Part shown: piece after piece, positions 1 to 50,288 of the stretch
Numbering within the stretch: the stretch's first letter is position 1
How the letters are laid out: each line of letters opens with the position of its first letter
Virus record (IMG/VR): IMGVR_UViG_3300025135_000008
Location: 1-50,288 of that record
Source: a virus
Lineage: Duplodnaviria > Caudoviricetes
Strand: one strand, 5' to 3'
DNA: 50,288 nucleotides
The notes under the pieces: generated by a model
Seen by the model: only the letters and a program-made list of their open reading frames with translations
What the model was told of the DNA's origin: nothing
Database searches by the model: none
Made by a program: the position numbers and the translations under genes

Positions 1-2
1 AG

Positions 3-128
3 CAGGAAATCCAGCAGCTAATTAACCGCGCTATTCGCGAGCATGAGCTGCGTGTGGCGTTTTGGTCCGGGCTGCTTGGTGCTGCGTTAATGGCTGGCAC
101 TTGGCACGCAATTTGGCTTTGCCGTTAG
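3..128 (+). CDS. partial small membrane protein (5' end outside window)
   Basis: Manual translation QEIQQLINRAIREHELRVAFWSGLLGAALMAGTWHAIWLCR*: short helix plus one hydrophobic segment. Not in the ORF track; overlaps the 3' end of the VRR-NUC gene convergently. Confidence 0.5.
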   Translation, partial: QEIQQLINRAIREHELRVAFWSGLLGAALMAGTWHAIWLCR

Positions 129-458
129 CAATTGCTCTGCATCTTGAACACTTCTAGCAACACCAGCAATACCGCCAGCGGCTTGCACAACATCGAGCCA
201 TTGCTGTTGCTCTGGTCGAATGCGACCGGTTGCGCTTTTTACTTCAATGCTGGCAAATACAGCAACTTGCTGACCAACCATGTCAGGCGTGACAGTGACC
301 GTGCGCCAACCAATTAAATCAGCGCTGCCCTTGCAAAGGCCGAAGCTTACCGGCCTGCCGTGTTGATCCTTAAGCGTGCCGGTATTGTTTCGCATCAGCC
401 GCACTGAACCGCGACTACACGCAAGGCGTATTCTTTGCTGAATTTCTTGCTCGCTCAT
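87..458 (-). CDS. VRR-NUC domain nuclease (Holliday junction resolvase-like)
   Basis: Start MSEQEIQQRI at 458; GSADLIG...IEVKSATGRIRPEQQQW...AGG.AGVARS is the PD-(D/E)xK VRR-NUC pattern; next to the SF2 helicase. Confidence 0.85.
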   Translation of the reverse strand: MSEQEIQQRIRLACSRGSVRLMRNNTGTLKDQHGRPVSFGLCKGSADLIGWRTVTVTPDMVGQQVAVFASIEVKSATGRIRPEQQQWLDVVQAAGGIAGVARSVQDAEQLLTAKPNCVPSASH

Positions 459-472
459 CCAGCAAGGATAAC

Positions 473-1861
473 CTAAAACCCATAAGCCTCCGCGAGCCGC
501 TCTTTGTTGCGAGCGCGTAGAACGTTTTGCGCCCATGCATGTGGTTGCTTGTAGCCACGCTTTCGGCCAAGATCCACAAGCTGGTTAAATGTTCGCGCTT
601 GCTGTTGCTCACTCTTACGCACTTCGCTCATCTCACGCGGAGAGATCTCCTCCAATTGACCATCAACAACACGCAGCTCGCGTTTATCTACTGCAAACTC
701 ATGACCGCATTCGTCACACGCACGCACGCGAGATTGCAATGCAGCAAAACACTTGGGGCATACCTTAATACTGGGTGCCTTGTCACGCTGTTGCTTTTTC
801 TTGCCATCAAGCGACCACTCACGCTTTTCTAGATAGTGGCCAAGGCGCAATGTATTGCCAACATGATCAAGAATAACTGCAGCACTCTTGCCAGGTGATG
901 GGCGCAAGCAACGACCAACCATCTGCAGGTGTAAGCCTACTGATTGCGTAGGCCGCAGCAATATGCAGCCGCCAACGCTGGGAACATCAACACCTTCGCC
1001 AATCAACGCACAACTGGTTAGCACTTTGATGTCGCCAGTACCAAGCGCAGACAACAAATCACGACGACGAGCTGAGTCCATTGTTCCGTCAATACTTGCA
1101 GCCGCAATGCCATAAGAATTAAACATATCTGCTACTGCCTCGGCGTGCGCAACACTACAGCAAAACGCAATTGCAGTCTGGCCATCGAGGTGTTGGTTGT
1201 AATGCGTCAGGCAATCGCCCAATACATCACCACCGCGCATACGTGCTTCAGCGTCAGCAGCATCAAAATCACCCATCCGCTTACGCAAGCCGGTTACATC
1301 AAACCCAGGTGGCGCCAACACTTTGGCAGGTGACAGGAAGCCGTTGTCAGTCAACCATTGCGCAGACGGGCCTTCTACGATTTCTTGGTAATTCTCCCCG
1401 AGACCCCGACCATCTGCGCGGATTGGCGTTGCAGTAACACCAAGAACAGAGGCACTGCCAAACCAATCAAGCACTTTACGCCAAGTTCCAGCAGTTGTGT
1501 GATGCGCTTCGTCAATCACGATAAGGTTAAAGAAATCACGCGGCAGTTTATCTAACCGTCGCGCTAATGTTTGCACGCTGGCAACTTGAACTGGCTTTGT
1601 AAAGTCCATCGAACGGCCAGCAGCGATCAACCCATGCTCAATTGGCATGGCGCGGCTTGCCTGCTCCAGCAGCTCAGCGCGATGCACCAGGATGCACACG
1701 CGGCGGCCCTTGGCAGCAGCCTGCTCAGCGATGTGGCTAAAGACAACAGTCTTGCCGCCACCGGTCGGCAGCACGGCCAACGTGGCCTTCCTGCCAGCGC
1801 GGAAGCTGTTGCGGATGCCTTCCACCAGCTCCTGCTGGTAAGGTCGAAGGGTAACGGTCAT
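473..1861 (-). CDS. superfamily 2 DEAD/DEAH-type helicase with C-terminal Zn finger
   Basis: LRPYQ Q-motif, PTGGGKT, DEAHH, TATP, EGVDVP, QMVGRCLR, CPKC...CDECGH. Confidence 0.92.
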   Translation of the reverse strand: MTVTLRPYQQELVEGIRNSFRAGRKATLAVLPTGGGKTVVFSHIAEQAAAKGRRVCILVHRAELLEQASRAMPIEHGLIAAGRSMDFTKPVQVASVQTLARRLDKLPRDFFNLIVIDEAHHTTAGTWRKVLDWFGSASVLGVTATPIRADGRGLGENYQEIVEGPSAQWLTDNGFLSPAKVLAPPGFDVTGLRKRMGDFDAADAEARMRGGDVLGDCLTHYNQHLDGQTAIAFCCSVAHAEAVADMFNSYGIAAASIDGTMDSARRRDLLSALGTGDIKVLTSCALIGEGVDVPSVGGCILLRPTQSVGLHLQMVGRCLRPSPGKSAAVILDHVGNTLRLGHYLEKREWSLDGKKKQQRDKAPSIKVCPKCFAALQSRVRACDECGHEFAVDKRELRVVDGQLEEISPREMSEVRKSEQQQARTFNQLVDLGRKRGYKQPHAWAQNVLRARNKERLAEAYGF

Positions 1862-1941
1862 AACGGATAAAGGCTCTGGGTGCCTGTGTTGCCAATCCTA
1901 GCGGAACACGCTAGGGTCCGCAAGCCACTCGCGCCACGACA

Positions 1942-2118
1942 GTGCGCCTTGCCCATCCGCTATCGGTCCAGTTCAGCACTGAACAGATCGACTGGCTTGA
2001 TTCTCGTCGCGCACCGGGCTTATCACGCAGCGCAGCCATACGAGCTGTTGTTCAGCAAATGATGGACCTTAACACACGCGGCATTCTTCCACCTACCCAT
2101 ACCTTTAACAACAAGTGA
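1942..2118 (+). CDS. ribbon-helix-helix (CopG/Arc-like) DNA-binding protein, 58 aa
   Basis: Manual translation MRLAHPLSVQFSTEQIDWLDSRRAPGLSRSAAIRAVVQQMM...; beta strand, helix, G-x-SRS-xx-IR helix. Its TGA overlaps the primase GTG (GTGA 2115-2118). Not in the ORF track. Confidence 0.7.
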   Translation: MRLAHPLSVQFSTEQIDWLDSRRAPGLSRSAAIRAVVQQMMDLNTRGILPPTHTFNNK

Positions 2119-4625
2119 ATCGAATCCAAGACCTTACACGCGGCAGGTGGCCTGACCTGCTGCAATCACTTGCTGGCTTGTCAGCAGAACAACTAACTAA
2201 CAAGCATCAGCCATGCCCACTATGCGGCGGCAAGGATCGCTATAGATTTGATGATCACGAAGGCACAGGATCTTGGTATTGCAATAAGTGCGGCGGGAAG
2301 GATCACAATGGCGGCGGCGGATCTGGAATGGAGATGTTGATGCGCCGCAATGATTGGACATTCAAGGAAGCAGCAGAAAAGATTAATCAACGGCTTACGC
2401 CCATTCCACCACCAGAATTAAGCGGTTGGGACAAGGCTTGGCATTACACAGATACCTTCTATGTACTTAGGCGGGATTTGGCAAATGGTGAAAAGAAAAT
2501 TCGACCTTACCGGTTCAACGGTCAGAAATGGGAGTTCAAACATGTTGAGCGCAACCGCCCCATCCTCAACCAAGACGACATAGCAAAGAAACCCGGTGTT
2601 CCCGTCATCGTCGTTGAAGGGGAGAAATGCGCCGACGCTCTCCAGTTGCTGCTGCCTTCTCATTTGGTGACTGCCTGGCCGGGTGGGGCGAACTCGATCA
2701 ACTTAGTTGACTGGTCGCCGCTGGCCAATCGCAAGGTGATCCTGTGGCCCGACAACGATGACGCAGGAAGAATATGCATGGCAAAGCTTGCCGTAATACT
2801 ACTAAAAACCGGGGTAGAGCGTGTACGAATTATCAATCCACCAGCGGATAAGCCGGAAAAGTGGGATGTAGCAGATTCTGGCTTCAGTAGCGCTGATGCC
2901 ATTGCGTTTATTAAGGACCACCTGAGCGAACCAATTGAACTACCGGAGGAGCCAGAACAGCAAACCATCGAGGTCGAGACAGGGCCAAGGCTTGATAACA
3001 CCGCGCAGTTTGTCTGCCTTGGCTTCAATGACAGCAGCTACTACTACCAGCCATCCAGCACCGGCCAAGTTGTTGCGCTAAGCCGGTCAGCGCATACGGG
3101 CACCAACCTATGTGCATTGGCGCCCCTGTCCTACTGGGAGACCTTGTATCCATCCAAGATGGGTGTGAATTGGTCAGCAGCCGCATCCTCGCTATTTGAA
3201 CAGTCCGCCAAGGTGGGCGTGTACGACCCATCAAGGCTGCGCGGGCGAGGTGCGTGGTGGGACAACGACCGCTCAGTGCTCCACCTAGGCGACCGCATCA
3301 TCGTGGACGGCAGCGCCCAGCCAAGCAGTGATCGGCTAAGTAATAGCAAATACATCTATCAACGGTTAGCAGAGATTACATCACCCGAGATAAATAATCC
3401 GCTAACGGTTGAAGAATCAACCAAGATTTGCAGGCTTGCGGAGCGTTTCCTATGGGAGGTGCCAGCGTCCGGTTTGCTACTGGCAGGCTGGGTAACGCTT
3501 GCGCCGATCTGCGGTGTACTCGACTGGAGGCCGCACGCATGGCTTACCGCTGGTGCCGGGTCAGGCAAGAGCACAGTCATGGAGTGTTTTATCACACCAC
3601 TGCTGGGTGAGTTGGGGTTGATTGTTGTTGGCAACACAACAGAAGCTGGCATCCGCCAAGCACTTAAAGCTGATGCAAGGCCGGTTGTGTTTGACGAAGC
3701 AGAATCCAACGAAAGGTATGACCAACAGCGAATGCAGTCGATCCTGTCACTGGCAAGGATTGCATCGTTTGAATCCAGAGCAAACTTGCTTAAAGGCACG
3801 CCTGACGGAACAATTCAATCGTTTACAATTCGCTCCATGTTTTTTATGTCATCCATCGTAACTGCACTGAAACAGGGTGCAGATAAGACGCGATTTGCGC
3901 AACTGACATTACTGAATCCAAGGGAGGTGATCGCAGACACTGACAAGAGAGACAAGCAGTGGCATGAGCTGAAGCGAGACCTAGAGCAGAGCATTGACGA
4001 CAACGTTGGGCGGCGCCTGCAGGCGAGGACCATCAGCCTGATACCAGTAATACGCAAATCAATTGAAGTATTTTGCGAAGTAGCGGCCAAGGAGTTCGAT
4101 TCCCAGCGCCAAGGCGACCAATACGGCACATTGCTGGCGGGCGCGTGGTCCCTCATTTCAAATGAGCCCGCCACCCCAGGGCAAGCGCGAAAACTAATTC
4201 AAGACAATAATTGGGATTCGTACAGCCAGGCGACCGACAAGCCGGATGAGGTTGGCTGCCTCGAACGAATAATGCAACATCAAATACGTGTTGAAGGCGA
4301 ACGAACAGTCAGCCGTTCAATCGGTGAGTTAGTCGAAATTGCAATCTACCACAAAACCGATATAGACGTTCCTCCAGGGGAGGCGGATTCGACCCTTGGA
4401 AGGCACGGAATCAAGATCGCCAGGGAGGAGAAAGTGGTGATCATTTCCAACTCCGCTCAAGCCATTGCACATATTCTTCGTGATACTGCTTGGGCTAATT
4501 GTTGGCCGACTGTGCTCTTACGCCTGCCTTGTGCCAGTCGGGCGGGTGTCACATACTTTAAGGGCGCAGGTAGTACATCTAGGGGTGTAAAGGTCCCTTT
4601 TCTTACGCTCTTACAGGGGGTGTAA
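2115..4625 (+). CDS. primase-helicase (P4 alpha-type Zn-binding domain + TOPRIM + P-loop helicase)
   Basis: HQPCPLCGGKDRYRFDD..WYCNKCG Zn-binding domain; VVEGEKCADA and WPDND TOPRIM motifs; AGAGSGKS Walker A and VVFDEAE Walker B. Confidence 0.9.
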   Translation: MNRIQDLTRGRWPDLLQSLAGLSAEQLTNKHQPCPLCGGKDRYRFDDHEGTGSWYCNKCGGKDHNGGGGSGMEMLMRRNDWTFKEAAEKINQRLTPIPPPELSGWDKAWHYTDTFYVLRRDLANGEKKIRPYRFNGQKWEFKHVERNRPILNQDDIAKKPGVPVIVVEGEKCADALQLLLPSHLVTAWPGGANSINLVDWSPLANRKVILWPDNDDAGRICMAKLAVILLKTGVERVRIINPPADKPEKWDVADSGFSSADAIAFIKDHLSEPIELPEEPEQQTIEVETGPRLDNTAQFVCLGFNDSSYYYQPSSTGQVVALSRSAHTGTNLCALAPLSYWETLYPSKMGVNWSAAASSLFEQSAKVGVYDPSRLRGRGAWWDNDRSVLHLGDRIIVDGSAQPSSDRLSNSKYIYQRLAEITSPEINNPLTVEESTKICRLAERFLWEVPASGLLLAGWVTLAPICGVLDWRPHAWLTAGAGSGKSTVMECFITPLLGELGLIVVGNTTEAGIRQALKADARPVVFDEAESNERYDQQRMQSILSLARIASFESRANLLKGTPDGTIQSFTIRSMFFMSSIVTALKQGADKTRFAQLTLLNPREVIADTDKRDKQWHELKRDLEQSIDDNVGRRLQARTISLIPVIRKSIEVFCEVAAKEFDSQRQGDQYGTLLAGAWSLISNEPATPGQARKLIQDNNWDSYSQATDKPDEVGCLERIMQHQIRVEGERTVSRSIGELVEIAIYHKTDIDVPPGEADSTLGRHGIKIAREEKVVIISNSAQAIAHILRDTAWANCWPTVLLRLPCASRAGVTYFKGAGSTSRGVKVPFLTLLQGV

Positions 4626-4917
4626 GACGGTTTCCGAAAAACGGCCCTTGGTATGACTGCGATCTTACGATATTACGCTTCTTACGCTTACAGCGCAGGT
4701 ATAGCCCCCCCACACACACACACACAGTATAGTAGTACAAAAAGTAGTACATATTCTCTCTTTCTTGTATGTATGTCTTTAAGTGTAAGAAGTGTAAGAA
4801 AATAGGGACTCCCCTTGCGCCGCAGTCGATTTCGGTCTTACACTAGGTGTAAGAAGGTGTAAGAAATCTCGGCAAATCCCTGTAATCCCTTGGTATGACT
4901 GGTAATTTGCTGTAAGA
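4516..4917. repeat. iteron-like TCTTAC/GTAAGA cluster, putative replication origin
   Basis: TCTTAC at 4516, 4601, 4609, 4663, 4680, 4836; GTAAGA at 4622, 4785, 4794, 4849, 4859, 4912; central (CA)8 and AT-rich tract; at the end of and downstream of the primase-helicase gene. Confidence 0.7.
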
Positions 4918-4982
4918 AAACCCGTAACACCCACTTTTCCACTGGCTGGGTCCGCCAGCCTGTTTTCAGCCTCCCCGAAGCC

Positions 4983-5720
4983 ATGCGAAACATCAACTTC
5001 AACGCCCAGTCGATCCTTGGTCGAATCAACGCCATCGAGAGCACTCAGATCCGGTATGCGGGCACCCAGTCGATGAAGCGGCTTGGCTTTCAACTGCGCA
5101 ACGAGTTGTCCAAGGCGATGGCCAAAGATTTCAACAACCCGGTGCCGTTCACGCTCAACTCGCCCCTGTCTCTCGCCAATGGCTTGAGCGTGGTCATCAG
5201 TATCAACGCCGACCTTGGCGGGAAGGGCCAAGAGGCAGCGACGTACCTGTACCCGGTGAGCACGCAGGACAGCCGTGGCCGTAAGCCTGCGTATGCGACT
5301 CGGTTCCAGCGTGGCTTGTGGGAGCTGGGTGTGATACCACGCAACAACTACGTGCTGTCGTGGCTGCCTGGCGCGAGCGTGCCGCGCAACAGCTACGGGA
5401 ACACCTCAACGGGGTTTTTACAGGCAGTGCTGCAGGGGCTGAAGAACGAGGGAGGGCGCCTGAAGGACCCCAAGAGCGTCTACGGGGGCAATACGCGCTA
5501 TTTCAGCCAGCCTGACAACCGAAGGGCCGTCAAGGGGCCTTCTAGGCTCTCTCCGGGCATCTACCGCGTGAAGGGCAACCAGCTCGACCGGCTTTTCGGG
5601 TACGTGGACAGACAGCCGACGGTGCCGACCAAGTTTGACTTCGAGGGAATTGTCCGCAACAAATCAGCGGATTTGCTGCCGGGAATTTTGCGCCAAGAGC
5701 TTGACCGCGCTATGCGTTAG
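4983..5720 (+). CDS. phage protein, possibly tail-completion (gpZ-like) family
   Basis: 245-aa basic ORF; FNNPVPFTLNS resembles the FDRPTPFT motif of phage proteins often annotated as minor tail Z-like. Confidence 0.45.
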   Translation: MRNINFNAQSILGRINAIESTQIRYAGTQSMKRLGFQLRNELSKAMAKDFNNPVPFTLNSPLSLANGLSVVISINADLGGKGQEAATYLYPVSTQDSRGRKPAYATRFQRGLWELGVIPRNNYVLSWLPGASVPRNSYGNTSTGFLQAVLQGLKNEGGRLKDPKSVYGGNTRYFSQPDNRRAVKGPSRLSPGIYRVKGNQLDRLFGYVDRQPTVPTKFDFEGIVRNKSADLLPGILRQELDRAMR

Positions 5721-5729
5721 CTGTAGTAT
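5701..5729 (+). promoter_or_regulatory. putative sigma70-type promoter
   Basis: TTGACC-N17-TAGTAT ending 23 nt before the ATG at 5753. Confidence 0.4.
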
Positions 5730-5752
5730 TCCAAGCAGTTACCGCTTACCCG

Positions 5753-6448
5753 ATGCCAACCGTTACCGCGAAAGCCCTTGCTATCACTGCCGATGCTGCG
5801 TACAGGGCTGGGCGACCTGTGATGACCGATGCAGAGTTTGATGCCTTGGGCGTGGTGGTTCCATGCGCTGGGCGAGTGCTGTTGAGCTTGGACAAGCGAC
5901 CGATGGACGAGTGGCGGTGCCGTGAGATGGGGCCGTACACGGTGACGGGGAAGGTGGACGGTTGCGCGATTGCGCTTGCGTATGTGGGTGGCCGCCTGCA
6001 GGGTGCATGGACGCGAACAGGACGCTGCGCAATGCACGTGGCAACGCTTGTTGCCTCAGTGCCGCCCAGGATCGCCTCTAAGGCCCCTGTAACCCTCCGT
6101 GGGGAGCTGTATGGCCTAGATGGCCGCCAGAGCACCCCAGCAGCCTCTCTGAGGCGCAAGGCACCCAGCGGCGACGGTTTGGCCTTTGTGGGCTACGAGG
6201 TGCTGGGCAGCGCGGATGACCACAGCAAGCAACTGTGGTGGCTGGAGGGGCAGGGTGTTGACGTGCTGCGGTGGTGGCATTGCGCGAGTGCAGCGCAGGT
6301 GGTGAAGCTGCACCAGCGATGGCGAAACGGCGAGCTGTGGGCCGGGGTGCCAACAGATGGGATTGTTGTTCGGGTAGACGACGGCAATGCGTGTATGCAA
6401 ATGGGGCATGATGGCCGGGTGCCGCGTTACGCCATGGCGATGAAGTGA
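5753..6448 (+). CDS. NAD+-dependent DNA ligase-like protein, adenylation domain only
   Basis: AY..G.PVMTDAEFDAL (subdomain Ia), LLSLDK, KVDG (KxDG), LRGELY, FVGYEV, TDGIVVRVD, PRYAMAMK. Ends where the OB domain would begin. Confidence 0.8.
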   Translation: MPTVTAKALAITADAAYRAGRPVMTDAEFDALGVVVPCAGRVLLSLDKRPMDEWRCREMGPYTVTGKVDGCAIALAYVGGRLQGAWTRTGRCAMHVATLVASVPPRIASKAPVTLRGELYGLDGRQSTPAASLRRKAPSGDGLAFVGYEVLGSADDHSKQLWWLEGQGVDVLRWWHCASAAQVVKLHQRWRNGELWAGVPTDGIVVRVDDGNACMQMGHDGRVPRYAMAMK

Positions 6449-6636
6449 TGCATACTTTTTACCGCAACAAACAGGATTGGTACATTTTCCAACCCTGGAA
6501 GGCCAACGAGGTGCACGTGATGCGCGGCCACGGGAGGATAGGCGAAGCGCCAGGCTATAACCTAAGTGTCAAAGAAGCGGACAAATTTGCCGCTCAACTC
6601 AAACAAGAGGGTTACAGAAAATGCTCATCGCTATAG
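6445..6636 (+). CDS. hypothetical protein
   Basis: 63-aa ORF overlapping the upstream stop, in a co-directional gene run. Confidence 0.55.
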   Translation: MMHTFYRNKQDWYIFQPWKANEVHVMRGHGRIGEAPGYNLSVKEADKFAAQLKQEGYRKCSSL

Positions 6637-6669
6637 CAATTGCAAGCTTTTGCGCGACCGGTTGGTTAA

Positions 6670-6909
6670 ATGAACTGGACAACGATTTTGGCAAACGCAG
6701 GTATACCGGAGTCGCCGGGGAGGTCCGAGGCGCTTGCTGCGATGAAAGTACAAAGGGCGTACCATGTGCTGGTACGCGACCGCAAGACTGGACGCACCAG
6801 CTTGGAGGAGGTTAGGGCAAAGAGCTATCACGAAGCGTTAAAAACAGCGCGACAAGTTTACTCTAAACAAACAATTTTACGTTTACATGAAGCTTGCACT
6901 AATTCTTGA
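6670..6909 (+). CDS. hypothetical phage protein
   Basis: 79 aa; MNWTTILANAGIPESPGR N-terminus resembles small cyanophage ORFs (recollection). Confidence 0.55.
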   Translation: MNWTTILANAGIPESPGRSEALAAMKVQRAYHVLVRDRKTGRTSLEEVRAKSYHEALKTARQVYSKQTILRLHEACTNS

Positions 6910-7567
6910 CACTGAAACAACTGGCTTAACAGTTGAGACAGCAAAACTAATCGAAATCGGTGCGGTGTTATTTGACATTGAACATCGCGCACCAATTGCT
7001 CAGCTATCAACATTGCTGCCGTGTGCCAGCAACCCGGTAGAGCATATCAATAGGATTTCATCAGGACTGACCAATGCAACACCGTTGGCGGTACGCAAAT
7101 CTGCTGCTGATCTGCTGAGGCAGATGGCTGAAAGCGCAGATGTGTACTTGGCGCACAATGTGGCATTCGACAGGCAGTGGCTGGGAGCATTGCCTGATCG
7201 CCCATGGATTTGCACGATGGACGATTGCAGGTGGCCGAGGGCGCCAAGGGGCAAGGCACGGTTGTCGGTGACAGCGTTGGCGCTGGCGTATGAGGTGCCG
7301 GTGTGGGCAGCGCATAGGGCAATGACTGACTGCATCTACTTGGCACAGGTAATGGAGCGCGAGCCAGCATTGAGCGATGTGCTGGAGCAGGCGCAACAGC
7401 CACGGACGTGGTGGGTGGCGTCATTGAGTTACGAAAAGCGACAACTGGCAAAGGATGCAGGATTTGTGTGGGACCAGCAGGTGCCTAAGGCGTGGGCGCG
7501 AAAGATGACGATTGGCGAAGCGCAGGCGCTGCCGTTCGAGGTGCGGCCAGTTGCCTCTGCTTTGTGA
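6887..7567 (+). CDS. DnaQ-like DEDDh 3'-5' exonuclease
   Basis: LDTETTGL (ExoI), AHNVAFD (ExoII), AHRAMTDC (ExoIII). Confidence 0.88.
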   Translation: MKLALILDTETTGLTVETAKLIEIGAVLFDIEHRAPIAQLSTLLPCASNPVEHINRISSGLTNATPLAVRKSAADLLRQMAESADVYLAHNVAFDRQWLGALPDRPWICTMDDCRWPRAPRGKARLSVTALALAYEVPVWAAHRAMTDCIYLAQVMEREPALSDVLEQAQQPRTWWVASLSYEKRQLAKDAGFVWDQQVPKAWARKMTIGEAQALPFEVRPVASAL

Positions 7568-7616
7568 TACACTATTACAGCGACCAAAACCAAGGCCGCG
7601 CACTTTGCTTTTACAA

Positions 7617-8453
7617 ATGAATTACCACGAACACCCAGCGCTTTCGGCTAGCAAACTGAAAACGCTTGTGCTTGGCACGCCGCGTGATTATTGGGCGCGG
7701 TATCTGGATCCTGACCGCCAAGCGTTTAAACCCAGTGATGCAATGCGTCAAGGCAGCCTGGTAGACGCCATGTTGACGCAAACAGCAGAGATGCCATTGC
7801 TGTATGTAGTGGCACCTGATTGTGACCGACGCACTAAGGCTGGCAAAGAGATATGGGCCGAGGCCCAAGATCGCGCCGCCGAAACTGGTGGCGAGGTTAT
7901 CAGCCGCGAATGGTACGAGAATGGCCAGCGCATTGCTGACATGCTTTCTCAGGATGAAATCACAAGAGAGTTACTTGACGGCAGCGGTCAGAATCCACAC
8001 TTCTGGAATGACGCTGAGTTTGGTACGTCTTGCAGGTACATGCCTGACTGCGAAAATCCAAGCAATGGATTACTCGTAGACCTAAAGAAATCACGCAGTC
8101 CTGAGCCGCGTGCATTTCAGCGTCAAGCGTATGCGTTGGGCTATGACATCCAAATGGCTCATTACAGCGAAGGGTATCGCGACCGGTATGGCGAGTATCC
8201 AGAGCGTTGCGTGCTGCTGGCTTACCAGTGGGATTGGCCGCATAACTACAGCGTGAACGTGCTTACAGCGGACATGTTGGAGGAAGGGCGGCGCCGAAGG
8301 GAAGAGGGCATGGCGGTGCTGCGTGAATGCTACGAGCGCGACACATGGCCAAGCTGGGGTGTAGTTGACATGGATGCACCGCGTTGGCTGAATGTTGACG
8401 ATCCCGCGAACAAGACTGATGCTGACAACCTTGAATTGGAGGGGTTGGAATGA
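7617..8453 (+). CDS. RecE/exonuclease VIII-like PD-(D/E)xK nuclease
   Basis: Start MNYHEHPALSASKLK; GSLVD, DRRTKAGK, CRYMPD..LLVDLKKS, YDIQMAHY. Confidence 0.8.
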   Translation: MNYHEHPALSASKLKTLVLGTPRDYWARYLDPDRQAFKPSDAMRQGSLVDAMLTQTAEMPLLYVVAPDCDRRTKAGKEIWAEAQDRAAETGGEVISREWYENGQRIADMLSQDEITRELLDGSGQNPHFWNDAEFGTSCRYMPDCENPSNGLLVDLKKSRSPEPRAFQRQAYALGYDIQMAHYSEGYRDRYGEYPERCVLLAYQWDWPHNYSVNVLTADMLEEGRRRREEGMAVLRECYERDTWPSWGVVDMDAPRWLNVDDPANKTDADNLELEGLE

Positions 8454-9001
8454 CTATTACGTTTGATGACCTTTACCCTGGCCGGTTTCTTAAGGCTGGC
8501 AACATTGCAAACGGCAAGGCAACTTACACAATCAAGGCTGTTGTGCGTGAGCAAATTGAAGGCGAAAAGGGAATGGAAGATAAGGTCGTAATGAGCTTTG
8601 AGGAAACAGCAATGCAGCTAGTCTTGCCAAAAGTTAATGCTGTTGCAGTCAGGGCAATGTTTGGTAGCAATGTACAGGAATGGATTGGCAAGCGATTGAC
8701 GTTGTATGCAACAACAGAGATCATGCCATTTCCTAAGCGACGCAATGATCCATGCATCAGGGTATTTGGCAGCCCTGATATCAGTGAGGAGGTTGTATGC
8801 GAGTGGACGCCGCCCAAACGGCGTAAGCTTGTGCAAACGCTGCAGCCAACTGGCTATTACCAAGTTGCGTTGCGTGCGATCAAGCAATCAACACCGGACC
8901 AGGCGGCGAAACTGCAAGATCGTGTGCTACAATTGCATAGCTCCGGGGACCTAACGGAGCAAGAACACAAACTACTGCTTGAGCAAATCCATGAGCTTTA
9001 A
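8450..9001 (+). CDS. conserved phage protein, candidate recombination/ssDNA-annealing partner
   Basis: ATGA-coupled to the RecE-like gene; FLKA..., LVL.KVN, FG..EWIGKRLTLY. Function inferred from position only. Confidence 0.55.
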   Translation: MTITFDDLYPGRFLKAGNIANGKATYTIKAVVREQIEGEKGMEDKVVMSFEETAMQLVLPKVNAVAVRAMFGSNVQEWIGKRLTLYATTEIMPFPKRRNDPCIRVFGSPDISEEVVCEWTPPKRRKLVQTLQPTGYYQVALRAIKQSTPDQAAKLQDRVLQLHSSGDLTEQEHKLLLEQIHEL

Positions 9002-9362
9002 GGTTAGCGGCGCGTTGTTTCAGCAGCCAATTGAAAAGGTAAAGCAACGCTTGAAAGAGCGTTTTGATCCAGACAAAAATTACCCGCAATACGACGGTGT
9101 GCTTAATGTACCTGCCGATCAAGCATTTGAGCTGGCTAAGTATTTGATGGAAGGCAAGCCAGTTGGTGATCGCCAAGAGATCCCGGTTCAAATCAGTGGA
9201 TGGAAGCGTCAATCACAAGGCGGGCAGCCCTATCTCAGCCTTCAGTTTGGACCGCATTACAAGTATGAAGCGGTTGCCGCTGATGCAACAGTTGCAAGCG
9301 CTAAATCATTGGCTACTGCAACCAGTGGTACTGTGATCGACGAAGACGACATTCCGTTCTGA
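8991..9362 (+). CDS. single-stranded DNA-binding protein (DUF736-like)
   Basis: GALF...PQYDG...ISGWKR.S..G.PYLSL and acidic tail EDDIPF. Confidence 0.7.
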   Translation: MSFKVSGALFQQPIEKVKQRLKERFDPDKNYPQYDGVLNVPADQAFELAKYLMEGKPVGDRQEIPVQISGWKRQSQGGQPYLSLQFGPHYKYEAVAADATVASAKSLATATSGTVIDEDDIPF

Positions 9363-9366
9363 AGCC

Positions 9367-9528
9367 ATGAGAATCCACGGCAAAAAAGCTTACTATCAAA
9401 TCTTGCTTGATGTTGACAAAGCACAGGCCGTAGAGGATCAGGCCGCTGCAAACAATCAGCGGCCAACAAATCTAATGCGTCAATGGATTTACCAACAACT
9501 TAACAATGACACACCAAATCAAGACTAA
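9367..9528 (+). CDS. small putative RHH-like DNA-binding protein, 53 aa
   Basis: Manual translation MRIHGKKAYYQILLDVDKAQAVEDQAAANNQRPTNLMRQWIYQQL...; fills the gap after SSB. Not in the ORF track. Confidence 0.5.
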   Translation: MRIHGKKAYYQILLDVDKAQAVEDQAAANNQRPTNLMRQWIYQQLNNDTPNQD

Positions 9529-9751
9529 CCGAAGCGTTTACCACGTTAAAAGCTTGAGTACCGAAAACAGTTACTGGAAGTACCGCGAAGGATTTAATGT
9601 TGGCGTTCGCGGATGGGGCGAAGGTGAATCTGCAAAGGTTCTAAAAAGGGTTAACGGCTTGCCGTTTCCGCATTACAAGGTGCTCTGCCCCGATGGCTCT
9701 GTGCGTCAAATTGCGCAACTGGAGCTGATTACATTGCGGCATAAAGCCTGA
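9506..9751 (+). CDS. hypothetical protein
   Basis: 81-aa ORF in a co-directional run. Confidence 0.55.
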   Translation: MTHQIKTNRSVYHVKSLSTENSYWKYREGFNVGVRGWGEGESAKVLKRVNGLPFPHYKVLCPDGSVRQIAQLELITLRHKA

Positions 9752-9757
9752 TCGCCA

Positions 9758-10207
9758 ATGCTTGCTTGTTGCCCCGAGTGCAGCGCAAATGCTGGCGTGG
9801 TAATGAGGACTCGCGTGCTGCGTAACGATACCCGGCGCCGCCGTTACGAATGCCGCTCATGCGGCCATCGGTGGACGGTAGTAGACGGTGAAGTGCCAGC
9901 ACGCCTTCATCCACAGCGCGACCGTAGCAAGCCTGTCAGCCGCAAGGGATTTGACGTTGAGGCTGTGGAAGCAATTCTGACTTCACGCGAAAGCGACGGA
10001 GCGATTGCCGAGGCTTACGGTTGCACGCGCCAGGCAATCAACCAGCTACGGACCGGGAGAACGCATGCGGAGGTGCTGCCAGAGCTGCCGCGACGTGGTG
10101 CAGTTTTGTGCTACAGTTGCAAGCACTGGAGCAAGGACCGGTGTGGGTTTGACCTACCCGAGGCCGGAAGTCCAGAATCTACCGATTGTAATTATTATGA
10201 CCGATGA
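9758..10207 (+). CDS. Zn-ribbon (NrdR N-terminal-like) + HTH regulatory protein
   Basis: CPEC...RRRRYECRSCGHRWT; IAEAYGCTRQAINQLRTG HTH; C-terminal CYSC..C..C cluster. Confidence 0.65.
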   Translation: MLACCPECSANAGVVMRTRVLRNDTRRRRYECRSCGHRWTVVDGEVPARLHPQRDRSKPVSRKGFDVEAVEAILTSRESDGAIAEAYGCTRQAINQLRTGRTHAEVLPELPRRGAVLCYSCKHWSKDRCGFDLPEAGSPESTDCNYYDR

Positions 10208-10385
10208 CGAAATCTTTTGGACGCTAGACGTAGCGTCACGCTTTGGCGGTTCGTTTTTCGCTGAACTTGCAAAGGCGGCACGGTTTGCTGACCCTAGGAA
10301 CAAGAAACGGGTGCTAGAGGCATTCCCAGAGATTGCCGCAAACTACGGACCCGGCACTAACTTTTACCGCATGTATTCCTTTTAA
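10197..10385 (+). CDS. conserved hypothetical phage protein
   Basis: MTDDEIF...RFGGSFFAELAKAARFADPRNKKRVLEAFPE; ATG at 10197. Confidence 0.6.
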   Translation: MTDDEIFWTLDVASRFGGSFFAELAKAARFADPRNKKRVLEAFPEIAANYGPGTNFYRMYSF

Positions 10386-10389
10386 CGCT

Positions 10390-10527
10390 ATGCAACCCAA
10401 ACGCTTTTATTTTCAAGTTAACAATTGCTTTGATTTTGTCTGGGCAGTGAGCCGTGTCGAGGCACAGCACAAGCTAATGTACTCCAAGTACGCACCCCTT
10501 TACCGGTACATCCAATGGCTAGCTTGA
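10390..10527 (+). CDS. hypothetical protein
   Basis: MQPKRFYFQV... 45 aa filling the gap. Confidence 0.5.
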   Translation: MQPKRFYFQVNNCFDFVWAVSRVEAQHKLMYSKYAPLYRYIQWLA

Positions 10528-10649
10528 ATTACAACGTTCCCAAAGAAGACCAAAGCTGCGGCAACTGCTATTACGCGGAAATGGATGCGCTCGCCATGGG
10601 GGACGGTCCTTTGACCTGCCACCATTCTTTCGCCAGGGAGCCTCGCCCT

Positions 10650-11069
10650 TCAGGGCGGGGAGGAATGGCCTTCAGGACGATCCTGCTCAGCGATGTAGCG
10701 CCTGAGCGTTTCGATGGTGGCGCCGCCAGCACTTGAAGCGAAGTAGCTCGGACTCCAAAGGTGCTCGCCGTGCGGACGCAAAGGGAACTCCTTTCGCAGC
10801 ATCCGACTGGACACTCCCTTGAGCGCGTTGACCAGGGCCGACACCGCGATGGCGGGCGGGTACTCGACCAGGAGGTGAACGTGGTCCGCCTCGCCGTTGA
10901 ACTCCAGCAGCTGGAAGCCCATCTTCTCGGCAACACCTAAGCAGACCGCCTCCATCCGCTCAAGGTGCTCAGCCGTCAGTACCGCTCGCCTGTACTTAAC
11001 GACGAAGACCAAGTGGACAACCAGTCTGGAAACACTGTGCCTGCCTCGTCTGAGCGGTTGCTGTGCCAT
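10650..11069 (-). CDS. tnpA: IS200-type Y1 HUH transposase
   Basis: HLVFVVKYRR, DHVHLL (HUH), LKGVSSR, LWSPSYF, YIAEQ (catalytic Tyr). Confidence 0.95.
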   Translation of the reverse strand: MAQQPLRRGRHSVSRLVVHLVFVVKYRRAVLTAEHLERMEAVCLGVAEKMGFQLLEFNGEADHVHLLVEYPPAIAVSALVNALKGVSSRMLRKEFPLRPHGEHLWSPSYFASSAGGATIETLRRYIAEQDRPEGHSSPP

Positions 11070-11098
11070 TACAGACCAATAGTGGTATGGTGATTGGT

Positions 11099-12301
11099 AT
11101 GCAACTACGGTACCGCTACCGCTGCTACCCCAGCCCCGCCCAACAGCAGGCCCTGTCCCGCTCGTTCGGCTGTGCTCGGGTTGTCTGGAATGACGCCCTA
11201 GCCCTGAGCAACAAGCTCTATGGCGAAGGGCAGAAGTATCTAGGCGGTTCGGCGTTGATGGCCCTGGTCATCACCAACGCCAAGCGGACACCGGAACGGC
11301 AGTGGCTGGCCGACGCATCCCATTCGATGCTGCAGCAGTCAGTGCGCGACCTGGACCGCGCCTTCCGCAACTGGTGGGGTTCACTTACCGGCAAGCACAA
11401 AGGCAAAGCCAGGGCACCGCGTTTCAAGAAGCGGAGCAACGACCAGAGCATCCGCATCTGTGGCAAGGAGTTCCGCGTCACAGATAAAGGCGTCCGCTTC
11501 CCCAAGGTGGGCGATCTGCGTCTGGTGTGGTCCCGCCCGCTGCCAGCGGTGCCTTCCTCCTGCACCCTGATCAAGGATGCGGCAGGGCGGTACTTCGCCA
11601 GCTTCGTTGTGGAGGTGGACCGACCCCAGTTGGAGGCCAACGGCAACACCGTGGGCATCGACCTGGGCCTGACAACCTTCGCCACGCTCAGCACTGGCGA
11701 GAAGGTAGATGCGCCCAAGCCCCTGCGTGCTGCCCTCAAGCGGTTACGCAAGCTGCAGCGCAACCTCTCCCGCAAGACCAAAGGGAGCAACCGCCGCAAC
11801 CGTGCGCGGATTCAAGTGGCGCGGCTTCACGCCCGCATCGCTGACACCCGCAAGGACTTCCTCGGCAAGCTCAGCACTCGCATCATCCGTGAGAACCAAA
11901 CGGTGGTGCTTGAGGATCTGAAGGTCTCGGGGATGATCCGCAACCGGAAGCTGGCCCGCTCTATCGCGGATGCAGGCTGGCGGCAGTTCCGCCTGCTGCT
12001 TGAATCCAAGGCCCTGATGTATGGCCGCACGGTCAACATCATCAGCACCTGGGAGCCAACCTCTCAGCGGTGCTCAGCCTGCGGAGAGCTGGGCGGCAAG
12101 AAGCCGCTGAACATCAGGGCGTGGACCTGTCTGCACTGCGGTGCTGAACACGATAGGGACATCAACGCCGCCAACAACATCGCCGCCGCTGGACAGGTGG
12201 AGGCGCAAAACGGACGTGGAGCCAGGCATAAGACGGGTTCGCCCGCTGCAGGCTGTGAAGCGTCAACCCAACAGGGGAGCAAGCAGCTATGCCTGCTCTG
12301 A
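11099..12301 (+). CDS. tnpB: RNA-guided endonuclease TnpB
   Basis: YRYRCYP..Q...FGCARVVWN; RuvC I GIDLG, RuvC II VLEDL, Zn finger CSACG/CLHCG, RuvC III DRDINAA; all three acidic residues present. Confidence 0.95.
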   Translation: MQLRYRYRCYPSPAQQQALSRSFGCARVVWNDALALSNKLYGEGQKYLGGSALMALVITNAKRTPERQWLADASHSMLQQSVRDLDRAFRNWWGSLTGKHKGKARAPRFKKRSNDQSIRICGKEFRVTDKGVRFPKVGDLRLVWSRPLPAVPSSCTLIKDAAGRYFASFVVEVDRPQLEANGNTVGIDLGLTTFATLSTGEKVDAPKPLRAALKRLRKLQRNLSRKTKGSNRRNRARIQVARLHARIADTRKDFLGKLSTRIIRENQTVVLEDLKVSGMIRNRKLARSIADAGWRQFRLLLESKALMYGRTVNIISTWEPTSQRCSACGELGGKKPLNIRAWTCLHCGAEHDRDINAANNIAAAGQVEAQNGRGARHKTGSPAAGCEASTQQGSKQLCLL

Positions 12302-12359
12302 CTGGGAATCTCCGGCCTTCAGGCCGGGGAGGATGTCAATCTTGCTCTCCATCGTTGGT
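12130..12359 (+). ncRNA. predicted TnpB omegaRNA/reRNA (scaffold + flank-derived guide); 5' boundary approximate
   Basis: Inferred from established TnpB biology: the RNA overlaps the tnpB 3' end and the right end, and the guide is the flank after TCAA (12340 onward). Confidence 0.55.
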
Positions 12360-12456
12360 TGATGGCGATTCAGCGCGATGGCCGGTTGTGCTTCCGCATT
12401 ATTGGTGTGGAGAATGGGGGCCAATGATGTAGGATTTACTCGTCGCATTTGATTTT

Positions 12457-12768
12457 ATGTCTGTTTTTGAAAAAGTCACCATTGACGAAGTACGCACGCG
12501 GACCATGCGTCGCACTAAAACGTCTCCGCTGCGTGAGCAAATTCTTGCCATGAAGCTGGGTGATGCCATCTTCGTGCCTTTTTACAACCCTGAAACCGGC
12601 GAAGGCTTCAAGCAGCCAACCATCAACCAAGTGGCTGGCAATCTTGGCCGCGACAGCGCTGAATTGCGGTATTGCGTCCGCAAGGACATGACACGTAACG
12701 GAGCGTTTGTTGTGTGCATGACCCGCGAAGGGGAAGGCAAAAAGCGCGGCCCCAAGCCCCGCAAATAG
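12457..12768 (+). CDS. hypothetical basic protein
   Basis: 103-aa ORF, basic termini, co-directional. Confidence 0.6.
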   Translation: MSVFEKVTIDEVRTRTMRRTKTSPLREQILAMKLGDAIFVPFYNPETGEGFKQPTINQVAGNLGRDSAELRYCVRKDMTRNGAFVVCMTREGEGKKRGPKPRK

Positions 12769-12774
12769 TAAATT

Positions 12775-13179
12775 ATGCAAATTACATTTCAGTCGCACAC
12801 GCTTGAACGGCAAATCGGTCTGTCAGATTTGCCAAAGCTGACCCGTGACCAGTTGCGTTATTTGCACGCGGAACTGGTCATGGCTGTTCAGTCAATGGAT
12901 GAAAAGATGACAGAGCAGCAAGCACAAGAGGTGCCAGCCGATAAGGACTGGTTGCATCGTGTGCGCAAAAAACGACGCATATGCGTTGCGTTTGCTAGCC
13001 AGGTAAAGCAGGCAATGTCTGACAGCGCGGTAGAAAAAATCTACCGTTTGCGGTTAGATGAAATGCTGTCGCAAGAACTTGGCGAGGTGCTGTGGAGTGA
13101 ATTCAAGCGTGAGGCCCTTGATTTTGCGTTGGAGCGAGTTGAAGCTTCAGATCATCCACAAGCAGTTCTAGGCGCATGA
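12775..13179 (+). CDS. hypothetical protein
   Basis: 134-aa helical ORF. Confidence 0.6.
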   Translation: MQITFQSHTLERQIGLSDLPKLTRDQLRYLHAELVMAVQSMDEKMTEQQAQEVPADKDWLHRVRKKRRICVAFASQVKQAMSDSAVEKIYRLRLDEMLSQELGEVLWSEFKREALDFALERVEASDHPQAVLGA

Positions 13180-13321
13180 TTTCATGCGTTGCATTGCTGA
13201 GGAGCTGGCAATAGGTTTCGCAAGTGCGATAGAGCATACCTTCGCGTTCTGTCATGCTGCGAGCTGTGGTTTCAGCCTCCAGCTCGCGAGTCAGGTTTTG
13301 TTTTACTTTTATCCATTCCAT
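13103..13321 (-). CDS. small helical protein, possibly NblA-like
   Basis: MEWIKVKQNLTRELEAETTARSM...LLSNATHEIMRLE; fills a 150-nt gap on the opposite strand. Resemblance to viral NblA-like proteins is weak. Confidence 0.35.
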   Translation of the reverse strand: MEWIKVKQNLTRELEAETTARSMTEREGMLYRTCETYCQLLSNATHEIMRLELLVDDLKLQLAPTQNQGPHA

Positions 13322-13328
13322 CAGAATC

Positions 13329-13961
13329 ATGATTACAAAGCTTATTCATGTTACTCCAGACGCTGAGCGTTTGATTGTCAAGATGGCCAGGGTGTCAGCC
13401 CCTGACAATCAAGACAACTGGGAGACCGGCCCCAAGCTGTTGCGTTACCTGATCAAGCACAAGCACTGGAGCCCGCTAGAGATGGCAAGCATGTGCGTTG
13501 AGATTGAAACAGAGCGTGACATTGCGGCGCAAATTTTGCGTCACCGGTCATTTAGCTTCCAAGAGTATTCAACGCGCTATGCCAAAACGTTTCCGGCGGA
13601 GATGCCAGCAGTGAGACGACAGGATGCGGCAAATAGGCAAAACAGTATTGATGATTTTCCCGCATCAGCGAAGGCCGCTTGGGATGTTGCAATTGGCAAG
13701 CAGCTAACCGAAGCGTATGCCTTGTATCAGAAAATGCTAGATAGCGGTGTCGCGAAAGAATGCGCTCGTCGTGTGCTGCCATTGTGCACACCAACAACGC
13801 TTTTTATGCACGGAACGCTTAGGAGCTGGGTGCATTACATCGAGTTGCGGTCCAGTGAGGGAACGCAGCTTGAGCACAGACAGATTGCGCTAGAATGCAA
13901 AAATCTATTTTCTAAACAATTTCCAATTATTGCCGCTGCTGCGGGTTTTACTTATGATTGA
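13329..13961 (+). CDS. thyX: FAD-dependent thymidylate synthase
   Basis: HWSPLEM, RHRSFSFQEYSTRY (RHRx7S motif), ECARRVLP, TQLEHR. Confidence 0.95.
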   Translation: MITKLIHVTPDAERLIVKMARVSAPDNQDNWETGPKLLRYLIKHKHWSPLEMASMCVEIETERDIAAQILRHRSFSFQEYSTRYAKTFPAEMPAVRRQDAANRQNSIDDFPASAKAAWDVAIGKQLTEAYALYQKMLDSGVAKECARRVLPLCTPTTLFMHGTLRSWVHYIELRSSEGTQLEHRQIALECKNLFSKQFPIIAAAAGFTYD

Positions 13962-14163
13962 TTTACTGTGGCTTGAAATTTTGGCAGCTCGATGGTTGAT
14001 TCGTTCGCCACGCATTGGCATGATTGCAATTCGTCAACGTGACCAGCCGGTGACCTGGGTGTTGCTTGACCCAGAGGATCAGCTAAACCGTCAGAAAGAA
14101 GAGCCAGAGCCTCCAAGCATGTTGCTTGAGCGGTTGTTCCACGAACCAGATGCCTTGCGTTGA
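13954..14163 (+). CDS. hypothetical protein
   Basis: MIDLLWLE...; overlaps the thyX stop. Confidence 0.55.
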   Translation: MIDLLWLEILAARWLIRSPRIGMIAIRQRDQPVTWVLLDPEDQLNRQKEEPEPPSMLLERLFHEPDALR

Positions 14164-14345
14164 AGTCTTATTCCAATGGCGCAGGCGTATGCGCTGGTCA
14201 ATATGGAGTAAATGAAATCATTTACGAAGTTCAAACTTATTACCAACCATGGTTTTTTAATGGCTCTGTAGTTCTATGGGGTAATTCTTGGCCTAGCCGA
14301 GAAGCCGCTGAAAAGCAGGCTATCGAAATTATGTCTCACAACTAA
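14160..14345 (+). CDS. hypothetical protein
   Basis: 61-aa ORF overlapping the upstream stop. Confidence 0.5.
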   Translation: MKSYSNGAGVCAGQYGVNEIIYEVQTYYQPWFFNGSVVLWGNSWPSREAAEKQAIEIMSHN

Positions 14346-14347
14346 TT

Positions 14348-14887
14348 ATGCATAAATTAATTGGCCTTTATTCTCCAGCTCCACAATCAGGAAAAAGCAC
14401 CGTTGCTGGTGTGCTTGCTTCTAACGGCTATCAAACGGTGCCATTTGCGTTGACATTGAAAGAAATGCTGGTGCCAATGCTTTGCGCGTTGGGTTACCGC
14501 CAAGACGAAGCGTGGAGGCTTGTAACCGTTGAAAAGGAGTACAAGCTGCCTGAGGTCGGCGTGACCGTTCGACACATGATGCAGACCCTGGGGACTGAGT
14601 ATGGCCGCCAATGCATCCACCCAGCGGTATGGCTGACCTGTTGGCGCAAGCGTGCGCAATTGCATGAGATGGTGGTAGCCGACGACTGCAGGTTTAAAAA
14701 CGAAGCTGACCTGATTCGCCAGCTTGGCGGCGAAATCTGGTGCGTGATTAGGCCAGACGCTTGCCTAGAAACAAAGCACGCAAGCGAGGGCGGCTTGGAT
14801 AAATACGAATTTGACAGGTACATCATTAACGATGGACCGCTGAGCCAATTAACGGGTAGAGTACAGGCAGCATTGCAAATTGAGTAA
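14348..14887 (+). CDS. deoxynucleoside monophosphate kinase
   Basis: IGLYSPAPQSGKST P-loop, FA..LK, RHMMQTLGTEYGR, DDCRFKNEA, HASE. Confidence 0.88.
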   Translation: MHKLIGLYSPAPQSGKSTVAGVLASNGYQTVPFALTLKEMLVPMLCALGYRQDEAWRLVTVEKEYKLPEVGVTVRHMMQTLGTEYGRQCIHPAVWLTCWRKRAQLHEMVVADDCRFKNEADLIRQLGGEIWCVIRPDACLETKHASEGGLDKYEFDRYIINDGPLSQLTGRVQAALQIE

Positions 14888-15191
14888 GTTGAGCTTGCGG
14901 TATCACGCTGGTCGAATGGTACTCTATGAAGTACCAAACGGCTGGCGTGTGCGCATTAAAACGCGAACAGGCAAGCTGGACTTACCGCTTGGCGGAGCGA
15001 CGCTTGAGCTTTGCGTAATCGAGGCGGAGCAATTGTACGCAGACGCCAGGGGAATTACAAACACAAAGCCAATGTGTCAGCAATGTACGCATTGGCAATT
15101 TGTAAAAGCAGAATGCGGGATTGGGTTTCCAGAGGGGCGATCAAGCGGCGGAAAATTTGCCAAGTTGTGCTCAGCGTACTGGCCTGACTAA
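14880..15191 (+). CDS. hypothetical protein with C-terminal Cys cluster
   Basis: CQQCTHW...CGIGFPE...CSAY. Confidence 0.6.
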   Translation: MSKLSLRYHAGRMVLYEVPNGWRVRIKTRTGKLDLPLGGATLELCVIEAEQLYADARGITNTKPMCQQCTHWQFVKAECGIGFPEGRSSGGKFAKLCSAYWPD

Positions 15192-15823
15192 TCTGGCGGT
15201 TCGATGCCAGTCCAAACTTCAATTAAGTCTTCGCGATCTTGCGTCCAAAACGCTTGATTTCTAAGCCATTCGTAGACCGATTGACTGGATTTTGATCCAT
15301 TGCAACTGCGGCAGCATGCGACTAAATTTTGCTTGATTGTAAGGCCACCTTTTACGCGGGGCACTACATGATCAAGCGTGTCAGCGGGATCGCCGCAGTA
15401 TGCGCAATGGTGGTCCCATGCTTCAAAAATTTGCTTGCGAAAACGATGCTTGGTTACTTTTTTAGGAACCAGTTCTGCGCCATGAATTGAATGGTTGATG
15501 TACCCGCCCTCCAGTTCGTGACATTGGATTGAAAAGTCAACAATTTCTTCGGTAAGCTCTTCGATTCTTGAGGCAACATTATCAACAAGCTCGTCAGGGT
15601 CTTGGTTGCCGTCAGAACTTGTCAAGAACATAATTTTTGCAATGTTAAGCCACCGTTTTTTAACAACAAAGCAGGGTTCTTTGTTTTTTGAAAACATCAA
15701 ACCAATAGGGCAGTCACCAGGATTGCAAATCCATGCGCCTTCTTCTGAGCGATGTAGCTTGCTTGTTGGAAGCGTGGCTCTGCAGCTTTTGTGCCGTCTG
15801 CATTGCCGAAGTTGATCGTCCAA
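15188..15823 (-). CDS. HNH endonuclease with N-terminal extension
   Basis: CAYCG..DTLDHVVP..KGG...NLVACCRSCNGSK; start codon uncertain. Confidence 0.85.
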   Translation of the reverse strand: MDDQLRQCRRHKSCRATLPTSKLHRSEEGAWICNPGDCPIGLMFSKNKEPCFVVKKRWLNIAKIMFLTSSDGNQDPDELVDNVASRIEELTEEIVDFSIQCHELEGGYINHSIHGAELVPKKVTKHRFRKQIFEAWDHHCAYCGDPADTLDHVVPRVKGGLTIKQNLVACCRSCNGSKSSQSVYEWLRNQAFWTQDREDLIEVWTGIEPPD

Positions 15824-15856
15824 CGTGGACAGGCGGCTTGCGACATTGTAGCGATC

Positions 15857-16372
15857 TTAACCCTTGGAGGCTTTAACCCCTTGGTCATTGTTATAGCGAC
15901 CAGTTACTTGATATGTCTTATTTGGAATAGAGGCCATTTCCATAAAAACAAATTGCCCAATTTTTAGGCCGGGGTAAAGCGGCAAATTATGGTATCGACG
16001 GCTGTTGTGCAATTCCAATGTCAGCGAGCTTCCGGTCCAACCTGGGTCCGCAAAGCCAGCTAAAAGATTTTCGTAACCCTCGCGTGCGCGACTGCTTTTA
16101 AGTACAAATTGGGCGCAAATGTTGTCTGGAATGCTAAACATTTCCTTGGTTTGCGCAAGGACAAATTCAGACGGCGCCAACCAGTAAGGAGCTTCTTTTG
16201 TGCAATGCGCAATTGATTGAATTTGCAGTTCTGGCGTATGCTCAGTTTCAACCATAATTTGATCACCTAACAGCAAATCAAGCGAAGCCGGGTTAAGCAA
16301 GTTTTCGTTATATGGCGTTACCATGTTTGCGGTAAGGCACAAATGACGAATTTGATGATCAGCTAAAATCAA
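15857..16372 (-). CDS. dcd: dCTP deaminase
   Basis: ILADHQI, NPASLDL, KSSRAREG, AGFADPGWTG, LTLELHN, KIGQFVF. Confidence 0.9.
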   Translation of the reverse strand: MILADHQIRHLCLTANMVTPYNENLLNPASLDLLLGDQIMVETEHTPELQIQSIAHCTKEAPYWLAPSEFVLAQTKEMFSIPDNICAQFVLKSSRAREGYENLLAGFADPGWTGSSLTLELHNSRRYHNLPLYPGLKIGQFVFMEMASIPNKTYQVTGRYNNDQGVKASKG

Positions 16373-16430
16373 AATTTAGGCGAAACGCGCTCGCATATTG
16401 TACCGCCTATTTGCCGGAATTGCGCAGTTC

Positions 16431-17504
16431 TTAATAATCCCAGCGGACGCGAGGGCGGCCAGCGCGAATGCCAAGATGCACGAAGCCCTTTGGCGCACCG
16501 TAGCCAACGCTAAAAGGCCATTCACGGTCGCACCAGTCTTGCACCTCTTTGATACTGGTGTCTTTGATGTAAAAATCAACAGCACCTACGCTGGGTGCGT
16601 TGTACAGGTGCTCGCTACCGCTTGCGCCGCCCACTGAGCGATTGATCGATGCGGGCCTGTAACCGCTTGTAATAACTACGGGCTTGTGACCAAAGCGAAC
16701 TCGCGCACGCTCAAGGAACGCAGCCAATTCAGCAGCAGTGTTGACTTGATACTGATGATGAAAGCGACGAGCTTCTTGATTTAGCGCAAACTCACCAATG
16801 GTAATGTGGGGCGTAATGCGCGAAGTAAATGGCGCGTTAGGGTTCAGTTTGGCGACATCTTGCTGCACCGTTGGCAGCCCCTTGGCCCACAAATTGCCTT
16901 CAGCCTCTCTGCGCCTACGAAGGCCCTCTTCAAAGCTGCTGCCGGGATTGCGGTACAGCATCATCGCTTCCGGCACACGGCGCCAGTCTTTATCGCGCAG
17001 CCGTGCGGTGATCGTCTCGAAGCCTTTGGCACCGTAGAAGCCAGCGCCAAGGTTATAGGCGAACGACACCAGCGCCGACCGTTGGTTGTCGCTCATCTCA
17101 CGCCAATGCGGCACATCCTGCGCCAGCTTGACGGCGATGCGATCTACCTCCTGGCGTAGCATCATATCCGCTTCAACCCGGTTGATTTTGTTACCTTGCT
17201 TAACGGGCCTGCCATCGGCATAGCGAGTGTTGCCCCAGCCAATCGTCCACACGCCAGCAGGGCATTTGTAAGCGTCAAGATGACAGCCTTCAAATTGCTG
17301 AATCAGCTTGATTGCTTCGCCCAGGTCCTGCTGCTTACCGTCTTGGCTCCAAGTTTGAAACCATGGCCGGTCACGACGCATTGCAGCGGTATAGCCATTG
17401 GCAGCAAGGTCATATTCCAGCAATTGGATGCTGGCAGCTTGATGCGGAAGACCCTTGTAATAGCGAAACAAGGCTTCAAGGGTAATTGGTGCGGTGTTAG
17501 TCAC
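16431..17504 (-). CDS. endolysin: GH24 lysozyme + peptidase M15 domains
   Basis: FEGCHLDAYKCPAGVWTIGWG...SFAYNLG...GLRRRREAE (GH24); ITSGYR..N..VGGA..SEHL...AVDF...FVHL (M15A). Start GTG 17504 or ATG 17519. Confidence 0.9.
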   Translation of the reverse strand: MTNTAPITLEALFRYYKGLPHQAASIQLLEYDLAANGYTAAMRRDRPWFQTWSQDGKQQDLGEAIKLIQQFEGCHLDAYKCPAGVWTIGWGNTRYADGRPVKQGNKINRVEADMMLRQEVDRIAVKLAQDVPHWREMSDNQRSALVSFAYNLGAGFYGAKGFETITARLRDKDWRRVPEAMMLYRNPGSSFEEGLRRRREAEGNLWAKGLPTVQQDVAKLNPNAPFTSRITPHITIGEFALNQEARRFHHQYQVNTAAELAAFLERARVRFGHKPVVITSGYRPASINRSVGGASGSEHLYNAPSVGAVDFYIKDTSIKEVQDWCDREWPFSVGYGAPKGFVHLGIRAGRPRVRWDY

Positions 17505-17748
17505 GACGCCACGGCGCATGGATGGATATTGGACCGCCTAGCAGCTGGCTGTCTCCGGTTTGTAGCTCTGTGTCGATGGCGTGCTCAACCACCACTGGCG
17601 GCGGCGCATCAGGCGGCTGCGCTGCGTGCCAGTCAGCTTCAGCACGGTCCAGCTTGGCCGGTAGCGTTAGTTCAAACCACCACTGACGGATGGCTTGCTC
17701 TAGGCGACGTTGCCAACCTGGCTTGCCGAAGCTGATCAGCGCTTTTTT
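17497..17748 (-). CDS. start-less ORF, predicted -1 frameshift extension of the holin-like gene
   Basis: KALISFGKPGWQRRLEQAIRQWWFELTLPAKLDRAEADWHAAQPP...LLGGPISIHAPWRRD*; in-frame TAA just upstream, no ATG, entered at A_AAA_AAG. Confidence 0.65.
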   Translation of the reverse strand, partial: KKALISFGKPGWQRRLEQAIRQWWFELTLPAKLDRAEADWHAAQPPDAPPPVVVEHAIDTELQTGDSQLLGGPISIHAPWRRD

Positions 17749-17876
17749 GTTTTAATCGCATTCAAGGCGTGCAGGACAATTTGAATAATGCTGTTGTCTC
17801 TCAGTGGTGACATGCCGATCAGCTCGGAAGCTGCTGCAATGATGATCCAAAAAGCAGGGTGGTGAAGGAAGTCCAT
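17736..17876 (-). CDS. holin-like small membrane protein, 46 aa
   Basis: MDFLHHPAFWIIIAAASELIGMSPLRDNSIIQIVLHALNAIKTKKR*: hydrophobic N-terminal half, basic tail, just upstream of the endolysin. Not in the ORF track. Confidence 0.65.
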   Translation of the reverse strand: MDFLHHPAFWIIIAAASELIGMSPLRDNSIIQIVLHALNAIKTKKR

Positions 17877-18127
17877 CAGCGAGGTAGTGGGCGTGCCTCC
17901 AGTTTAGTCACACGTTGCTCAACGCCATTAAGCCTTGCGTAGGTTTCTTTGCGGTCGTCTTTGATGTCGGCGTGCATGACCTCTAGCTGAACGGCAATGT
18001 GTTCTACGGCAGAAGTAAGGCGGATGACAGCATCGCGAGCTTCATCGCTGCGGCGACTAAAGCCCATGGCTCCCATCGCGGCAACTGAAATGCTGGCGCC
18101 AGCAACGGCTGCTAAAACTTCAACCAT
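17876..18127 (-). CDS. membrane-anchored coiled-coil protein (lysis module)
   Basis: N-terminal hydrophobic segment plus heptad-rich C-terminus; TGATG-coupled to the holin-like gene. Confidence 0.6.
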   Translation of the reverse strand: MVEVLAAVAGASISVAAMGAMGFSRRSDEARDAVIRLTSAVEHIAVQLEVMHADIKDDRKETYARLNGVEQRVTKLEARPLPR

Positions 18128-18151
18128 GATGCAACAAGCTGCCTTAGTAGT

Positions 18152-18286
18152 TTAGCGGCCCTGCCCTCTACGAAGCTTGCGTGTGCCGCGTGGTTTGCTG
18201 CGTTTGCTGTTGCCTTGACGGGTAAGTTTTGGTTTAGCGGGCTGATGCTGAATAGCGCCAGTGCCAGTTTTGCTGCGAACGGCCAT
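18152..18286 (-). CDS. small basic protein ending RGQGR, 44 aa
   Basis: Manual translation MAVRSKTGTGAIQHQPAKPKLTRQGNSKRSKPRGTRKLRRGQGR*; resembles a cyanophage small-protein family (recollection). Confidence 0.6.
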   Translation of the reverse strand: MAVRSKTGTGAIQHQPAKPKLTRQGNSKRSKPRGTRKLRRGQGR

Positions 18287-18335
18287 TTTACCGCTTAATT
18301 TACCGTTGTATTGTAACAGGTTTTAGAGGTGGTCT

Positions 18336-18560
18336 CTAGTGGGTGGAGTTGTTGTCCAGCTCGGCGGCGATGGCGAGGAGTTGAGAGCGAGACGCAATGA
18401 TTCCGCCTATCTGATGGCTTTGTTTTGGGTCGTGATGCAACTGCGTAGCAGCAGCCCGCAGGGCGGCGGCGAGGGAGTCGCCATAGTCAACAAACACACC
18501 GGGCTCTTCACTGTTGAAGGCTTCCCAGACGGCAAGCGCGGCGGGGGAGAGGTCAGTCAT
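18336..18560 (-). CDS. hypothetical micro-ORF (MTDLSPAA type)
   Basis: Starts ATGACTGA; LAAALRAAA...LLAIAAEL. Confidence 0.6.
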   Translation of the reverse strand: MTDLSPAALAVWEAFNSEEPGVFVDYGDSLAAALRAAATQLHHDPKQSHQIGGIIASRSQLLAIAAELDNNSTH

Positions 18561-18855
18561 CAGGCAGGGCCTCCAGGGCGCGGCGGATGATGCCGTCAGG
18601 GTCGATGTAGTCGTTGCACCGCTCCAGCGCCTGCTCCTTCAAGCTCGGCGGCTTGGGGCGGCGGGCGGTGCGAAGAGCGTGAGCCCACCGTGGGTTCTGG
18701 TTTTCAATTAACCAGCTCACACACGCCTCCAGCTCCATGTCGGCGCCTGCTTGGTAAGCCTGAATCAACATGACATCGTAGTTCTCGCCTTCGTCAAAGT
18801 GCTGGTCTTCCCAGTGCTTAAGCAGCTCCGGTGGTGGGGTGATGGGGTCAGTCAT
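18553..18855 (-). CDS. hypothetical micro-ORF (ITPPPEL / KPPSLKEQAL type)
   Basis: Starts ATGACTGA at 18855; GADMELEAC, RPKPPSLKEQAL, IIRRALEALPD. Confidence 0.6.
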   Translation of the reverse strand: MTDPITPPPELLKHWEDQHFDEGENYDVMLIQAYQAGADMELEACVSWLIENQNPRWAHALRTARRPKPPSLKEQALERCNDYIDPDGIIRRALEALPDD

Positions 18856-19295
18856 TGCCCGGCCTCCTGCTCTCGCAACCATGCCGCTACGACGTAAATC
18901 ACAGCACGGGCTTCAGGCATCCATTCATCTACTGGTACGTTTGGATCGCTGTCAGTTACGCCATGCAGCGTTATTGCCACACGTTGCACCAGCTCTAACG
19001 GCGGAGTAATGAGGTCAGTCATGGCACGGGTGTTGGCTTCTGGCGGGTCCATTGCCTCCAAGCAATGCTGCTGGGGCTCGTTGTCGTCCCTGACCAGCTC
19101 GTACTCCAAGTGTCCGACTTGCAGGGTTAGCCGGTGGTGTCGATATTGCAGGTCGGAGAGCTGCATCAACTGCACCTCGCAGTGTTTCTCCAGCGTCTCA
19201 ACCCTGGCACGGAGTTCAAGGATGCAAGCGCGGGTGCCAGATGCAAACGCCCCAGCGTCTGCCCACTGTTCAAGAGTGGCTTTCTCGTCAGTCAT
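18852..19295 (-). CDS. hypothetical protein, fusion of two micro-ORF modules
   Basis: Starts ATGACTGA at 19295 (CILELRARVETLE); internal in-frame ATGACTGA at 19022 (MTDLITPP...VAAWL). Confidence 0.55.
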   Translation of the reverse strand: MTDEKATLEQWADAGAFASGTRACILELRARVETLEKHCEVQLMQLSDLQYRHHRLTLQVGHLEYELVRDDNEPQQHCLEAMDPPEANTRAMTDLITPPLELVQRVAITLHGVTDSDPNVPVDEWMPEARAVIYVVAAWLREQEAGQ

Positions 19296-19482
19296 GGACG
19301 GTGGCCTCATAGCCTTCAGCCATTAGCGATGCTGACAGTGCCATGGCTAGTTGTTTGGTGTAGCGCTTTGTGCCGCCAGCGACCATATCAGTCACGGTCC
19401 AGCGCTTTTGATTTGTCCAGATGACAATCTTGTCGCCATCTTTCTCAAAGAAAACGGCACGGGGGTTGGTTGATTCGGTCAT
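19288..19482 (-). CDS. hypothetical micro-ORF
   Basis: 64 aa; starts ATGACCGA with AGGAGG upstream. Confidence 0.55.
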   Translation of the reverse strand: MTESTNPRAVFFEKDGDKIVIWTNQKRWTVTDMVAGGTKRYTKQLAMALSASLMAEGYEATVHD

Positions 19483-19486
19483 GGGA

Positions 19487-19687
19487 TTAGTCCTCCTGAC
19501 TTGTGGGGTTGACCTCTTCGCGCAGCCACAGCGAACAGCCGTGCTGGCCTTTGGTATCGAGCCACGCCGCTACCTCACGGATGGCATCACGGGCAGCGTC
19601 TTGATGCAGCCACTGGTCTGGGCAGATGCTGCGATCAATCGCGCAGCTCACCCGCTCCAGCAATGGCCTAGGGTAATCTTCAGTCAT
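19487..19687 (-). CDS. hypothetical micro-ORF (AIREVAAWL type)
   Basis: Starts ATGACTGA at 19687, with AGGAGG just upstream. Confidence 0.55.
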   Translation of the reverse strand: MTEDYPRPLLERVSCAIDRSICPDQWLHQDAARDAIREVAAWLDTKGQHGCSLWLREEVNPTSQED

Positions 19688-19751
19688 CGGTGCGCCTCCT
19701 GTGGCGTAGCGGTCACGGGCCAGGCAGGTCGCACTGCGCTGGTCCACCACA

Positions 19752-19781
19752 ATGGTACAGCAGCCGCGCCAGCTCAGGCAA
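19752..19781 (-). promoter_or_regulatory. putative sigma70-type promoter for the micro-ORF array
   Basis: TTGCCT-N18-TACCAT on the - strand, upstream of an AGGAGG RBS and the ATG at 19687. Confidence 0.45.
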
Positions 19782-19902
19782 TACCTGCTAGCCAACTCCT
19801 AATCTGCGCCAAATTGGGAGTTGAACCTTTAATAAGCGGTGGACTACTTAAAAGTTTTTAAGTAACCCGCCCAGCCCAGTTGCCGCAGTCGAAGTGAGTA
19901 GG

Positions 19903-20103
19903 TTACTGGGCTTCTAGCGTTCTGATTTCATCGCGCCATTCTTGCCGTTGTATAATCATTTGGGGCTTTTCTTTGTCGTAGTCTTTCAGCGCGACGTAAT
20001 CAGTGTCAGACAGGAGTTGCTTGAGTTCGGCAATGCGTTGCTCGCGTTTCTGTTGTGCTTTTTCTTGAGCAAGTTGCTGAGCGGTTTTGATAGTTTTAAA
20101 CAT
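19903..20103 (-). CDS. tail fibre assembly chaperone-like protein
   Basis: LLSDTDYVALKDY...RQEWRDEIR, typical of small chaperones after fibre genes. Confidence 0.6.
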   Translation of the reverse strand: MFKTIKTAQQLAQEKAQQKREQRIAELKQLLSDTDYVALKDYDKEKPQMIIQRQEWRDEIRTLEAQ

Positions 20104-20105
20104 AA

Positions 20106-20420
20106 TCAGGGCTCCTCCTCGTGGGATTCTGGTTTCCAGGTGATGGGACAGGGGACATCCCCAGACTCTATTTCAAAGGTGTAGTCTGACCAGTCGGTGG
20201 ATTGATTGGGCTCCGCCAGGGCTGAGTCGTAGTGATACTGGATGGTGGCCTGCTCGCGGGTGACAAAACCGACAAAAGGAGAGTCGTCATCGGGCTCGGC
20301 TTGCCCGCCTTCGGGGATAACCGATAGGTCGATGGGAGTGCCGTCGATGGTCAGCACCAAGCCGTCAATCGAGACGCTAGTGGTGTGGTCTGATGCGATG
20401 GGCGAAAGAATGAGTTTCAT
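20106..20420 (-). CDS. tail-fibre-associated protein
   Basis: MKLILSP...LTIDG..IDLS.IPEG; directly after the fibre gene. Confidence 0.55.
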   Translation of the reverse strand: MKLILSPIASDHTTSVSIDGLVLTIDGTPIDLSVIPEGGQAEPDDDSPFVGFVTREQATIQYHYDSALAEPNQSTDWSDYTFEIESGDVPCPITWKPESHEEEP

Positions 20421-20423
20421 GGG

Positions 20424-23096
20424 TTAGTACCAACGGCCAATAATAAACAGAAAAAAAGCAGTATTTGTCGAGTTGCTACGGTTTATTTGAACGTTCATTC
20501 CCGTTGTCGTGTGAGTGCTTAGTGTTATGTTTGTTGCGGTTAGTGGGACTGAACTATCAAGTGTGCCTTGAGCACTGTACAACATGCTGCCGCCCGCAGT
20601 TGAAGTAACCGCTGCGTCTACAAATGTGACAGGATGAGTTATTGCTGTTGTATTAACGCCTGACGCAGTTCTGGTTTCAACGCCATACATAAAAGCGTGT
20701 TGAGTACCATCAGCATACTTCACAAACCGCCCGTTTGCGTTTGTTCCTTGCTCTATAATACCAGGCTCAAGGTGCAGCGTGCCAGACGCATAGTTTGTTA
20801 TAGGTCCAACAGCATTACGTCTAGTCAGTACATGAGCGTCGTTCCAGAGCCAATAGTGACCATCCCAGGTGGTATCAACAGTATAAAAATCAATGGTTGG
20901 ATCATTTATTGATAATCCAGAGTAAATAAACCCAGATGGGTCAGGAGTACCGTCGTAAGCATCAAGATCCGTTAATTCTACTTTCGTAAAAGCTAAGGGT
21001 TCGTCAGTACGAAGTCCGGTAAAACGACCGTGCCCAAATCTAATAGGCGATCCAAGAGCAGAAGAGGTATTTTGCAATCCGATGTATTCAACCCCGTCCA
21101 TACGGAATTGAACTAACCTCATGCGAAGGTTAGAGTCATTTCTTTGGATCTGGTAATTTGCTCTACGGCTGTCATTACTAGCAACAGCATAGTCTAAAAC
21201 AAGCCTAGTCGAACTAGTATTTGTTGTTATGGTAGCAAAACTCCGGTTAAGAACAAGTTCTCCCCTAAATAGGGTATTGGGTGCTCTAGCCTTACACAGA
21301 AGAAGAATGTCGTTTTGTTCAATCTCTAGAGGGAGGACAATTTCTCCAGCGTAATAAGTACCCTGATCTGTCGTAGTGGGACCCCTTAGTCCGCCATCGC
21401 CTGTAAGAATGCCTTCAACTGTCGTATTTCCAATTTCATCAACAATAATTTGTTGAGTGCCATTAGTTGAGATGCCTACGCTGTTTGCGGCAGGTAGATA
21501 AATGCCATTTGTCGGTGCGGTGCTGCCAGTTGGGATCAGGCTGGCGGCAGTGCTGGTGCCAGTGGTGACGACGTTTTGGCTGCCAAAGTTCGGGCTGATC
21601 TTGGTGCCAGCGATCGCAGCGCTGGCGTTGATATCTGCATCGACGATCACGCCCGATGCGATCGAGGTGGCGATGCTTGCACCACTGGTCAAATCACTGC
21701 TGACCGTACCAGTCACATCTCCGGTGACTTCGAATGTACGGCTGCTGTCGAGCTTCGTTGCAGTTGCAGCATTGCCGGCAGTGTCTTGATTGCCTGCAGT
21801 ATTAACGCCAGGCAGGTTGATATTGGCAGTGCCGTCAAATGACACGCCGCCTATTGTGCGTGCAGTCTCAAGAGCTGTTGCAGTGCTGGCGTTACCCGTC
21901 AATGCGGCGGTAATGGTGCCAGCCGTGAAGTTCCCCGAGCCATCACGCGCCACAATGGCGCTAGCGGCGTTGGTGGCAGTGGCGGTGGTAGCACTGTTGC
22001 TGACTTTACCGCCAGTGGCGATGGTCGCAAGCTTGGTGTCAACAATGCCCGCGCTGGCATTGATGTCGGCGTTGACAATGGTGCCGTCTTTAATCATGGT
22101 GCTGGTAACAGTGCCAGTTTGCGCTGTTGTGATAACAGTGCTATCAACATCAACAGTTACAGCGCCATCGGCATTTGTAATGTCAATGCCAGTGCCACCA
22201 GTCAGCGTTGATTTGGCAAGTGTGCCATCAGTTTTACCAATTAGCAGCTCACCATTGGCGTAGGTGGTTTGTCCAGTGCCGCCCTGTGCAGTAGCAACTG
22301 TAGTAAATCCTGTGCCGATGGCTCCACCGGTTAAGGTGCCGACGCTTGTAAGACTACTGCTGGTGACACCACTACCTAGGCTGCTACCCGTCAGCACATC
22401 AGCGTTGTTGATTTTATAGCTTTTACCTGTTGCAAGGTCTACGTTTTCGCTGCTAGTCCAACTATCAGTTGCATCCACCCAGTTAATTGTCTTATCAGTA
22501 GTGCCTTTTAGCGTGATGCCACCACCATCGGCAGTAGTGTCTGTTGGGCTGGTAACTTTGCCAAGCTCAATGTTTTTATCTTCAACCGTCAGCGTCTGCG
22601 TATTGATAATTGTCTCAGTACCATTAACCGTCAGGTCGCCTTGCACCGTCAAGTTGGCGTCAAATATTGCATTACCAGTTACATCTAGCGTACCGGGAAT
22701 GTCAATATTACTAGCCCATTCAACGCCATCGCCATCAGCATTGGTTTGCAGCAATTGGCGTGCGGTGCCAGCCAGCAGCTTTGAAACTGGCAAGTCATCA
22801 GGCAGTGTGGACACCCAGGCACTGCCATCCCATACCTTGAGCTGCTCAGGGCTAACGCCAATATCTAGCCAAAATTCAGATTTGCTATTGCCCGAGGTGC
22901 CGCCAGACGCGGGCGTGGAATTAGGAGCAGTCGCACCAATATGGACAGGGCCAATTTTAACCAATGCGCCAGCTTCATCCTTAAAAAACAATCCAGGACT
23001 GCCGCTTTCGTAATTAACAGCAAGCTGACCAACAGCCATAATGGCCGGATCAGGTCTTTTGTTGGCGGTGCCAGTACGCAGGTGCTTAAGTGCCAT
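20424..23096 (-). CDS. tail fibre protein
   Basis: 890 aa, Thr/Gly/Ala-rich; GNASTATAL/GNAATATKL and ADINASA repeats; C-terminal IIEQGTNANGRFVKYADGTQ fibre-tip motif. Confidence 0.8.
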   Translation of the reverse strand: MALKHLRTGTANKRPDPAIMAVGQLAVNYESGSPGLFFKDEAGALVKIGPVHIGATAPNSTPASGGTSGNSKSEFWLDIGVSPEQLKVWDGSAWVSTLPDDLPVSKLLAGTARQLLQTNADGDGVEWASNIDIPGTLDVTGNAIFDANLTVQGDLTVNGTETIINTQTLTVEDKNIELGKVTSPTDTTADGGGITLKGTTDKTINWVDATDSWTSSENVDLATGKSYKINNADVLTGSSLGSGVTSSSLTSVGTLTGGAIGTGFTTVATAQGGTGQTTYANGELLIGKTDGTLAKSTLTGGTGIDITNADGAVTVDVDSTVITTAQTGTVTSTMIKDGTIVNADINASAGIVDTKLATIATGGKVSNSATTATATNAASAIVARDGSGNFTAGTITAALTGNASTATALETARTIGGVSFDGTANINLPGVNTAGNQDTAGNAATATKLDSSRTFEVTGDVTGTVSSDLTSGASIATSIASGVIVDADINASAAIAGTKISPNFGSQNVVTTGTSTAASLIPTGSTAPTNGIYLPAANSVGISTNGTQQIIVDEIGNTTVEGILTGDGGLRGPTTTDQGTYYAGEIVLPLEIEQNDILLLCKARAPNTLFRGELVLNRSFATITTNTSSTRLVLDYAVASNDSRRANYQIQRNDSNLRMRLVQFRMDGVEYIGLQNTSSALGSPIRFGHGRFTGLRTDEPLAFTKVELTDLDAYDGTPDPSGFIYSGLSINDPTIDFYTVDTTWDGHYWLWNDAHVLTRRNAVGPITNYASGTLHLEPGIIEQGTNANGRFVKYADGTQHAFMYGVETRTASGVNTTAITHPVTFVDAAVTSTAGGSMLYSAQGTLDSSVPLTATNITLSTHTTTGMNVQINRSNSTNTAFFLFIIGRWY

Positions 23097-23141
23097 TCCT
23101 TAACACCCTCAAAAAGGGCCGGAGTTATGCAACCAGTCTAC

Positions 23142-23594
23142 TCAAAATGTGCCATCGTCCCAATCACCTGTCGCCGTACCAGTAACGGTCAGGTCAACAA
23201 CTGAAAAGCTACCAGTGCCATCGCGCAATACAAGCGTATTTGCAGTGTCAATGGCAGTAGCAGCGTCAAGCTTAATTTTATCTGCACTGCTCATAAAACC
23301 TGCAGCGCCACTGGTGGCAACTGCATGAAGCGACCCACCCGCTTGATTGCCGTGCGCGTGAACGTGATCAGAGCGAGAAGCGCCGCCATCGGTGCCTGCG
23401 AATGCAGTGCCAACAGACAATGGCAGGTTGTTGCTAAGGGCAACAATTTGTGCCCCAGGCGCTTCAAGGGAGATCAGTTGCGTGATGCTGCCATCAAGGA
23501 GAATAATTTCGCCAAGCTGGTCTTCTACCAAGTCGATAGAAACAACCTGATCAGGGCTGTCAATAATTTCAACCTGGGAGACGACGCTAGGCAT
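23142..23594 (-). CDS. putative tail/fibre structural protein
   Basis: SRSDHVHAH and AGFMSSADKIKLD fibre-type repeats. Confidence 0.55.
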   Translation of the reverse strand: MPSVVSQVEIIDSPDQVVSIDLVEDQLGEIILLDGSITQLISLEAPGAQIVALSNNLPLSVGTAFAGTDGGASRSDHVHAHGNQAGGSLHAVATSGAAGFMSSADKIKLDAATAIDTANTLVLRDGTGSFSVVDLTVTGTATGDWDDGTF

Positions 23595-23974
23595 TAGTCA
23601 TTCCTGCTAGTGGTTTCACGAACCTCAAGCGGTCCTTCGCAATAATAAAAGCGATCACCACTTGGGTAGGTAATTGATACGTCCCAGCGATGAGTTGTGG
23701 CAATTGGCAGGGCAAGCGTAGTGGCAGGATCAAGCGTAAGATCAAAGAAGCCGGGAATAGGCGAACCATTGTCTTCGGTAAGCACTGGCGTAAAAGTTGC
23801 AATTTCTACGCCATCAATATCTTTGATGTCTGCATCAATGACAGTTCCTACAGGCGTGAGGTCAATGGGATCGTCATCAATTTTAACTTGAAACCGCTTG
23901 CGGAATGTACTATTCCGCAACACAACAAACGCTCGCGTTGCTGGGTAGATGACGAGTGGTGGTAGTGCGGTCAT
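23594..23974 (-). CDS. putative virion protein (baseplate upper/Ig-like)
   Basis: PIDLT...LTLDP..T..L....RWDV......YYCEG pattern; in the tail module. Confidence 0.5.
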   Translation of the reverse strand: MTALPPLVIYPATRAFVVLRNSTFRKRFQVKIDDDPIDLTPVGTVIDADIKDIDGVEIATFTPVLTEDNGSPIPGFFDLTLDPATTLALPIATTHRWDVSITYPSGDRFYYCEGPLEVRETTSRND

Positions 23975-24324
23975 GACTCCTCACCTTCTTTGACCTTGCT
24001 TTCCCATGGTAGCGAGCGCGTTTCGATCAAAGGCTCGTTCAGCTCTGCAATCAGTTCTTCCTTCATGGTGTCTAGGGCGCTGCCGAGGGCCGCTTCTACA
24101 AAACCAATAAAAATATCTTGCGAAACGTCGTCGAAACCAACAAAACTCATTGCATCAGGAGGTGCAAAGTTAATTACACCATCTTTGTAGGCAATTTGAT
24201 TATCAATTGAGCAATGCAGTCGATACTTGACAGAATGGATGACGTTTACCATCCCTTCGTAAGACGGCAAAGCCATTAAGCCGTAAAAACGCCAGAAAAA
24301 AGTTGCACTCATTGGGTTTTCCAT
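23971..24324 (-). CDS. hypothetical tail-associated protein
   Basis: 117 aa directly after the large spike gene. Confidence 0.5.
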   Translation of the reverse strand: MENPMSATFFWRFYGLMALPSYEGMVNVIHSVKYRLHCSIDNQIAYKDGVINFAPPDAMSFVGFDDVSQDIFIGFVEAALGSALDTMKEELIAELNEPLIETRSLPWESKVKEGEES

Positions 24325-24325
24325 T

Positions 24326-27300
24326 TTAGGTTAAATTTCGGGCACTAGCGCCGCCGAACACATAGGCGCCATCAGTATTGTCTGCACTTAGCAAAATAGC
24401 AGGCAGTCCGCCCACATCCTCTAAAGCAAGCAGCAGGGAATAAAAAGTACCAGCCTTAGCTGATTCACTTCCAATGTCAATTGTTGAACCACGAGTAAAA
24501 GTAATTGGCACGACTGTCGCCAGCGTGTTGTTCGTGATGCCAAAATGGCTCAATGCTGTGCCCCCAGAGGGAATTGGAATGGTGCTAAAACCATCCGCAA
24601 TGTTTCCATTAGATACATGAACTCTGGTTCCATCTGATCCATACAATTGGCCAAAGTCCCATTGTTTACCATTAAAGTCCCAAGCTACTGAATTTCGGCG
24701 ACTGGTTATGCTAACAGTTCCCCGTAAAGCCATACGCAAAAGCTCAATAGGAGCTGCAGCGGAATATCCATGGTCAAACGCAAACTTCTGCGCTCCAGTG
24801 CCGCTGCCAATTCTAAGATCTAAATTTACTAAGCACATATTCCCAAGCAATCCTCCGTCGCCGCCCATAAATACAAACCTGTTTACAGTGTTGCTTGAAC
24901 TTGAGGGAGTGTATCGAGTTAATAGCTGGAGAAAATTGTCGTCAGCGTTGTAAAATCTTATATTTATTTGAGATCCATTGCGGCAGGTCGCATTATGCAA
25001 TTGGGCACCATTGCCAATGTTTACCCATGAAACAATACAATCTCTGGTCCCGACAGCAAAACCACCATCAAGGCTTAACGTTGTCCACGCTCCACTGTTA
25101 TTCATATCAATTTCAACTTCTATATCTCCAAAAATACCGCCAGCGGAGTATATTACTGTACGAGCTGCAGAATACTGAGGAAGACGCGAAGTGACATTGG
25201 CGGTTGTTCCTCGACGTAATTTAATCTTGGGATTAGTAGCACCACGAGCGCCCAGTACAACCCATGGAGCAGTTCCGTTTGACAGCATCAGGGGGCCGGT
25301 TTCTATTCCTGTTAGTTGATCATGCACTGATACGACAATTTCTGCGCCGACAGGTACAAAAATAGTGCTCGCCTCCTCCAATGCAGCCGTCACCGTTGGA
25401 AAGATCCTGCCCCTTAGCCCTGGCGCACCTTCCCCAATAAATGTATGACCTGCAGTTGGGTATCCAAATGGAACTGAATTGTCGCCTGTAATAGGCGTAC
25501 CGCTAGCAACGTGAAGTACGACAATGGTTGCCCCAGCTTGCGCACCACTTAGCAAATTTCGTTGCTGACGCCAGCGATTCAACCCTGGCAAGGTAATTGC
25601 CTTGTCACCACTAGCATTTAACTGGGCATTATTTAATGCAGCGTTAGTGTCATTGTCAATATCGCCAACGGTAGCTAGTCGAACTGGACCCAGCGCAATT
25701 GTGCTAGCGGCGCTCACCTCAGGGAATTGCACTGAAGTGTTGACTGTCAAATTATCAACTGTAATTTCAGTGGCAGTCAGACCATTGGGGAAATCAGTAA
25801 GCTGAAAATCATCAAGCGTGCTATTGCCAACCGACTCAACAGTTAGCGTTGCTCCTGTTTCAATATCCTCTAGCCCTTTGGGCGAAACATTGAACCCATC
25901 CTCATTGCTACCCTGCGGCACCACCCGTCCGCCGATATTGTTGGTGAAGTAGTAAGTGAACTTATTTTGCGGCGACAGATCTTTCTGCGCGGCAGGAATC
26001 GACTTTGAGTAGTTCAGGAATCCTGCCCACTCCCAAGCATGACCAAACAAACGCAGGATGCTTGGACGCCTAAATTCAAGCGCCCAGTTGCCCAGTCCAT
26101 TGGCGGCACCGCCTGCAGGTGCTGTTGGGAAATCAGCAGCACTGGCCGGGTCGCGGTTTCGTGCAGCAGCAGTCTGGGGCAAAAGAGCAGTATGAGCTGC
26201 TGCAGTGGTAAAGCCCAATGCTACCAAGAACGCATGAGCGCCTAGATAGTCCGTGGCGCTGCGGTATTGGTCGCGAACAGTTCCAGTATTAGTCCAAACA
26301 GTAGTAAAATTGATTCCGCAAGTTGCAGTGTCTGCATTTGCGTCGGTATCAGTATCAAGCGTCAGGATAGGACTTTCATTCCTAAGCAAGTCTTCCGCGT
26401 CATACGCTGATGGCATATGCACAAACGTCTCGCCCCAGGTCAGCGGACTAGGAGACGCTGCTGCTGTTGTTTGATCACGCAAGCTCTGGAAGTGCTTGCC
26501 TGCAAATTTCACCACAGTGCCAGCACGATAAAACGTGTTGTTGGCATAGGAAACACTTGGAGCGCCACGACGTACTGTGATTTCTGCTGTTTTGGCCACC
26601 CCTGGCCCACCTTGCGGTCCAGTACCAGTGCCAGTAACCAGCAGCACTTCCTCGCCGCCTGCTGCCAGTGTGCGCGTAATTGCACCACCGACCCGCGCTG
26701 GATCAGTTTGAAGAGTAAAGTTACGTTCAGGCAGCCTTGCGCTTGATGTGTTGTTGAGTTGAATTGATAGCCGCCGTTCATTTGGCGAACGGGTATCAAC
26801 TAGCCGTCGAATATAAACACGCTTGCCGATGGCAAGATTGACGCCAGTATCTGGGTTTACACCTACAGGATCATTGGTTCCTGATTGCGACAGTGCCGCA
26901 GTAATCGCCACGCGATCTGGTGTGTTTTTGCTCCAAGCTGACGAGGTAAGATCTGTCCGCCAGTCATCACCAGTAGGATTCTCCACCCATACTTTGGTGC
27001 CGCCTGCCAGCGTGTAACCATCACGTAGCAGTAGCGCCGGTACGGTGTCGCTGGTTTCATCAATGGCTAGTGGTGTTGATAGCGTAATAGTGGTCGAAGA
27101 TATTGCGCTGATCGTGCCAAGAAATACTCGGCGGATATTGCCAACCTTTTCTCCTAAGTTCAACGGCACGCGAATGCGGCCTACTGTCCAGTTGCGGTCC
27201 TGTGGGAAAGCAACGGTCTTGTAGCCCGTGCTAAGTGCTGCACAGCCACCAAATGACGAGTTGCTATTGGTGACGGTGATCTCACCACCGTTGTCAGTGA

Positions 27301-28564
27301 AGTGGTGAATGCCCTGGCCAATAGCAAAGACGCTGACTTCCTGAATAAAGGCATCGTTGATTGCACTAATATGCCTGCTCAGGCGAGCAGGATTCATCCT
27401 AATGTTATCTGGAGAAGTTGAAATGTATTGCGCATAGTTTGTAGATGTCCAGTTGCCGCCGCTATAGCGCTGCCATGCTGTCATATCCTTTTGCAGGCTG
27501 ACACCAGTAAAGTTGGCGCAAACCATGCTCTTTAAGCCGCTTACCTTGGCGCCATCCATGAAGGCGCCACCAATGCCATAGTCTGAGCGAATCGAGCAGT
27601 TAAAGATGTACGGACTAGCGCTAGCTGTGGTGTCCCATGCCGGCTCTGGATTTTGCGTTGTATCAATCGGTCCGACGATTTCAAACTCAGTCTTGCGGGT
27701 AACAGTCAGCGCGCTGCCAAGATCAGCGCCAGTGCCAACAGCGCTAAATACCTTGGCGTAGAACGGATCTAGCTCCGCTTTGCTGCCGAATTGAAATGCA
27801 TCGAGTAGGTGGTGACTAGCATTCAGTCCCACCTTATCCATCACCGTAAAGCCAAAGAAATATCCCGTACCGGTGATCTTTAGCATCCCTCGACGGTTGC
27901 TGTAATCAGCAGCCTCATCTGCGGCTGCTGGCACCCATGTCGGCCTGATTGTTGTTTTGCGGAGATCAGGTCCGCACAAGCTGCAACCACGCGGCAGCAG
28001 CACACCGCCGACGCTAGCCGGGTTGAATGCGATCAACTCGGCAGGAGTTGGATCCTTGCTGGTTCCCCAGCTCGCCAAACTGGTGCTGGAGCTACCAGGG
28101 TCGTTGTACAGCGTATGAACACCTGTTGACAGCACAATCGACACACAGTCAACGTGCGCACGGGGGTCGGTATAGGTGTACCAGTTCTTGCTGGTAATAA
28201 TCGCCGCTTCAATGACAGCGCGATTGATCGTCTTAAATGGCCTGTACGGCGTAAATCCACATTCCAAGCGCTGCAGCTCAAGGCGCTTCAGCTTGCTGGC
28301 AATGATCTCCTCGTCTGTTGCGCCTGCTTCAAAGCTGTTGTATGACCCGCCTACAAATTTATCGCTGCCGGTATATGGGTTGACGTACAGCGTGAATGGT
28401 GCCGACAGCGGATCAGCTTGAGCAATGGCACCAGCGGAAACCGCAGCATTACCAGCTACTTGACGCATCAGGTCGTTTAGCGCCGCAATTTGCTGCTGAA
28501 ATTCAGCGACTGATGCAGCTACGTCAAGTGCGCCGCCTTCTCCGGCGAGCTTCAAGCTGGTCAT
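24326..28564 (-). CDS. large tail spike/receptor-binding protein
   Basis: 1412 aa; TLYVNP..GSD...PFKTINRA and EVSVFAIG...ITVTNSNSSFG resemble beta-helix spikes; tail module position. Confidence 0.65.
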   Translation of the reverse strand: MTSLKLAGEGGALDVAASVAEFQQQIAALNDLMRQVAGNAAVSAGAIAQADPLSAPFTLYVNPYTGSDKFVGGSYNSFEAGATDEEIIASKLKRLELQRLECGFTPYRPFKTINRAVIEAAIITSKNWYTYTDPRAHVDCVSIVLSTGVHTLYNDPGSSSTSLASWGTSKDPTPAELIAFNPASVGGVLLPRGCSLCGPDLRKTTIRPTWVPAAADEAADYSNRRGMLKITGTGYFFGFTVMDKVGLNASHHLLDAFQFGSKAELDPFYAKVFSAVGTGADLGSALTVTRKTEFEIVGPIDTTQNPEPAWDTTASASPYIFNCSIRSDYGIGGAFMDGAKVSGLKSMVCANFTGVSLQKDMTAWQRYSGGNWTSTNYAQYISTSPDNIRMNPARLSRHISAINDAFIQEVSVFAIGQGIHHFTDNGGEITVTNSNSSFGGCAALSTGYKTVAFPQDRNWTVGRIRVPLNLGEKVGNIRRVFLGTISAISSTTITLSTPLAIDETSDTVPALLLRDGYTLAGGTKVWVENPTGDDWRTDLTSSAWSKNTPDRVAITAALSQSGTNDPVGVNPDTGVNLAIGKRVYIRRLVDTRSPNERRLSIQLNNTSSARLPERNFTLQTDPARVGGAITRTLAAGGEEVLLVTGTGTGPQGGPGVAKTAEITVRRGAPSVSYANNTFYRAGTVVKFAGKHFQSLRDQTTAAASPSPLTWGETFVHMPSAYDAEDLLRNESPILTLDTDTDANADTATCGINFTTVWTNTGTVRDQYRSATDYLGAHAFLVALGFTTAAAHTALLPQTAAARNRDPASAADFPTAPAGGAANGLGNWALEFRRPSILRLFGHAWEWAGFLNYSKSIPAAQKDLSPQNKFTYYFTNNIGGRVVPQGSNEDGFNVSPKGLEDIETGATLTVESVGNSTLDDFQLTDFPNGLTATEITVDNLTVNTSVQFPEVSAASTIALGPVRLATVGDIDNDTNAALNNAQLNASGDKAITLPGLNRWRQQRNLLSGAQAGATIVVLHVASGTPITGDNSVPFGYPTAGHTFIGEGAPGLRGRIFPTVTAALEEASTIFVPVGAEIVVSVHDQLTGIETGPLMLSNGTAPWVVLGARGATNPKIKLRRGTTANVTSRLPQYSAARTVIYSAGGIFGDIEVEIDMNNSGAWTTLSLDGGFAVGTRDCIVSWVNIGNGAQLHNATCRNGSQINIRFYNADDNFLQLLTRYTPSSSSNTVNRFVFMGGDGGLLGNMCLVNLDLRIGSGTGAQKFAFDHGYSAAAPIELLRMALRGTVSITSRRNSVAWDFNGKQWDFGQLYGSDGTRVHVSNGNIADGFSTIPIPSGGTALSHFGITNNTLATVVPITFTRGSTIDIGSESAKAGTFYSLLLALEDVGGLPAILLSADNTDGAYVFGGASARNLT

Positions 28565-28591
28565 TCAACAAGTCCCCTCATCTCAATCAGT

Positions 28592-29644
28592 TTACTCATC
28601 TTTGCCGGAAACGACCCGGATTTGGCCAGTGGCAATAAACTCAGCGCGAAGTCGAATAAGCTCACCGGCAGCGGTAGTGACCTGGGTACGGAAAAACAAG
28701 ATGTCTGTTTGATAGTAAAGCTTTTCTTGCCGCGCTGCACCACTAAGCGCCTGAGTGCCATCACCCATCAGGAAACGAGCGCTGGCCTTGGCTCCACGGG
28801 CCGTCAACGTCAACAATTTCAGCATCGCGCTACTGGGCTGGTCTTCAATGCCAATGTCATTTGACACCTCAGCCGCAAAGCTGCCAGAGCCGCTAAGCAA
28901 CCCTTTGGCATACTCGCCAAACATGTCGCCAACGCTGGTTTGGTCGAGCTGGCCCGCATCCACCTCAAACACCCATTCATTGAGGTCGCACTGCCGCTTC
29001 CAGCCGCGTACCTCCGGGTCGCTGACGATTGCCTCAATCGCGTCCGGCAGGGGGCTTACAGGCTGCTCATCAAGCAACACGGTGATCTCACCGCTAAGCA
29101 CCTTGGCAGCAGTATCGGCCAAAAACTGACGGTAGCCGGTGTCGCTATTGGCAATTGCAATAATCAGTTTGCCAAAAGCTACATTAAACAATTTAATCAA
29201 GCCCTGCGTGCCGCCATTGATCGCGTCGATTTCATTGCTATAAAAACGCAGATTGTCCATCGCGTCACGGTGGACATACGCCTCAAAGACTTTGGTCAGG
29301 CCAACCTGCTGAGCGCGTTCGTAAAACGGTCGAATGCCGACGTTGGCCGGATTGCCATAGAACCCGTTACCGCCTGTGCGAGCTGTCACTGCCGGGCCAA
29401 CGGTGTACGGACCAGTGCCGTAAAAGCTGTAGCCACCGGGGCAGTCAGGTTGATTGCCACCAGCAGTGTCAAAAGGTACGCCACGTTCACAGAACACCAG
29501 CACCTTGTCGCCTGACCAGAAGGCAGGCTCTTCTACGTCTAAGCCGAGCTTGGCACCACCAGCAATGCGATTATCTCGAATAATTGTTGGAGACGGCCAA
29601 TCACGGCTTAACTCGACCGTGCCGCCTGTGCCAAGAATTGCCAT
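28592..29644 (-). CDS. tail protein (tube-fold-like with large insertion)
   Basis: C-terminal LDQTSVGD......G..SGSGS aligns by eye with the 132-aa neighbour. Confidence 0.55.
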   Translation of the reverse strand: MAILGTGGTVELSRDWPSPTIIRDNRIAGGAKLGLDVEEPAFWSGDKVLVFCERGVPFDTAGGNQPDCPGGYSFYGTGPYTVGPAVTARTGGNGFYGNPANVGIRPFYERAQQVGLTKVFEAYVHRDAMDNLRFYSNEIDAINGGTQGLIKLFNVAFGKLIIAIANSDTGYRQFLADTAAKVLSGEITVLLDEQPVSPLPDAIEAIVSDPEVRGWKRQCDLNEWVFEVDAGQLDQTSVGDMFGEYAKGLLSGSGSFAAEVSNDIGIEDQPSSAMLKLLTLTARGAKASARFLMGDGTQALSGAARQEKLYYQTDILFFRTQVTTAAGELIRLRAEFIATGQIRVVSGKDE

Positions 29645-30042
29645 CAGAATCTACCTTCAGGTTTGCCGGACACAACAAAGGAGATGTTTACGACAGTGTT
29701 GTCGCCAACGCTATTGCTGATGCCCTGGCTAGAGATAAACACCTTGCCGGTCATCGTGCCTTGCGTAGTGCCACGTCGCAGCACCATGGTCAAATTATCG
29801 GGCTCGTCATTGTCATTCAGAATGCGATTCATCAATTCGGTAGTCGTGTTGTCGTCAGACTTGTACAACAACGTGGCGCTGCCGCTGGTCGTGCGCTTGC
29901 CGTAGGTGTAGGTGTCATCCAGCTCGCCAATGCCTGTCGTTTCAAGCGTTGCGCGTGCTTTATCAAAACTGACATCGCGCACTTTGGCGACTTTCTGGCC
30001 GTTCCAGCGCAGTTCGCCGTGGGTTGCATTGATGATCGTCAT
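29644..30042 (-). CDS. tail-tube-fold minor tail protein
   Basis: VAKVRDVSF....LETTGIG.....YG.R..SGSATL...ISF.VSG pattern. Confidence 0.6.
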   Translation of the reverse strand: MTIINATHGELRWNGQKVAKVRDVSFDKARATLETTGIGELDDTYTYGKRTTSGSATLLYKSDDNTTTELMNRILNDNDEPDNLTMVLRRGTTQGTMTGKVFISSQGISNSVGDNTVVNISFVVSGKPEGRF

Positions 30043-30054
30043 TGGCTTACTACG

Positions 30055-30456
30055 CTATGGAGAGATTCTAAGCTCAGCACGCAATTGCACGCTTACCGAT
30101 GCGCGGCGCCCAGGAACGCGCTCTACGGTTGGAGTGGACTGATTAAGGAAAAACCACTGGGTTTCTGTTTGACCCAAAATCCGCAGCAGACCTGGGTCTT
30201 GGATTCCATTGAAAATGACCAGCGGGAATACAACGCGCTCTAGTGGTCCCCTTGCAATCAAATAACATTCAACAATTTTTGCAGCATCTGTATTGCTAAT
30301 GTTTGTGAAGCCAAGTTCAAGCACCGCGTCACTGGGAAGGTTGCTCCATAGCCGGTAGCTACGAACGCCAGACTGCGCACGCGTTTCTGTAACGGGATAT
30401 TGCGGCGCTGTGAATTTACAAGCCGTTGGTTGAATTGACGGAAATTGAACGGTCAT
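30055..30456 (-). CDS. distal tail (gpM/Dit-like) protein
   Basis: FPSIQP...QSG.......LELGFTNI...VSVQL; tail-tip position. Confidence 0.55.
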   Translation of the reverse strand: MTVQFPSIQPTACKFTAPQYPVTETRAQSGVRSYRLWSNLPSDAVLELGFTNISNTDAAKIVECYLIARGPLERVVFPLVIFNGIQDPGLLRILGQTETQWFFLNQSTPTVERVPGRRASVSVQLRAELRISP

Positions 30457-33400
30457 CGCTCGATTACCCAGGCATCGGCTCTATTCCAGTCTGCCACCAC
30501 CTCAAGCTGACTGCTTGAATTGACAGGCATATGCGCGGCTTCAATTTCAAACGCGCCGTCCTCTGAAGGCGTAATGCGATTCACCTGATACGTGCGCACC
30601 TGAGCGTTAGACGGTCTCAACGTAAAGATTATTCCGACTGGTGACGCTTGCTGGCCACGCACGATCAACGTGTTCTCGGTTGGCGCTTCCTTGCCGCCAT
30701 CCCAAGAAATAATGTCGTAGGAGCCATCAGCCAGTGGTTGAGTGCTGACCAAGGCGCCTGTAGCCGTCACTGCGCCATTTGTGAATTGGTCGTAGCTGGT
30801 CGTGTCAAGCGCCACGCGAATGTAGTCACCTGGCGACAGTGAGGTGCAGATACCCTCAAGGCCGTCGTAGGTGGTGCGGAATTTAACGCTGTGATCACGG
30901 TAACGACGCATCCGCAGCCGGAACTTGGCAATGTCAATTGCGTGTTGCTCGTTGGTGCAAAAATCACTTACGTCAATTGGCTCAATGGGTGATTGATCAG
31001 TGCTAAGCCCACCAGCTTCGCGGACTAGCACCTCGCGCTCTGAAGAAAACAGTCCAGGACCAAGTGGGTCAACGTCACTGCGCTCTTGCCGCCATTTCAC
31101 GCTCACTTGAATTGGCTGACGCTCGTCAGGTGGGACGGTTTCAAACTGAAATGAACCATTGGCGATGTTGCCCGCCGTAAACAGCGCTCGCGGCGCAACG
31201 GTTCCAAAAGTGATGAAAGGCGCAAGTTGATACCTGCCATTCACTTCCCGGAAGTCAAGCAGCATCGAAGCCGCTGTGTCTGCTGTCCACTGGCGTGGTG
31301 ATTCACTGCCAGGCAACACTGCGCCATCGTAAAAATAACGGCGATCTTGACACCATTGCGCAGCCTCGTGAAATGCTTCTAGATCAATAAGGTCATCGCT
31401 AATTCGACCTGGGCCGTATTTTGGATTTGTAAAGCGGTCAAGCACAATGTCCGGGAACAAATGCGATGGGCCTGCCGTTAAGTTGTTCAGCAATCGACGG
31501 ATGCGAACGCCACCAGTTACGTAAGCCGAAAACTGACTAAATTGCGACCATTCAACAGAAGAGCGTATGTTGACCCCAACCAATGCAATGCCTTTGTATT
31601 CTGGCGCTTTAGTATTTACAGCGATTTCGTTAACGTAAACAATTTCGTGTTCAGGGCCTTGCTGCGCAGATGATTGCGCATTGTCGTAAACAAAACTTTC
31701 CGCCAGCTTGCCCCATGCGTCTAAATAGTTATCTTCGTCAACCAAAGTAAAACCCATACCGCCGCTGCGCAGCGTGGAATTGATCGTGAATTGATCTTTG
31801 TTACGAAGAACTGTTTGACCGTTTGCGTACCATTTTACGGTTCCGCTTGTATTGCTGACAACACTTGAAAGTTTTGCATCAAGGATAACTAGGTCACCGG
31901 CTGCGACATTGTTCCGAATCTCCCAACCTGACAGGGGTTCAAAGCGAAACTCCCACTTACCGGTAGATGGCATTTCCAAGCGCACGTAAGAAAAGCTTGG
32001 CTGCTGCGTCATTCCGCGAGTGCCATAGCAAGGACTGAGCTGGCTAAATGCATCTTCAGTGCCTGCCTGCCTGTAGCTGATTCGGAAAAAGCTATAACGC
32101 TCTTCAGAAACCGTCACCTGACCAGATTGATATTGGTCAACGATTAGCGTTGCGCCACGCTTAATCCGATCACCTTCCCTAAACAGACAGGCTCTTCCAT
32201 CGGACTGCGCCAAAGACAGGCTATTGCGAAAATCGCACAAACCATTTATGCGCTGACCCAGGGTAGAGCGAATGCCGATTTCCACCACCTTGCATTCGCT
32301 TGATGTAGAAAAAGTTGCCAATGCCACTTTGAACAGATGCGCTCCGCCAGTTGCGTTCCGCCTCGTAACCGTATCGGTCCCTGGCTTTTGCAAATCAACC
32401 AGCGAAACTGTTCCAGCGGTGCCGCTACGCACAACCGTAAATTGAGCGTTTATGCTTTGACCCGACCCGGCAATGCCTTGGTCCGAATCGCTTAAAAAGA
32501 TCTGATTGTTAGGTGATCGCTCAGTGCAAACCGCAAGAGCTGATCCAATTTTGTAAACATCACCAACTACAATTGCATCGTCCCATGTCTTTTGACGGCT
32601 CGCGACCGAAGAGCCAACATCGCTGGCAGTTTCAACATATGCGCCAAGCTGTTCAAAATTAAAACCAACATCAGAACGCAAACGATTTGGGCTAGTCAGC
32701 GTCTGAGGAGCGCCAGAATCTTCAGCTACTTCCAGCAGGAACTCTGTAATTGTGCCAGCGCCAGAGGGGTTGAAGCTTACGTCAGTAACAACGCCATCTA
32801 CGTTCTTGACTTGAGTAACTGAGCCAATGCCAGACTTGGTGATAATAATGTCAAATGGCGCAAACAGTTCAGCGTCAATTGTGGTGTTTTTTAGCGTAAT
32901 CCAGTATTCGATTCTGTACTGACCATTGACAGCGTTGGTCAGCGAAGGCAGCGCAGAATCTACGTTAAAGGTTGACTCTGCAGTTGCCGTGCCGCTTGTT
33001 GTGTTAACTGAAGCGGTCGCAACGGTCAAGAAACTTAGCCAGTCAATGTTTAGCTTGTTACCGCTTGCATCGTAAATAGGCGTTTCATCGTTAAGCTCTT
33101 TCCCTGACACCCATGTGCCCGTTGTCGGCACGCCTGAAGAAAACTCAGTCGAATAATCGCTTGTCCTGTCAAGTACATAAGTGAAGGATTGGCCTACCGT
33201 AAATGCGCCCGTTGTGATTCCAGACCTAGAAGAAAAGTAAGCATTAAATTTTTGCCGTTGAACCGTTGCGATATTGTCTATGTTGCAAACAACAATAGCA
33301 TCGCCTTTCTTGCCTACTGGTTTTAGATTTGCGTTAACAACTGGCCTGACCGATGGGTTAAGTTTGAAGCCAAGGTTGTTGCCAATTAGCGAGTAAATGC

Positions 33401-34166
33401 CAAACGTCGTTGAATTTGATGGCTTGCTGGATGCAGAAAAATCAGCCGCATATGCATTGCCAACGCTGCGTAGCTGGAAAACATCAGCCGCTCCATCGTT
33501 TTGAGCATTGGCAAAATCATTGCCAGCACTTCGACCAGCAATGCGATCCGCAGAGCTGATGCGACCACCATCAGGCTTGTAATAAATTGTCAGCCGACTG
33601 GAAGATTGATTCGCCCCAACGCTCAACAGGTCATAAGCAGAAATGCTATTGCTACCAATCGCAAAGCCTAGGGACTGAACGCTGTCGATTTCGCCTTCGC
33701 TGAGCATAAAAATTGCTCTAAGCAATTGGCTGCCACCCAGGCTCCAAATTTGCGACCACAACAGCGGCGTGTTAACCCGAATGCCTCCATACAACCGCCC
33801 ATCAAGATTTTCGCGCCTTGCGTAAACAATTGGAATTGGCGCTCCCCTGGCTGCAACATCTTGCACAGCGTCAAAGCCAGATCGCGGTGCAAATGTCTGC
33901 AACGATGTTTGCCCTTGCCCTGTTCGCTGTCTTGCCTCCAGCAAGGCTGGCCTAGGCGTCCTAGGGCGTGGCGCTAGTGCTGCTGCAATAAGCGACAAGC
34001 CAACGCTAATGACCACGCTGACCAGAATTGACACAGGGTCGAGCCCGGCCACTACAGCAGGCTGCGGACCCTGCTGCGCACGTCGCCGCAACTCATCGCG
34101 CCACACTTCATATTGCTCGTCTGTTAGCTCAAGCAGCTCAGCGATGTAGCGATCAGATGGCAGCAA
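30453..34166 (-). CDS. tail tip / central tail hub protein (gpJ-like)
   Basis: 1237 aa; GAPIPIVY, LSEGEI, YFYDG, LFTAGNI; follows the L/K-like genes. Confidence 0.7.
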   Translation of the reverse strand: MLPSDRYIAELLELTDEQYEVWRDELRRRAQQGPQPAVVAGLDPVSILVSVVISVGLSLIAAALAPRPRTPRPALLEARQRTGQGQTSLQTFAPRSGFDAVQDVAARGAPIPIVYARRENLDGRLYGGIRVNTPLLWSQIWSLGGSQLLRAIFMLSEGEIDSVQSLGFAIGSNSISAYDLLSVGANQSSSRLTIYYKPDGGRISSADRIAGRSAGNDFANAQNDGAADVFQLRSVGNAYAADFSASSKPSNSTTFGIYSLIGNNLGFKLNPSVRPVVNANLKPVGKKGDAIVVCNIDNIATVQRQKFNAYFSSRSGITTGAFTVGQSFTYVLDRTSDYSTEFSSGVPTTGTWVSGKELNDETPIYDASGNKLNIDWLSFLTVATASVNTTSGTATAESTFNVDSALPSLTNAVNGQYRIEYWITLKNTTIDAELFAPFDIIITKSGIGSVTQVKNVDGVVTDVSFNPSGAGTITEFLLEVAEDSGAPQTLTSPNRLRSDVGFNFEQLGAYVETASDVGSSVASRQKTWDDAIVVGDVYKIGSALAVCTERSPNNQIFLSDSDQGIAGSGQSINAQFTVVRSGTAGTVSLVDLQKPGTDTVTRRNATGGAHLFKVALATFSTSSECKVVEIGIRSTLGQRINGLCDFRNSLSLAQSDGRACLFREGDRIKRGATLIVDQYQSGQVTVSEERYSFFRISYRQAGTEDAFSQLSPCYGTRGMTQQPSFSYVRLEMPSTGKWEFRFEPLSGWEIRNNVAAGDLVILDAKLSSVVSNTSGTVKWYANGQTVLRNKDQFTINSTLRSGGMGFTLVDEDNYLDAWGKLAESFVYDNAQSSAQQGPEHEIVYVNEIAVNTKAPEYKGIALVGVNIRSSVEWSQFSQFSAYVTGGVRIRRLLNNLTAGPSHLFPDIVLDRFTNPKYGPGRISDDLIDLEAFHEAAQWCQDRRYFYDGAVLPGSESPRQWTADTAASMLLDFREVNGRYQLAPFITFGTVAPRALFTAGNIANGSFQFETVPPDERQPIQVSVKWRQERSDVDPLGPGLFSSEREVLVREAGGLSTDQSPIEPIDVSDFCTNEQHAIDIAKFRLRMRRYRDHSVKFRTTYDGLEGICTSLSPGDYIRVALDTTSYDQFTNGAVTATGALVSTQPLADGSYDIISWDGGKEAPTENTLIVRGQQASPVGIIFTLRPSNAQVRTYQVNRITPSEDGAFEIEAAHMPVNSSSQLEVVADWNRADAWVIER

Positions 34167-34539
34167 GACGTGGCCTCCAGAATTGAACAGGCATCATGGC
34201 TAGCGGAACCCACTGGACGCCACGACGGTGATGAACGCGCAACACCCCTTCATCTACCATAATACTGATTCCAAAGCCCGTGCCATTGTGATGCATACAC
34301 ATGGCATACGGTTCAGGGTCACATGGTTCCATCAATCGACGCCATTCGCGTTCCAAAGCTGACCATTCGCCATTGGCTGCCATTGCAAACCACTGTGGAT
34401 CCAAGGGCGGCGTAGGCAGGCCAGCCGCAACACGTATCTTATGCGCCACAACAAGGCAATCAGCGCCAACTCCATCGTCAGGGTCCGCACCAATCTCATG
34501 CGGCAGTTTTTGTTCAATCCAGCGGTGGTAATTGATCAT
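34153..34539 (-). CDS. NlpC/P60-like tail tip assembly protein (gpK-like)
   Basis: GADP..G.GADCL motif; position between gpL-like and gpJ-like genes. Confidence 0.6.
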   Translation of the reverse strand: MINYHRWIEQKLPHEIGADPDDGVGADCLVVAHKIRVAAGLPTPPLDPQWFAMAANGEWSALEREWRRLMEPCDPEPYAMCMHHNGTGFGISIMVDEGVLRVHHRRGVQWVPLAMMPVQFWRPRLAAI

Positions 34540-35003
34540 TGCAACGTAAGAGTGCCCGTGACAGGCAATGAGCCGACCAATTCTTGAGAAAGTACGCGCC
34601 CGCCACCATTGCGCACAGCATCCAGGGGTGAGGCAAGTTGCAAGCGGACCACAGGCTCGCTGCTGTCATGCTGCACTTGCTGTGTCGCCCAATACTCTGA
34701 TTGCAGCAAAGGACCAAGGCTTAAATCACTGCGATTGACCAGCACAGTCTTCACTTCCAGCAGCCAGTCCTCTTCGACTGCTTCGGTAAAAATGTTAAGC
34801 GTCAAAGCACTCATCGGGGCGCCTAACACGGCTTCGCTTCGGTCGCCGCCTGCGCTAGATGCATTTGTTGCAACTGCAACTGGCGCGTAAGGATAAAATC
34901 CACCTTCGTAATCAATTGACTGGCCGACATAAAAATTCTGAGCAAGCCAAGGCGTAAAAAGACCATTGCGTCGCTTAAACCGAAGAAAGTTACAGAGTTC
35001 CAT
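34536..35003 (-). CDS. minor tail protein (gpL-like)
   Basis: Follows the tape measure gene; LQLASPLDAV...LVGSLP. Confidence 0.55.
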   Translation of the reverse strand: MELCNFLRFKRRNGLFTPWLAQNFYVGQSIDYEGGFYPYAPVAVATNASSAGGDRSEAVLGAPMSALTLNIFTEAVEEDWLLEVKTVLVNRSDLSLGPLLQSEYWATQQVQHDSSEPVVRLQLASPLDAVRNGGGRVLSQELVGSLPVTGTLTLQ

Positions 35004-38000
35004 TAGGCCAGACCCACGGCACGACGAGCACTTGGATTGTTACGCAAGCGTTTTTGCGCCAGTTCTGCACCACGCGATGCTGCAACTTGTCCAATCTTTT
35101 CAGCCTCTTGTCGCGTAACAAATTCCATGCCATTGATGACTACGGTTTCAAATCGAATCAAGCCATCGCCCGCCATGCTTGCGCTGCCAGTTTCACTTGC
35201 GTTCATCGCCTGGAATGGCACCGTCAAGGCAGAAGTGGCAGCCTGGAATGGCACGTTGCCGCCTTCTTGAGTGGCCGTCGGCTGTGCACCATTGGCAAAT
35301 GGCACGCGCAAAGCTTGGCGCGTAGCTGCTGCAGCAGCAAGCACTTCTGTAGGAACAATTTGCCCAGCTTGGGTCGGAACAAACAACTCAGGGCCGCGTT
35401 CACCAACCAGCGAGGCGCGGCCTACGGGCGGGCGGCCACCGTTGGCGAAGCCTGGCATTGCCGACAAACCTTGGACAATTGCGTTTCCTGCTGCTCCTCC
35501 GCCTGCGCCTCCCCCTGCGCCCGCAGCATCACCCCCTGGGAACAGCTTAACGATTTGATTTAGGAGTGCTAGCCTGATCCACTGCGCAATCATTTTGGCG
35601 GCCATGTCAGCAAAATAATCAGCAAGACTTGAGAAGAAGTTGCGAAGTGCTTCTTTGGCGCTCATGCTACCTGTGATCAAGCCCTTGAACGAGTCTGCAA
35701 ACGCATCACCAATAGCGCCTGCAGCGCTAATAAGTTGATTGACAGGATCAACAAGTTGATCTAAAACTTCTCGCGTTTCCTTGATCGCCTCTTTGACCCG
35801 CTCAAAGTTAGTAGGGTCCGGCGGATCATACAATTCTCTTGCGGCCTCTATAGCCGAAACGCTATCACCACGCAACTGCGCGAGTCGTTCTTCAATTTCT
35901 AAAATTCTTTCTTGAAGGTTGAGCTTTGTCTGCAAATCTTGCGTTAACTCTTGTTGCTGCTGCAGGCTGATCAACTCCCTAGTTAATCCTTGGCCTGAAA
36001 TTTCTACGGCTCTTTCAATCAGATATAGCTGTTCGGCTAGCTGGGGATTGATCCCGTTTTCCATAAATTCTTTAATGCGCCTTTGCTGCCGCACTTGATT
36101 CATGTAGCCAACATTCAAGTCGTCGATTGCCTTAGTTGCATTTTCAATGTTTTGCTTAAAAGCTTGGTTGAGTTCAAATTCAGTCTGAGCGCGTGTCTGC
36201 TCAAGACGCAAGCGAAGTGCTGCAATTTTTAATGCAGTTTCTTCTTGCGGAATCTCTTCAATTTGCGCAAGGCTAATTTGACTGCGGATTTGCAGTAGTT
36301 GTTCTTCACCGCGAAGTCGAATTTGCAGCAAGTTATTGCCTGCGTCTTGTGCATCTCTAATGCGATCCTGAATGCCGCTGAGCTGTTTTTGCAGCTCAAG
36401 CGCAATCATCAATTGCGGCACTTGGCTGGCGCGACCGGCTTTATCTGCGCCTGCTCCGGCGCCTGCAGGGTCGTCAGCGGATGGGAAACGCGCATCAGTC
36501 CTGCCAGGGCCAGTGCCGACCCTGCCAAGCTCCCGCCCAATTATTTTTTGACGTTCTTTCGTAAGATTTAAAGCGCTTTCCGCTGCTTTCAATTCCTCCT
36601 TGGCCGCTCCAAGTTGAATTATTTCACCGGCCCTGTCCCCGGACATAGAACCAGGCGCTGGAAGGGTAAATCTGCCACCAGCGACAGCAGCACTGGCTGC
36701 GCCAAGCTCGCCAACTTCTTTCCTTAAGTCCTCGACTCGTTTTTTGTTTTTAATTATTTCTTCGCCAACATCCTCCATCTGTTGAATTAAAATTGGCCTG
36801 CGTTCTTCGGGAGTGCTAGCTCCACGCATTGCATTGCGAAAATTAACTTCAAGATCATTCGAGTCTCGCTGTATTTCCTCTATTTCATCTCTGGCCGCTC
36901 GCACACGGGCCAAGTCACTGAGCACTTTTGCTACGCCAACAACAGCTACTGTCAATATCAACGGAGCTGCCCATGCCGTTGCAAGTGCAAGAGTCGCAAG
37001 CTTTAGTTTCGTAAGCGCTCCACTTAGCAAGCCCACCTTGGCAGTAGTACCTGTAATTACTACGCCTCCAGCGGTTTTTGCGGCCATCAAGCCAACAAAT
37101 GCTCCCTGTATTCCAGCAATGGCCGCTTTGGCTATATTCAAGCCAGCAAAAAACAAAGCAATTTTTGCCGTAGTTGGACCTATGGCAATTGTCAGATCAG
37201 CGAGCGACTTGGTTACGGTTGCAAGATTTTTGGCAAACTCAACAATTGCTTCTTCGTTTTCAGTAAAAATGCCAATTATTAACTCTTGGAACTCAGCCCC
37301 CAAGGGCTGCAGCTCGCGGCCTATGTTTTCGCGCAGTCGAGCCATTGTCGTAGCAAGGCGATCTCCCGCGGCTTGACTGCTTGACGCAACTTCTTCTGCC
37401 GTGCTGCCGAAACGCTTAATCAGCGCTTCAGTAAATTTCATGAAATCATTCAGGTCTACCTTGCCCTGAGCAAGCATCTTGTCCAGCTCAGGCGTTGTAG
37501 TCCCGATGGCCTGTGCAAACAAATTGAACGCACCAGGCAGTCGGTCGCCAATCTGCCGTCTCAATTCTTCAGCGCTTACCTTGCCCTTGCCAAAGACCTG
37601 AGAAGTAGCCAGCAACGCGCCCTGCAAGTCTTGCAGCGATCCGCCAGTACCCCTGATGCCAGCCGCAATGCCCAAGAACGCACGCTCGGCTGCGTCTACA
37701 TTGCCGCCAGCACCGATAACGCTGGCCGAAAGCTGAGTAAATTGCTTGGTTAAAATGTCTTGCGGAATCGAAAGGCGACGGCTTGTGTTTTCAATGATCT
37801 GCAGTGAGCGATCATATTCAGCAGTTGACCCAACTACGTTCCGCAACGCAATTCGCTGCTTGTCAATTTCAGCGGTAAATTCCGCCATCTCGCCAAGCGA
37901 TTTGCGGATGTTGCCAAGCTGTGCGCCAATAGCCGCACCAGCAAACGCGCCAGGCACCCCGCCAGCTATTGTGCCCGCAACGCCACCAATGGCGCCTTCA

Positions 38001-39238
38001 GGGCCGCCAAAGATGCCGCCACTGATAACAGCGCCAGCAGCCTGTGTCGCGCCCATTGCGCCCATTGGCTTGCGCTGACGGCTTTGGAAACGATCCAACC
38101 GACGTTCAACATTGGCAATCTCTTTTGTGACATCACGAAAGCTTTTGCTGGTTGGGTCAAGCTGATTCCTTAGCGTTTGCCATGCAGATCGCTGACGCTG
38201 CAAACTAGAAATACTGTTATTTGATGCGCCAGTAGCACGCCGAATATCGTCAGCTACTTGCGTGTAGCTGCGACCCATCATTTCAATCTCTCGCGTGACA
38301 TTGGACATGCCAATATCAGTAATGGTCTGGAATAGACCGCTAATGGGCCGCATAGGCCGCTCAATAGTTGGCGCCACCGCGCCACGTGCACGCCCGCGTT
38401 CAATAGAACGACGAATTGCAGCCTGTTCGCGAATTTTTTCGTTTTCTTGCCTTATCGCTTTAAGGTTTTCAATACGCAGCCTGATCTCATCCTTCTGGCT
38501 TCTTCCTGTATCGGCAGTTGCTTCTGCAAGTTCTTTTTGCAGCCGCGACAATTCTTTTGCGGTTTCACCGTAAGCGGTGCTTTCCCGGTCAAGGTTTTGG
38601 AAGTCTTGAGAAAGCTCTGCAATTTTTTGACGCAATGCTGCCAGCGTATTTGGCAGTTCTTGCTGTGGCGTCATTGCGCCAATTAACGGTGCGCCAACTG
38701 CCTGAGCACCGGCAATAACTCGCTGCCGTGACTGAGCGCGACCAAATGCAATTTCGCGAATAGTAATTTCGGTTAGTGCATCGCCGTATGCGCGTGCGCT
38801 AACGCTAAGTTGATTGAGTTGACGATTTAAAGCAGCAAGTTGAATCCTGAACGCTTCTGGCTTGCGAGCGGGGAACTGAGCCGCAATTTGCTTGTCAGTT
38901 TGCTGCGCAGCTCTTCCAACCCCTTCGTAATCTTTTTTTAGAGCCTTAAGCTGATCACTTAAAGCATTAACATCGCCAGCTAATTGCCTGTAAACGTTTC
39001 CGCCAATTGTTGCTTGCGACTGCAGACCCTTGAAGGCATCAATCTGCCCTTGGATCATTTGAATGCTTTGCTTACCTGAGTTAGCAAACTCAAGCACCTC
39101 ATTACGTGCGCTAGCAATCGCCTTATCGGTCGGCCCCAGGGCCTTTTGCAGGTTACGGAAGGACGAGCTGAGCTTGTCGAGGCCCTCCATGCCCTCGATG
39201 CCAAGCTTGACCAGCAGTTCTTCAATCTGCTTTGCCAC
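35003..39238 (-). CDS. tail tape measure protein
   Basis: 1411 aa, helical; QVFGKGKVSAEELRRQIGDRLPGA tape-measure motif; C-terminal FANGG..VGERGPELF. Confidence 0.92.
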   Translation of the reverse strand: MAKQIEELLVKLGIEGMEGLDKLSSSFRNLQKALGPTDKAIASARNEVLEFANSGKQSIQMIQGQIDAFKGLQSQATIGGNVYRQLAGDVNALSDQLKALKKDYEGVGRAAQQTDKQIAAQFPARKPEAFRIQLAALNRQLNQLSVSARAYGDALTEITIREIAFGRAQSRQRVIAGAQAVGAPLIGAMTPQQELPNTLAALRQKIAELSQDFQNLDRESTAYGETAKELSRLQKELAEATADTGRSQKDEIRLRIENLKAIRQENEKIREQAAIRRSIERGRARGAVAPTIERPMRPISGLFQTITDIGMSNVTREIEMMGRSYTQVADDIRRATGASNNSISSLQRQRSAWQTLRNQLDPTSKSFRDVTKEIANVERRLDRFQSRQRKPMGAMGATQAAGAVISGGIFGGPEGAIGGVAGTIAGGVPGAFAGAAIGAQLGNIRKSLGEMAEFTAEIDKQRIALRNVVGSTAEYDRSLQIIENTSRRLSIPQDILTKQFTQLSASVIGAGGNVDAAERAFLGIAAGIRGTGGSLQDLQGALLATSQVFGKGKVSAEELRRQIGDRLPGAFNLFAQAIGTTTPELDKMLAQGKVDLNDFMKFTEALIKRFGSTAEEVASSSQAAGDRLATTMARLRENIGRELQPLGAEFQELIIGIFTENEEAIVEFAKNLATVTKSLADLTIAIGPTTAKIALFFAGLNIAKAAIAGIQGAFVGLMAAKTAGGVVITGTTAKVGLLSGALTKLKLATLALATAWAAPLILTVAVVGVAKVLSDLARVRAARDEIEEIQRDSNDLEVNFRNAMRGASTPEERRPILIQQMEDVGEEIIKNKKRVEDLRKEVGELGAASAAVAGGRFTLPAPGSMSGDRAGEIIQLGAAKEELKAAESALNLTKERQKIIGRELGRVGTGPGRTDARFPSADDPAGAGAGADKAGRASQVPQLMIALELQKQLSGIQDRIRDAQDAGNNLLQIRLRGEEQLLQIRSQISLAQIEEIPQEETALKIAALRLRLEQTRAQTEFELNQAFKQNIENATKAIDDLNVGYMNQVRQQRRIKEFMENGINPQLAEQLYLIERAVEISGQGLTRELISLQQQQELTQDLQTKLNLQERILEIEERLAQLRGDSVSAIEAARELYDPPDPTNFERVKEAIKETREVLDQLVDPVNQLISAAGAIGDAFADSFKGLITGSMSAKEALRNFFSSLADYFADMAAKMIAQWIRLALLNQIVKLFPGGDAAGAGGGAGGGAAGNAIVQGLSAMPGFANGGRPPVGRASLVGERGPELFVPTQAGQIVPTEVLAAAAATRQALRVPFANGAQPTATQEGGNVPFQAATSALTVPFQAMNASETGSASMAGDGLIRFETVVINGMEFVTRQEAEKIGQVAASRGAELAQKRLRNNPSARRAVGLA

Positions 39239-39590
39239 TCTCGCCTCGCTGCTTGTTGATTTCGCTCAGCGCCGCCGCTTCCATCACTTGGATGTCCTCT
39301 AGCATGGCGCGTTTATCTTTCACATCATAAACGTCTAGCAGCCCCCCGGCACCCAGCAGCACCTCGTATTTCAAGCCGACATAGCCGCCCATTGTTACAG
39401 TCCATTGCGTTTGCATCCGCAAGAACATCAACACCGACTCCCAATTCTCTTCCCAGATGGCAAACTCATTGACTTCTGGCTTGGGCTGCTTTGGCATTGT
39501 GATACCAAAAGCAGCCGCGTCATCAGCCGTTTTGTCCTCAACTTGCTGCGCTCCACCCGCCCAGTAGATCGCAGCGCCTTTTAGTTTCCC
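39222..39590 (-). CDS. tail assembly chaperone, frameshifted C-terminal part (gpT-like)
   Basis: The -1 frame from G_GGA_AAC reads KLKGAAIYWAGG...MPKQPKPEVNEFAIWEENW..FLRMQTQW..GLKY...IQVMEAAAL. Confidence 0.75.
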   Translation of the reverse strand, partial: GKLKGAAIYWAGGAQQVEDKTADDAAAFGITMPKQPKPEVNEFAIWEENWESVLMFLRMQTQWTVTMGGYVGLKYEVLLGAGGLLDVYDVKDKRAMLEDIQVMEAAALSEINKQRGESGKAD

Positions 39591-39907
39591 TCCCGTGCTC
39601 CATCAAACGTTTCGGTGTAAGCCTTCAACACACCGCGAATCCAATACGGATCGTCTGCAAATTCTTTCATCATTGCATTGGAAAAAGGCACGGCGTTGCC
39701 CTCTTCGTCTGTAATGCCATCCCAGCCTGCCAAAACTGACTGCAACAGCTCAAGCTCGCCTTTTTCTGCAAGCTTGGCAAATTCCTTTCGGCCCAAGCGC
39801 TTGAACTGAGCATCAAATACGCTGGCTTCAAACGTACCGCCGTCTGCTGGCTCCTCAACGGTGACGGGCCATTTGAACGTCTTAACCTTTTTACGAACAA
39901 ATGCCAT
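39581..39907 (-). CDS. tail assembly chaperone (gpG-like)
   Basis: MAFVRKK...FKWPVTV..GWDGITDEEG..VPFS; between tube and tape measure; ends at a slippery site. Confidence 0.8.
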   Translation of the reverse strand: MAFVRKKVKTFKWPVTVEEPADGGTFEASVFDAQFKRLGRKEFAKLAEKGELELLQSVLAGWDGITDEEGNAVPFSNAMMKEFADDPYWIRGVLKAYTETFDGAREGN

Positions 39908-39954
39908 AACTGAATGGTTGCGCTGGTAACTTTGTGCAGCATAACCCAAAAACG

Positions 39955-39977
39955 AAAAAACCGCCCACTGGGGGCGG
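39955..39977 (-). terminator. rho-independent terminator after the major tail gene
   Basis: CCGCCC-CCAGT-GGGCGG followed by TTTTTT on the - strand. Confidence 0.7.
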
Positions 39978-39999
39978 CAGTGCGATGGCGAAATGCAAC

Positions 40000-41163
40000 T
40001 CAGGCAAAGACCAGCTTAAATTCGTCATTGCCGACAGTGCTTGGCACAGCAGTAAAAGGAACCGACAGCATGTGGATGCCGTCTTGATCTTCGTAGCTGG
40101 GGTCGCCAATGTCCACGCGGGTGGAATACAGCGATACCAAGTTGCCAGCGGCATTGCCATGGATAAACGACAGGTCGCCCAGCGTTCCGTCAGACAGGGC
40201 TGCCGTGAAGTAGTCCTTGTCAGCAATCGTTGGAGCTTCAATTACGCTAGTACCGGTGGTGGCACGATCAGTAATCAGTACCTGCTTGGCACAGGAAATC
40301 AACTCGCGATAAATAATTGAGTTGCCCACGTCCAGGCTTACCGATTGCATACAACCGGTGTAGCTCAGCAGGCTGAACGCACCAGTGTTGCCGTTTTTAA
40401 AGATCAGCGGGGTTGCCTGATCTGCATAAGTGACAGCAGGAGCGGCAGTGTCAGTTGGCGGATTGTAAATCCCGGTCATCGTAAAATCAATCGTGGGAAT
40501 TTCGCCCACATTCCCATTGAGCGTAAACGTGCCACGGCAACCCGTCAGCCGGTGCAGCACTCCATCAATGTTGTAGTGGATGGTGACAGAGCTGAAAGCA
40601 GCGCTGACCGGAGTGTAGATCGTTTGAAGGCCAATGCTGTAAGCACTGGTGGCGTCAAACGTGGTGCTACCAGCAAGCGGACGCAAGGTCGCAACCTTGG
40701 TAGAGCCGACATAGGCAGTAATCAAAGCGATGGCGCCGCTGCCCAGGCCACCAGTGATGCGAATGATCTGGCCTACATAAAAACCGTCAACGGCGCTAGC
40801 AGTCCCTTCCAAGGTAATGCTGTTGGCTCCACCAGCAGTTGCGGTGCCGGTCACGGCAGGGGTGATGCCAGTCTCTGCAAGCCCGCAAGCCTTCAGAACT
40901 GAGCTGTAGCGCGGAGCGGTGCCAGCGGTGCCAGAACCGGCCATCTCTACGCTGAAAGTGCATTCAACGCGAGTATTAGCAAGGAGTTGCTCTGAGGCGC
41001 CCAAATATGGACGAATCAAGTCGCGGCTAACAACATCACTCTGCAGCGGAGTGATGCTTAGATCGCGAACCAAAATTGCATCAGCAGCGCCAGGGCTCGG
41101 GTCAGTCCCGTACTGGGCTTCCGTCTCCGCCAAAATCAGGCGTTTGCGTGTCAGAAGTGGCAT
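40000..41163 (-). CDS. major tail tube protein
   Basis: E..YGTDP, RDLIRPYLG, FSVEMAGSGTAGTAP, GCRGTFTL..GEIP..FTMTG; followed by a terminator and the chaperones. Confidence 0.85.
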   Translation of the reverse strand: MPLLTRKRLILAETEAQYGTDPSPGAADAILVRDLSITPLQSDVVSRDLIRPYLGASEQLLANTRVECTFSVEMAGSGTAGTAPRYSSVLKACGLAETGITPAVTGTATAGGANSITLEGTASAVDGFYVGQIIRITGGLGSGAIALITAYVGSTKVATLRPLAGSTTFDATSAYSIGLQTIYTPVSAAFSSVTIHYNIDGVLHRLTGCRGTFTLNGNVGEIPTIDFTMTGIYNPPTDTAAPAVTYADQATPLIFKNGNTGAFSLLSYTGCMQSVSLDVGNSIIYRELISCAKQVLITDRATTGTSVIEAPTIADKDYFTAALSDGTLGDLSFIHGNAAGNLVSLYSTRVDIGDPSYEDQDGIHMLSVPFTAVPSTVGNDEFKLVFA

Positions 41164-41344
41164 CGAAAGTTACCTCTTGGGTTTCAAATTGCCCCGCCAT
41201 TTCCGGGGGGAGGGTGCGCTGCACAAGGGTGCGAACGCCGGTTTCAGGATTGAGGATGTACGAGCCACCCTGTCCTTGGTACGCATCTACAACAATAGGC
41301 TCAGAGGCTTGATACTCTTGCGGCCTACGACGACGTGAAGTCAT
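41102..41344 (-). CDS. hypothetical protein
   Basis: GQGGSYILNPETGVRTL; between tail terminator and tube genes. Confidence 0.55.
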   Translation of the reverse strand: MTSRRRRPQEYQASEPIVVDAYQGQGGSYILNPETGVRTLVQRTLPPEMAGQFETQEVTFDATSDTQTPDFGGDGSPVRD

Positions 41345-41766
41345 TGGGTTAGGTCTTCAACTTTCGTGCGGTAAAGCACGTCGTACTCACATGAGATTAC
41401 TCCAGCAGGCTGATCAGCCTCGACAAAATTGTAGGTCTCCTGCGCTGGCCGAATATCAATCGCAATTCCGCCCAGTGTTAGGTCAGCCATTAAGCGGCTG
41501 TGCATGTCAACAATTGTTGCGTCTGCCACTTGGTCAGGCGTTGCAGCGCGAACAATGACCACAACGCGAACCCTAAGCGTTGAATCCAGCTTCGGCAAGC
41601 TTGTGTTTTGCTGGTAAGTAACCGTTACAGGCTCCACCACAATGGCCGGTGTCTCGCTTCTGGCCATCGGCTCCACCCGGCTTCGATAGACGCGGTTACC
41701 AGCCCCTACAGTGCCCTGCAGGGCGGCGTAGATGGCGACAAGCACCTGTTCTCGTTTACTGGCCAT
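41341..41766 (-). CDS. tail terminator protein (gpU-like)
   Basis: KREQVL..I..AL, RVYRSR, LMADLTLGG, YDVLYRT. Confidence 0.7.
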   Translation of the reverse strand: MASKREQVLVAIYAALQGTVGAGNRVYRSRVEPMARSETPAIVVEPVTVTYQQNTSLPKLDSTLRVRVVVIVRAATPDQVADATIVDMHSRLMADLTLGGIAIDIRPAQETYNFVEADQPAGVISCEYDVLYRTKVEDLTQ

Positions 41767-41905
41767 TTATGCAGCCTGGAGGCCCAGGGTCGTGTCCACC
41801 GTTCAGTATCGCAACAGCTCGACGATAAAAGTAACAATTGGTCTTTCCAGCAAGTTCCAGCGCTTCTTTTATCTTGGCCCAGTTCTGACGAGTCTGAGAG
41901 TCCAC
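41756..41905 (-). CDS. small conserved phage protein, 49 aa
   Basis: Manual translation MDSQTRQNWAKIKEALELAGKTNCYFYRRAVAILNGGHDP...; GTG start; fills the gap. Not in the ORF track. Confidence 0.6.
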   Translation of the reverse strand: MDSQTRQNWAKIKEALELAGKTNCYFYRRAVAILNGGHDPGPPGCINGQ

Positions 41906-41907
41906 TA

Positions 41908-42528
41908 CTACAGCACCTCGCTGGCAAGCAACCTGCCGCGCCTAAAACTGATGTTACCGCTGCCGGAATGATTTGCAATAAACAACGACACCTCGTCATT
42001 ATTTGCAACGCTGATCATCCAGCTTGTGACCAGCTTGGCCTCTTCAGTGCCAGTGCCAGTAAATGCTCGGCACTCGGTTTCGTCAATTGCGACGCCGTTG
42101 TAAGCGAGCTTGACGCCTAGCGTTTGGTTATTGCCCGTAACGGTTCGCGCATCAATACTGCCAAAAAATCGCAATAATTTAGTGACGCCGCTTGTGTTTT
42201 TAAGGCCAAAAGCGTTAACTGTGGCAAGCACCATGCCATTGGCGGTGTTGGCATCAAAAGTTGCGGTTAAACCAGTAGTGACGTACGCGCCTTGGCTGGC
42301 GATGTCAATAGTGCCAGTGTCCATCTTGCTGGCTTGGCCGCGCACCATCGGTGCGCTAGACCCGCTAAACGCATAAGACAATGCATTCCAGGCCGAAGCG
42401 CTGTTGCCCACCTTGCATCTAAGCGTGTCCGTTTCAATGCCAATCTCGCCAATCAGCAATACAGGATTGGCCGCTACCCAAGCCGCCGCTGTATCACGCC
42501 GTAACTGAATCCGAGCAATGCTGCTCAT
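41908..42528 (-). CDS. virion fibre/appendage protein with Mtd_N/hyaluronidase-N-like domain
   Basis: IQLRRDTAAAWVAANPVLLIGEIGIETDT..KVG....WNAL.Y. Confidence 0.7.
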   Translation of the reverse strand: MSSIARIQLRRDTAAAWVAANPVLLIGEIGIETDTLRCKVGNSASAWNALSYAFSGSSAPMVRGQASKMDTGTIDIASQGAYVTTGLTATFDANTANGMVLATVNAFGLKNTSGVTKLLRFFGSIDARTVTGNNQTLGVKLAYNGVAIDETECRAFTGTGTEEAKLVTSWMISVANNDEVSLFIANHSGSGNISFRRGRLLASEVL

Positions 42529-42962
42529 GCCCCGCCACCATCAAGTACGTTCCCTTCAGCGTAATCGGTACTTGCGCCACCACCGTCAACGCCAGAGTCA
42601 AGCTGTGCGACATACGCCTCGCCTGGCTGGCCGTCTGCGCCATTTGCGTCAAACGGCGTTGCAGTTACTTGATACGTCGTTTCAAGAGAGCGCTGCAGCA
42701 TTATTTCAACAAAGCGACCGTCATCAATAAACTGCACATTCCGAACCGTATACCCCGCCCCATTCACCAACACTTGAGAGCCGTGCGATAAATCACCGAA
42801 ATCAGACGCCTTCGCGGTGACCTTGTAATCCGTGGTCAGCACCACCCCATCGGCCACGATCTCGCTTGGCATGTCAAAAATGCCAATGCCCGTAACGCCG
42901 CCTGCTATTACGGTAACGCCAAAGTCAGCGAGAAATACGTCAAGATTTTCAGCGAAAGCCAT
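42525..42962 (-). CDS. head-tail joining protein (FII-like)
   Basis: FLADFGV...GIFDMP...YTVR...DDG.F; position after head genes. Confidence 0.65.
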   Translation of the reverse strand: MAFAENLDVFLADFGVTVIAGGVTGIGIFDMPSEIVADGVVLTTDYKVTAKASDFGDLSHGSQVLVNGAGYTVRNVQFIDDGRFVEIMLQRSLETTYQVTATPFDANGADGQPGEAYVAQLDSGVDGGGASTDYAEGNVLDGGGA

Positions 42963-42977
42963 AATTTATTATGCGTG

Positions 42978-43007
42978 AAACCCCGCCCAGCGTATTGCCA
43001 GGCGGGG
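42978..43007 (-). terminator. putative terminator after the capsid genes
   Basis: CCCCGCCTGGC-AATAC-GCTGGGCGGGG (11-bp stem including G-U pairs) followed by TTTC. Confidence 0.55.
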
Positions 43008-43025
43008 CAGTGCAATTTAATGGAA

Positions 43026-43439
43026 TCAGCCGTACTTCTTAGCAGCTACAGCGTTGACGCTATAGGTATGGCTAGAAGTACCAGTGACGGCAGACACAGC
43101 TTTTACAAAACGCTTGGCAGCGCCCTTAGGGAACACCAAAAACTGCTTAGAAGCAGAAGTGCTCACTTCGGCAAATGTCACAGCGCCAGAGGCTTGCTCG
43201 ACGCCACCACGGCTAAACACAGTGGTAATGTCGCCGTAAGTGCCACCCGAAGTGTCAGACGATTGCAGCTTTACGGTCACAGTTGAAGTGCCGCCAGCGG
43301 CAACATCAAGAATGGCCACTACATCGCCTTCGTAATCTTTGAGATCAACAGCAGTGCCGTTAAGGGCAACTTCGCGAAGAGCAGTAGGCGCAAACGCCAA
43401 TTGAGACAGTTTTTCGAGACCGGTAGAAAGAATGGCCAT
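43026..43439 (-). CDS. putative capsid decoration/cement protein
   Basis: 137 aa, beta-rich (GTAVDL, VKLQSSD, KRFVKA); in the capsid operon ahead of a terminator. Confidence 0.6.
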   Translation of the reverse strand: MAILSTGLEKLSQLAFAPTALREVALNGTAVDLKDYEGDVVAILDVAAGGTSTVTVKLQSSDTSGGTYGDITTVFSRGGVEQASGAVTFAEVSTSASKQFLVFPKGAAKRFVKAVSAVTGTSSHTYSVNAVAAKKYG

Positions 43440-43442
43440 GGC

Positions 43443-43682
43443 TTACTCCTTGGAGGTGCGGGTTTGACGGGTACGACGAACCTGCGAAACAGGCTCAGAA
43501 GTGGGCTTAGGTGCAAATTCAATCTTACAGGCTGGCTCAGGTTCAACCTCGACTGCAGTTGAAACCACAGCTTTGTTTGAACTGATCAGCAAGCGTGCAT
43601 CGTTTGCATCTATATCAAGAATGGAGCCTGCCGTGACAGGCTCTCCCTTGATCATTGCGCCTCGCGTAATTTCAACTTTCAT
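43443..43682 (-). CDS. hypothetical head-associated protein
   Basis: G...AG.I.D....DARLLI..KA pattern common right after capsid genes. Confidence 0.55.
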   Translation of the reverse strand: MKVEITRGAMIKGEPVTAGSILDIDANDARLLISSNKAVVSTAVEVEPEPACKIEFAPKPTSEPVSQVRRTRQTRTSKE

Positions 43683-43687
43683 GATTA

Positions 43688-45562
43688 TCAGGTGCCAAAG
43701 CAGAAGCTGGCGGGTTGCTTGACGGCAACGTCCAGATCTTGATGAGCAATTACGCGAACGGTGCCAGCGGTGGCGCCAGCATACGGATCAACCATCAGGT
43801 CGAGGCCGCTCCACATCCCCATGACCATCATGGAGAAATCACCAAACAAGGTGTCATTGGTCAGCAGTTGATTGGACACGATCACCGGGTAACCGTTGAC
43901 CTCATCATTCTCGTACACAAACTGAGCCGTGTTGACAGCCTTTTCGGTGCCCTTGAGAGCGCCACGGCTGGTGGCATTCATGATGTAACGCATGGAACCA
44001 GCGTCTGCGTTAGCGGCAGCCACGTCGGTCTCCATCGCAATCAACTCCGTGAAGGTGCCAGCGCTAGTCAGGCTTTCAGTGCCAATACCAGTGGTATTGA
44101 TCAAGCCCAAGGGCTGGTTGCTTGAGCCGGTGCCGTAAATAGCAGCACGGTCAATTTCCAACGCCAGAACCCGCGTCAGGTCGTTGCGGATCATGCCCTC
44201 AACATCAATGCTCGATTGGAGCAGCAGCCGACGGCTGTAGTCCACAAAAGCAGCGACAGTCTTGGGGGTCATGTTGACCTGATCAATCGCTTGCTGCGAT
44301 TCCTGAGGAGCAACGTTCTCACCCACCCAGTAGGCGGTAGCGGCCGAGGTCTGCCGAGGAATGCTGATATTGCCCTGCAGGCCAGACAGAATCGTCACGC
44401 CAGCTTGAGCAAAGGCCAGCCGATTGCGCAGCAGCTCGATGAAGCTACCGGACAGCAGATCGTCAGCCACAAGGTTGCCACCCGAGGTGGGGATATCCAC
44501 CAGCAAGTCGCGACGCAGCACTTCGTTAGGCACCACGATGCCATTAGAGGCACGCTCGTACTTGCTAGCGGCAGCCTTGCCAACTTCAATCTCAAACTCA
44601 GCAGCACGCCGCGCAGCTTGATCGGAAGGATTAGCCAGGTAGTTCAGCGCCTTGACAAAGCTAAAGCGCTTGATTTCTTTGCCAGAAAGGCCAACGTCGT
44701 TGCGAGTCACGTCTTCAGATCGGATAGGTTGTTCCACAGGTTTTTGACCGAGTTTTTCAAGTACGGCAGCGCGAGCTTCGTCGAGGCTGGTGTTGCCGTC
44801 GATCAGTTCACGGGCAAGGTCTTGCATCTGGTGCCGTTCGCCCAGTGCAGAGATGGCGGCGATACGGGTGCGTTCAGCCTCGGCGGCCTTGGACCGGATC
44901 ACCTCCAGATCAGGAGCTTTGTCCATTTGAGGTTCAGGGGTTGGTGATGCGGCGGGGGCCGCTTGTTCGCGCACCTCGTCGGTGCCTTCAGCGTTAATCT
45001 TAGTCTCTTCAGGTTGCATAATTTCAGTTGAAAGTAAAGAGCGACCCACGCCCACCGTGGGATCGGCGGGAATACTGACAACACTAATCTCAAAAGGTGA
45101 CCAGTTTGTTGCTACATAGTCCTCACCGCGCTCTTCCATATTGTTAATGGAATAACCGAAGCTAACGCCGCGAAGAATACCGTCGCGTACGTCTGCAAGC
45201 ACTTCTTGCGCAAACGGGTTACGCGAAAAACGTACTTTTGCGTATCCCCGGCGCTTTTTGCCATCAACCCATGCACGCTCGACTACCCCGACAACGCGGT
45301 CGGGATCATGGTTAAACAGCAAGGGCGCACCATCATTAAGGCGTCCCAGCTCAGCCGACTCTCCGTCGTGACTCAGAACCTCGCGGCCAAAGTAGCGCTC
45401 AACAGGGTACTCAGAGCTAAAAGGAAACTCAAAGCTCAACTCGTCCAACGCACGAAAAGCCGTTGCTTCGGTACGCTGCATCCGCTTTTCAGTTGGCGGA
45501 ATGACACGCTCCTCTACTTGATTTTCCGGCTCGGACACGGTTTGGGATTCTTCTGTAGTCAT
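43688..45562 (-). CDS. prohead protease-major capsid protein fusion (HK97 fold)
   Basis: N-terminal FSSEYPV, PLLFNH, GVSFGY, EISVVSIPAD protease; C-terminal GGNLV, IPRQ, AYWVGE, GYPV..SNQ, FGDFS capsid. Confidence 0.92.
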   Translation of the reverse strand: MTTEESQTVSEPENQVEERVIPPTEKRMQRTEATAFRALDELSFEFPFSSEYPVERYFGREVLSHDGESAELGRLNDGAPLLFNHDPDRVVGVVERAWVDGKKRRGYAKVRFSRNPFAQEVLADVRDGILRGVSFGYSINNMEERGEDYVATNWSPFEISVVSIPADPTVGVGRSLLSTEIMQPEETKINAEGTDEVREQAAPAASPTPEPQMDKAPDLEVIRSKAAEAERTRIAAISALGERHQMQDLARELIDGNTSLDEARAAVLEKLGQKPVEQPIRSEDVTRNDVGLSGKEIKRFSFVKALNYLANPSDQAARRAAEFEIEVGKAAASKYERASNGIVVPNEVLRRDLLVDIPTSGGNLVADDLLSGSFIELLRNRLAFAQAGVTILSGLQGNISIPRQTSAATAYWVGENVAPQESQQAIDQVNMTPKTVAAFVDYSRRLLLQSSIDVEGMIRNDLTRVLALEIDRAAIYGTGSSNQPLGLINTTGIGTESLTSAGTFTELIAMETDVAAANADAGSMRYIMNATSRGALKGTEKAVNTAQFVYENDEVNGYPVIVSNQLLTNDTLFGDFSMMVMGMWSGLDLMVDPYAGATAGTVRVIAHQDLDVAVKQPASFCFGT

Positions 45563-47124
45563 TTTGTCTTCCGTCGAGAACGTGATGGGCTCTGACCCTG
45601 CTCCGAGTCAGGTGCAATTGTCTCTGCAACAATAGCCTCGCCAGCCGCTGACAAACCACTAAAAATATCGAAGTCCAATACCACGCCAGCATCGCGGGCC
45701 AGTTGACGCTCGCGAGCGATCTCAGCCAGGTTCTCGTCAAAGTCGCCACCACCCGACTGAGCAATGATTTGCGCTTTCGTCAAATAACCAGCCTGCTCAG
45801 CTTCTCGATAAGCCTTGACCTCCTTAAGCGGATCAACCCAGCTCCAGCCCCTAGTAAGCCATTTGGGCGTTTCATACCGCTCAGGACGCAGTTCGTAATC
45901 AGGCAACGGCAGCTCATTGGCCAGCACTGCAAGCGACAGCCACTCGCGAAACACGCGCATGTGGAAATTATCAATCAAATAATTTTGCACAACACGCCAG
46001 TGCTCGCGGTCTTCCAGCAAGCTCAATCGCGAACTGCTGTAGTTTGTATCGCTAAAATCTCTGCTCAACGTTTCATACGAGCAGCCAAAGCCGCTGGCAA
46101 ACCTGCGCACCTTGTTGCGCACAAACATTTCAAATTGCTGGTCAGGTGAATCAATGTTTGGCACGGTGACGCTTTCGCCTGGCGCTAGGTACTTAAACGT
46201 TCCAGGCTCAAACTCGCTGATGCGCTGGTTGTTTTCAACATCGTCAGCGGTCAGCTCTCCTTCATTGTTTGTAACAAAACCCATCAGCGACGCACCAGCC
46301 CTAGCGCGAATCACCGCTGCCTCTTCGTATCCCTGCAACTGATGCGCATCTGCCATCACTGCATGGAACCAAGGCACGCCACGGTTTTGGTTTGGCCGAT
46401 CTGGCAAAAACAAGTGAATTATGTCAGCCGCTGGCGGGAAAATATGCTTCTCATTGCGTTGCGCAGTATTCTGAAACCAGTAGTCGCCTGGGTGTCGGGT
46501 AAACAACGCATATCGCACAGGCCGCCCCCATTCGTCTACCTCCACGCCATTGCGCCATTCATTGCCAGCAGCAAGCGTTCCGCCTTGATACTCCTCGTCC
46601 AGCAGGTCGCTTTCAACAATTTGCAGCGCCAAGGGCACTTTGGATGTGCCAAATGGCCTACGCACAATGCGAAAAATTGCTTCGCCGCTTTCTGGCATTG
46701 CGCCAACAGCTAGCCACTCAAAATCATGAAAGCTGTAGCGGCCAGCAACGTCACAATTCTCACGGCGACACCACAAATCCCACTTTTCTTCGATCATGCG
46801 GTTTAAGCGCTCTTCGCGCTTATTTCCCCGCACTTGCATTACCTGCGACTGAAGTTTGACGCCAGTACCAATTACGTTAATTTGCGTCGTTCGCTTAGCC
46901 TGACGCGCATATGGATTGTTGCGTACCAGCTCTCGCGACCGATCACGCAACTTGCGCAGGCTTGTCCTGATCTCAGCGTCGGCGCTGGTTTGAGTAGCCA
47001 GCCAATCCGCCGTAAGCCGACTGATTAACGCACCTTGATAGGCCCGCCGACGTGGCGCAGGCGCAGGAGCATCAGGGGCCTTGCCAAAGCCAAATGCATA
47101 AAGTAGACGGTCGCGCATTCCCAT
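45559..47124 (-). CDS. lambda-family portal protein
   Basis: LRDRSRELVRNN, GVEVDEWGRPVRY, QNRGVPW, SYETLSRDFSDTNYSSSR, WVDPLKE. Confidence 0.93.
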   Translation of the reverse strand: MGMRDRLLYAFGFGKAPDAPAPAPRRRAYQGALISRLTADWLATQTSADAEIRTSLRKLRDRSRELVRNNPYARQAKRTTQINVIGTGVKLQSQVMQVRGNKREERLNRMIEEKWDLWCRRENCDVAGRYSFHDFEWLAVGAMPESGEAIFRIVRRPFGTSKVPLALQIVESDLLDEEYQGGTLAAGNEWRNGVEVDEWGRPVRYALFTRHPGDYWFQNTAQRNEKHIFPPAADIIHLFLPDRPNQNRGVPWFHAVMADAHQLQGYEEAAVIRARAGASLMGFVTNNEGELTADDVENNQRISEFEPGTFKYLAPGESVTVPNIDSPDQQFEMFVRNKVRRFASGFGCSYETLSRDFSDTNYSSSRLSLLEDREHWRVVQNYLIDNFHMRVFREWLSLAVLANELPLPDYELRPERYETPKWLTRGWSWVDPLKEVKAYREAEQAGYLTKAQIIAQSGGGDFDENLAEIARERQLARDAGVVLDFDIFSGLSAAGEAIVAETIAPDSEQGQSPSRSRRKTK

Positions 47125-47126
47125 GA

Positions 47127-47699
47127 TCAGGCGTTAAATCGAACGAACATGTTGCGTGGATTACCAAGACCATTGGCAATCATTTCGGCCTGCTTTTCTC
47201 GCGCAACGTCAGCTTTTAGCTTTGCCTCAAGCTGCAGCAACTCGGCCATATCATAACGCTTAATTGACCGGTTACCAATTTTATATTCTTTTGTACTTCC
47301 GCCTGAGAGCAGCGTTCTGATTGCGCTTTGTACTGCGTCAAGGTCTTTTTGTGCTTGCGAACGACCGTCAAACGCATCCGCAACACCAGTAAACGAAAGC
47401 GATGGCTGGATTTCGATCTGCCCTGCGCCCAAGGTGATCAAAGTGCTGTCTGCAATCGACTCAGCAACCGCCTGCCAGAAATACTGACCAGCTTTGCTCA
47501 GATTGACAGTCCATTCAAAATCCCAGCCATTATTTGCTGCTAGGCCAACAACGCTGTCGCCAGATCCAATTTCATTGCCGCGTATGTAATAACGCAACAC
47601 GTAACCACTGCTGTTAACAGGCGCTCCAAATTGATCCACAGTTGGCAGATCTCGCCATCGCACCGTGTCGCCCTGCCTGGCTGTCGCGGGAATTTTCAC
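47127..47699 (-). CDS. head-tail adaptor (gpW-like C-terminus)
   Basis: LDAVQSAI...EYKIGNRSIKR...L; between terL and portal. Confidence 0.65.
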   Translation of the reverse strand: MKIPATARQGDTVRWRDLPTVDQFGAPVNSSGYVLRYYIRGNEIGSGDSVVGLAANNGWDFEWTVNLSKAGQYFWQAVAESIADSTLITLGAGQIEIQPSLSFTGVADAFDGRSQAQKDLDAVQSAIRTLLSGGSTKEYKIGNRSIKRYDMAELLQLEAKLKADVAREKQAEMIANGLGNPRNMFVRFNA

Positions 47700-47729
47700 C
47701 GTTTTACCCGTAATAGCCCCAGTTTAACC

Positions 47730-49586
47730 TCACCATTGGCTAACGAAGCTTCGTTTTGCTCCAGTCTGGCGAGTTGCCTGCTGTCGCGGTGCTGCCTCTT
47801 TTTGCTCTGTCATCCGTTCCATCTGATCCCACAGCGACCGCTTGTCGTAAATTTGATACAAACGATGCAATGCAGAATACGCATACACCAATTCGTCAAT
47901 GGCTTCGTTGCGGGCTGATGGCTTTTTCACCCAGTGCCGCTCAGGGAAGCCGTTGCGGAAACGCATGATTTGCTTTTCTGCTGTTAATTCTTCAAAGTAA
48001 TCAGTTGTTGATGTAGGGAAAAAATGCAAATACCCGGCACCGGGGTCGTTGTGTTTTAACCTTCCGAACAACAGTGATTTCACTGTGTCACCTCCAACCG
48101 GAAACACCTGTGCGCCTTTTTTTACTGTCTTGCCTTGGCTGTTTACGTCCACCTTCGTCGCCTTCCCCAGCGGTGGCTTCCCCTTGGTTGACATGCCTTT
48201 GATTGCAATTACGCCCATTTTTTGGCGTTCTTTTGCATATTGATACACCACGTGCGCGTTGTAGCCCGAGTCAATAGCGCAACACAGCACTCGCCTCTCG
48301 CTGCCATCCTCAGCAATGAATGGTTTCTGCAAAATTTGATCTAGTTGCTTCCACACCTCTGGCAGCGTTGGGTCTCCATACAGTTTCACTCGATCAAGCA
48401 GCCAGCCCTCTTCCTCGCGTCCCCAGCCCCACACGCTCAGCGATAGACGGTCATCCTGTACGTCACAGCCAATCGTCAATGCAAGCGCCTCCACGGGCGG
48501 CACATGCTGCTTGTACGTCTCAGAGGCAGCACGCTCCTTCAACGCATCAGCGCCAACCTTGCTTGCGTACTCGTCTTCCCACGTTTCGCCCAACACCGTA
48601 TTTACAAACGTCTTAAGCTGCTCTGCATCGTTTTTTGCGTCTAAAAACTCTTCCACCAAATTCGACCAGCTTGCGTTTGGGCTGTACGAATACGCTGCCC
48701 AAATGTGAAAAGACACGTGCTTACCATTGCCTGGTGCAGTTGGACGCCATTCGCCGCGCTCAACCATCCACCGTTTTTTGCTATGCGGTATCCATGTGCC
48801 GCATGATTCGCACGCATAGCTTGCAGTATCAGGATCGCCATCGCGCCATTTTATGTTGGCCCATTTCAAATACTGCATATGGCCGCAGTCAGGGCATGGC
48901 ACAAAATATCGCTGTTGGTCACCCTGCTGATACATCCTTTCCACGCGACTAAAATCTTTAATCGTTGGCGTTGATCCAGCAACAATTTTTCGATTCCAGT
49001 AATACTCCGTTCTTCGGATGCCAAGCTTGATTTGGTCACCCTCCGTGCCAGCCGATGCCGGGTAACCGTCAATTTCGTCAAACAACACCACTCGCCTGCT
49101 AACACGCCGGAAGCCGCGAGGTGAGTTGGCGCCCACCAAACTCAGTGATCCGCCAGGGAACTGCTTTTGCAAAATGGTGTTGGCACCGTCTTTTGCCTTG
49201 GCGTCACTCACCACACCACGCAAACAGGGCGTGTCGCGCAACATTGGCGCAATTTCTTCCTTGCTATAGCCCTGCGCGTCTTCGATTGTGGGCTGCACAA
49301 TCATTACGGGAGCAGGATCTTGATGGATGTAATACGCAGCAACGTGATTAAGAATTTTGCTGTACCCAACGCGAGCTGATTTCATCACAGTTACCTGCTC
49401 AACCGCTGGATTTGTTATTGCATCCATAATTCCCTTTTGATAGGGCAAAGTGTGCCATCTTCCGCTTTCTGCACTGCTTTCTGCGCTTAAATAGGCGTAA
49501 GTATCTGCCCATTCGCTCAAGCTCAGCCTTTTTGGTGGTGTAAACGCCAATAACGCTGCTCTTTCTAGCCTGCAAATGTTGCTCAT
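47730..49586 (-). CDS. terminase large subunit (lambda gpA family)
   Basis: MKSARVGYS, LFDEIDGY, STPT, VPCPDCG, FVNTVLGETW, DVQDDR, IDSG, RNEAID. Confidence 0.95.
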   Translation of the reverse strand: MSNICRLERAALLAFTPPKRLSLSEWADTYAYLSAESSAESGRWHTLPYQKGIMDAITNPAVEQVTVMKSARVGYSKILNHVAAYYIHQDPAPVMIVQPTIEDAQGYSKEEIAPMLRDTPCLRGVVSDAKAKDGANTILQKQFPGGSLSLVGANSPRGFRRVSRRVVLFDEIDGYPASAGTEGDQIKLGIRRTEYYWNRKIVAGSTPTIKDFSRVERMYQQGDQQRYFVPCPDCGHMQYLKWANIKWRDGDPDTASYACESCGTWIPHSKKRWMVERGEWRPTAPGNGKHVSFHIWAAYSYSPNASWSNLVEEFLDAKNDAEQLKTFVNTVLGETWEDEYASKVGADALKERAASETYKQHVPPVEALALTIGCDVQDDRLSLSVWGWGREEEGWLLDRVKLYGDPTLPEVWKQLDQILQKPFIAEDGSERRVLCCAIDSGYNAHVVYQYAKERQKMGVIAIKGMSTKGKPPLGKATKVDVNSQGKTVKKGAQVFPVGGDTVKSLLFGRLKHNDPGAGYLHFFPTSTTDYFEELTAEKQIMRFRNGFPERHWVKKPSARNEAIDELVYAYSALHRLYQIYDKRSLWDQMERMTEQKEAAPRQQATRQTGAKRSFVSQW

Positions 49587-50143
49587 TCGTCTTCTCCCGC
49601 CTCTTCAGGCGCAGCACTTGCTAAATCTTCCAAAGTTTCGCGTACAATATCGTCCAAAACATTGATTGCATCCATATCTAAATCTGGAATCCTTTGCTTT
49701 GCCTTTGTTGGTATTCCCAAGATCTTGGTTCGTGCCATCACCACAATTTCAACCCATCGCGCCTCAACCCCAGCAGCAGCCACCAACACCCCCTCCTTTT
49801 GCTTTCGTTCCAGCTCAAGCAACTCTGCTTTCAAATGCTCTGTCCTAGCGCGGCTTTCGTCGTACTCCGGTATCGCTTCATTCGTCGTGCCAAGTCGTGG
49901 GCTCATCCGATCTTCCCGACTGCGTAATACCGGTCGCTCGCCGCCGCCTGCAGGCTTGGGTCCAACACCAATTCGGGTTTGCGTGTTACGCGCCCATTCC
50001 TCGCGCATTGTCTCACTATTTACCTTCAGCGTTCCATCCACGCATTCTTTCACGCTCAGGCGACCGCTCTTGACAGCCGCGTAAACGGCTTCCCTCGTAA
50101 CGCCAAGCACCCTGGCGGCTTCAGCTCGACTAATCATTGGCAT
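49583..50143 (-). CDS. terminase small subunit (Nu1-like)
   Basis: N-terminal HTH (ISRAEAARVLGVTREAV); RAR.EHLKAELLELE.....G.LV; ATGA-coupled to terL. Confidence 0.85.
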   Translation of the reverse strand: MPMISRAEAARVLGVTREAVYAAVKSGRLSVKECVDGTLKVNSETMREEWARNTQTRIGVGPKPAGGGERPVLRSREDRMSPRLGTTNEAIPEYDESRARTEHLKAELLELERKQKEGVLVAAAGVEARWVEIVVMARTKILGIPTKAKQRIPDLDMDAINVLDDIVRETLEDLASAAPEEAGEDE

Positions 50144-50288
50144 AAAGCGAGTTTAGCCTGAAATCCAGCACCTGTGATAAAGTATCCGGCTTTTTCGATT
50201 GCTCGCCGGGGTAGGGGACCTATTTGTATTTATAGAGAAACAACTTTTAAATGACGTGCCAAGCCGAACGGTGGGGCCCGAAAACCCT

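What the first reader, a model, noticed from the sequence alone, without database searches (positions are those of the whole stretch)
10619..12359. Intact TnpA/TnpB element in a phage, with a sequence-readable CCAC target motif and guide
Seen: GAAT (12306-12309) precedes the right hairpin and the element ends TCAA (12339), the same guide/cleavage pair as IS608. The equivalent left-end tetramer is GGAG (10637-10640), which by the IS608 pairing rule predicts target CCAC. CCAC lies at 10619-10622, and excising 10623-12339 restores the interrupted ORF in frame, so two independent lines fix the ends. TnpB keeps its RuvC D/E/D residues and Zn finger. Inference: TAM = CCAC (perhaps GCCAC), guide = TCTTGCTCTCCATCGTTGGT. 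TnpB would cut IS-free alleles of co-infecting sibling phages or post-excision genomes, acting as an RNA-guided homing/competition device. A C-rich TAM differs from TTGAT (ISDra2) and may be useful for editing.
Basis: partly seen in the sequence, partly recalled or inferred. Interest (0 to 1): 0.75.

Follow-up and report, generated by a model that had tools for sequence, protein, structure and literature searches.

The report
Intact TnpA/TnpB insertion sequence in a phage
A complete jumping gene of the IS200/IS605 family, with its transposase and its RNA-guided nuclease TnpB, sits inside a small gene of a tailed phage, and closely related phages from other samples carry the same site unoccupied, so the element's exact ends, its target motif (CCAC) and its guide sequence can be read directly.

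Summary
Window 10623-12339 (1,717 bp) is an intact IS200/IS605-family element. It has a Y1 transposase tnpA (10650-11069, minus), tnpB (11099-12301, plus) and imperfect-palindrome ends. The window is a complete tailed-phage genome.

The predicted ends are exact. In an independent metagenome run (X2), a contig of a relative with about 97-98% identical flanks joins 10622 directly to 12340, with no ambiguity and no duplication. A second run (X4) shows the same empty site. In 17 further right-end copies the flanks diverge immediately after TCAA.

Left ends of related copies covary with their target as the IS608 structure predicts: GGAG/CCAC in the window and L177 (run X3's copy also follows CCAC; its guide letters were not seen), GGAA/CCAT, GAAA/TCAT and GATG/TCAC. 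The extension to GCCAC is not supported.

TnpB keeps D188/E272/D354 and its zinc finger, and is under purifying selection (dN/dS 0.06-0.13). The 3' region that overlaps the ωRNA shows covarying stems.

The element is a new member of a known kind. TnpB cutting of IS-free sibling phages follows from the established mechanism and is now testable, because both alleles exist in nature. It has not been shown. Interest is moderate.

The parts
10515..10622 (+). 5' part (36 codons, ends ...GPLTCH) of the small Cys-rich phage ORF that the IS interrupts
   Evidence: ORF list. The frame arithmetic gives 108 nt = 36 codons. The stretch is contiguous with 12340 onward in the empty-site contigs of X2 and X4.
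10619..10622 (+). Target tetranucleotide CCAC (left cleavage site C_L; inferred TnpB TAM)
   Evidence: Sequence. It is the last 4 nt before the joint in X2 and X4. CCAC is also seen before the L177 copy and the X3 copy, and CCAT before the L097 and X4 copies. It pairs with GGAG by the IS608 rule.
10623..12339 (+). The insertion sequence, 1,717 bp, top strand = + strand
   Evidence: It is skipped exactly in the X2 contig (10622|12340, both=0). GC is 0.62 against 0.50 in the flanks.
10637..10640 (+). Left guide tetranucleotide G_L = GGAG, immediately 5' of the hairpin foot
   Evidence: Sequence. It covaries with the target in related copies.
10641..10660 (+). Left-end imperfect palindrome (8-bp arms with one T.G, loop TTCA). 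The tnpA stop codon lies in its loop.
10650..11069 (-). tnpA, Y1 (HUH) transposase, 139 aa; HVH at residues 63-65, Tyr125
   Evidence: Pfam Y1_Tnp, E 1.3e-39, model positions 1-121 of 121. Motifs located.
11099..12301 (+). tnpB, RNA-guided nuclease, 400 aa; RuvC D188/E272/D354; Zn finger C325, C328, C344, C347
   Evidence: Three Pfam domains. Alignment to ISDra2 TnpB at E 8e-67. Positions. dN/dS is 0.06-0.13 among 4 copies.
12210..12339 (+). Minimum predicted ωRNA scaffold, overlapping the tnpB 3' end and the right end; its 5' limit is unknown
   Evidence: On 20 aligned relatives, 16 pairs are 96.5% paired, with covariation 0.283 against 0.103 shuffled (0 of 500). Synonymous divergence is lower in the last 36 codons. 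There are weak Rfam hits to HgcC (E 0.025) and sot0042, both below gathering score.
12306..12309 (+). Right guide tetranucleotide G_R = GAAT
   Evidence: Sequence. GAAT occurs in 39 of 42 right-end-like hairpins found in the fetched loci.
12310..12329 (+). Right-end imperfect palindrome
   Evidence: There are compensatory changes at two stem pairs across relatives.
12336..12339 (+). Right cleavage site C_R = TCAA, the last bases of the element
   Evidence: Flanks of 15 copies and of L098 and L177 diverge right after TCAA. The joint agrees.
12340..12359 (+). Flank that would be read as the ωRNA guide (16-20 nt); together with CCAC it forms the target in the empty allele
   Evidence: Its position follows from the known TnpB mechanism (inference). 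It is unique in the phage: no other site has 3 or fewer mismatches. In the occupied allele it is preceded by TCAA, not CCAC.
12340..12432 (+). 3' part (30 codons plus stop, SCSPSLVD...GPMM*) of the interrupted ORF
   Evidence: The X4 variant of this stretch differs by two synonymous changes plus one Ser-to-Cys codon in this frame (my reading of table 5c).

Best explanation
Window 10623-12339 is an intact, probably active member of the IS200/IS605 family, with divergent tnpA and tnpB. It inserted by single-strand 'peel and paste' transposition, 3' of CCAC, into a small Cys-rich early-region gene of a tailed phage.

TnpA recognises the two subterminal hairpins. The cleavage sites are picked by DNA-DNA pairing with the tetramer 5' of each hairpin: GGAG with CCAC at the left end, and GAAT with TCAA at the right end.

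Transcription through the tnpB 3' end and the right end would give an ωRNA whose last 16-20 nt are the phage flank starting at 12340. TnpB loaded with this RNA would cut any copy of the phage genome that carries CCAC directly followed by that flank. That means the post-excision donor joint, or the IS-free allele of a sibling phage replicating in the same cell. Repair from an occupied copy, or loss of the cut genome, would then keep and spread the element.

Shown here: the anatomy, the exact ends, the natural empty allele, the guide/target covariation, the intact catalytic residues, purifying selection, and a conserved RNA-type structure. Inferred: expression of the ωRNA, TnpB's own TAM being CCAC (CCAY), cleavage, and any effect during phage infection.
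For: Ends.
- The X2 contig joins 10622|12340, skips 1,717 bases, has both=0 and 62 letters on the short side.
- X4 contig 27 covers 10243-10622, then 16 letters whose first 11 equal 12340-12350, then 12356-12940.
- Right-end flanks diverge after TCAA in 15 copies and in L098 and L177.

Family features.
- Pfam Y1_Tnp and three TnpB domains.
- ISDra2 TnpB structures matched at E 8e-67, with D/E/D and CxxC...CxxC aligned.

Pairing rule.
- Read from PMC5934647 and PMC3201880 (passages).
- 13 of 15 left-end-like hairpins in the fetched loci carry the predicted tetramer 12-22 nt upstream. 11 of them lie at 15-19 nt and use four guide/target combinations.

Activity of the lineage.
- tnpB dN/dS is 0.06-0.13 among four copies at four different sites.
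- A 99.3% identical copy sits in another flank in run X3.

ωRNA.
- Covarying stems, 0 of 500 shuffles reaching the observed score, and slid controls at 0.078 or less against 0.283.
- The single-sequence fold has z = -2.6.

Self versus target.
- The guide sequence is unique in the genome. In the occupied allele it is preceded by TCAA.

Mechanism in print.
- TnpB as a homing nuclease for vacant sites (abstract starts in the listing).
- TnpB as a gene drive in plasmids (PMC11870625 abstract).
Against: - No RNA data, no cleavage data and no host are available.
- The TAM read by the TnpB protein was not measured. Near-identical TnpBs (95-96%) sit behind CCAC in two copies and CCAT in one. L098 has an aberrant left end (a 5-nt insertion in the hairpin arm, possibly target TGAC), so the coupling of TnpA target and TnpB TAM is not perfectly clean.
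- In the probable source sample X1, only the occupied allele was seen. Contigs drop rare variants, so co-occurrence of both alleles in one community is not shown.
- The right junction in X1 rests on a contig that reaches only 30 nt into the right end, and those 30 nt are shared by other IS copies in that sample.
- The covariation structure was derived from the same alignment on which it was counted, which favours it.
- The right-end hairpin is also needed as DNA by TnpA, so its covariation is not specific to an RNA.
- The reduction in synonymous divergence at the 3' end rests on only 1-3 changes per pair.
Confidence: 0.8

Rival explanations
1. Passive passenger. The element hopped into the phage genome from a host chromosome during an infection and is simply carried along. 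TnpB and the ωRNA play no part in the phage's life, and the insertion is neutral or slightly harmful and transient.
For: - The element's GC (0.62) is foreign to the phage (0.50).
- The relatives at highest depth (X2, depth about 62-64) lack it, while the occupied phage has depth 9.
- TnpB genes are common in phage records (419 records with a tblastn match), which fits frequent accidental capture.
Against: - Four diverged copies of this lineage (dS 0.2-0.36) all lie on viral or virus-sized contigs and keep tnpB under strong purifying selection.
- In X1 the IS and the flanks have equal depth (9.1 against 8), so the insertion looks fixed in that population.
- Passive carriage does not exclude standard TnpB retention activity.
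Confidence: 0.15
2. Competitor killing rather than homing. TnpB cuts IS-free sibling phages, and the main effect is exclusion of the rival genome, as described for some free-standing phage homing endonucleases. The element is not copied into the rival.
For: - The IS-free allele exists in close relatives and carries CCAC plus a flank that matches at least at the junction (X2), or over 11 TAM-proximal bases (X4).
- The 2026 review (PMC13565253, passages) describes competitor killing by phage homing endonucleases. It lists co-infecting phages as theoretical targets of transposon homing.
Against: Nothing here separates killing from conversion. Flanks that are 97-98% identical would allow recombinational repair and therefore copying. 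No expression data exist.
Confidence: 0.1
3. The ends are different (for example, the element starts after TTGAC at 10615), or the join is an assembly chimera and the IS is not truly in this phage.
For: - 7 of the 10 bases upstream of the junction happen to match between the window and L097.
- Both possible reading frames stay open after the two candidate excisions (my reading).
- Logan contigs in X1 break inside the repeated right end.
Against: - The X2 joint is at 10622|12340 with no positional ambiguity, and X4 agrees.
- L177 shares nothing with the window upstream of CCAC.
- An X1 contig of 12,331 nt runs without a difference from the left flank through the left end to 12334. Depths match on both sides.
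Confidence: 0.02

Closest known systems
IS608 (Helicobacter pylori), the structural model of IS200/IS605 transposition
   Same: - Y1 HUH TnpA plus TnpB.
- Subterminal imperfect palindromes.
- Right guide/cleavage pair GAAT/TCAA, and 10 nt from hairpin foot to cut.
- Left cleavage site picked by the tetramer 5' of the hairpin, with the same geometry (positions 1, 2 and 4 Watson-Crick, position 3 A:A).
- No target duplication.
(PMC5934647 and PMC3201880 passages.)
   Different: - The left guide/target is GGAG/CCAC instead of AAAG/TTAC.
- There are 18 nt rather than 19 nt from cut to hairpin foot.
- tnpA and tnpB are divergent here, with start codons 29 bp apart. That IS608 has them in the same direction is recalled, not from a call.
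- The host replicon is a phage.
ISDra2 TnpB (Deinococcus radiodurans; PDB 8bf8, 8ex9, 8exa, 8h1j)
   Same: Best natural solved relative of the TnpB (E 8e-67, residues 6-373 aligned). The RuvC D191/E278/D361 residues and the zinc finger are conserved. The expected mode of action is the same: an ωRNA from the tnpB 3' end plus the right end, with the guide taken from the flank.
   Different: The target/TAM TTGAT (PMC5934647 passage for the ISDra2 integration site) differs from CCAC/CCAT here. Identity is moderate. No activity data exist for this protein.
tnpB elements of Ralstonia phages Dimitile and Cimandef (annotated 'IS200/IS605 family transposase ISAba30'), and the solo right end in phage Eline
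   Same: The last 35 nt of the right end (GGAAT, hairpin, AGGATGTCAA) are 100% identical, and the element also resides in a phage genome.
   Different: TnpB is only about 33% identical. No tnpA is annotated in the region shown for Dimitile and Cimandef. The left ends differ and the rest shows no DNA similarity.
IS605-family TnpB gene drive in multicopy plasmids (Mears et al. 2025 preprint, PMC11870625)
   Same: The logic is the same: the guide records the insertion site, and TnpB cuts IS-free copies of a multicopy replicon, which biases inheritance towards IS-bearing copies (abstract).
   Different: That was shown for plasmids in the laboratory. Here the replicon is a phage, and only the two natural alleles are seen, not the drive.

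Membership tests
IS200/IS605 family insertion sequence | Y1 (HUH) single-strand transposase TnpA | tested here: met
   Pfam Y1_Tnp, E 1.3e-39, full model. HVH at residues 63-65 and Tyr125 are present.
IS200/IS605 family insertion sequence | Subterminal imperfect palindromes at both ends, no terminal inverted repeats | tested here: met
   Hairpins at 10641-10660 and 12310-12329, each with one T.G, on the same strand.
IS200/IS605 family insertion sequence | Insertion 3' of a specific short target, without target-site duplication, and precise excision that restores the site | tested here: met
   The empty-site contigs join 10622|12340 with no shared or duplicated letters. CCAC or CCAT lies before five independent insertions.
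IS200/IS605 family insertion sequence | Cleavage sites chosen by pairing with the guide tetramer 5' of each hairpin | tested here: met
   GGAG/CCAC and GAAT/TCAA fit the IS608 rule. 13 of 15 left-end-like hairpins carry the predicted tetramer, with covariation at two positions. This is sequence evidence only; no biochemistry was done.
TnpB (OMEGA) RNA-guided nuclease | RuvC-like D/E/D catalytic triad and C-terminal zinc finger | tested here: met
   D188, E272 and D354 align to D191, E278 and D361 of ISDra2 TnpB. C325, C328, C344 and C347 are present.
TnpB (OMEGA) RNA-guided nuclease | Structured ωRNA encoded over the tnpB 3' end and the right end, with a flank-derived guide | tested here: inconclusive
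   There are covarying stems, lowered synonymous divergence and Rfam HgcC/sot0042 hits below gathering score.
TnpB (OMEGA) RNA-guided nuclease | TAM-dependent, guide-dependent double-strand DNA cleavage | not testable with these tools
   This needs a TAM-library or plasmid-interference assay.
Homing / gene-drive element acting between phage genomes | A natural allele without the element that carries the recognition site (TAM plus target) | tested here: met
   X2 and X4 contigs. The full 16-20 nt match in X2 could not be read, because differences there were not listed.
Homing / gene-drive element acting between phage genomes | Super-Mendelian inheritance of the element in mixed infections | not testable with these tools
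   No host or isolate is available. The two alleles were not seen in the same sample.

The most novel reading that the evidence does not exclude
TnpB works in phage populations as an RNA-guided gene drive, and IS-free sibling phages are already escaping it.

The IS-free allele in run X4 has 4 changed bases within positions 12-16 of the 16-nt predicted target. The flanks of the same contig differ at about 2.2% (21 of 965). Two of the four changes are synonymous, and the other two make one Ser-to-Cys codon. That is the pattern expected for escape from, or scarring near, a TAM-distal TnpB cut while the small protein is kept.

If this is right, the locus would be a natural record of an arms race between a transposon-borne guide RNA and its phage target.
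Probability: 0.15. Interest if true: 0.75.

Novelty: new member of a known kind. Interest (0 to 1): 0.42.

Why it matters
The element itself is an ordinary IS200/IS605 member, although an unusually well resolved one. Its ends, target motif and guide are fixed by a natural empty site rather than by inference alone.

Its value is as a test case. Whether TnpB drives transposons through phage populations, as it does through plasmid populations, is so far a theoretical category in the literature I could search. Here both alleles of one phage locus exist in public data, together with the predicted TAM and guide, so the question could be put to a simple surrogate or co-infection experiment.

A CCAY target would also add a C-rich motif to the mostly T-rich TnpB TAMs I know of (recalled). 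No paper in the searched library holds TnpB, TAM and CCAC together. One word search cannot show that such TAMs are unknown, and supplementary tables could not be opened.

Tried and rejected
- Alternative left boundary after TTGAC (10615). I considered it because 7 of 10 bases upstream of the junction match between the window and L097, and because both frames stay open after either excision. I rejected it because of the X2/X4 joints and because L177 shares nothing upstream of CCAC.
- Protein-level proof of the intact small ORF. The search for homologous proteins with the 73-aa truncated product returned only the window's own protein (1 of 1 candidates), so there is no family assignment. Pfam found nothing for either piece. 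A likely reason is that the relatives' gene is split over short Logan contigs.
- Related phages through the neighbouring gene 12457-12768. 4 stretches matched a pattern and none was confirmed.
- Exact left-end pattern in viral contigs: 0 matches.
- TnpA relatives in representative genomes. The best is 59% identical (cyanobacteria and actinomycetes on top), so there is no host clue.
- Plasmids. No place covers 80% or more of the IS. The nine records at 99% identity or more were not among the listed rows, so I did not see what they cover.
- GenBank phages. Only the 35-nt right end matches at DNA level.
- No tRNA genes, so no host hint from that either.
- In X1 no empty allele was seen. Contigs drop rare variants, so this says nothing about absence.
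- L098's left end could not be interpreted with confidence. Reading the hairpin foot as CCTCG gives guide CAGG and predicted target TGAC, which is present 14 nt upstream. This is one post-hoc match and is kept as tentative.
- Supplementary files of papers were not opened, so TAM tables in TnpB screening papers that might list CCAC-like motifs were not seen.
Full report
WHAT IS THERE. The window is an IMG/VR virus record of 50,288 bases that CheckV rates as complete. PHROG searches of its ten largest ORFs give large terminase, portal, a major-head/protease protein, tape measure, tail fibres, endolysin, helicase and primase. ThyX lies at 13254-13961, and there are no tRNA genes. It is therefore a tailed phage.

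The region 10623-12339 lies among small plus-strand ORFs of the replication and nucleotide-metabolism module. It stands out at about 0.62 GC against about 0.50 around it. It holds two genes:
- A 139-aa Y1 transposase on the minus strand (10650-11069). It matches Pfam Y1_Tnp at E 1.3e-39 over the whole model, with HVH at residues 63-65 and Tyr125.
- A 400-aa TnpB on the plus strand (ATG 11099 to stop 12301), with the OrfB_IS605, zinc-ribbon and HTH domains.

The two start codons are 29 bp apart and face away from each other. The tnpA stop codon lies in the loop of the left hairpin.

GAAT/TCAA is the right guide/cleavage pair of IS608, and AAAG/TTAC is its left pair (Figure 1 legend of PMC5934647). 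The 10 nt between the right hairpin foot and the cut equal the IS608 value, and the 18 nt at the left compare with 19 nt in IS608 (PMC3201880).

TnpB aligns over residues 6-373 with the ISDra2 TnpB chains 8bf8/8ex9/8exa (E 8e-67). Counting along the printed chain, D191, E278 and D361 face D188, E272 and D354 here, and both CxxC pairs are kept.

THE ENDS ARE PROVEN BY A NATURAL EMPTY SITE. I searched public runs with window 9000-14000 and laid the contigs of four of them on the region.
- X1 is probably the source sample. It holds the occupied allele. One 12,331-nt contig runs without a difference from the left flank to 12334, and a second starts at 12310. Depth is 9.1 on the left flank and the IS and 8 on the right flank.
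- X2 comes from another sample and study. It holds a relative at depth about 62-64 with about 97-98% identical flanks. One of its contigs has 62 letters on 10561-10622 and continues at 12340. The tool reports a joint 10622 to 12340 that skips 1,717 bases, with zero letters that fit either side.
- X4 comes from the same study as X2 but a different sample. It has a contig on 10243-10622, then 16 letters, then 12356-12940. The first 11 of the 16 letters equal 12340-12350, so this is the same empty site with a diverged flank.

There is no duplication and no lost base. The alternative boundary after TTGAC (10615) is excluded.

The right boundary is confirmed independently. The 34-nt right end occurs exactly in 12 IMG/VR contigs. 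The 35-nt version occurs in three Ralstonia phages, across five database records. In all 15 copies listed, and in L098 and L177, the sequences diverge immediately after TCAA.

OTHER COPIES AND THE PAIRING RULE. Close copies of this IS lineage (TnpB 95-96% identical) lie at three other sites: L097 (the same contig as L095), L098 and L177. Two of them start like the window:
- L177 has CCAC, then the element, with GGAG before the hairpin.
- L097 has CCAT, then the element, with GGAA before the hairpin.

Upstream of the tetramer nothing is shared between the window and L177. The partial upstream match between the window and L097 (7 of 10 bases) is therefore best read as chance. In L097 that stretch is the ribosome-binding site of a neighbouring gene.

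The runs add two more insertions:
- In X3, a 99.3% identical copy has another right flank, and a short contig covers 10618-10664 and then goes on unlike, so CCAC is preceded by G.
- In X4, a tnpA-less copy is preceded by CCAT.

The base at -5 is G, C, G, T, C over the five insertions, so GCCAC is not supported.

The IS608 target-capture structure paper states the pairs A+16:T-3, A+17:T-4 and G+19:C-1. The rule is therefore: target = complement of g2, complement of g1, A, complement of g4. It reproduces both IS608 ends and both ends here.

I applied the rule to every GC-rich hairpin of this type in the fetched loci. 42 were right-end-like, and 39 of them had GAAT. Of the 15 others:
- 13 carried the predicted tetramer 12-22 nt upstream.
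- 11 of the 13 lay at 15-19 nt, with four combinations: GGAG/CCAC, GGAA/CCAT, GATG/TCAC, and GAAA or GAGA/TCAT.
- The other two hits (L145, L148) look like chance or wrong-strand reads.
- The two misses are L125 (TTAT instead of TCAT) and L098.

Chance for one given tetramer in 11 positions is about 4%. The loci are related, however, so this is not a clean probability. The point is that the change lies outside the element and tracks the change inside it.

L098 has a 5-nt insertion in the left hairpin arm and AAAT instead of GAAT at the right. It may be decaying. A tentative reading gives guide CAGG and target TGAC.

IS TnpB LIKELY TO WORK, AND IS THERE AN ωRNA? Among the four close copies, tnpB shows dS 0.20-0.36 with dN/dS 0.06-0.13, so the protein is kept by selection in this lineage.

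For the RNA, I aligned the last 130 nt before the cut from 20 relatives. RNAalifold then found three helices:
- the right hairpin;
- a long-range stem inside the tnpB 3' end, where one pair is split 9 C-G to 9 U-A;
- an inner stem.

In the pair count, 96.5% of cells are paired and 8 of 16 pairs show changes on both sides. The covariation score is 0.283, against 0.103 in shuffles (0 of 500 reach it) and at most 0.078 when partners are slid.

Three caveats apply. The structure came from the same alignment. The sequences are related. The right hairpin is also needed as DNA by TnpA.

Further hints:
- Between the conserved blocks, each lineage has its own self-complementary stretch just before GGAAT (by eye).
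- Synonymous divergence in the last 36 codons is 0.04-0.12 against 0.22-0.29 upstream, but it rests on only 1-3 changes per pair.
- The single-sequence fold of 12170-12339 has z = -2.6.
- Rfam gives only hits below gathering score, to HgcC (22.5 bits against 50, E 0.025) and sot0042. My recollection that these archaeal RNAs derive from tnpB 3' regions is from memory.

HOW IT MOST LIKELY WORKS. TnpA excises the top strand as a circle and seals the donor as CCAC followed by the right flank. The ωRNA carries that flank as its guide. TnpB cuts CCAC plus flank wherever it is vacant, and recombination with an occupied copy restores the element.

This is the published mechanism for IS605-family TnpB (abstract starts). 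It has been shown as a gene drive in multicopy plasmids (PMC11870625, abstract).

In the occupied allele the guide sequence is preceded by TCAA, so the element does not target itself. No other site in the phage comes within 3 mismatches of the 16-nt target.

A replicating phage is a multicopy replicon. A 2026 review lists co-infecting phages or plasmids as the target of a theoretical 'transposon non-restorative homing' (PMC13565253, passages). I found no demonstration in phages in two word searches, which cannot prove there is none. None of the functional steps was shown here.

THE INTERRUPTED GENE. 10515-10622 is exactly 36 codons, and 12340 opens a codon of a frame that runs 30 codons to a stop at 12430-12432. 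The two pieces each carry a CxxC pair: CGNC in the first, and the second formed across the junction by the last Cys of the first piece and the first Cys of the second.

In X4 the four differences in the first 16 nt of the second piece are two synonymous changes and one Ser-to-Cys codon in this frame (my reading), which supports that the frame is coding. No family could be assigned.

COMPARISON AND NOVELTY. The element meets every sequence-level criterion of IS200/IS605 that I could test, and its TnpB meets the criteria of the OMEGA nucleases. RNA expression and cleavage could not be tested.

TnpB genes are frequent in phage records: 419 of 50,697 records have a tblastn match. Carriage by a phage is therefore not new. 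The element is a new member of a known kind.

What is uncommon is the completeness of the evidence (tnpA present, both alleles known) and the CCAY target.

The most novel reading that the data allow is that the cluster of four changes at target positions 12-16 in the X4 allele reflects escape from, or scarring by, TnpB cutting. The rest of that contig differs at 21 of 965 bases. This is a single observation in mosaic phage DNA, and I give it 0.15.

VERDICT. The functional claims are plausible but untested. Interest is 0.42.

Noticed in passing
window 12340-12355, compared with the run X4 contig (table 5c): The IS-free allele in X4 differs at 4 of the 16 bases of the predicted TnpB target, all at positions 12-16. 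The flanks of the same contig differ at 21 of 965 bases. In the ORF frame, two changes are synonymous and two make one Ser-to-Cys codon. This may be target-site escape, or it may just be mosaic variation.
   Followed up: partly
L095 5875-6018 (minus); the same arrangement occurs in L177 and in a run X4 contig (joint 10663 to 11099): The tnpA-less copies of this IS lineage carry, in place of tnpA, about 200 bp with a 47-aa ORF. It gives weak hits, below cut-off, to ribbon-helix-helix-type families (DUF6290 E 1e-4, NikA-like E 1e-3). It may be an Arc-like regulator of the kind named in a 2026 preprint title (search listing only).
   Followed up: partly
L002 3001-3035, L003 3001-3035, and L085-L096: The last 34-35 nt of the right end are identical in elements whose TnpB proteins are only 32-45% identical to the window's. 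These include Ralstonia phages Dimitile and Cimandef. This points to extreme constraint on this piece, or to exchange of it between IS lineages.
   Followed up: partly
L003 about 2980-3035 (Ralstonia phage Eline): A solo right-end remnant of about 55 nt, with no tnpB upstream, lies at a different genome position from the full element of the sister phages Dimitile and Cimandef.
   Followed up: no
L211 about 990-1090: There is a tandem duplication of the right end. The 49-nt unit (starting GCCTGCTCTGACTGG and ending in TCAA) follows directly after the TCAA of a complete right end.
   Followed up: no
L098 2020-2065 and 3700-3738: This full tnpA+tnpB copy (92% DNA identity) has a 5-nt insertion in the 5' arm of the left hairpin, an unrelated segment between the cut and the hairpin, and AAAT instead of GAAT as the right guide. 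It may be a decaying or retargeted copy.
   Followed up: partly
window 9758-10207: This 149-aa ORF has a weak NrdR-like zinc-ribbon match below cut-off (E 6e-4), and it overlaps another long open frame (10005-10385). Gene calls among the small early ORFs are uncertain.
   Followed up: no
run X1, loose ends at 12305 and 12339 (table 7): The probable source sample holds five or six further contigs with the same right end in other flanks. These are of the type seen in the Ralstonia phages, so several IS605-family lineages coexist in that community.
   Followed up: no

Follow-up and report, generated by a model that had tools for sequence, protein, structure and literature searches.

What does the lysis cassette of a cyanophage encode when a small holin-like gene ends on a slippery sequence and is followed by protein-like sequence that has no start codon of its own? 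A locus of this kind lies in IMG/VR record IMGVR_UViG_3300025135_000008, from a tailed virus (Duplodnaviria; Caudoviricetes), of which positions 1 to 50,288 were analysed; this whole stretch of 50,288 nucleotides is called the window here, and the genes of its lysis cassette are on the minus strand. The original prediction, made from the window itself, held that a 46-codon gene is read in two ways, by ordinary termination and by a -1 frameshift at A_AAA_AAG, to give products of 46 and 126 aa that share a membrane N-terminus. Here we ask whether the site, the start-less open reading frame (ORF) behind it and the change of frame are conserved in related phages, what else might explain the arrangement, and what the longer protein may do. 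No published report of this lysis-gene frameshift was found in the literature searched.

Results

A phased heptamer and a start-less ORF in the lysis cassette

The first gene of the cassette (17876..18127, minus strand) encodes a protein of 83 aa whose N-terminus contains a hydrophobic segment and whose C-terminal part is helical and charged. It matches PHROG 26178, which is of unknown function (E 1.4e-40), and weakly phrog_937, labeled 'hemolysin' (E 0.0077). The TGA of this gene overlaps the ATG of the 46-codon gene (TGATG), and in the window the 46-aa ORF (17736..17876, minus strand) is opened by this single ATG. Its 3' end reads ACA AAA AAG CGC TGA, with ACA at 17750-17748, AAA at 17747-17745, AAG at 17744-17742, CGC at 17741-17739 and the zero-frame stop TGA at 17738-17736. 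The heptamer A_AAA_AAG (17748..17742, minus strand), the proposed site of a tandem -1 slip, is in X_XXY_YYZ phase, and the TGA follows one codon past it. One codon ahead of the heptamer, a TAA (17754..17752, minus strand) closes the -1 frame, which in this genome shuts the -1 ORF off from any start farther upstream; after this TAA the frame is open for 84 codons, to a second TAA at 17499..17497. The -1 coding part (17497..17748, minus strand), which would specify a soluble domain, comprises 83 codons counted from the heptamer plus this stop. It contains no ATG in the window, and its first GTG is at 17595, 51 codons in. The phase of the heptamer, the TAA just before it and a -1 frame that lacks ATG and is open to 17497 across the endolysin start were thus found as originally described. 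The predicted transframe protein (17497..17876, minus strand) would have 126 residues, of which 45 are read in the zero frame and 81 in the -1 frame.

The -1 ORF overlaps the ORF of the endolysin (16431..17519, minus strand; ATG at 17519, alternative GTG at 17504), a 362-aa protein with GH24-type phage lysozyme and peptidase M15 domains (Pfam matches PF00959, E 1.6e-28, and PF08291, E 6.9e-18). The endolysin lacks a hydrophobic N-terminus as well as any signal or SAR segment. AAAAAAG is found at 7 places in the window, whereas shuffled sequence would be expected to contain 12.4 +/- 3.4; by itself the heptamer does not exceed chance, and its significance derives from its conservation in relatives rather than from its occurrence in the window. 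A tRNA search of the window found no tRNA gene.

The junction is conserved among relatives

We gathered 357 loci from viral and metagenome collections, with many contigs fetched more than once; IMG/VR relatives of the -1 domain numbered 113. Both parts were present in 344 of the 357 loci, which gave 189 distinct junction sequences, and the remaining 13 were all cut by contig ends, with the heptamer still visible in 3. Some counts given below rest on 173 unique junctions, and the codon-variation control rests on the first 59 unique junctions, which belong to the A_AAA_AAG lineage. S-LBS1 was excluded from the counts because it has unrelated genes in the equivalent slot. A scan of genome contigs gave a single match, to a contig of 4,978 bp assigned to a Dehalococcoidia MAG, which is uninformative about the host.

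In every one of the 189 distinct junctions the downstream domain is encoded by the -1 frame, and a canonical heptamer stands at the equivalent position in 186 of them (A_AAA_AAG in 162, C_CCA_AAG in 14, G_GGA_AAG in 9 and A_AAA_AAC in 1). The three imperfect heptamers, G_AAA_AAG, C_TCA_AAG and G_TCA_AAG, all end in A_AAG, and the final G and the phase are invariant in the A_AAA_AAG, C_CCA_AAG and G_GGA_AAG forms. The conservation in phage relatives of both the heptamer and the start-less ORF, which the original prediction had singled out as its test, is hereby borne out, and homologues with a conserved start but no heptamer, which would argue against a frameshift, were not found among the relatives. 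The zero-frame stop lies exactly one codon past the heptamer in 181 of the 189 junctions, and it is TGA in 150, TAG in 24 and TAA in 15. Conservation at the site is at the level of nucleotides: a lysine codon two codons upstream, which served as the control, varies freely (AAA 42 and AAG 15 of 59), whereas the two heptamer codons are invariant, and the base preceding them is A in 58 of 59 junctions despite four-fold degenerate codons. The codon between heptamer and stop is conservative when read in the -1 frame (Ala/Gly) but not when read in the zero frame (L, R, G, V, D, P).

Start codons show no such constancy. Among the 173 unique junctions, the -1 ORF has no ATG at all in 38, and the first ATG, GTG or TTG past the heptamer falls anywhere from codon 3 to codon 79, with none in 5; in 16 the -1 frame is open for just one codon ahead of the heptamer. 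Of the 189 junctions, 142 have CTG, 8 have TTG and 39 have one of the non-initiators CTA, TTA, GTA or ATA as the -1 codon overlapping the stop. Gene callers assign many different 'starts' to the -1 ORF, and public records show the -1 domain only as truncated or wrongly started ORFs, in agreement with the expectation that gene callers would miss the -1 product. An example is S-CBS3, which has about 65% DNA identity to the window and carries the same heptamer in phase with a stop one codon later; its gp22 is annotated from an internal ATG (55 aa), and amino-acid conservation in the -1 frame reaches upstream of that ATG. Variants with in-frame indels keep the frame from the heptamer onward, and contigs from 4 sequencing runs (3 studies) have no indel at the A run. 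Six continuous proteins of 124-131 aa with the expected junction (P0013, P0162, P0163, P0168, P0169 and P0170) are known from protein entries alone.

Purifying selection switches frame at the heptamer

Codon periodicity and purifying selection both change frame at the heptamer. Column entropy peaks at zero-frame third positions upstream of it and at -1-frame third positions downstream. In the -1 frame, dN/dS is 1.96 upstream of the heptamer and 0.071 in the first 22 codons after the junction; over the -1 coding part it is 0.078, compared with 1.2 and 2.2 in the other sense frames, and the antisense frames over this part reach at best 0.16, with stops.

A stimulator is not conserved

The original prediction had called for a search for a stimulatory structure 3' of the site, and no conserved fold was found: the RNAalifold consensus is weak (-13.1 kcal/mol), with 1 of 21 pairs compensatory, and the fold of the 50 nt past the site is no more stable than that of shuffled sequences (mean z -0.18 over 189 sequences, 5% below -2). 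The window's own 92 nt fold at z -2.46, in a structure that is not conserved in relatives. Likewise, the junction alignment contains no conserved upstream Shine-Dalgarno-like element. AAGGA was considered as an upstream stimulator and rejected because it adjoins the site in GGA-type sequences only, is not conserved, and has the wrong spacing for -1 stimulation. Given that the search yielded no conserved stimulator, the long isoform is likely to be the less abundant product. A tRNA-Lys(CUU) in the host would lower slipperiness at AAG. Of the features by which a programmed frameshift is recognized, the locus has the phased heptamer, the conserved start-less -1 ORF and conservation of the site at the nucleotide level; a stimulator, which is common but not obligatory, was not found in conserved form.

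A predicted membrane anchor and a domain outside known families

The 46-aa protein has one hydrophobic segment (about residues 7-22; hydropathy maximum 1.87 at residues 8-22), an amphipathic helix and a basic C-terminus, with a net charge of +4 in the C-flank. Holins are recognized as small proteins that have a charged C-terminus and one or more transmembrane segments and whose gene neighbors that of the endolysin, and the 46-aa protein fits this description. A Pfam search returned no holin family for it, and its PHROG matches, 22542 (E 2.9e-26) and 15106, are both of unknown function. For the -1 domain, no family was found in Pfam or PHROGs. A Foldseek search with a model of a 131-aa protein gave no PDB match, and in a VIA-align comparison of this model with 48,161 chains the best Z was 4.6 and concerned the helical N-terminal part only. 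In BFVD, the matches to the model were limited to two short viral proteins without names, one of 78 aa and one of 55 aa, the latter of which we take to be S-CBS3 gp22 from its length and 51% identity. The ESM Atlas returned only unnamed viral clusters (0.87). Prediction of a complex between residues 22-83, the soluble part, of the 83-aa protein and the -1 domain gave no support (score 0.00, mark 0.32), a result that weighs neither for nor against an interaction.

By the positive-inside rule, a flank of net charge +4 after a single hydrophobic segment places the -1 domain of the membrane-anchored long form probably in the cytoplasm. The domain contains no cysteine and hence no lipobox. Spanins have either a lipobox cysteine or a periplasmic coiled-coil after an N-terminal membrane segment, and the long form is predicted to have neither, which disfavors the spanin-like function that had been one of the options initially proposed.

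The module adjoins the endolysin, and in one lineage the new domain is fused to lysozyme

Of 165 unique loci with enough flank, 99 have a homolog of the 83-aa protein immediately before the module. Immediately after the module, 128 of 146 unique loci carry a lysozyme plus M15 endolysin, and 6 carry one of the glucosaminidase type. In 134 of 135 unique loci, the -1 ORF extends past a candidate endolysin start and terminates 4 to 32 nt into the endolysin ORF. In another lineage, 9 clustered proteins (P0104/P0157), seen on about 25 contigs, have the -1 domain fused in frame to a lysozyme domain; the model of P0157 has a low-confidence N-terminus, and its lysozyme fold begins near residue 85. IMG/VR queries with P0162 and P0104 returned only frameshifted relatives or lysozyme-only loci, and the domain was present in 0 of 80 of the latter.

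Discussion

We conclude that the lysis cassette of S-CBS3-like cyanosiphoviruses very likely contains a conserved programmed -1 ribosomal frameshift. The original proposal of a phased slip into a start-less ORF, which would give 46- and 126-aa products with a common membrane N-terminus, is strongly supported by conservation of the site, its substitution by other canonical heptamers and the switch of coding frame, all of them evidence from comparative sequence analysis. In our model, ribosomes translating the 46-codon gene would arrive at A_AAA_AAG so that AAA occupies the P site and AAG the A site. Most would read one more codon, stop and release the 46-aa protein; a fraction would slip back one base with both tRNAs and read 81 more codons to make the 126-aa protein, which would combine the same membrane anchor with a new, probably cytoplasmic, domain of ~80 residues. 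These frameshifted ribosomes would terminate inside the start region of the endolysin gene. We infer that the two products may be made in a fixed ratio, as had been suggested.

Three other origins of the arrangement have to be weighed. The downstream ORF might be a separate gene, reached by reinitiation at a CTG or TTG over the stop (CTGA or TTGA, comparable to ATGA coupling) or at an internal GTG, TTG or ATG, with the heptamer incidental. Some termination-reinitiation is possible in the 150 of 189 junctions with CTG or TTG over the stop, and the S-LBS1 gene in the equivalent position has its own ATG in an ATGA overlap; the annotation of S-CBS3 gp22 and the disparate starts chosen by gene callers also fit a separate gene. 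However, the other 39 junctions have CTA, TTA, GTA or ATA over the stop, internal starts are found at no conserved place while purifying selection begins at the heptamer, and the -1 frame of the window lacks ATG and offers its first GTG only after 51 codons. A separate gene would, moreover, leave unexplained why the heptamer is retained at the nucleotide level and replaced only by other canonical heptamers, and it sits poorly with a codon between heptamer and stop that is conserved as Ala/Gly in the -1 frame and not in the zero frame. We regard it as improbable. An even smaller chance attaches to transcriptional slippage, in which RNA polymerase would add one A on the A6 run and ribosomes would read the long form without slipping. 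The commonest site does contain A6, and continuous 131-aa entries with the expected junction exist, which would also be expected if some of the assemblies were RNA-derived. Yet 23 of the 189 junctions use C_CCA_AAG or G_GGA_AAG, in which no homopolymer exceeds three, six A is shorter than the runs known to slip efficiently in bacteria, and the invariant final G and phase matter for slippage of ribosomes, not of polymerases. The slip is thus very probably ribosomal, as judged from the sequence of the site.

That a single 126-aa gene was split by a homopolymer sequencing error or by a real one-base deletion is hardly credible. Homopolymers are error-prone and continuous versions of 124-131 aa exist in protein collections, but the same split recurs in 189 of 189 distinct junctions from many assemblies and one cultured phage, including lineages free of homopolymers; no indel appears in the contigs of the 4 runs, and both parts are under strong purifying selection.

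With a ribosomal frameshift as the preferred reading, we tentatively suggest that the long isoform acts as a lysis regulator that links a membrane component to the endolysin and whose translation is coupled to that of the endolysin. The endolysin gene directly downstream, the overlap of the -1 ORF with an endolysin start and the in-frame fusion of the domain to lysozyme speak for such a role. Against it, the module is found beside endolysins of two unrelated types, which makes a specific fit to one enzyme less likely, and the new domain matches no known family or fold. The next best guess, possible by analogy and proposed originally, is a holin/antiholin pair in which the 46-aa protein would be the holin and the 126-aa protein an antiholin or timing partner that co-assembles with it via the shared membrane segment, so that frameshift efficiency would set the lysis clock, much like the dual-start motif of lambda S105/S107. 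Such a pair would be consistent with a small membrane protein with a basic C-terminus beside an endolysin devoid of signal or SAR segment, with a membrane part common to both products, and with a zero-frame stop kept one codon past the site in 181 of 189 junctions, as if the end of the short form mattered. On the other hand, no holin family was matched, the short form, at 46 aa and with a single clear hydrophobic segment, is below the usual length of characterized holins, the upstream 83-aa membrane protein is an equally good holin candidate, and the lineage in which the domain is fused to lysozyme suggests a connection with the enzyme, not with a holin.

The cyanophage site resembles several known systems and differs from each. 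In Escherichia coli dnaX (tau/gamma) and in orfA/orfAB of the IS3 family, a -1 frameshift also occurs at A_AAA_AAG, by tandem -1 slippage with AAG in the A site, and as in IS3 elements the zero frame of the cyanophage gene stops soon past the site and the -1 frame provides a start-less extension. The dnaX and IS3 sites, however, are flanked by stimulators, a Shine-Dalgarno-like element before the site and a hairpin or pseudoknot after it, neither of which is conserved at the cyanophage site, and they serve replication or transposition genes, whereas the gene described here encodes a membrane protein of the lysis cassette. Another is the G/GT -1 frameshift of the tail assembly chaperones of tailed phages, reportedly described by Xu, Hendrix and Duda in 2004, a reference given in PMC3483164. 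There too, a conserved X_XXY_YYZ near the zero-frame stop yields a short major product and a C-terminally extended minor product, usually without a strong stimulator. That frameshift belongs to the tail assembly module and the present one to lysis, and here the part shared by the two products would be a membrane anchor. The same genome carries a canonical tail-chaperone -1 site, G_GGA_AAC (39590..39584), followed by a stop. The S105/S107 holin/antiholin of phage lambda, which are made from a dual-start motif, are likewise two proteins from one small membrane-protein gene beside the endolysin, in a ratio set by translation. The lambda isoforms differ at the N-terminus through alternative starts, while those of the cyanophage are predicted to differ at the C-terminus, by 81 residues added through frameshifting; two N-terminally different isoforms were not found for the cyanophage gene. 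Finally, expression of the MS2 lysis gene depends on frameshifting in the coat gene, as recounted in PMC10885494 from Kastelein et al. 1982. In that account, frameshifted ribosomes are delivered to the lysis-gene start region, to which the end of the cyanophage -1 ORF shortly past the candidate endolysin start would correspond; the MS2 frameshifts it describes are low-level errors whose product has no role, whereas the cyanophage -1 product is conserved as a protein, and purifying selection on it is strong.

We speculate, as a possibility that we would still count as unlikely, that these phages have a new type of translational lysis controller, in which the slippery site would fix how much of a rarer long isoform is made relative to a small holin-like protein. 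The cytoplasmic domain, which is fused to the enzyme in sister lineages, would hold or regulate the endolysin at the membrane, and only frameshifted ribosomes would reach the endolysin start. If this reading is true, endolysin output would be tied to the same frameshift event. Conserved recoding sites are few, and each marks a protein missed by annotation pipelines. With a fixed stop and no detectable stimulator, the natural heptamers A_AAA_AAG, C_CCA_AAG, G_GGA_AAG and A_AAA_AAC make up a comparative series for frameshift efficiency in cyanobacteria. The site gives a testable handle on the timing and organization of lysis in widespread picocyanobacterial siphoviruses, the lysis proteins of which are uncharacterized.

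Results

The 46-codon ORF of the cassette (17876..17736, minus strand) ends ACA AAA AAG CGC TGA and holds the slippery heptamer A_AAA_AAG (17748..17742, minus) in X_XXY_YYZ phase, with its terminating zero-frame TGA at 17738..17736 (minus). The -1 frame is closed upstream of the heptamer by a TAA, read from the sequence at 17754..17752 (minus), and from there stays open for 84 codons to a TAA at 17499..17497 (minus). It contains no ATG, its earliest GTG lies at 17595, and its end takes in the start of the endolysin ORF (17519..16431, minus), which encodes lysozyme (PF00959) and peptidase M15 (PF08291) domains. Heptamer, phase, upstream TAA, ATG-less -1 frame and endolysin overlap, on which the original prediction of a -1 frameshift was built, are therefore all present. 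The heptamer alone carries no meaning: AAAAAAG occurs 7 times in the whole window versus 12.4 +/- 3.4 times in shuffled sequences, and since 96 of 100 shuffles have at least 7, the deficit is mild at most. A 44-codon ORF (18152-18286, minus) immediately upstream of the cassette encodes a very basic peptide rich in K and R. Besides the lysis site, the window holds a canonical tail assembly chaperone -1 frameshift, in which G_GGA_AAC (39590..39584, minus) is in phase and directly followed by TAA (to 39581); the upstream ORF (40015..39581, minus) ends GAG GGA AAC TAA and the start-less -1 ORF (39602..39222, minus) runs to the tape-measure ORF (39238..35003, minus).

Using the -1 translation and divergent or continuous relatives from a protein search as queries against viral and metagenome contigs, we collected 357 loci, including Synechococcus phage S-CBS3, one MAG contig and the window, many contigs being fetched repeatedly. 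A script recovered the membrane-protein part with the downstream domain in 344 of the 357, giving 189 distinct junction sequences; each of the other 13 is truncated by a contig end, three of them with the heptamer still visible. Phage S-LBS1 and 80 lysozyme-only loci, none of which has the domain, were excluded from the counts. At every one of the 189 distinct junctions the downstream domain lies in the -1 frame. The heptamer is A_AAA_AAG in 162, C_CCA_AAG in 14, G_GGA_AAG in nine and A_AAA_AAC in one, while three have the imperfect heptamers G_AAA_AAG, C_TCA_AAG and G_TCA_AAG. The residues encoded there change with the heptamer type (KK, PK, GK), and such swapping of canonical heptamers at one place, with a change of residues, is the hallmark of functional frameshift sites. 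In the first 59 unique sequences, which served as an internal control, both heptamer codons are invariant and the Lys codon two codons upstream varies freely (AAA 42, AAG 15); the base preceding the heptamer codons is A in 58 of 59, though it occupies the third position of GGN, GCN, ACN or GTN codons. The zero-frame stop (TGA in 150, TAG in 24, TAA in 15) stands exactly one codon past the heptamer in 181 of the 189 junctions, and three, two or zero codons past it in five, two and one. In these junctions the -1 leucine codon at the stop is never CTC or CTT, codons that do occur at other leucine positions of the alignment, and their absence here suggests selection on the stop itself. The sole match in 185,579 species genomes, a 4,978-base contig binned in a Dehalococcoidia MAG (L205), carries the cassette and is probably a misbinned viral contig.

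The nearest named relative is S-CBS3 (DNA identity about 65%), in which the genes follow one another as in the window: a membrane/coiled-coil protein of 81 aa, a protein of 46 aa, the 55-aa gp22 and the endolysin. The gene for the 46-aa protein ends GGA AAA AAG CTC TAG, with heptamer and phase identical to those of the window and the stop one codon past the heptamer. The -1 frame is uninterrupted across the site, and its translation resembles that of the window well upstream of the annotated gp22 ATG, a position occupied in the window by a non-start codon. In S-LBS1 (L002, 1742-2402) the genes in the slot before the lysozyme are not related to these; they encode two small membrane proteins and a soluble protein of 93 aa, whose gene starts at an ATG of its own within an ATGA overlap. 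The layout is analogous but lacks a frameshift.

Codon statistics from a 45-sequence alignment change frame at the site. Column entropy is highest at zero-frame third positions before it and at -1-frame third positions after it. Upstream, dN/dS is 0.27 in the zero frame and 1.96 in the -1 frame; downstream it is 0.078 in the -1 frame (0.071 over the initial 22 codons past the junction) and 1.2 and 2.2 in the other two sense frames. In-frame deletions just past the junction (S-CBS3 and loci L068/L069, L071 and L077-L082) keep the frame from the heptamer on. The 179-codon antisense ORF across the region (17196..17735, plus) is spurious because antisense frames carry stops or higher dN/dS in relatives, the best of them over the -1 domain having a dN/dS of 0.16 but 33 stops in 45 sequences.

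Discussion

Altogether, these results make it highly probable that recoding at this site is real. Translation of the downstream protein from its own start codon fits poorly with a first ATG, GTG or TTG that is scattered from codon 3 to codon 79 past the heptamer and is absent in 5 of 173 unique junctions, 38 of which lack any ATG; in 16 of the 173, window included, the -1 frame is open just one codon upstream of the site. An own start may nevertheless be in use in L186 (1322-3246, on an 85-kb contig), where the -1 ORF has a TTG 12 codons in. Reinitiation at the -1 codon overlapping the zero-frame stop would suit the 142 CTG and eight TTG codons found there among the 189 junctions, but the other 39 have CTA, TTA, GTA or ATA, and reinitiation leaves the heptamer unexplained. 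Transcriptional slippage could change the frame at a run of A, but is inapplicable to the 23 junctions whose heptamer is C_CCA_AAG or G_GGA_AAG. The many independent assemblies rule out a sequencing error that split one gene, and contigs of four runs from three studies have no indel at the A run.

If ribosomes slip at the heptamer, the efficiency of the event is probably modest. No conserved stimulator was found by RNAalifold on the alignment or by 50-nt folding over the 189 junctions: the consensus (-13.1 kcal/mol) has compensatory changes in one of 21 pairs, its best hairpin is some 42 nt past the site, within sequence missing from the deletion variants, and the 50 nt past the site have a mean z of -0.18, with 5% below -2; the window's own 92 nt fold with a z of -2.46. 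Because of this, and by analogy with tail-chaperone sites, we expect the shift to be of low to moderate efficiency and most of the product to be the 46-aa form. The marked slipperiness for which A_AAG is known relies, in E. coli, on a single tRNA-Lys(UUU); no tRNA genes were found in the whole 50,288-base record.

The short form contains a single hydrophobic segment, at about residues 7-22, together with an amphipathic helix, and its end is basic; since its C-flank has a net charge of +4, the positive-inside rule would place the C-terminus, and hence the extension, in the cytoplasm. It matches PHROG 22542 (unknown function) and no holin family in Pfam or PHROGs, and the -1 domain has no match in either. 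A profile search with the -1 domain against 1.84 billion representatives returned only 102 clusters of very uneven lengths, and the N-termini of many are the membrane gene read out of frame, which is what gene callers guessing a start would produce. The membrane part and the domain do occur in one frame in six distinct proteins of 124-131 aa (P0013, P0162, P0163, P0168, P0169 and P0170, on 1, 12, 1, 1, 23 and 2 contigs from three sources), in which the junction, as seen in protein sequences only, is exactly that predicted for the slip; they may represent a lineage with a fixed long form or the work of frameshift-correcting gene callers, and we give them little weight. The AlphaFold model of the 131-aa P0013 (mean pLDDT 81) has a membrane helix, a second helix, a long helix (60-93, pLDDT about 90-97) and a small strand-helix-strand end; no PDB match was found, and its clear matches in BFVD are only two short viral proteins, one of 55 aa like gp22. 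Conservation peaks in the C-terminal part (Q-T-G-x-S-x-L-L-G-G ... A-P-W), and one collected protein, P0131, repeats the C-terminal motif (hydrophobic-x-hydrophobic-basic-A/S-P-W) three times, which might resemble the behaviour of a short binding motif. The invariant Pro-Trp near the domain end (17497-17520 in the window, and in relatives) is often encoded CCA TGG, which in some lineages contains the ATG of the candidate endolysin start, and part of its conservation may serve that overlapping start.

Its neighbourhood, its overlap with the endolysin start and its fusion to lysozyme appear to associate the new domain more closely with the endolysin than with anything else. At least 500 nt of downstream sequence is available for 146 unique loci; in 128 of these a lysozyme+M15 endolysin follows directly, the others having a glucosaminidase/C39-type endolysin (six), a lysozyme match elsewhere (five) or neither (seven). 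Of the unique loci, 165 have at least 300 nt of upstream sequence; the 83-aa protein is directly upstream in 99 of them and elsewhere in 26, a differently built coiled-coil membrane protein is found in six and none in 34. In 134 of 135 loci a candidate endolysin start lies 4 to 32 nt before the end of the -1 ORF, and frameshifted ribosomes would therefore terminate on the endolysin start region. A cluster of nine proteins from about 25 contigs (P0104 and P0154-P0161, known as protein sequences only) carries the complete domain joined in frame to a GH24 lysozyme domain, whose fold begins near residue 85; the new domain takes the place of the N-terminal domain usually found there (P0104, P0157). 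A further setting of the module is an AT-richer phage group (L186 on its 85-kb contig and L184 on contigs of 44-79 kb) with the imperfect heptamers C_TCA_AAG and G_TCA_AAG, in which the membrane protein has 62 aa (PHROG 9685), the endolysin is of the glucosaminidase/C39 type, and between them lies a coiled-coil protein whose membrane segment is C-terminal. A holin/antiholin role for the two isoforms, as originally proposed, is possible; the spanin-like alternative offered with it is unlikely because the -1 domain has no cysteine and a predicted cytoplasmic location.

Full-text searches on phage frameshifting, holin/antiholin pairs, cyanophage lysis and S-CBS3 yielded no report of the site. The searched passages of the S-LBS1 paper mention neither frameshift nor holin (PMC6157547), those of another study cover tail genes only (PMC3483164), and those of a genome announcement give heuristic frameshift predictions 'near predicted holins' in Streptomyces phages without detail (PMC9671017). 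In the literature searched, no -1 frameshift site is on record for the lysis module, and the site described here adds a new, widely conserved member to the -1 frameshift sites already known from phages.
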